DNA of 63,778 bases, filler included, from Collodictyon triciliatum (Eukaryota), in the NCBI GenBank assembly GCA_043381765.1. It is 17 parts of 17 records of this genome, joined end to end, with 100 filler letters (N's around TTAATTAATTAA, not from the genome) between each part and the next. Parts side by side here need not be neighbours in the genome. Positions count along the whole stretch, not along the records: positions 54,107 to 57,865 come from JBHJMP010006924.1; 16 more parts are not named here. One strand, given 5' to 3'. The translations under genes and the position numbers were made by a program. The notes below the pieces were generated by a model that was given only the letters and a program-made list of their open reading frames with translations, ran no database searches and had not been told where the DNA came from. Of the stretch, positions 1 to 63,778 are shown one piece after another (position 1 is the stretch's first letter; each line of letters begins with the position of its first letter).

Positions 1-117
1 TTTACTTTACTTTACTTTACTTTACTTTACTTTACTTTACTTTACTTTACTTTACTTTACTTTACTTTACTTTACTTTACTTTACTTTACTTTACTTCAC
101 TTTACTTTACTTTACTT
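1..117. repeat. (TTTAC)n microsatellite
   Basis: Tandem pentamer at the start of the window. Confidence 0.97.
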
Positions 118-161
118 GATGCACCCACTCAAGTCTGCATTTCAATCGAATCGATTTTAAG

Positions 162-3100
162 GCAAAAGCCAGAGTCGACTTCCCAAGTCAGCGAGGTACA
201 TGCTTCTCTGGGTTCTACCATGACATCGTCTACCCTAACACCCGGCGCATCTCCTCCCGGGTAATACGAATGCTTAAAATTTATCTATTATCATATTGGA
301 CGAAATCTCTACCATCCTGCATAAAATTGAAAGGAAGAATAAAAAAATAATCATATTGGATGAAATTGAGGATAAAGAAAACAACAAAAAACAACAAAAA
401 ACAACAAAAAAACAACAAAAAACAACAAAAAAACAACAAAAAAACAACAAAAAAACAACAAAAAAACAACAAAAAACAACAAAAACAACAAAAAACAACA
501 AAAAACAACAAAAAACAACAAAAAACAACAAAAAACAACAAAAAACAACAAAAAACAACAAAAAAACAACAAAACAGTACATGCACCCAATTTTTTTAAA
601 CAGTAGAATCGGTATCATATCATCCTAACAAAATGGAACTTTATTTAATACTGATTTTCATTCTCACCCTCCTTTTTTTTTTCTCGCAGGAGCTACACTA
701 CTACCTCGCCAGTATCTCAGGTACTTTCACCAAGGTCGCAAGTTGCCCCGATGACTGAAAAGGAAAAGTTAGCTTCGATGTTATTCAGTGGAATCGATGG
801 TATGTCTTTCGTGCACCGTAAATAACCTTACAGGACACCCCACCCCCTCCTCTCTGCACTATTCCTGATTTTAATATATTTTCTTTAGATTCAAGACCAA
901 AACTTTCCTAGTTACACTTTTTGAATGGACTAGTATTTTTTTCTTTCGTTACTCTTTTGATTGCTTTTTTTTTTTTTAGGGAGCTCCAAGCCAGAACGAG
1001 CAAATCGAAAATCAAGGCATTCGGCTCTGGCTGCCAAGGTAGTCCATGGAACATTCATACCAATAATATATAACTGTGTAATGCAACATATAATACACAA
1101 TTGAAAAAAAAAAAGAAGAGAAATGAAAGAAATGAAAGAAATGAAAGAAATGAAAGAAATGAAAGAAATGAAAGAAATGAAAGAAATGAAAGAAATGAAA
1201 GAAATGAAAGAAATGAAAGAAATGATTGTAAAATGAATGTAAAATGAATAAAAACACATTACACAATTTGAAATGATGAGGCGGGAGTCATATTGAATTC
1301 GTACATCTTTATGTGCCAGACCTCTTCGAATGTGTCATCCAATACTGGAACTCCAACCTATTCCGCCGTTAACAGAACTAGTAACATTCTTGATGATTTC
1401 GACTTGTTGGATATTTCTGCGTCATCAGCCTCCACACCGACCATCAGCCAAAGTAAACCTCTCGTTCAAGCATCGTACTCTTCGCAATCACCCTCATCAA
1501 ATCCAACGGATCTTCTTTCCATCGATTTGCTGTCTTTCGATTCCGCCCCACCAGTGAAGCCTGCAGGTATAATCTCATCACAGCCTAACTAACATCACAT
1601 TCTTGGCGGAATCTTATCGTCTTTAAAAAACTAAATTTGTAACTTTTGGTAACCAGCTGCTGAATGTGAAACGTAAGAATATGCTCACTTCCTCTCCTCT
1701 CTGAGGCTCAGTAGACAAATAGTCTTCTTTTTTTTTTTTTTTTAATTAATCATTGACTTTTAGCAGTATATCCTGGCCTTTCTGCTCCGATCCAACCAAC
1801 CGTACGATAATTTCTATATCGCCCTTAACCTCACAATACATATAATCTCAAAATACAACTTCAAGAAAAGTAGAATGATACTGTGTTTGAATGACACGAA
1901 CATTTATTGCGAAAAGGGGTCTCCTCTATTGCAGCAAGGTCTATTCCAGAATGTTTTGCAGCCTACTATGGCCCCATCTCCGAGAGGCCAGATGCAACAA
2001 TCGAATATCATGGAAAATCTTTCTTTCCAATTCACTGTTCCAAAATCCACACTGGAACGACTTGCGCCACAAATCCGCGAGGAGGTCTTTCTTTGAAAAG
2101 AAAAAAATATTTTCTTTATTCCTAAGTTCTTAAAGTTTATATTTATTCTCATGTCAAAATCTCCACCACCCTGCACAAAATTGATAGGAAGAATTAAAAA
2201 AAATATTTATTCTCATATTTTCTTTTGTTATACTCTGTTGCCATCGCAAGATTATATCTGTCAAGCCCACGCCCGAGCCAATCACTCTTCAATCCGACTC
2301 GGTAGTTGTTGTTCAGGGTTTCAAGGTCACTAGAGTAAGTTCTTTTCTTTTGTAATATTTTATTAAATCTTTCATTTTATTGCTCATAATTTAACAGTTT
2401 CACATTCAAAATGCACTAACCTTATTCGATAGCCGGACCACGTGATGTTATGTTTTGTTTACCAAGTGCAAGGAGCTAACCGTATTGGGACAATGTCATC
2501 TCGTTTGGAAGCCACCTCGAGCATCACTGTGCATACTATTCCACCACATCATTTAGACTTTACTATCCATCAATTCGATTTATTTGTTTCCTTTTTGTTG
2601 AGGAAGCTTACAATTATAATTCATCCAGGTTGCCGAAAAGTATTCAATGCCCTCCTTGCCACCAGGCTATCCGTCATGGGTTAACGTTACGAGCGACCAT
2701 CTGGTTTGTGGGTTTATTGGATGACATTTTCCAATATTTCCTTCTTCTTTTTTTTTTTTTATTCGCAAAAACTCGATGTATATGTATATATTTTCTTTCT
2801 GACTGTTCTTTAACAATTTAACAGATTTGTGATATCATCCGATTGAAATTCAAAGAAGCAACAAATGCTGCAGTGGTTCGTAAAAATTTGACACCTTGTG
2901 TATCATCATTCTTGTTGCGCTATGTTCGCTTATCAAATATATTTTGGTATATCATGTATGCTATAAAATATCGTCCTTTTTAAACTGAACTGTAGTCGGG
3001 CAAGATTTCCTATTCCTTCGACAATCCGCAAAATCTCACAACGTTGAGCTTCGAACTTCCTCTGCTTGTATCTGACTTTATACGGTACGTATTTGCATGT

Positions 3101-3585
3101 ATCATAGATTTATCGGTTTAAATTTGGAAAGGAACACACGATTTTTTTTTCAATTTATGGATATCACCAACATCTTGATAAGTTGAGTGCATTAAATTCG
3201 CTATTATCTTTACTCTATTTAGTCCATTGCAAATGACGACCGAAAGCTTCGGACAAAAGTGGGGACAACACGAATTTGAAAAGAAAGTTCGGGTATGAAG
3301 ATTAACTCGTTGACTTTTTGATTGTAGACGACCATTGCGTCTATTCAAACGAGATGACAGATTTATTGTTACTATTGTTTGATATGATACTGACTTTTAT
3401 TCACCTCTCGACTCGATGTCAAGCGCACAGATCATGGACGAAAGTTATCATGATAACAAAAGACATATTTACCTCATTTTTATTTGGCCTAATACTACAG
3501 ATTAACGGTGTCTCTGTGTCCACCCCTCAAGAATATCTCTCTGTGCTTGAAAAGAATCTCAACATATTCCCAGTGCACGTCATTG
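162..3585 (+). CDS. AP4E1: AP-4 complex subunit epsilon, hinge and C-terminal appendage (multi-exon, partial at both ends)
   Basis: GT-AG exons give ...MTEKEKLASMLFSGID..., a Ser-rich hinge with DLLD/DLLS motifs, and LSFELPLLVSDFIR|PLQMTTESFGQKWGQHEFEKKVR|INGVSVSTPQEYLSVLEKNLNIFPVHVIG. This matches the recalled AP4E platform motif (DFIRPLKISSDDFGKLW...LRLHIIEIIG). Confidence 0.85.
380..575. repeat. Intronic (CAACAAAAAA)-like imperfect tandem repeat
   Basis: Seen directly. It generates the spurious F/V/C-rich and K/Q/T-rich ORFs at 274-628. Confidence 0.95.
1120..1224. repeat. Intronic (GAAATGAAA)n repeat
   Basis: Tandem 9-mer. Confidence 0.95.
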
Positions 3586-3631
3586 GTAGTCTAGAAGTTA
3601 TTTATATCACCATATCACAATATATCATCAT

Positions 3632-3769
3632 ATCACAACACATCACAACACATCACAACACATCACAACACATCACAACACATCACAACACATCACAACA
3701 CATCACAACACATCACAACACATCACAACACATCACAACACATCACAACACATCATAACACATCACAAC
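3632..3769. repeat. (CATCACAACA)n repeat at contig end
   Basis: Tandem 10-mer running into the linker. Confidence 0.95.
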
Positions 3770-3869
3770 NNNNNNNNNNNNNNNNNNNNNNNNNNNNNNN
3801 NNNNNNNNNNNNNTTAATTAATTAANNNNNNNNNNNNNNNNNNNNNNNNNNNNNNNNNNNNNNNNNNNN
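3770..3869. other. Artificial contig-joining linker (first of 16)
   Basis: N44-TTAATTAATTAA-N44, with stops in all six frames. Identical 100-bp linkers start at 3770, 7637, 11504, 15369, 19235, 23100, 26965, 30829, 34705, 38567, 42428, 46289, 50148, 54007, 57866 and 61724. The intervening contigs are 3758-3776 bp. Confidence 0.99.
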
Positions 3870-4930
3870 TCGACCCAATCTCAAGATGGTATGAATATCA
3901 CTATGTTGAAAGCTTCTCATGAGAGGTCCTATTATAAGAAACTATCAAAAAAAAAAATGGACGCATTTTCTGATTGATTAAATGATTTTATATTTATGCA
4001 TTTTGAATTCTTATTGTAGAATTACATTACTCTACAAAAAAAATTACATGCGAGACTAAAAACGTGTTATTTTAATATTCATATATAAGAGCCACCTTGC
4101 TTAAAATGCCTTTAAATTTCAATATTTTAATCAATTTGGGCATGCTTCAAGCCTAGTATGTGTTTGCTTGTGTAAAATACTGTTGAGCTCGAACAGATAT
4201 ATTGATTTTGAAAATTCATTAGTGAAAAAAAGGACGACGGAATTTAACATCCTTATTTGATGTGATTTCAAAGTATTACCATTCACTGTTATCTTCTAAT
4301 TTTGTAGTTTGCTTTTTATTTAAAATCATAACGGAAGAATCTAACATAAAATGGTTATGAATAAAGTGTGATATGATCAATCTGATTTTAAAATAGAATT
4401 TTTCGGAAAATTTGAGTAATATATAAATGATTATATTTTAGTATAATATAACGGTTATACAGCCTCCAATTATTAAATGAAGTTAACTTTATTTAAACTC
4501 TGATGAAATCTTGAACAAAATTCAGAAAGATAAATTAAAACCTTAATTCCATTTTCTTTTGAATCTTGAATTTTTAATGACGAGCAAATCCATGATCCTG
4601 TTCCTGTAATATAAAATCATTTATCTATAATTGCACAATTTGATTTAGATCTTTTATGATAAAACATGTCAATATCTATATAGGATACTCAGATAAAGAT
4701 ATAAAGGACCACGAAATTACTAGTTGAAATGGACATGGTGTTGCTTTGAATGTTTCTTTATGTATTCTTACACCAGAATTCTAATTTATTTGATTTCAGA
4801 TGTTTTTAATTTTAGAAAGAACCTTAAAAATAATAATAAAAATTAAAAATCTCACATAAGTATGGTGTGATTTCAAAAATAAATAATCACTTTCATCATT
4901 AGTTAACATTTTTTTAAAAAACGCTGGACT

Positions 4931-7636
4931 ATGGATGAAAAATCGAGCCTTTACGTTGTCAGAGTCACAATAGGTAGCATTACAAAAACTAAATCACAAA
5001 TGAATTCGCAGTCTAAAGTTTTATTTTTCTTCGTCAGAATCTCACAATATAATAAATAGGGATAATCATTATAATTCAGATTATATCATGTGTGTGTGTC
5101 AAGTGTCCTCGATTTACACGGCTGGAACAGGTCATATTCACGCTGTTTGGAGTGTTGCGGTATCTCCTGATGGTTCAAAAATTGCCTCTGGTAGTCAAGA
5201 TTCTACTGTCAAAATTTGGAATCTTTCAGATGGAGCTTTGCTTCAGACAATAATCGGTCATACTAATAGGGTATGGAGTGTTGCTTTTACTTCTGATGGC
5301 TCGAAAGTTGTTTCTGGAAGTGCTGACTTTACTATTAAAATTTGGAACATATTTGACGGATCATTGACCCAGACGTTGGGAGCAGGTACTTATACCTATA
5401 GTGTTGCTACTACCCCTGATTGTTCAAAAGTTGTTTCAGGAGGTTATGATAATAATGTTCAGATTTGGAATCTTCCTGATGGAGCTATTATTCACACATT
5501 GATGGGACATACAAATAGTGTAGTAAGTGTTTCGATTTCTCCTGATGGTTCAAAAATTGTTTCTGGAGGCAACGACTTCACTGTCAAAATCTGGAATATT
5601 TATGATGGAGCTTTTATTCGAACATTGGGTGGTCACACAAGCATCGTTCGTTGCGTTGCTGTTACTCCTGATGGCTCTAAAATTATTTCAGGGAGCTATG
5701 ATAGAACAGTGAAAATCTGGAATATTTCTGATGGAGCTTTGATTCGCACTTTGACTGGTCATACGAGTGGCCTTTTTAGCCTAGCTGTCACTCGTGATAG
5801 CTTGAAAATTGTTTCTGGAAGTTGGGATACGACAATCAAGATATGGAATATTTCTGATGGAAATCTAATTCGCACCTTAAACGCCCATAATCCCGTTTTA
5901 AGTGTTTCCGTTAATGCTGAGGGGTCAAATATTGTTTCTGGAAGCCAAGATAGGATTGTACGGCTTTGGAATCTCTCTGACGGAAGCCCAATATACTCTA
6001 GAGGCTCGAGAGTTACTTCCATCGTGACATCCTCTCCAAAATCGATATCTATTACAGGGCATTCAGACAACATCATCAGAGTTTGGAATCTGTCGAATGG
6101 AAATTTCATTCGTTCGATGGCTGGTCATTCTGATATTGTAAATGCATTGATACTCATTGCTGATAACTCTAAAGTCATATCTGGAAGCTCAGATAAAACA
6201 ATCAAGTTATGGAATGTCGATGATGGTTCTTTGATTCAATCATTTCAAGTCCATACGGAATCAGTGAACTGTGTCGCCATTACAAATAATGAAAAGATAC
6301 TAGTTTCTGGTAGCAGCGATAAGACAATAAAAATTACAAGAATATCTGGCGGAAATATCATTCGCACATTAAATGGGCACACTGGAATCATCACAAGTGT
6401 AGCTTTAACTCCTGATGGCTCAAAGATTGTTTCTGGAAGTTCCGATAAAACCATCAAAGTCTGGAATTTTAATGACGGAACATCGGTTCAAGATATAAAT
6501 TTTCATGCTGATTCTGTTAATTGTGTTGCTGTAACGCCAGATGGAATGAAAATTGTTTCTGGAAGTAGCGATAGAACAATAAAAGTGACCAGTATTTTGG
6601 ATGGAAGCTTGATTCGCTCTCTCAATGGACACACAGGAATAGCCAAAACAATATCAATCTCTCCGGACGGCTCCAAGATTATCTCTGGAAGCAGTGATAA
6701 TACAATTAGAATTTGGAGTCAATCAAGTGGAATGACAAGTAATATCATGAATGAACATGCAGTTACAATTAATGTAATATCAGTTCTCTCAGATAACTCG
6801 AGATTTTTGTCTGGAAGTGATGACACAACAATTAAGATGTGGAATTTTCCAGATTTCAGCTTGACTTTGACTGTTTCAAGCCACACAAGTTCAGTGAATA
6901 GCGTTGCTTTAAGTCCAGATAAAACAAAAATCGTGTCAGGAAGTAGCGACAACACAATAAAATTTTGGAATTTTGCTGATGGTTCTCTAACGCTATCGAT
7001 AAATGCCCATAAAAATTCTGTCAATAGTATTATTATTTCGGCTGATGAAACAAAAGTCGTGTCAGGAAGCAGTGATAATACCGTGAAAATGTGGAATTAC
7101 TCTGATGGCACTCTGTTAATGACACTTATCGGACATAATGCAGCTGTTCGAAGCGTTGCAATATTACCAGATAATTCTGTGATTGTATCAGGAAGTGATG
7201 ACATGAAATTCAATTTTTGGAAAGTTTCAGATGGAATTTTAATTCGCACCTTATCTGGGCATACGAAAGGAATAAATTCTGTTTTTATCACGCCTGATGA
7301 AACAAAAATTATTTCAGGCAGTGCTGATTTTTCCATAAAGATATGGAATTTTTCAGATGGAGCATTAATAAGAACAATCACTGGCCACGGAAATGCCGTA
7401 AGATGTGGTATTACATCTCCAGATGGAAAAAGAATCATCTCTGGAAGCAGCGACAACACAATCAAAATTTGGAATATGTGGGATGGCGTGTTAATCAGAA
7501 CCCTGAATGGACACACAAGCTCAGTAAATAGCATTTCGATATCACCTGATGGAACGAAATTGCACTCTGGAAGCAGTGATAAATCAGTAAAAATATGGAC
7601 AATGTCAGATGGACGAGAAATTCGAACGCTTTTAAG
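4931..7636 (+). CDS. Multi-propeller WD40-repeat protein, copy A (at least 20 repeats, 3' truncated; probable leader exon 4931-4973)
   Basis: ORF 5088-7636 has 20 consecutive repeats of about 42 aa (GH...SGS.D.T.K.WN). An upstream ATG at 4931 and a phase-1 GT donor at 4974 mirror the paralog at 54107-56618. Confidence 0.93.
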
Positions 7637-7736
7637 NNNNNNNNNNNNNNNNNNNNNNNNNNNNNNNNNNNNNNNNNNNNTTAATTAATTAANNNNNNNN
7701 NNNNNNNNNNNNNNNNNNNNNNNNNNNNNNNNNNNN

Positions 7737-7808
<72 letters not shown>

Positions 7809-7862
7809 CTTGAATGATACGTCGAGTTTCAAAAAATAAAATAACAACTAAAGTGTGGGAAC

Positions 7863-8518
7863 CTAATGTCAAATGCTGTTATTGTCTTGTTGGTGTCCAT
7901 AACATCTCGAATGAATTTTCCACCCTCGGCACCTATGATACAATTCACTCATTTCAAACCGGGAGAGTAGTATGAACATGCGCATAGAGTAGAAAATCTT
8001 CCTTGTAAGACCTTCCAAAGGTGTTTCATTTCTTACCGATATTATTACATGACAAATCAACTGTGGTTAGTGAAGAGTTTGAACGTATTATATTCGAAAA
8101 TGCCTTAGCAGTCTCCAAGCCCTTGGAGTTACGTAAGTTAAGATAACGAAATTTAACTAAGAGATCGAAAACAAGAATATGTCAGCGTTCGATGAGGTCA
8201 TGATAATAGCTTGCACTAAAGATAAATCACTCACGAGTTGGTTACTACTCAGATTTAGAAACTGCAAACTAACGTTTCCCTTTAAACCATCAATAATGTA
8301 CTTGCCACCCTCATCCCCCAAAAGGTTCATTCTCTATCAATCTCTTTAGTTAGTGAAGGTAATATACAAATAACCCCTTAAAGCAGAGACATCGTTGAGC
8401 AATCTCGCGTATTGATATTTAGACCTTATATTATTATATTAGTACCAGATTCAGCGACATCAAGCTGATGTTCGTCTTAAGTGCGTGCCCAAGGGCCTTT
8501 GCTCCGGTGTGATGAACC

Positions 8519-8601
<83 letters not shown>

Positions 8602-10446
8602 ATGCAAGAACAATAACCGGACCTCTATATGAGTTAATGTATTTTTATGTTCAATGTGATGCCAACCGAATTATCTTGCAAGTACAAATGAGTGATAACA
8701 CTGGAGGGCGAGTCTAAAACTTTTGCTAGGGCTCGGGCACCGCGGTCACCAATTTTGTTATGAGACAGATCTAACAAATATGTCATGTCAGTGGAACGAA
8801 GCCCTTCCGGTTTTCTAAATTATACATAATATTTTCATGGCCTTAACTTCGATGCCACACATCTTGAGTAATTTTTCACGGGAATGGCTGAATAATGTGT
8901 ACAAACCTATTTGGGTGAGGGTGGGGTTGTCTAAGAGGCCAGTGGCCAAAACACGCAGTTTATCGTCATCCAACAGGTTATGCGAAAGTATCAATGTGCT
9001 CAGGTTTCCACCAACCGAGACACTATTTCGAAGGCACTGAGCCAAAGTAGCGCAGTCTTCCAAAGACATTCCAAACATAGACCACTCAAAGTTCATGCCA
9101 ACGTCACGTCTCCTAAGAAATATTTTATAAAATAACTTAATGAGTCACTTTTGTTTTGTTTTGTTGTTGTTGTTATTGTAATTGGTCCATGTTAGAAAAA
9201 ATAAGAGTATATATATGCAAGCAGAAATGATGAATAGAATAATTAAATTTCAACCCATAAGTCAGTCCAAGCGTGAGGAGATGGGGTAAATTGTCAAAAA
9301 TCTTTTTCAAATCCCAATGACACAACATCTAAAATTTTCATATAAATAATCAAAGAGCGCATTCACAAGACAAAATGTAAAGAGAATGATGTTTTGTTGA
9401 TCCATCGTACTCTTGATGATAGCATTTATATTTTCATGCTCTCTCTCCTTTTTTTTTTTTTTAAAAAAAAAACCGAAAGGAAAACACGTATATAATACTT
9501 GTTTAAGGACTAGATTGCCGATAAATTTGCTCGAAAGTTTCATCAGCTTGACAAGATTGTACATCATGTCGCCTTCATCATCCGTCCGATTGTCGTATGC
9601 TTCGAGGGCCTCAGCGAGATTCCGCTCCATGTACAGGCGTTTCCAAGAGGAACCGTGCTGGGTTATATCACATGTTCTCCATCTCTCTGTCGCACATCGT
9701 TTCCAATACACCTCATCCTCTATCACTTGTGAGGTTATTTCAAGTGGGACGTTTGTGGGTAAAATAGCAACTATTCGATCCATCACCTTCCTGGGCAGGT
9801 CTTTGACTTTGGGTCTCTCTGTACGAAACATATAAATTGGTTATAATTTATGTGATGCATGCTCTCATATAATGTACAGGCATGATCCTCGCCCATGCTT
9901 CATAATTTTTCTTCAATAGATATTTATCTCAACCTGCAAAGTTTCGGACAACAGCCCGGACGCATATTTCCTCTAGAGAAGGAACAACGGCAACTGCTGT
10001 GTGAACGACACTGATTTTGATTGGTCTCTCTATTTGGATAGGTTGCACAGGCGTAGATGGGTTTGCAAATGCTTGTTGCTGTATTTGGGAGAATAAGGAG
10101 CCGTCTTGAAGGTCATCAGAACCTTGTGGCTGCATATGTTTACAAGTAAATCGGATCAGTGTGCCCTTTTGATGAGCAGTTTCTTTTGATGGCGGAACAA
10201 CTTAAAATTAAATATATATAACAGATAAGGAGGAGTAGGAGGTAGGAATCGTGAGACTCTTTGAAGGTTAGATTGTATCTATGATGTTTCGATGATGATC
10301 TAAGGACCATGTTGGCTTGGCTAGTGATGGAAGGAGATGCGTCGTTGAATTCTCTGTCCACACCAAGCCCATTTCCAGAGTTCTCTATTATGTTATTGTG
10401 AAGCAAAGTCAAACAAGATAATGTCGGCTGGAATATTCTTCTTTGA

Positions 10447-10478
<32 letters not shown>

Positions 10479-10995
10479 TAAAAAGGAACCAAAGAATCAA
10501 AACAAAAAGCCACATATCAAGCCGAATGATATGAACACTTTTGTCTACTTTGGATGTAAATGCTTTTGTGGATGACTCTTACCAGAAACAGGATCAACGT
10601 TCTATATTAGTTGAGTACAAGAAGCATACCGAATGAATGCATATATTATTATTGAATAAAATGAAAGTTTTAATAGTTAATATTAGAATATGGTCGTATA
10701 GAAGGAAAAAAAAAAAAAGAGAGTAAAATACAAGTTCATATAATATCATAAAAAAAGAGGAGGAACCAAAATGCGAATATGATCGTGACGACGCACGGAA
10801 GGAATACTTATTCGTTTGTTGTCATATTATTGTATTATCATGCACGTGAAGAGTACTCACAGCCTCTGCAGTGGCTTCGAGTGACGCCTGCACGGGTGTC
10901 TGGGCTTCGCCAGTCAGTGCTGAATTAGGGTCTAAAGCCTCGACCCCGGAGTCAATGGCCGGGGCACCAGCTTCGTTTGTGCTGATTTCGGACAT
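7863..10995 (-). CDS. TCTE1: Dynein regulatory complex subunit 5 / TCTE1 LRR protein (multi-exon, 3' partial)
   Basis: Exons give VPSLEEICVRAVVRNF, LPTNVPLEITSQVIEDEVYWKRC...HGSSWKRLYMERNL and VGMNFEWSMFGMSLEDC, followed by RNI-like LRRs (LSHNLLDDDKLRVLATGLLDNPTLTQIDLSHNKIGDRGARALAK). The start ATG at 10995 is inferred from spliceable upstream exons. Confidence 0.9.
8520..8603. repeat. Intronic (AAAT)n
   Basis: Tandem tetramer. Confidence 0.95.
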
Positions 10996-11146
10996 CGCAA
11001 GACGGAGGGCTGAAAATAAGCTTTGTCGGCGTGGGTGTTCTGAACGCGGACTCAGGGTAAGTGAAGTAGAATAAGCCGAGGTAGTGTAAACATGAATGTA
11101 AACATAAGATCATGTTAGAAAAAAAGGGGGGTGACAGATATGAAGA

Positions 11147-11243
11147 GAAGAGGAAAGAGGAAAGAGGAAAGAGGAAAGAGGAAAGAGGAAAGAGGAAAGA
11201 GGAAAGAGGAAAGAGGAAAGAGGAAAGAGGAAAGAGGAAAGAG
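11147..11243. repeat. (GAGGAAA)n repeat
   Basis: Tandem 7-mer. Confidence 0.93.
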
Positions 11244-11399
11244 AAAGAGGAAGGATAGAGAGAAAAGAGAAAAACATCAGGAAGTATTGATTAATCGCTT
11301 ATATTTACTTCCGTATTTTTTGTCCTTTCTGTTTTTATAGTTTCTTTACTGTTTCTTTGCTTGTTTCTTTGTTTCTTTATTTCTTAATTTATTTGTTTG

Positions 11400-11502
<103 letters not shown>

Positions 11503-13665
11503 TNNNNNNNNNNNNNNNNNNNNNNNNNNNNNNNNNNNNNNNNNNNNTTAATTAATTAANNNNNNNNNNNNNNNNNNNNNNNNNNNNNNNNNNNNNNNNN
11601 NNNCGCTAGCAACTGATTGTCTGGTTTCCACCTGAGTTGGCTTTTGTTTGTTAGCCTGTTTTCGTTTGCCTGTAGATACCTCGGGGTTAGGAGGCGTGTC
11701 TTTAGTTGTAACCGGGGTTGGGGCTGGGCTCTTATATCCTTTCGGACGAATACTTGCTCTAGAGGGGTACCATCCGACCATCTTGTGCTCTTCGTTGGTT
11801 GGGCTCGTCTGCGTGTATCGGTAAAATGAGGATTTACAAAGATAGCTTCGGCCAACCTGGACTAATAAGTTTCTTAGATGAGCACAATACTATTGATAGA
11901 AATTTATGCTCTGCAATCGAGATGGCAAGACGAATCCCTGCACATAACTGGCTAAGGACACGATACTTTCCGATATATTGTTCTTGGTTGAAAACCTGGT
12001 AGTCGAGCTCTAGGGAGGGTTTTTCTTCAGGAGCGGCCAGGGTCGCAGATCGGAAAGATCCTCTCTCTCTTTGATTAAGTAGTGTTTGCTACTTGATCGG
12101 TTTAAACAACTTTTGAACTACCAGGCGCACTTATCTCGTCCCTTTGTATGGCAAAACCGTGCTGCGCTTTGAATCGAATTAAAAAACAATTTTTTTTTAA
12201 TTATTTCAGATATCCTTAGTTACGGATAGAGTAATTTTAATGCTTTCTCAGTGGAATCTAACAAAAGCTCTTTATAGTAGCACCTGACGAACTAGCCAAA
12301 TGGCTCATTTTTCCCTATCTCATCGCGCAGAAGTCTTTGCGCTCGCAAATTTTAGGTCATATACAAGCTATATTGTGAGATTTGTTCGTTTCATTTTTAT
12401 AAGGAATATTTTTTTATTTATTTATATCATATATTGAATTATCTCAATACATAGAAAAGTCCATAATTAACATATTCAACACACATTTTACAAGACAGTG
12501 GAATCTTTAGGCCAGAGTTCACAAGCATTCTGATAGTAGAACAGTGTAGATCTGATCAAAATTTATCATACAAAAAATTTGGTATGTTTACTTCTAAAAC
12601 AAAAAAAAAATAAATTAGAATAATAAATTTCATGACAGATAATTGATCACATGTTTGATACTCAACAATAGAACACAAAATACGCACACACTGAGTTTCA
12701 ATTCATCTAGCAAAAATATAACAAAATGAGAATCAAACAAACATTCTGTGCCAATGCCCTTTTTTTCGATGAATGGTTCAACCTGGCTACTTCATGGACC
12801 AGCTGAAAAAACGCATTATTTTATTCAATATACCATACTAAGCATTGATTATTCATTTTGAATCAGAAAATGTTCAAACTAAAGTCATGGAAAAATTCTG
12901 ATACAGTTGAAAATGGAAGGGAGAAAAGACAAAATTCGTGGGAAAGGGAACTGTTTCGATCTACTACTTGGAGGAGGGGGGAGGGGTAGTGGATCGGCGG
13001 CTCCTAGTTTTCCCGATGGCCTGAAGTAAAGGTCTAAGAACGTACGGTGAGAGTGTTGTGTGTGTTGTGTGTGGAAGTAAGTATGTCTTTGTCTAATCAT
13101 TCAAAAAATACCAAAAATTGAGAAAGCTATAATTTTCAAATCTAAGAGACTGGGAAATGACTTTCTTGCGGCTCCTACAAATTCAAGGTACATATGACTT
13201 TATGATTAATGGCTCACACAAGAAATTGTAATGGATACCTAGATTCCAGATTAATTTTTCTATATTATGCAGACTCAAGAATCATTTAGTGATATTTGTT
13301 GGTTTGGATCGGAAGAACATGCATCTACGCTACAATTCCGCGTTGACAGCAGCCAATTAGTAATCTAGATGTTTTGCAGAGAAAAATTAATGCTTTTGTT
13401 CGTATATTGACCCCACTTAAAACAGTCGCAGTCCTTTATGTTAGGAGTTTCCCTTGGCAGTAAAGCAACTTCATATGATACACGCTTCTAGATTTTCATA
13501 CATTTTATGAAAAGTATAAATATTACAATAGAGACCAGAAAAAGCCTAACTTGTGCCTCCGTCACGCCGTCCGAATTCGTATCAGTAATCATATTTAATT
13601 ATGTATATAATCGTAATTTTAGCAGAAATCGTTTAGAGAGCAGGCTAACGGTATTATTAATGCCA

Positions 13666-40293: not shown

Positions 40294-41732
40294 CTTTTTT
40301 GTACACTCTCATATAAGAGCCGATTTAATTTCTATACAACATTTCAAAATGTATATGGGTGTGATTTGCTTGTCTCTCTCTTTGATTCTGCCTCGATGAT
40401 GACCCAGTGGTCTCTTGTGTTTGAGTCATTTTTTAACTCAAGTTTGAACAAAAAGGGCTTTCGGAAGAATATTTCCGCCTTTATAAAAAGCAGCAGGATT
40501 TATTTACTCTTCAATCATCGGCCGCTTTTAGGAGGAACACTGCTCTTGTTGTTTCAATATCTTCCATGTAAAGTAGCTATGTTACTGTTTCCTCAAACTC
40601 GTTTCGCAGAAAAATGCCAGTAAAAAAATAATTGAAATAACATTGTGACGTTTTATTTGTCATTTTCTTTCCCTTTCAACAGCTCGTTTTGCTTCATCAG
40701 TATCATTTTTCGAGTGATCTTCCACCAGCTTAATGGATTATTCGGTATATGATTCTTTATTAACTAAATCCAGCATGATAAGCTACAAAGATTCAGAATG
40801 CGTTCTTTTGCTTAATAATGATGCGATCTATTAATTTCCTAGATACAAGCAGACTCCTCTGGGGTCCAATATCACTATTTTTCGCCCCAAAGTCACGTCC
40901 AGGAGAGTTTTATGGCGCCCGCGCAGTTTTGGACCAGGCGTTGATATTGTAGTGTACTTTTAGATTTCAATGTTTCACAATACGAATTGAAATACCGCTA
41001 TAAAGACGTCGAGTCTTTTTGCCTTCTGTGAATTTTTTTATTTGGAAAAATAGGTATACATGATTTTTCAACTTTTTTTCTTTTATTGTGATTTTGCAAT
41101 TTCATTTTAGCGCGTGCGTAGTTGCATCTTTGGCAGGGTATTACAATTTTTTGCAGAAGATATCTTGCCAACTTCAGGTAACATGAAAATGGCTACTTTG
41201 CCGAAAATCACGAGAATGAGTATGTTGATAATTGCTATCGAAATACGATGGTTCTATGACATTATGGTCTGGTCCTGCTTTTTATTCCTTTCTAATTTAC
41301 TATGGTTGGATAGATACATAATACTGGCACCCCCGCAATCATCCTCAATTCTGGTGTAATTTTATTAATAAGCTTCTCACTTCCTACGGTTATACATCTT
41401 CTCGGTAAGTTTCGTCAAACATAATAATATTCTGCGCTGCAGATTCTCATATTTGTTTTTCTTGTCCAGCTTGTCATATCCTTCATTCTGGACCTTTCAC
41501 ATGACTTATTTTTATCAGTCAGCACTTTGTGAAGAAGCTCATCAACCAAATAAATACAGGACTCACCTCTGTCGATCTTTTGTACGAACTTCGTCGAGAA
41601 ACACAGAGAACGAGCATATACTACGTCTTTTTGTTCAACATATTATTCCTCATCTCCATTCTGTACGCTGTGTATCGCCTTATGACGCAGGTTTACCCTC
41701 GATTCTTCAATCGAACAGAGAAGTTCAGCTAA
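38861..41732 (+). CDS. LMBR1: LMBR1/LMBR1L-family membrane protein (multi-exon, 5' partial)
   Basis: WEVVFSLSLFSLFVITPFAYFYYEA...RLSEALIMLTL, SAPRGF and TPAIILNSGVILLISFSLPTVIHLLG|LTSVDLL...YYVFLFNILF parallel recalled LMBR1 motifs (LFVLMPFAFFFLES, IIGNCVSILVLSSALPV, ITRFDLLG). Confidence 0.82.
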
Positions 41733-42527
41733 TCTATCACGCCGGCCTTAACACCGGAGGACAATAACAAACAGACATATTTGGTGAAATCTAACAAATT
41801 CTAATAATGGGTGCTTTTCTCCATTGCATGTACTTCATAAAACAAAAATCCCTCTTGGTAATATGCTTTTAAAACTTCATTTCCAAACGCAAACACCATT
41901 TCGTGGTTTATCGCAGTCAATTGTAAATGTTGTTGGAGGAATCGATACGGCAACCTTCACTCCCCAAAAATCCTCTCATAACACAACAATTTTCCAAGGA
42001 CACTAGCCCAATAAACAAATTGTTTTCTTGCCCTCGTAATAAAAAAAATAATCATCTAGTTTACGTATACTTTTCTGGTTTATCTTACATGTGGAGCGGC
42101 CTCTTCTAATTCTTTTTTTTTATTCTCATGTTAGGGGATGACCTATTGTGTCTTTTCTTTTTCTTTTTTTTCTTTTTCAAACTGCGAAATGTCAAATATC
42201 AAAACTATTCTCTTGTTGTGTTTACGTTGCATTAAATAAAGGGTGAAAAAAATATTATCTTGTGCCGTTTGGTTGGCGTGAAAACCCATCTCCGATTAAC
42301 CACGCGGAGAATCCCAAGAGGAATATCCAGTCCTCACATGAAGCTCGCAGTCTGAGTAGTTTCAATCGATGAAGAAGTATTTGGATGCGATATCCTTAAC
42401 CACATCATCGTATATTGAGCATATGAANNNNNNNNNNNNNNNNNNNNNNNNNNNNNNNNNNNNNNNNNNNNTTAATTAATTAANNNNNNNNNNNNNNNNN
42501 NNNNNNNNNNNNNNNNNNNNNNNNNNN

Positions 42528-42625
42528 AAAAACCCATAAAAAACCCATAAAAAACCCATAAAAAACCCATAAAAAACCCATAAAAAACCCATAAAAAACC
42601 CATAAAAAACCCATAAAAAACCCAT
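42528..42625 (-). repeat. (CCCATAAAAAA)n at contig start
   Basis: Reverse complement of the 32005-32330 unit. Confidence 0.95.
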
Positions 42626-42657
42626 AGTAAACGGCAATAAAAGCAGCCAGACACAGG

Positions 42658-46084
<3,427 letters not shown>

Positions 46085-46190
46085 ATAGACAAGACTTGCT
46101 CGGAATCGGCGGTCTCTGGTGCGTCCTGTCCTCGCATTTATTCGCTGCATTATGGCATCGCTGAAAACCAATCGATTCGAGAACGGAAAC

Positions 46191-46288
<98 letters not shown>

Positions 46289-47215
46289 NNNNNNNNNNNN
46301 NNNNNNNNNNNNNNNNNNNNNNNNNNNNNNNNTTAATTAATTAANNNNNNNNNNNNNNNNNNNNNNNNNNNNNNNNNNNNNNNNNNNNATGTATGTATGT
46401 ATGTATGTATGTATGTATGTATGTATGTATGTATGTATGTATGTATGTATGTATGTATGTATGTATGTATGTATGTATGTATACTTTTTAAAGGGTGCTT
46501 CTTTTAATGAATTTGTTGACCTTCTAGATATTTTATATGAAAATGTTATTTATGCATTTTGCACTTCTCAATCGAAGAAATTTTTGTCTTGAAACTCTTA
46601 GTTTTTTTGAATAATTGAAAGTTTCCAAAACAACCAGCATATAACCATTATACAATTATTTTAAGGAACGATATAATATTGCGGTTATAAAGAAGTCCAC
46701 AAAAATCGCTACCGAAACAAAACCTACAAAATAATGTGGTGGATTCAGGTATATAATTTCAGAATTCATGATCAAAATGTGATCCCTGCATAATTTTTTG
46801 TGACAAGAAACCATGTTTTGTCCAAAACCAACTCGACAGTTTTTATGGGATACAATTCACCTTATTCCTTTATAAATTGAGCATTTTGTCTTGTTATGCA
46901 TGAAAATTATTGAATCATAGACTATATTTCTTTAATTAAAACCGGAAATCTCAATGAAAAACACATTTATCTCATTCATTCAATACAAAAAAGTACAAAA
47001 TTCAACCTTCGTTTTTAAATCCGATTGAGTTACATTTTAATTTTTTTTAATCTTCCTTTCAATTTGTGCAAGAAGATTGATATTTTGGCTTGGTGTTAGG
47101 TTTTAATTGTGATGAAAAATTTACAATTTGGAAACCAATCCCAACTTCTGGGAGGAAAGACAAGAATAAGCTAATGATTGTTTTTTTTCTGATATAGAGT
47201 ATTCTTGCCGCACTA

Positions 47216-50147
47216 ATGATGTATTTGGTTTTCATCGAATTTGTCAACTGCCAGTGCACAATTCCTAGTGCACAACCTTTTGGACTCCTTTTGAGATCTG
47301 ACTTAACAATATCATCATGCCTTGGGTCCTCCATAATATCACAACCGTCCAATCTAGTAGCATCGATGGACCAGTGGCTTTCCGATGGATCGCAACCCAT
47401 GTCTCAATTAACGAGTACAAGCAATAATCACAACATTTTATTAACGTCTTCAGCAACCATTTACATTTCATTCATTACAGAAGGAGGAGCTTATCGCAGT
47501 TCATTCGGCTATTTTGTGTATGATAGCAATCAAAATATATTGTCAAAAAATGTTATTATACCAGATGCATCAAAAGATCCATCAACACTGAGAAGTGGGC
47601 AAACAGTCCAAGTTGGACAGTTTGCATCAGGTACCAGAGTGGGATTCTTTTTAATATCGGATGGATTCAACGATAAATTCTGGGCCAACAACGTGGACGG
47701 ATCAACTTTCTATACAATTCCGTCCAAAAATCCTGACAAGAAACAACACATGGTGATGGCAACAGATGGACATACTGGTAAAATAATACTTGGTATCGAG
47801 GATATGTACGGACTCGGAGATAGAGACTATAACGATGCCATTTTTTTCATCACGATAGATGGTACCATCAACAATAACCAATTTCCTACGGTTATTTTGG
47901 CAACTACACCATTAAATGACGATGTAAAATTTTCTCTTCAACTGAATATTGGTCTGGCTGATTCTATTAAGATAAGCACCTTACCATCAAAAGGAATTAT
48001 ATATCAAGTTAATGGTGACGGGTCCAAAGGTGCATCAATAACGTCAACAAATACATTTGTTTCTAACAAAAACCATAACCTAATATTCTCGCCAACCTCA
48101 AGCACCACTGGTGCGCCATACGCATCTTTTACTGTGACTGAAAACCTTCAAAACGGTCAAACAATATCTGTTCTAGTTCGAGTTGACGTTTTATCAGTTT
48201 CTTCATACGCCCCCAGTCCACAAGCCAGTTCTGTGACAACAACTGCTGGTACATTGACAACTATCAAGTTGACAGGAACTGATAAAAACAACTTCAATTT
48301 AATTTCATCAATATCATCTCTACCAAGCCAGGGTTCATTGTATCAGTATGATGTTAGTACAAAAGGGACAAAAATAACGTCAATTAACACGGAGGTTACA
48401 GATCCATTGAACAGGATATTCTACGAGAGCAACAATCAATACATCGCTTCGCCTATATCTGATTCATTCCTCTTCAAAATGTCAAACAATATGCAACTTT
48501 CAGGAACCGCTCGAATTTCATTGACAATAAATGTAAGACCTAATAACCCTCCAACATCGTCTTCTATCTCCATTACAATAGACCAAGATACAAGTGGTTG
48601 TATAGAAATAATCGCAAGCGATGCCAATGATGATCCTTTAACAGTAACAATATCTACACTACCATCCAACGGAAATATATATCAAACAAGTGATGGAATA
48701 TCAAAGCAAAATCAAATAACAAGTTCTGGAACTATCCTTTCATCATCTATATCATATATTTGGAGAGTTATTGCAGAGCCTACTGCCAAACTATATGGTA
48801 CTGCATTAATGAACTTTCAGTTCGTAGTGAAAGATTATTCTTCCTCTAACGCATACACTGCGACCGTTAACGTAAATTTTGTAAACAAGCCCCCTATTTC
48901 CTCTCCGGTATATCTAACAATCCAAGAAAGTAGCGAACTTAATGTAATTACAGATAGCCTGTGGAATACACACGTAAATTGTGATCCAGATAATAGCCTC
49001 TCAAGTTTATCGCTACTAATAGTCACATTACCAAAATTTGGAGATTTGAAGGACAACGCAGGCCTAAAAATATTAAAGTCTTCCCTCCCCCAAAAAATTG
49101 ACTATGGTCTCATTGCGTCCTACAGTCCACCTTTTATTGGTTATGGAGAACCTTATACAAATTTCACTTTCCAGATAAGTGACAACCGCGGAGGAATATC
49201 TTTAACAAACACTTTTACAATCAACATTAACCATATAAATCACCCACCAGTTGCGATGGTACCAGATTCAATAATCACTAATATGAACTATGTGGCCACA
49301 ATTTTAATTAAAGGCGAAGATTTAGACATGGGAGACAACCTATGGTTCATGATTTCCAACTTACCAACAAAATCAGGAAGTTACCTAACTTTCGAAAAAA
49401 GTAGTATAATAATTAATGAAATGTACAGTCTACATTTACAGGGTGCGAACATAACATACGTACCAGCTCCAAATCAGTTTTATACCGACCAGTTCGAAAT
49501 CAAAATAATTGATTCTGCCCATACATACGATGTTAAAATTATAACCATTACAGTAAAATACTATCAATCTATTTCAAAATCCCTGACAAAGTCTCATTCA
49601 CTGTCCAAATCATGGACAAAATCTCGGTCGAAATCACGGTCCAAGTCACGGTCCAAACTCCGGTCCAAATCACGGTCCAAATCTCGGTCCAAATCTCGGT
49701 CCAAATCCCGGTCCAAACAGCGGTCCAAATCCAAGTCTAAACCCCGATCCAAATCTCGATCCAAACCCCGGTCGAAATCCCGGTCCAAACCCCGGTCGAA
49801 ATCCCGGTCAAAATCCCGGTCGAAATCCCGGTCGAAATCCCGGTCGAAATCCCGGTCGAAATCCCGGTCGAAATCCCGGTCGAAATCCCGGTCGAAATCC
49901 TGGTCGAAATCCCGGTCGAAATCCCGGTCGAAATCCCGGTCGAAATCCCGGTCGAAATCCCGGTCGAAATCCCAATCCCAATCTCAGTCTCAATCTAAAT
50001 CTCAATCTCAATCTCAATCTCAATCTCAATCTCAATCTCAATCTCAATCTCAATCTCAATCTCAATCTCAATCTCAATCTCAATCCCAATCCCAATCCCA
50101 ATCCCAATCCCAATCCCAATCCCAATCCCAATCCCAATCCCAATCCC
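47216..50147 (+). CDS. Predicted surface/secreted protein: DUF4114-like domain, Ig-like (Big_9/cadherin-like) repeats and (SRSK)n/(SQ)n stalk; 3' truncated
   Basis: Uninterrupted ORF. DUF4114-like motifs: EGGAYRSSFGYF, GTRVGFFLISDGF, FYTIPSKNPD and ILGIEDMYGLGDRDYNDAIF. Repeats have N.PP, SDANDDPLTVTISTLPSNG and F.F.V.D. Confidence 0.85.
49570..50147 (+). repeat. Coding tandem repeats: (CGGTCGAAATCC)n = RSKS, then (CAATCY)n = QS
   Basis: In frame within the 47216 ORF. Synonymous variation among units is consistent with a coding role. Confidence 0.9.
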
Positions 50148-50414
50148 NNNNNNNNNNNNNNNNNNNNNNNNNNNNNNNNNNNNNNNNNNNNTTAATTAAT
50201 TAANNNNNNNNNNNNNNNNNNNNNNNNNNNNNNNNNNNNNNNNNNNNACAAAACAAAACAAAACAAAACAAAACAAAACAAAACAAAACAAAACAAAACA
50301 AAACAAAACAAAACAAAACAAAACAAAACAAAACAAAACAAAACAAAACAAAACAAACACACAGAAAAGGAATGTACAAATAAAATTTATAATTTTTGTA
50401 TGAAGATGATGCAG

Positions 50415-51607
50415 ACCAAACTTCCGTGCCGCCAGAAACCTTCATGAAGAAAGAAAATGAGACCAGTCGACGATTCTTGCCATCGTCATTTACATCTCAA
50501 ATAGCGTACTTGAAATCATCAAATATTTAGCTTCTCTCTTATTTTTTATTTTAGAAAAAATACATTTTGGCTTAAATTCAAGATAATAATCGAAGAGAGA
50601 ACGAAAAAAAAAAACAATGAATATATGATCTATTGATATTTACACATTTTCATCACAATAATTTTTAATTACTAATCAGCCCACCAAAACGAGACGTGGA
50701 TGCTATAGACGATGGTTTGCGTTTAATATCGATAATCAATCTGAGACATATTTGATTTTTATACCACTAAATTAGCTAATGTCACACTAATCTACTCTAG
50801 AAAACTTGGTCACCGCAACAAAGAGAACAACAAGAGGGAGAGGAGCCAAAAGAAAAGTTTGCTATGATGCATAAATATGCATATTTGTACGAATATTGTT
50901 GATAACAATTTGTATTATGACGCAATATCAGTCGCAAAAAATAAAATAAAAAAATGGCTATCGAAACAACGTCCCTCACAGTTTTGATATTGATCAAATA
51001 AAGCTCATCTGCTTATTTTCTCCATTGAAATCAGGATGAAGGCAACACGTCCCCAAAGGAAGCCAAAAAACCCGCAAAAAGAACGGGGTCTGGGTAAATA
51101 TGTATTTATGTAGCTTCAGATGAACACGCAAATAAAATAAAATAAAATAAAATAAAATAAAATAAAATAAAATAAAATAAAATAAAATAAAATAAAATAA
51201 AATAAAATAAAATAAAATAAAATAAAATAAAGCAAAACAGTCTACCAAACAGAAACAAAGAAATTATTGCATTTTTAAATAATTACAAGCACACTTTGAA
51301 TCGAATAAAGGAAAAAAAAATAATTACAAGCAAGTTGGTAACAAACAAACAAACAAACAAACAAACAAACAAACAAACAAACAAACAAACAAACAAACAA
51401 ACAAACAAACAATAATTAGCAGCAATGGAAAGTCAGGTCGTGGCCGAGGTGGGAAGGCGCAATCACAACCGACCAACGTAATAACCGCCTTTATTCGCAA
51501 AACCAGCCATGCTTGAAGATAGATATCACGCTGACAAGATTTGTCCAACACCCCTTACATTTAATTAGGCCGTCATCGACATCACTGATGAAGAGGATGA
51601 TGAATAG
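50415..51607 (+). CDS. Low-complexity C-terminal exons of an unidentified protein
   Basis: Small AG/GT-bounded exons: ENLVTATKRTTRGRGAKRK, DEGNTSPKEAKKPAKRTGS, SNGKSGRGRGGKAQSQPTN, AVIDITDEEDDE*. Confidence 0.55.
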
Positions 51608-51923
51608 TCTGGGGCCACTGAAAAATAAAAAAATAATAATGAAATTATAATGATAGTGATTAAATCGTATAACGAAGTAACAACAAAAGTCTTAACAAAA
51701 GGGAGGATGAGACAAAAAAAAAATAGAGAAAGAAATGAATAATTTAAATAGATTTACACACACACACACACAAAAAAAAAAAAAAGAAATTGTTGGTGAT
51801 AATGAGACACACAATGGACACGCACTAATACTCTCTCAAAAAGTCAAGAGTTGCAAACACAAAGCAATAGACAGCAGGTGCAACGCAGACAAGACTCGCC
51901 GATTACCGAGCAGCACATCACGG

Positions 51924-53777
51924 TCATTTATCAGGCCCGCACCCCTCAGGCTGCACCGCATCGTTCTCGCCTGGGCCGAGTATCTGCTGGATGATGCGAC
52001 ACGCCGCATCCTTGTCCACATCCACGTTATGGCTGCTGCACTTTGGCGAATGCACACAGGACGGACATCCACCCGCACATCCGCACCCGGCCAGAGCCTT
52101 CGAGACAGCCCGGAGCAGCTCGGCGGCAACGTGGAAGACGCGCTCACAAAGCCCGGCTCCGCCTTCGCACCCGTCGTAGATCATTATGCGTCCCGGCCCG
52201 CTCGCAGAGGCACTTGAACTCAAACTCCCCGTTGCAGCCTCATCCCGTGGACAGACGACATGGACATCACCCGGGTCGGTGATTACAAAGAGCGGCACGA
52301 CAGACTCGAGCACATGTGCGATTGCGTGGATGCCGCCAAGGAAGCGATAGTATCGTGTGCTCCGGTTTGTGCCCAGCTGTGAAGACACCTGCATGATGGA
52401 GGAGAGGATGCATATTCCAATTTTCTTGATGGTCCATTCCATATAATATTGTCTTTATTATTGTTATAATTACTTTTTTTTTTTTTTTTATAAAAAACAC
52501 AAAATATTGTTCGTATTTACATGGCTTTTTGCTAATCTTTTTTCTTTGTTTTTTTCTTTTCATTTCTCTTGTTTATTTCATATCTGAATCTTTTACCAAT
52601 ATTTCAATAACTATTATCATCATCTTTTTCTTTGTAATTTATTTATCTCTGTCTTCCTCCTGTGTGGAATAGAAAAAAAGACTCGCCATGATGTCCCTAG
52701 AGAGGTCGATCCAGACGCCCTTTGTGGTGAACCGGGTTGATGGGAGATCCAAGTCTATGTTTTCGTATGCCAGCTGGGAGACCTCGTATATCTGTACGTT
52801 TCATACAAAAGAGGTAAGACTACTGTCGAAAGAAAGCAGCGTATATACTACCTAGGCGGTACGATGACTACGAGCATATTCACACACCGACAAAGTATGA
52901 CTTGAATAGGGTGATTGCACATAGAAAATCGAAACAAAAGCTGAAAAGAATCTCTCGGAAAAATATAATACTAATACTAATAATAAATAATTTAAACGCA
53001 TAAAACTATAAAATCGTGACTTCTATGGATGTAAAGATAACACGTATATACACAACACAAAATTATTTATACATAACCAGGTACAAAGACAGAATATAAA
53101 CCATCACCACAGCTATCTACCTTGCTGTATCCAAGGACCGAGAGACGCACATCGACGCGGCCGAAGGAGACACTATGGTGACCGAAGACGGGACTTGTGC
53201 GGACAACATCGACAGGCAGGACGCTGGTGCGGCTGCGGGGCCTGGTGAAGTAGTTGACGCGCACGGCACGCACCCGGGCTGCCATGGCCTCGTGGCTGAG
53301 AGAAAGGACCTCGTAAGCATCGCCCTGGTTCAGGAGGATAGCGCCCGGATGGATGCGCAGATGCGCGAGGCCCTCTTCAACCTCCTCCAGCACCGCCCCT
53401 GTGGACTCGAGAACGACGGCAAAGCGCTTTGCACTGGCCGAGCGGATGCCAAACTTCTGCGACGGGAAGTCATCGCGGGCGTAGCGGAAGCAACTGTCTC
53501 CACATGCAGCCATGAGGCCGGCCCTGTGCTGCTCTTCTACAACCGGCACCAGCGAAGCCCCGTACATCTCACAGTCCTGCGGCCCGATGTCCAGCTCCTT
53601 TGCCGCGCAGAGTGTGTGCTTCTCCATGATACAGACGTTCTCTGGGTCGATCACCACGCACTCGTGCGGCCGCGAAAAGACTTCCCCGGCGTTCTGCATG
53701 AAGTACTGGTCCAGTGGTGATTCGTACCCGACAAGGAACGAGACGGAGTCGCGCGTTCCGCGGCCGCATCGTCCGAC
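51924..53777 (-). CDS. HRQ1: Hrq1/MrfA (RecQ4-family) helicase, C-terminal part with DUF1998 Zn-binding domain (5' partial)
   Basis: Motif VI GRCGRG, PLDQYF, HTLCAAKEL, IHPGAILLNQG..Y, GGIHAIAH, IYDGCEGGAG and CGCAGGCPSCVHSPKCSSHN. Confidence 0.9.
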
Positions 53778-53918
53778 CTATTGCGTGGGTTTATCTTTGG
53801 TTTCTTTTTCTATTGCTTACTCTTCCCTTCTCTTTTGTATGATAGCTTGTTTGTTGCGGCTGTGTTTTGAGTGAAAATCGCCCAAATCCTTCGACATATT
53901 GAAAAGGAGGAGAAAAGC

Positions 53919-54006
<88 letters not shown>

Positions 54007-54106
54007 NNNNNNNNNNNNNNNNNNNNNNNNNNNNNNNNNNNNNNNNNNNNTTAATTAATTAANNNNNNNNNNNNNNNNNNNNNNNNNNNNNNNNNNNNNN
54101 NNNNNN

Positions 54107-56618
54107 GTTCCAAATTTTGATTGTGTTATCGCTGCTTCCAGAGAGGATTCTTGTTCCATCTGGAGAGGTAATGACACACCTGACAGCATTTCCGTGACCT
54201 GTTATGGTTCTGAGTAATGCTCCATCTGATATACCCCATACTTTTATTGAAAAATCAGCACTGCCTGATATAATTTTGGTATTGTCAGGAATGATAAAAA
54301 CAGAATTCACTCCTTTTGTATGTCCAGATAATGTTCGAGTTAAAGTTCCATCCGAAACTCTCCAAACATTTATATTTGTATCATCACTTCCTGATACTAT
54401 AACAGAATTATCCGATGTTACTGCTGCGCTTCGAACAGCTGAAGTATGTCCATTAAAGGTTTTCAATAATAAACCATCTGAGAAATTCCACATTTTAACG
54501 GTATTGTCGCTGCTTCCTGAGACTATTTTTGTTCCATCAGCCGAAACAACTACACTATTCACAGCACTTGTATGTGCATTTATTGAAAGAGCTTGAGAAC
54601 CATCAGCATAATTCCAGATTCTTATTGTGTTGTCACTACTTCCTGATACAATTTTTGTTTTATCTTGGCTCAAAGCAACGCTATTCACTGAACTTGTGTG
54701 GCCTGAAACTGTCAAAGTCAAGCTGAAATCAGGAAAGCTCCACAATTTGATTGTTGTGTCATCGTTTCCAGACAAAAATTTTAAGCCATCAGAAAGAACT
54801 GAAATTCCATTAATTCCAAGAATGTGCTCGTTCATTATATTTATGGTCACTCCGCTTGAAAAATTCCAAATTCTGAGGGTGTAATCACTGCTTCCAGAAA
54901 CAATTTTTGAGCCGTCAGAAGAAATCGAAACAGTGTTGACTACTCCGGTGTGCCCATTGAGTGTGTGAATTAAAGTTCCGTCTAAAATGCTTGTTATTTT
55001 TATTGATTTATCGCTGCTTCCTGAAACAATTTTTGTTCCATCTGATGTGATTAAAACGCAGTTCACATAATCAGTGTGAACTTTTATATCTTGGACTAAT
55101 GTTCCATCAAAAAATTTCCAAACTTTGATTGTTTTGTCTGAACTTCCGGACACAATGTTTGAATTATCGGGAGTTAAAGCAACACTTGTTACAATTCCAG
55201 TGTGCCCAGTCAACGTTCTAATTAATTTTCCATCAGATATGTTTGTAATTCTTATTGTTTTATCGCTGCTTCCTGATATAATTTTTGATCCATCTGAAGT
55301 TAAAGCAACTGAGTTAACTGATTCAGAATGTATTTCAAATGATTGAATCAAAGAACCGTCTTCAACATTCCATAACTTGATTGTTTTATCTGAACTTCCA
55401 GAGATTACTTTGGAGCCATTTGCTGTTAAAGTCAGCGTGTTAACGACATCTGTATGTCCAATCAACGACCTGATTAAATTGCCATATGGCAGATTCCAAA
55501 TCCTAATGATGTAGTCTGAGTGCCCTGATATAGAAATTGATTTTGACTGAGAAGAAGCCATGCTTGTAACTCTGGAACCTCTTGAGTAAACAGGACTTCC
55601 ATCATTAAAATTCCAAAGTCTTACAGTTCGGTCTACGCTCCCAGACACAATTTTTGAGCCATCAGGGGAGACAAAAACACTCCATATTTGATGTAAATGA
55701 CCAGTCAATGTGCGAATCAAAGCTCCATCATAAAGATTCCAGATTTTGATTGTTCTATCCCAACTTCCTGAAACAATGTTTGAGCCATTAGGAGTAACAG
55801 CAACGCTCCAAACATAACTAGTATGACCAGTCAATGTGCGAATCAAAGCTCCATCAGAAAGATTCCACATTTTGATTGTATCATCTCCACTTCCAGACAC
55901 AATTTTTGAGCAATCAGGGGAGACTAAAACACTCCAAACTTGATGTAAATGACCAGTCAATGTGCGAATCAAAGCTCCATCAGAAAGATTCCAAATCTTG
56001 ATAGTACTATCCCAGCTTCCAGAAACAATTTTTGAACCATCAATAGTAACGGCAACACTCCAAACAGCATAAGTGTGACCAGTCAATGTGCGAATCAAAG
56101 CTCCATCATAAAGATTCCAGATTTTGATTGTTTTATCCCAACTTCCAGAAACAATATTTGAATTATTATGAGAGACAACAACACTAAGAACACCACTAGT
56201 ATGACCAGTCAATGTGCGAATCAAAGTTCCATCAGAGAGATTCCAAAGTTTAATAGTGCCATCTTCGCTTCCAGATCCAATTTTAGATCCATCAAGAGTA
56301 ACAGCGACACTCCTAACAGCATGATTATGACCAGTCAATGTGCGAATCAAAGCTATATCAGAAAAATTCCAAATTTTGATTGTTTTTTCAGCACTTCCAG
56401 ATATAATTTTTGAACCATCAGGAGTAACAGCAACACTCCAAACTGAATTAGTATGACCAGTTCCGGCTGTGTAAATCGAAGAAACTTGCGCAGAAATCGA
56501 CGAAATGTACTCAAGGATGGTGATTGCTATAAAAAATTGTTATAATAGAAAAGAGAATGATTCAGAATGAAAAGGGCTTACCCAGTATTATTTGCTTAAG
56601 ATGTAGACTCTTCTGCAT
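54107..56618 (-). CDS. Multi-propeller WD40-repeat protein, copy B, with signal-peptide-like leader (exon 1 56582-56618, intron 56527-56581; 3' truncated)
   Basis: The spliced N-terminus MQKSLHLKQIIL|AITILEYISSISAQVSSIYTAGTGH... is in frame with the supplied 54059-56350 ORF. 19 WD40 repeats are visible. Confidence 0.93.
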
Positions 56619-58098
56619 TGTTGTAGAAACTATTAACGTAACAATATTCATTATAATTTTTGTCTATAAGCAGCATCCTTTAACTCTCTTAATTCAACCA
56701 ATATTTTCTTTCGTGTAATTTTCGGCCTTCTGTTTTCTAAATTTATTCGAATAGTGTGTTGCTTTGATGATTACTAATATGCATTAAATTTACGTAATTC
56801 TGATCTATTTTATTAATTTTTCAACAGAATGCAAATATAAAATGTTTTTTCGCTCATTATTAAGTGTTATAGAAGAATTAAATATAAACTGATATGATGT
56901 GATGTAAGAAATATAATAATAAAATAAAATAAAAATTAATTCAAATTAAACATGATATAGTTGCACAGTAGTATATCATTTGACTAAATATAATTTATAA
57001 ATGACAATGGTGAAGTATAGACAAGACTCTGTAATAATCTTTCTACGATTCATATAAAATTTTTTAATATGTGAATTTTGGTAAATTCCGAAATTCCAAC
57101 GATAATTTTAATACATTAATTTCAAAAAATTGTTGTATTCGAGAAAATATATTCAGAGCTTATTTCACTTTGTAATAATGCAGGTATATTTTTGCCCTTT
57201 TTATCCTCATTTTTTAATGTTTAATCCATATTTAAAATGTCAAGTTCATAGAATATTGAAAAAAAATAATTATGAGTCAAAAATTATTACAAATAAAAGG
57301 AGAAGAATGTATACTAAATTGTTGCAGAAATCATTCAATTATAATAGATACTTTCAAATAGGACTTAATTTTTGTATTAAAATGCAAATCAATTTGAAAA
57401 GTATTTAGTAAAAATTTCCCTTTTTTATTTTCTTTTTACATATTTTACATTATTAAAATGAAGCAGATTAAATAATGTTTATTGACTTGACTAAAGTGTG
57501 ACAAAGTGTGATTTAAAATAAATAAATGAATAAATAGCTAAAAAAATGATCCTCTTTAATATTTATAATTCAATCTCCTTAAGTCATCCATTGTACAAAA
57601 ATTTATCATGGGAAAAAACTTTGAAATTTAACATAATATTACTCATTCATCCAGATCAAAATTCAAATTAAACAAATCAATATTTCACGTTTTCCTTGTG
57701 CTAATCAAAAGCATATAAAATATCCTGAGAAGCCTAGACCAATTATATTTCAAGCAGGTCGATAGAAAGATAGAGCTTCATATTTCTTTTTTATACAAAT
57801 TTTTTACAATTTTGTTTCCGATTAATAAGTGACACTTCTAAGCAGATTTATCAACAAATGCTATGNNNNNNNNNNNNNNNNNNNNNNNNNNNNNNNNNNN
57901 NNNNNNNNNTTAATTAATTAANNNNNNNNNNNNNNNNNNNNNNNNNNNNNNNNNNNNNNNNNNNNAAAAGAAAAAAAGAAAAAAAGAAAAAAAAGAAAAA
58001 AAAGAAAAAAAAGAAAAAAAAGAAAAAAAAGAAAAAAAAGAAAAAAAAGAAAAAAAGAAAAAAAAAGAAAAAAAGAAGAGAAAGATGAGCAGCTACTG

Positions 58099-61000
58099 TT
58101 AGTCGAGAAATCGAGGGTGAAAAGGTTTCGACTCTTTCTTCGAGCGCGCTGACAACGGTGTGCCCGATGGATCCAAAATGATTGGTAAGTGTATGGGATT
58201 TGCAGCGGGAGTATCCTTCTAATATCAAAACATTCAATCAGCCATATGATATAGTAATTTTTTTTTCTGAATAAAACAAATCGCCCATCTGCTGGAGAGC
58301 GACACCCTGAAACTTCAAATGGAGGTGAACTATCTATGCGATGTGTCGTAAAGATTCGCCCTTATACTCCCATACGCTTTCAGGGTGTCTTTGTTGCTCT
58401 GTCAGAAGGCCGTTCGATGCTTTTCCGGCACCAGGCAGTTGTGCAATCTTCTCGTAATCCTTCATGGACGGCTTAGGATGGCGAGGTGATGCCTGGGTAG
58501 ATAAGTTTGCATTTATATCGGCGCACAACCTCGGTTCAAATAAATATCAGCCACGACAACTTGTCACATAATCAAAATGTTATGGATTCAATCAGAGTAA
58601 AGTCAAACAAGAATCGAGGTTCTGGCGATGGAAGGCGGATGTGCTCGTGACTTTTGAGGAAAAGTAGATGGTATCTCGAGTTCTCGTTGCACCGCCATCT
58701 TCTTTTCCCTAATGAGGATATATAACTAATTAAAAAAAACAAAACAAAAAGCATAAAGTATCAAATAAAGTATCAAATAAAGTATCAAATAAAGTATCAA
58801 ATAAAGTATCAAATAAAGTATCAAATAAAGTATCAAATAAAATCAAATAAAATCAAATAATACACATGTTGTAGTTATATTGTATACATAAGTTTTTCTC
58901 CCTATAAAAATTACATATCAAGATCAACTGGCTTTGCATCAGGAAATAAGGTTAGGTAGCTATTTTTCACAAATGATTTGTTTGGAAACCTATTCGAATT
59001 GTGTGTGTTCATAGAAATAGGTGATTAAAATGGCGGTGTTCCCTATCCGTTTCTTTCTATGACTTTGTAAAAGTAAGAGTCAAATTATGTCGGTCGAGAT
59101 GTGCAAGTTACCCTGGGGGTGCAAGTTTTGTAGCTTCTCTTATTCTCGAGGAAAGCCACTTCCGCTTAATATTCCATAGTTCCATCATTAGGTCTGTGGT
59201 GTGTGTATCAGCTCCTGAATATTGAAATAAAGCATGAATAAGACATTACAAAAAAAATGAGGAAAAAGGAGTTGAGAATTAAAGGAGAAAAGGAGAAAAA
59301 GGAGAAAAATAGATGAAGTTTACGTCGTAATAAGTCTGCCTTGTTGACTACGAGAAATTCTGCCTCCTTATCAACTAGGACGGTAAATGGAATAGGAGTA
59401 CCAGATAGGACACAGCTCTCTCCGAATGTCTCTCCTTCCCCCAAAAATGATAATTCGAGCTTTGCTTTATGTCTGAATCTTGTAACCTAACCATAAAATC
59501 TATATCATAGGCGCCAACGGGGTTTGCTGGGAAAGTAGAAGTGATAGTTACCAGACGGCTTTTGGTGTAAGTTGTCCGTGGCATATTGATATCGTTATTC
59601 AACAGATCAATTTGTGAAATAGTCAGGGTGAGCAAATTTTGGTCGCGATAATCGAACCAAAAGGGATCAATCTGATCATCATCATCATCATCACAACCAT
59701 CATCACTGTTACACATACTCGATTCCTCCTGATTTTGGAGATAAAAAGATCATCCATGTGCTTTAAATTTTCCTCAAACTTGAACAAATAAAAAATTTCA
59801 TAACATTGGAAAAATCGATGAAAATATACATCCGAACGAGGTTTTGAGTCTTCAACATCGGCAAAGTAGACGACCCTACATTGTCCTTTATAAATGATAA
59901 ACATATCATCCATGACACTTCCTTGTTGTACTACCACGGCTGTGTTGAGAAAAGGGCTTATTATACAAGAAAGTAATGCTGAATTTTGCAAGACAGTTAC
60001 TACTCTAATCACAAATGCACTCATGCAAGCAAGGAAAAGAATGATAACCTTCATTCGAATCGTACGAGACATTTTTCATAAAATAGATGAGTTTGGTAAG
60101 TCTACTTTCTTCCCACCGTTTGAAATACGTGAGTTTCTTCAAAAAGTCAAATTTTCTGTTGAATTCCATCACTTGAATTCTCTAATATAAATCAAATGTT
60201 CTTTTTAGGGAGGATGAAAAATAATCAAGGAGATGTAATTGATACGTGATGAGATTGTGAAAACAAAAATTCAACCTTTAAGGTTTTGTCATAATCATCC
60301 TTGTGTATCTGTAATCAAAATACTAAGGATAAATGTTCTTTTATCATACTCAAAAGAATTTCAGAATTGCATCCATTTCATGGAAAGCTTACGAAAATAA
60401 GCATATAAAGCATTTCTTTTCTTCAAAAGGAAGAAATAAATATTTTTACTGTAAGGAATTCTGTGTCCTCGGTAGTTACAACAGTGGCGACTCTAAGTGT
60501 GATTGTTAAGGAGTAAAAATTTCATCTGTTTTCTTAATATTACTTGATTTTTCAATTTTTCTGGTACTTAATTCAAGCCCATATTAACACACACACACAC
60601 ACAAAAAAAAAAAAGAGAAGAAACGAAGAAAAATGTTTTTTTTAAAAAAAAAGTAATTAATAGCTAGTATAAACACGAAGCAAAAAGATTATCTCCAATA
60701 CGCCCAAAAGAGTATCACCTTGGGGCTGGAGTATTGCGCAGGAGAGCCAATTCGCCAAAAGATTCACCCGCTGTTATTATCGCGACCTTTCTGCCAAAGT
60801 CGACACCTGCGTTTGACTTTTCATTAAAATTCTTAGTAACAAAAAACAAAAAACAAAAAACAAAAAACAAAAAACAAAAAACAAAAAACAAAAAACAAAA
60901 AACAAAAAACAAAAAACAAAAAATGAAAAAAAGTACAAAACACAAAAAGATCAAAAATTCAACAAGCATGCAAATAACTATATACTGTTTTTTTTTTTTA

Positions 61001-61600
61001 AAAAAAAACAATTAAATTAAAGAAAGGAATTTCTTTTATCATATCGAAATGCAATGTAATCAAATCTTACCGATTCAACGGTATTTTCGGGAACCTCCTT
61101 GTCAGATGTATTTACGTATACACCAACAGATCCGGTAAGTATCACATAGAAAATTCCGCCCACAGAACCCTGCAGGAACACTACGCTGTTTGCAAGAAAT
61201 TTTTCGTACTGCATCGCCTATGCAATAAGTAGTCCGCGATGAAAACGCTGCCAACTTTTGGACGTTTATTCGATTTCAACTCGATATGTGTACACAAACT
61301 TCAATGATCTGTATGTTCATGAACAAATAGATAAACCGACAATTTTCAAAGTGCTTACACGGCAGATATCCTTATGAATGTCGACAGGTGTATTTACAAA
61401 GAACTTCAGATGTTTGGTAGATTCTCTTAATATTGCCTTTGAAGGTTTCGTTGAATTAGTAAACATTTTATACTACACTTTCTTAGTCATTCTTTTGAAA
61501 ATATCTCAAAGTCACCAGATCAGACAGCGTTCTTTCTTCATGGTATTTGTAAAGAATCTCTCGCACCATCGACGCTTGCAATTCGTCAGTTGCATCAAAT
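58099..61600 (-). CDS. Tandem cyclic-nucleotide-binding domain protein, CNBD2-like (multi-exon, 5' partial)
   Basis: EERTLSDL..LKFF...DIC precedes a first CNB domain, VVFLQGSVGGIFYVILTGSVGV...GESFGELALL...RVATV. The second CNB domain is VVVQQGSVMDDMFIIYKGQCRV...GETFGE. Confidence 0.8.
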
Positions 61601-62094
61601 CTAAACCCAACGTGCTGTGATAGCATGAAAAAGAAAAGAAAAGAAAAGAAAAGAAAAGAAAAGAAAAGAAAAGAAAAGAAAAGAAAAGAAAAGAAAAGAA
61701 AAGAAAAGAAAAGAAAAGAAAAGNNNNNNNNNNNNNNNNNNNNNNNNNNNNNNNNNNNNNNNNNNNNTTAATTAATTAANNNNNNNNNNNNNNNNNNNNN
61801 NNNNNNNNNNNNNNNNNNNNNNNATTATATTTCTAAAAAACCACACCAAAAATATATAAAATTTAACTAATTAACTCTTAAAAAAAAAAAAAAAAAAAAA
61901 ACTCGTCCACCTTCTCCTTCTCCTCCTTATATCATTTTCTTTTCTCCAATACGAAAATATCTATTGCTGGAGCATTGTCTCATCAATATTATATTTACAC
62001 ATCGATTGGATATATTCACTGAAACTCTCATATATTGATTACAAACTAAGTGAATAAAATAAATTTAAAATGCACCGATATCTACGGTACGCAG

Positions 62095-63503
62095 GGGTCT
62101 TCGTGAAGATGCATTTGCCCATATGTTGAGCCTCGCGAATGTCCACGCCTACTCGCGCGCCCTCGTCTTCGATTGTTGTATGGGTCTCGTGACTGCGGCT
62201 GTGGCGGAGAGGCTTGGAGGTACTGAGTGCATTGGCTTCTTGCAAAGCAGACTTGCTCCACAACAGAATCTACAACTTGTAAATAGGTCGCTATACAGAT
62301 ATTAAACACCCGCATAAAAAAGAATAAATTAAAAAAAAAAACTTACTCCTAGGATTTGGGGAAATTCTCGCCCCGCACGAAGGGAAACACCCAAAAGCAG
62401 ATATCGCACTGATGCTGAACTTCTCGGAGGCAGTAATCAACACCGTCAAGCATTTCCCACTGGAACTGGTCACTAAGATGTCAGAGCCACAAGCAGAATC
62501 TCAACCAGAATCTCAGCTAGAATCTCAGCCAGAAGCACAAGCAGAAGCACAAGCAGAAGCACAAGCAGAAGCACAAGCAGAAGCACAAGCAGAAGCACAA
62601 GCAGAAGCACAAGCAGAAGCACAGGCAGAAGCACAGGCAGAAGCACAGGCAGAAGATGAGGTCATGGTTCAACCAGAGATCGACTCACAAAAGAAAGAGG
62701 TCTCTGCAGAAAACAGCAGTGGCCGAATGAAGCGCAAACGAGCGCAACTCTCGCCTGAAGTTCAAGAGTTGATGGAGCAGCACCGCAGAACGCACCGCTT
62801 CCCCCGCATCACAGAAACATCTGTTCGAGAGTCTCTCACGCGCGGCTGCGACAGGTCCCATATGCTCTCTTACTCTCTCCCCTTTTTCTAATCACATCAC
62901 ACCACATCACACCACATCACATCACATCACACCTCAGCCTCATCATCGCGACGCCCCACGACCCAACGGAATGTCTTGCACTGCTCCTCCCCTTCCTCCG
63001 CGGCTCGGGCTCCTTTGTTGTTTTCTGTCCATTTGTTCAGGTGAGGGTTGCATTCCAAACAAAACAAAACAACACAAAACAAAACAGAACAAAACAAAAC
63101 AAAACAAAACAAAACAACTCAGTCCCTAACTCTGGCTCTCTCAATGCACCCGCTTCGCAGCCTCTCGCAGAGGCGATGCTGTCTCTGGGCCAAACCGGCC
63201 TTGCCACAAAGCTGGAGCTCTTTGAGACGTGGTTGCGCCATTACCAGGTAACCCGCCGAGGACACCCATACGTAAATACATGCACATATAATGCTTGAAG
63301 GCAGACAACACAAAGGAGCCGGATTAGACGTACGAAATGAGAACAGAGAAGCAGACCACCGAAACGACAAAACAACTGCGCCGTAGGTTCTGCCCAACCG
63401 CACACACCCGGAGATGATCACCCACGCTGCGAGTGGCTTCGTCCTCTCCGGAGTCAAAGTCTACACCCGCGATCTGTGTCCGCCGATCCCGATCCACTCG
63501 TGA
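62095..63503 (+). CDS. TRM6: tRNA m1A58 methyltransferase non-catalytic subunit TRM6/GCD10 (multi-exon, 5' partial)
   Basis: LREDAFAHMLSLANVHA...DCCMGLVTAAVAERLGG, DSLIIA, LRGSGSFVVFCPFVQPLAE and ETWLRHYQVLPNRTHPEM...SGFVLSG. Confidence 0.92.
62531..62655 (+). repeat. Coding (GAAGCACAAGCA)n = (EAQA)n insertion in TRM6
   Basis: In-frame 12-bp tandem repeat. Confidence 0.9.
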
Positions 63504-63778
63504 TACCCTGCCTGTGCGCCAGCGTCGTGTCTTTTTCGTTCCGTTTTCTTTCTCTTCTTTTATCAATGACAACACGACCCATTATGCACCATAAAGCGGA
63601 AACAGTCGGCCATGGATCCATCCCGTGTGCCTTTCGTGGCTGCAGGGTCAGGGAAAGAGGAGGGGAGGAACGGAGTGGGGACAGGTCTTATCCGTGTTGA
63701 TTTAAGCGGGCGAAACAACAAAAAAAAAAAAAAAAAAGAAAAGGAGAAAGAAAGAGAAAAAAAAAAAGGGGAAAAGGA

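Follow-up and report, generated by a model that had tools for sequence, protein, structure and literature searches.

Two WD40 repeat genes in a Collodictyon triciliatum assembly with a gene-specific first propeller and conserved second and third propellers

Top-face positions differ among the blades of any WD40 protein, and outside fungi we know of few documented WD40 arrays that combine homogenization at the DNA level with variability at four ligand-contact positions. The fungal HET-E/NWD proteins are the closest described systems for the locus reported here. In the part of PMC1805685 available to us, the variable positions of their repeats are 7, 9, 25, and 27, which correspond to columns 5, 7, 23, and 25 of the units described below; one pair of these sites lies in the d-a loop and the other in the b-c turn. 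The available part of PMC4986451 gives the fungal criterion for similarity between repeats as more than 85% amino acid identity over at least 100 residues.

The window analyzed here, meaning the whole stretch of 63,778 nucleotides with its filler, consists of 17 short contigs joined end to end by N44-TTAATTAATTAA-N44 spacers and is not contiguous. Two WD40 genes, A and B, are located on separate 3.76-kb contigs of this window. Their features are as follows.

56582..56618, minus strand: gene A, proposed exon 1, with ATG at 56618, 12 codons plus 1 base, MQKSLHLKQIIL
56527..56581, minus strand: gene A, proposed intron, 55 nt, phase 1, GTAAGC...TTTTTTATAG
54107..56526, minus strand: gene A, exon 2, with leader AITILEYISSISAQ and then 19 WD40 blades in an open frame
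55577..56485, minus strand: gene A, propeller 1 (variable module), closing strand VSSIYTAG plus blades 1–7
54704..55576, minus strand: gene A, propeller 2, blades 8–14, with the YSRGSRVTS junction at its start and blade 8 shortened
54107..54703, minus strand: gene A, propeller 3, blades 15–19, incomplete, entered via FPDFSLTLTVS
4931..4973, plus strand: gene B, possible exon 1, a weak model and one of 51 enumerated, MDEKSSLYVVRVTI
4974–5079, plus strand: gene B, predicted intron, 106 nt, donor GTAGCA, acceptor TTCAG
5080..7636, plus strand: gene B, main exon, 20 WD40 blades
5103..6005, plus strand: gene B, propeller 1, blades 1–7
6006..7636, plus strand: gene B, propellers 2 and 3, blades 8–20, constant part

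Both arrays end at contig ends, gene A within blade 19 and gene B after blade 20, and the visible blades number 19 and 20 rather than the 21 counted in the first-pass annotation. The proposed exon 1 of gene A, with its GTAAGC donor, is the best among 17 enumerated ATG/GT/AG models and is predicted from sequence alone. For gene B, an in-frame ATG at 5088 provides an alternative start. The leader models put the start 22–26 residues ahead of the repeats, and the short leader exons fit the intron sizes of a gene mapped by homology on a different contig of the window, in which introns are 65–164 nt long and mostly TAG-ended. RNI-type LRR open reading frames at 8026–8333 were considered as part of an NLR and rejected; they belong to a gene that matches a Diphylleia LRR protein in nine segments.

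Both proteins are dominated by WD40 repeats. The Pfam WD40 model (PF00400; cut-off 27) matches 17 stretches of gene A (568 bits, E = 2.5e-177) and 19 stretches of gene B (573 bits, E = 1.1e-178), and no Pfam families other than WD40/beta-propeller models were found in either protein. The first-pass annotation had pointed out the lack of a NACHT domain upstream of the repeats, and this observation was upheld: no NTPase or other domain was found in the 1.2–1.3 kb upstream, where five open reading frames of 40–92 amino acids matched 0 families at E up to 1. The arrangement of fungal HET-E/NWD proteins, with NACHT N-terminal to the array, was accordingly not seen, although a further exon carrying such a domain might conceivably lie beyond the contig end for either gene. 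The AlphaFold2 model of gene A (mean pLDDT 83.3; input alignment of only two rows) has four strands per unit, including the shortened blade 8, and breaks after blades 7 and 14. Low-confidence linkers at model residues 302–305 and 586–596 mark the ends of propellers 1 and 2, and they coincide with the two odd junction motifs. Among solved structures, Foldseek ranks the two-propeller chain 2ymu_A first (E = 4e-55, TM 0.75, 42% identity, 577 aligned columns). Model and match both indicate seven-bladed WD40 propellers of four-stranded blades, with three of the five AlphaFold2 models being poor (pLDDT 29–34).

The constant part is conserved by position. Within blades 9–19, the same-numbered blade of gene B is the best match for 10 of 11 gene A blades, with nucleotide identities of 67–88%. 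The exception is A10, which matches B12 at 70% and B10 at 67%; apart from it, the positional equivalence claimed earlier was confirmed for blades 9–19. A maximum-likelihood tree of 37 blades contains nine strongly supported positional pairs, a clade of blades 10 and 12, and a pair formed by the two blades 7. Blades 9–19 have a dN of 0.143, a dS of 0.804, and a dN/dS of 0.18; the constant blades are under purifying selection. The top face of propellers 2 and 3 is uniform Asn/Ser, and Tandem Repeats Finder detected no DNA-level repeat in the constant part of gene A. All sequence features listed in the first-pass annotation were located, namely the YSRGSRVTS linker, FPDFSLTLTVS in blade 14, GHTKG.NSVFI in blade 18, GHGNAVRC in blade 19, the IT/VT substitution for W in blades 10 and 12, and the mostly SGSSD motif. 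The possibility that A and B are alleles was rejected, with a dS of 0.8 and 0 of the 40 best blastn alignments falling upstream of the repeats. Should the assembly combine sequence from two related organisms, A and B might instead be orthologs.

Propeller 1 follows a different pattern, and the layout proposed earlier, in which a variable first propeller sits on a conserved second and third, was confirmed. None of blades 1–6 has its positional counterpart as best match (0/6), and these blades are unresolved in the tree. Blade 7 pairs positionally (67% identity, tree support 90/98); the absence of pairing described for repeats 1–7 is thus true of the first six blades and not of the seventh. Among the best gene B partners for A blades 1–6, B1 serves three and B5 two, whereas B2–B4 serve none. 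A shifted register between the A and B blades was rejected because the offset is inconsistent. The identity between A6 and B5 (83%) is level with that of the better positional pairs, a mere hint of between-gene exchange. The per-repeat phylogeny was expected to group constant repeats by position and repeats 1–7 within genes. The former is borne out by the nine pairs, joined by the 7–7 pair; the latter is not, as blades 1–6 of gene A form no supported clade and the within-gene groups are only A3 with A6 (75/80) and B2 with B4 (87/92).

Blades of propeller 1 are nevertheless more alike within each gene than those of the other propellers. Mean amino acid identity is 72.9% among A1–6 (maximum 83.3%) and 56.6% among B1–6, compared with 46.3% and 43.1% among blades of the other propellers of genes A and B, respectively; internal conservation of 85% or more was reached in neither gene. 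At the nucleotide level, mean identity is 80.4% in A1–6 versus 56.5% in blades 9–18. Tandem repeats at the DNA level were registered in propeller 1 only, in both genes. Those of gene A are as follows.

55641..56461, minus strand: tandem array of period 126, 6.5 copies, 77% matches (Tandem Repeats Finder)
56076..56132, minus strand: 57-nt exact repeat, first copy (blade 3 tail)
55698..55754, minus strand: 57-nt exact repeat, second copy (blade 6 tail)

The gene A array was also registered at periods of 252 and 378 nt, with 82–83% matches. For gene B, the period of 126 was found at 5151–5745 (66% matches) and 5584–5861 (76%), and the longest exact repeat is 22 nt. Third codon positions in the d-strand/GH tract of gene A are identical at 160 of 165 comparisons, with 144 of 225 in strands a–b. 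The same tract of gene B has 82 of 165, indicating no recent homogenization. Because gene B lacks a homogenized tract, concerted evolution is documented in gene A only.

Differences between the two genes are concentrated at the contact positions of propeller 1. The tested set, columns 5, 7, 23, and 25, was chosen from the literature, and the variation first seen in the sequence lies there too. In the AlphaFold2 model, these columns are located immediately ahead of strand a or at its first residues, and in the b-c turn, in line with PMC1805685. The strings after GH and before D were confirmed (A/E/W/W/G/W/V versus Q/A/Y/N/Y/W/Q). Genes A and B differ at 25 of 28 contact positions in propeller 1 versus 9 of 44 in blades 9–19 (Fisher p = 6.6e-9), in agreement with the earlier claim that the variable positions are those diversifying in fungal HET-E/NWD repeats; in the other 38 columns, 34% and 25% differ, respectively. 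The residues W, Y, F, H, and R occupy 12/28 (gene A) and 14/28 (gene B) of the propeller-1 contact positions and 5/44 and 4/48 elsewhere, and Trp alone occupies 8/28 and 3/28, with 0/44 and 0/48 elsewhere. The four contact columns have the highest entropy in B1–6, tied with column 42. Within A1–6, columns 5 and 25 rank top, and columns 23 and 7, though among the highest, are no higher than columns 4 and 13. Variation is thus concentrated at four top-face codons per repeat, as in the fungal repeats.

The evolutionary rates are less straightforward. Contact-codon dN is saturated (1.1–2.0) and exceeds the dS of the other codons (0.32–0.66), a comparison of two genes only. Within A1–6, the contact-codon dN is 1.09 versus a dS of 0.32 for the remaining codons, suggesting that homogenization affected the flanks, with the contact residues remaining or becoming different. 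The 25 of 28 differences between genes (89%) are not significantly above the 74–78% expected without constraint at a dS of 0.65–0.8 (p = 0.11), and because the neutral model gives such values, they are not taken as positive selection. The term "diversifying" in the first-pass annotation is not supported at this level of difference, and recent homogenization is seen in gene A alone. That the two top faces serve in ligand binding, and that selection for distinct specificities underlies the pattern, are our inferences.

Searches for relatives returned distant WD40 proteins. No third copy of the gene was found within the window, where the proposed receptor "family" comes down to two copies. The near-length protein search gave 7445 matches with E ≤ 0.001 among 8000 candidates (best 120 at 26–45% identity), and the shorter-protein search with residues 300–700 gave 5103 of 8000 (best 120 at 27–46%). 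The constant part was also run with HMMER, exhaustively, against 1.84 billion representatives and gave 423,497 matches (best 150 at 24–49%). Among the matches listed in these three protein-library searches, there was no ortholog or relative above 50% identity, and these libraries may lack the proteins of the window itself. YSRGSRVTS, FPDFSLTLTVS, and an NTPase-less three-propeller layout were not found among the matches examined. A metagenome DNA scan with the generic WD40 patterns DNTVKMW and DNTIKIW, which are unsuited to finding orthologs, yielded 592 stretches and 522 relatives, of which 80 were kept; best-segment identities were 26–56%, all generic WD40.

The shares in two freshwater metagenome runs were 0.07 and 0.05; no RNA run was listed. 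These two runs contain 33 and 39 short contig pieces of at least 80% likeness, including near-identical pieces at 54454–54719 (266 nt, 0 differences) and 56725–56875 (151 nt, 1 difference). Many pieces of 80–95% likeness fall on the propeller-1 repeats, with a word depth of up to 48 per bin versus 0–5 on the constant part. Such pieces could be further copies; they are not assignable to C. triciliatum. Consensus-like repeats attract unrelated WD40 DNA. The pieces do not confirm the assembly of propeller 1.

Our preferred explanation, with a probability of roughly 0.5, is that genes A and B are old paralogs that encode three-propeller WD40 adaptors, with propellers 2 and 3 fixed and propeller 1 gene-specific. 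What is directly observed is the architecture, the positional orthology, the homogenization of gene A, and the clustering of between-gene differences at the contact sites. Each protein would comprise a leader of 22–26 residues and three seven-bladed propellers, with no NTPase domain. Propellers 2 and 3 would form a conserved module that presumably binds a partner common to both proteins. Propeller 1 would provide specificity. Duplication or gene conversion within the gene would have kept its blades similar or made them so, which is clear in gene A, and its contact positions, near-completely different between genes and rich in Trp, Tyr, Phe, His, and Arg, may hold a gene-specific ligand that is then handed to the common partner on propellers 2 and 3. 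A gene-specific face combined with a common-partner module would therefore imply an adaptor role.

It is possible, though doubtful, that A and B are ordinary subfunctionalized scaffold paralogs in which one partial internal duplication or conversion event rewrote A1–6 and no diversification is ongoing. Their top faces would then be two fixed partner-binding surfaces, or products of relaxed constraint, and no receptor family would be involved. The presence of two copies only in the window, the lack of a homogenized tract in gene B, a contact-position difference compatible with neutrality, and repeat identity below the fungal 85% all agree with this explanation, and the 252- and 378-nt periods of gene A are compatible with a small number of segmental duplications. 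However, the contact-codon dN in A1–6 is far above the dS of the other codons, decay would not give Trp at 8 of 28 contact positions, and the greater likeness of propeller-1 blades is found in both genes. A multi-copy, actively diversifying receptor family of HET-E/NWD type without NACHT, serving prey, pathogen, or self/non-self recognition, appears unlikely: no further copy exists in the window, the metagenome pieces that could be such copies are unassignable and may be unrelated WD40 DNA drawn by consensus-like repeats, the contact-site differences do not rise significantly above the neutral expectation, and the available sequence, which stops short of the C-termini, has no signaling or effector domain. 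Nonetheless, the shared diversifying positions, the concerted evolution in gene A, the aromatic-rich contact face, and the likely status of the host as a relative of a freshwater flagellate are consistent with such a family.

An improbable variant involves a secreted or surface recognition family of a predatory freshwater flagellate, in which a signal-peptide-like leader (in gene A, MQKSLHLKQIILAITILEYISSISA before Q) would precede the three propellers. Propeller 1 would be a cassette reshuffled by gene conversion, with a Trp/Tyr/Arg ring for, e.g., prey or microbial glycans, and propellers 2 and 3 would dock onto a constant partner, making the protein an extracellular, NTPase-less counterpart of HET-E/NWD in a deep-branching lineage. 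Finally, the near-identical 126-nt units of gene A may have been collapsed or misordered by a short-read assembler, in which case the missing positional pairing would have no biological meaning. The contigs are only about 3.76 kb long, both genes break inside the array, the 57-nt exact repeat and the tract common to six units could tangle a k-mer graph, and independent contigs with 0–3 differences are limited to the constant part and sequence upstream of the repeats. Such an artifact is nevertheless very improbable, given that the frame is open throughout and the units number exactly seven, as in gene B. A permutation would keep a separate B partner for each A blade, contrary to the repeated use of B1 and B5 and the non-use of B2–B4, and gene B, with exact repeats of at most 22 nt, likewise has blades 1–6 without A partners.

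Under the adaptor explanation, a single repeat protein would keep a changeable recognition cassette apart from a fixed docking module. The pattern occurs in one of three propellers, with no NTPase, and the host is probably related to Diphylleia, a deep eukaryote lineage that has been poorly sampled. If more copies and variation among isolates exist, the genes would represent a new type of diversifying binding protein and a template for swapping propeller specificity; if there are two copies only, they would be an ordinary scaffold paralog pair with one internal conversion event.

Compared with known systems, the best sequence matches among those listed are cyanobacterial and fungal STAND NTPase-WD40 proteins (NACHT or NB-ARC, 14-blade arrays), including those of Stenomitos, Microcystis, and Coleofasciculus, with 36–45% identity over the repeats; identity does not exceed 49% among the matches listed for any library. 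PDB 2ymu, an entry titled "highly repetitive propeller structure" and presumably a cyanobacterial protein, likewise has tandem seven-bladed WD40 propellers of very similar units, but only two propellers rather than three or more. Unlike the fungal HET-E/NWD proteins, genes A and B have no visible NACHT or N-terminal effector domain, variability is confined to one propeller, the first of the three, the host lies outside the fungi, and mean identity in A1–6 is 72.9% versus about 85% in fungi, as given in the available part of PMC4986451. Nevertheless, they share with the fungal NWD proteins, including HET-E, HET-D, and HET-R of Podospora anserina, 42-residue WD40 units of the GH...SGS.D.T.K.W type, homogenization of units at the DNA level in gene A, and, as far as the available part of PMC1805685 describes, variation at the same four sites of each unit, divided between the d-a loop and the b-c turn.

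Two genes in the window, referred to as gene A and gene B, encode arrays of 42-residue WD40 units that start at GH (blades; numbered by gene, e.g., A1 or B5).

54107-56618, minus strand: gene A (piece 15, low end)
4931-7636, plus strand: gene B (piece 2, high end)

Cutting both proteins into such units reproduced all of the repeat features listed in the first-pass annotation, and only WD40 or propeller models were found by Pfam in both. The proposed layout, with a variable first propeller (propeller 1, blades 1–7) on constant second and third propellers (blades 8 onward), is real, as seen in the pairing of individual blades and in differences at putative contact sites.

Pairing was measured by fixed-register nucleotide identity. 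Of the 11 blades 9–19, 10 match the same-numbered blade of the other gene best, with same-position identity of 67–88% and off-diagonal values mostly of 45–65%; A10 is closer to B12 (70%) than to B10 (67%). For blades 1–6, positional pairing was found in 0/6, and the best partners of A1–A6 are, in order, B5, B1, B6, B1, B1, and B5. An IQ-TREE phylogeny of 37 units recovered nine well-supported positional pairs (blades 9, 11, and 13–19) and a clade of blades 10 and 12 (97/98). Positional equivalence of repeats 8–19, as claimed from the sequence, was thereby borne out over blades 9–19. The accompanying claim that repeats 1–7 do not pair by position holds for blades 1–6 but not for blade 7, which pairs in both analyses (67% identity; 90/98). 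Likewise, the expected clustering by position was seen for the constant blades, but blades 1–6 mostly do not cluster within genes: they were unresolved, with A3+A6 (75/80) and B2+B4 (87/92) as the only within-gene groups.

In the Podospora NWD family, four codons are reported to be under positive selection, in pairs located in the d-a loop (positions 7 and 9) and the b-c turn (25 and 27) (PMC1805685). In GH-started units these correspond, with the same spacing, to columns 5, 7, 23, and 25 (contact positions), which in the gene A structural model fall immediately ahead of strand a or at its beginning, and within the b-c turn. At these columns, the two genes differ in 25 of the 28 propeller 1 sites versus 9 of 44 in blades 9–19 (Fisher p = 6.6e-9), and differences in the remaining 38 columns amount to 34% and 25%, respectively. 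This agrees with the placement of the variable sites at the top-face positions that diversify in fungal HET-D/HET-E/NWD proteins, at least for those four codons. The variable sites of propeller 1 correspond to the known ligand-contact sites. W, Y, F, H, or R occupies 12/28 and 14/28 contact sites in propeller 1 of the two genes, compared with 5/44 and 4/48 elsewhere; for Trp, the counts are 8/28 and 3/28 versus 0/44 and 0/48. The equivalent sites of propellers 2–3 are chiefly Asn and Ser and are conserved across the two genes.

The divergence of blades 9–19 (dN 0.143, dS 0.804, ratio 0.18) indicates that the two genes are old and both under purifying selection; such a dS rules out their being alleles. 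The term "diversifying", in the sense of positive selection, was not upheld for the contact codons. A simple neutral simulation at 0.65–0.8 substitutions per site predicts amino acid differences of 74–78%, and the observed 25/28 is not significantly higher (p = 0.11); between two saturated sequences, positive selection is indistinguishable from absence of constraint at these codons. The Trp-rich composition of the contact sites argues against decay.

Blades 1–6 of gene A share 80.4% nucleotide and 72.9% amino acid identity, compared with 56.5% and 46.3% for A9–18, and with 66.2% and 56.6% for B1–6. The tails of A3 and A6 have a 57-nt exact repeat in common; in gene B, no exact repeat exceeds 22 nt. 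Third codon positions within A1–6 are identical in 160/165 comparisons in the d-strand/GH tract versus 144/225 in strands a-b (82/165 and 140/225 in gene B), and contact codons have a dN of 1.09 versus a dS of 0.32 in the remaining codons. Concerted evolution is seen in gene A alone: its flanks were homogenised, and its contact residues remained or became different. Tandem Repeats Finder detected a DNA-level period-126 array over propeller 1 only, in both genes. Because the third-position and exact-repeat comparisons revealed no recent homogenisation in gene B, the lost pairing of blades 1–6 could come from events in gene A alone. Alternatively, a short-read assembler could have been confused by the homogenised tract of gene A. 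Near-identical independent contigs are confined to the upstream region and the constant part of the gene. A simple permutation of blades fails to explain the many-to-one best matches (e.g., B1 for three gene A blades).

For gene A, AlphaFold2 (794 residues, two-row alignment; three of five models were poor) gave a model with a mean pLDDT of 83.3 in which every unit, the shortened blade 8 among them, has four strands. The low-confidence breaks of this model, at residues 302–305 and 586–596, coincide with the YSRGSRVTS and FPDFSLTLTVS junctions, and these motifs are therefore modelled as hinges separating three seven-bladed propellers (blades 1–7, 8–14, and 15 onward). The best solved structural match, 2ymu_A (E 4e-55, TM 0.75, 42% identity), is a "highly repetitive propeller structure" with two propellers rather than three.

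The open frame spans 811 codons in gene A and 877 in gene B, and a contig end cuts both within the repeat array. Gene A lacks an in-frame ATG ahead of blade 5. Of 17 models enumerated, the best has a 12-codon exon from 56618, spliced into the repeat frame across a 55-nt intron (GTAAGC...TATAG), and predicts the N-terminus MQKSLHLKQIILAITILEYISSISAQVSS, which by eye looks like a signal peptide. Gene B may start at an in-frame ATG at 5088 (MCVCQVSS) or follow a weaker exon model from 4931. Five upstream ORFs (40–92 residues) had no Pfam match with E values up to 1; thus no NACHT domain, as first proposed, and no other domain was found in the available 1.2–1.3 kb upstream of the repeats.

The 63,778 bases of the window do not form a continuous genomic stretch: its 17 pieces, ordered by size from 3769 down to 1955 bases, are short contigs from a fragmented draft assembly. 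Their borders are 32 runs of 44 N, paired around the 12-mer TTAATTAATTAA (e.g., 3770-3869 and 7637-7736), and most have microsatellites at the start or end. GC content ranges from 32% to 47% per piece, so a mixed origin of some pieces is possible. Other genes are as follows.

7862-10105, minus strand: multi-exon LRR gene on piece 3, with nine segments matching a Diphylleia rotans protein
19538-22155, minus strand: pair of long ORFs (631 and 283 residues) that overlap in different frames
25301-26068, plus strand: ORF encoding a family 64 glycosyltransferase domain (E 5.9e-26)
42528-46288, both strands: GC-rich contig (46% GC) with overlapping long ORFs
47198-50147, plus strand: open frame of about 1000 residues leaving the contig, with DUF4114, SibA-like Ig, and bacterial cadherin-like domains
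51924-53777, minus strand: ORFs encoding a winged-helix domain of the HRQ1 helicase type (E 3.7e-06)

The LRR product presumably resembles the axonemal protein TCTE1/DRC5. Nine segments of the gene align with a 531-residue LRR protein from the D. rotans transcriptome (EukProt) at 42–89% identity (7/9 at 69–89%), separated by gaps of 65–164 nt that end mostly in TAG. On the strength of this one gene, and with the freshwater metagenome fragments described below, the host is probably a Diphylleia-related flagellate of fresh water. The product of 47198-50147, with a signal-peptide-like N-terminus (MMYLVFIEFVNC ahead of Q) and a long low-complexity Ser-Lys/Ser-Arg/Ser-Gln tail after the domains, is probably a surface adhesion protein. 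The ORFs at 19538-22155 have no Pfam match and may belong to a single gene interrupted by a short intron or a frameshift error; their overlap contains a poly-T run. On the GC-rich contig, a DEAD-box helicase motif seems by eye to be present in the frame 42917-43312, and Pfam gave no match on 42631-43443. The contig of 51924-53777 has 41% GC, above the WD40 contigs.

All 61 tblastn matches in the window fall inside genes A and B, so the proposed receptor family amounts to two copies here, and its recognition role is hypothetical. Protein searches returned generic WD40 proteins, for the most part STAND-WD40 proteins of cyanobacteria and fungi, with at most 49% identity among the matches listed. 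A Diphylleia ortholog with the conservation of the LRR protein (about 72%) should have headed these lists; it is therefore either not in that transcriptome set or has diverged much further. A metagenome DNA scan with generic patterns gave best segments of at most 56% identity. A few fragments nearly identical to piece 15 occur in two freshwater metagenome runs, and pieces 80–90% alike accumulate on the propeller 1 repeats; the latter may represent additional copies, or else WD40 DNA of unrelated origin attracted by a consensus-like repeat.

Fungal HET-E/NWD repeats combine homogenised flanks with differing contact residues, and gene A bears the same signature in weaker form: PMC4986451 sets over 85% amino acid identity for conserved repeats, and A1–6 reach 72.9%. 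Whereas the fungal proteins have an NTPase, none is found in the available sequence of genes A and B, and the dynamics are seen in propeller 1 only. We regard the two genes as a protist case, outside the fungi, of HET-E/NWD-like repeat dynamics that come without an NTPase and are confined to one propeller out of three.
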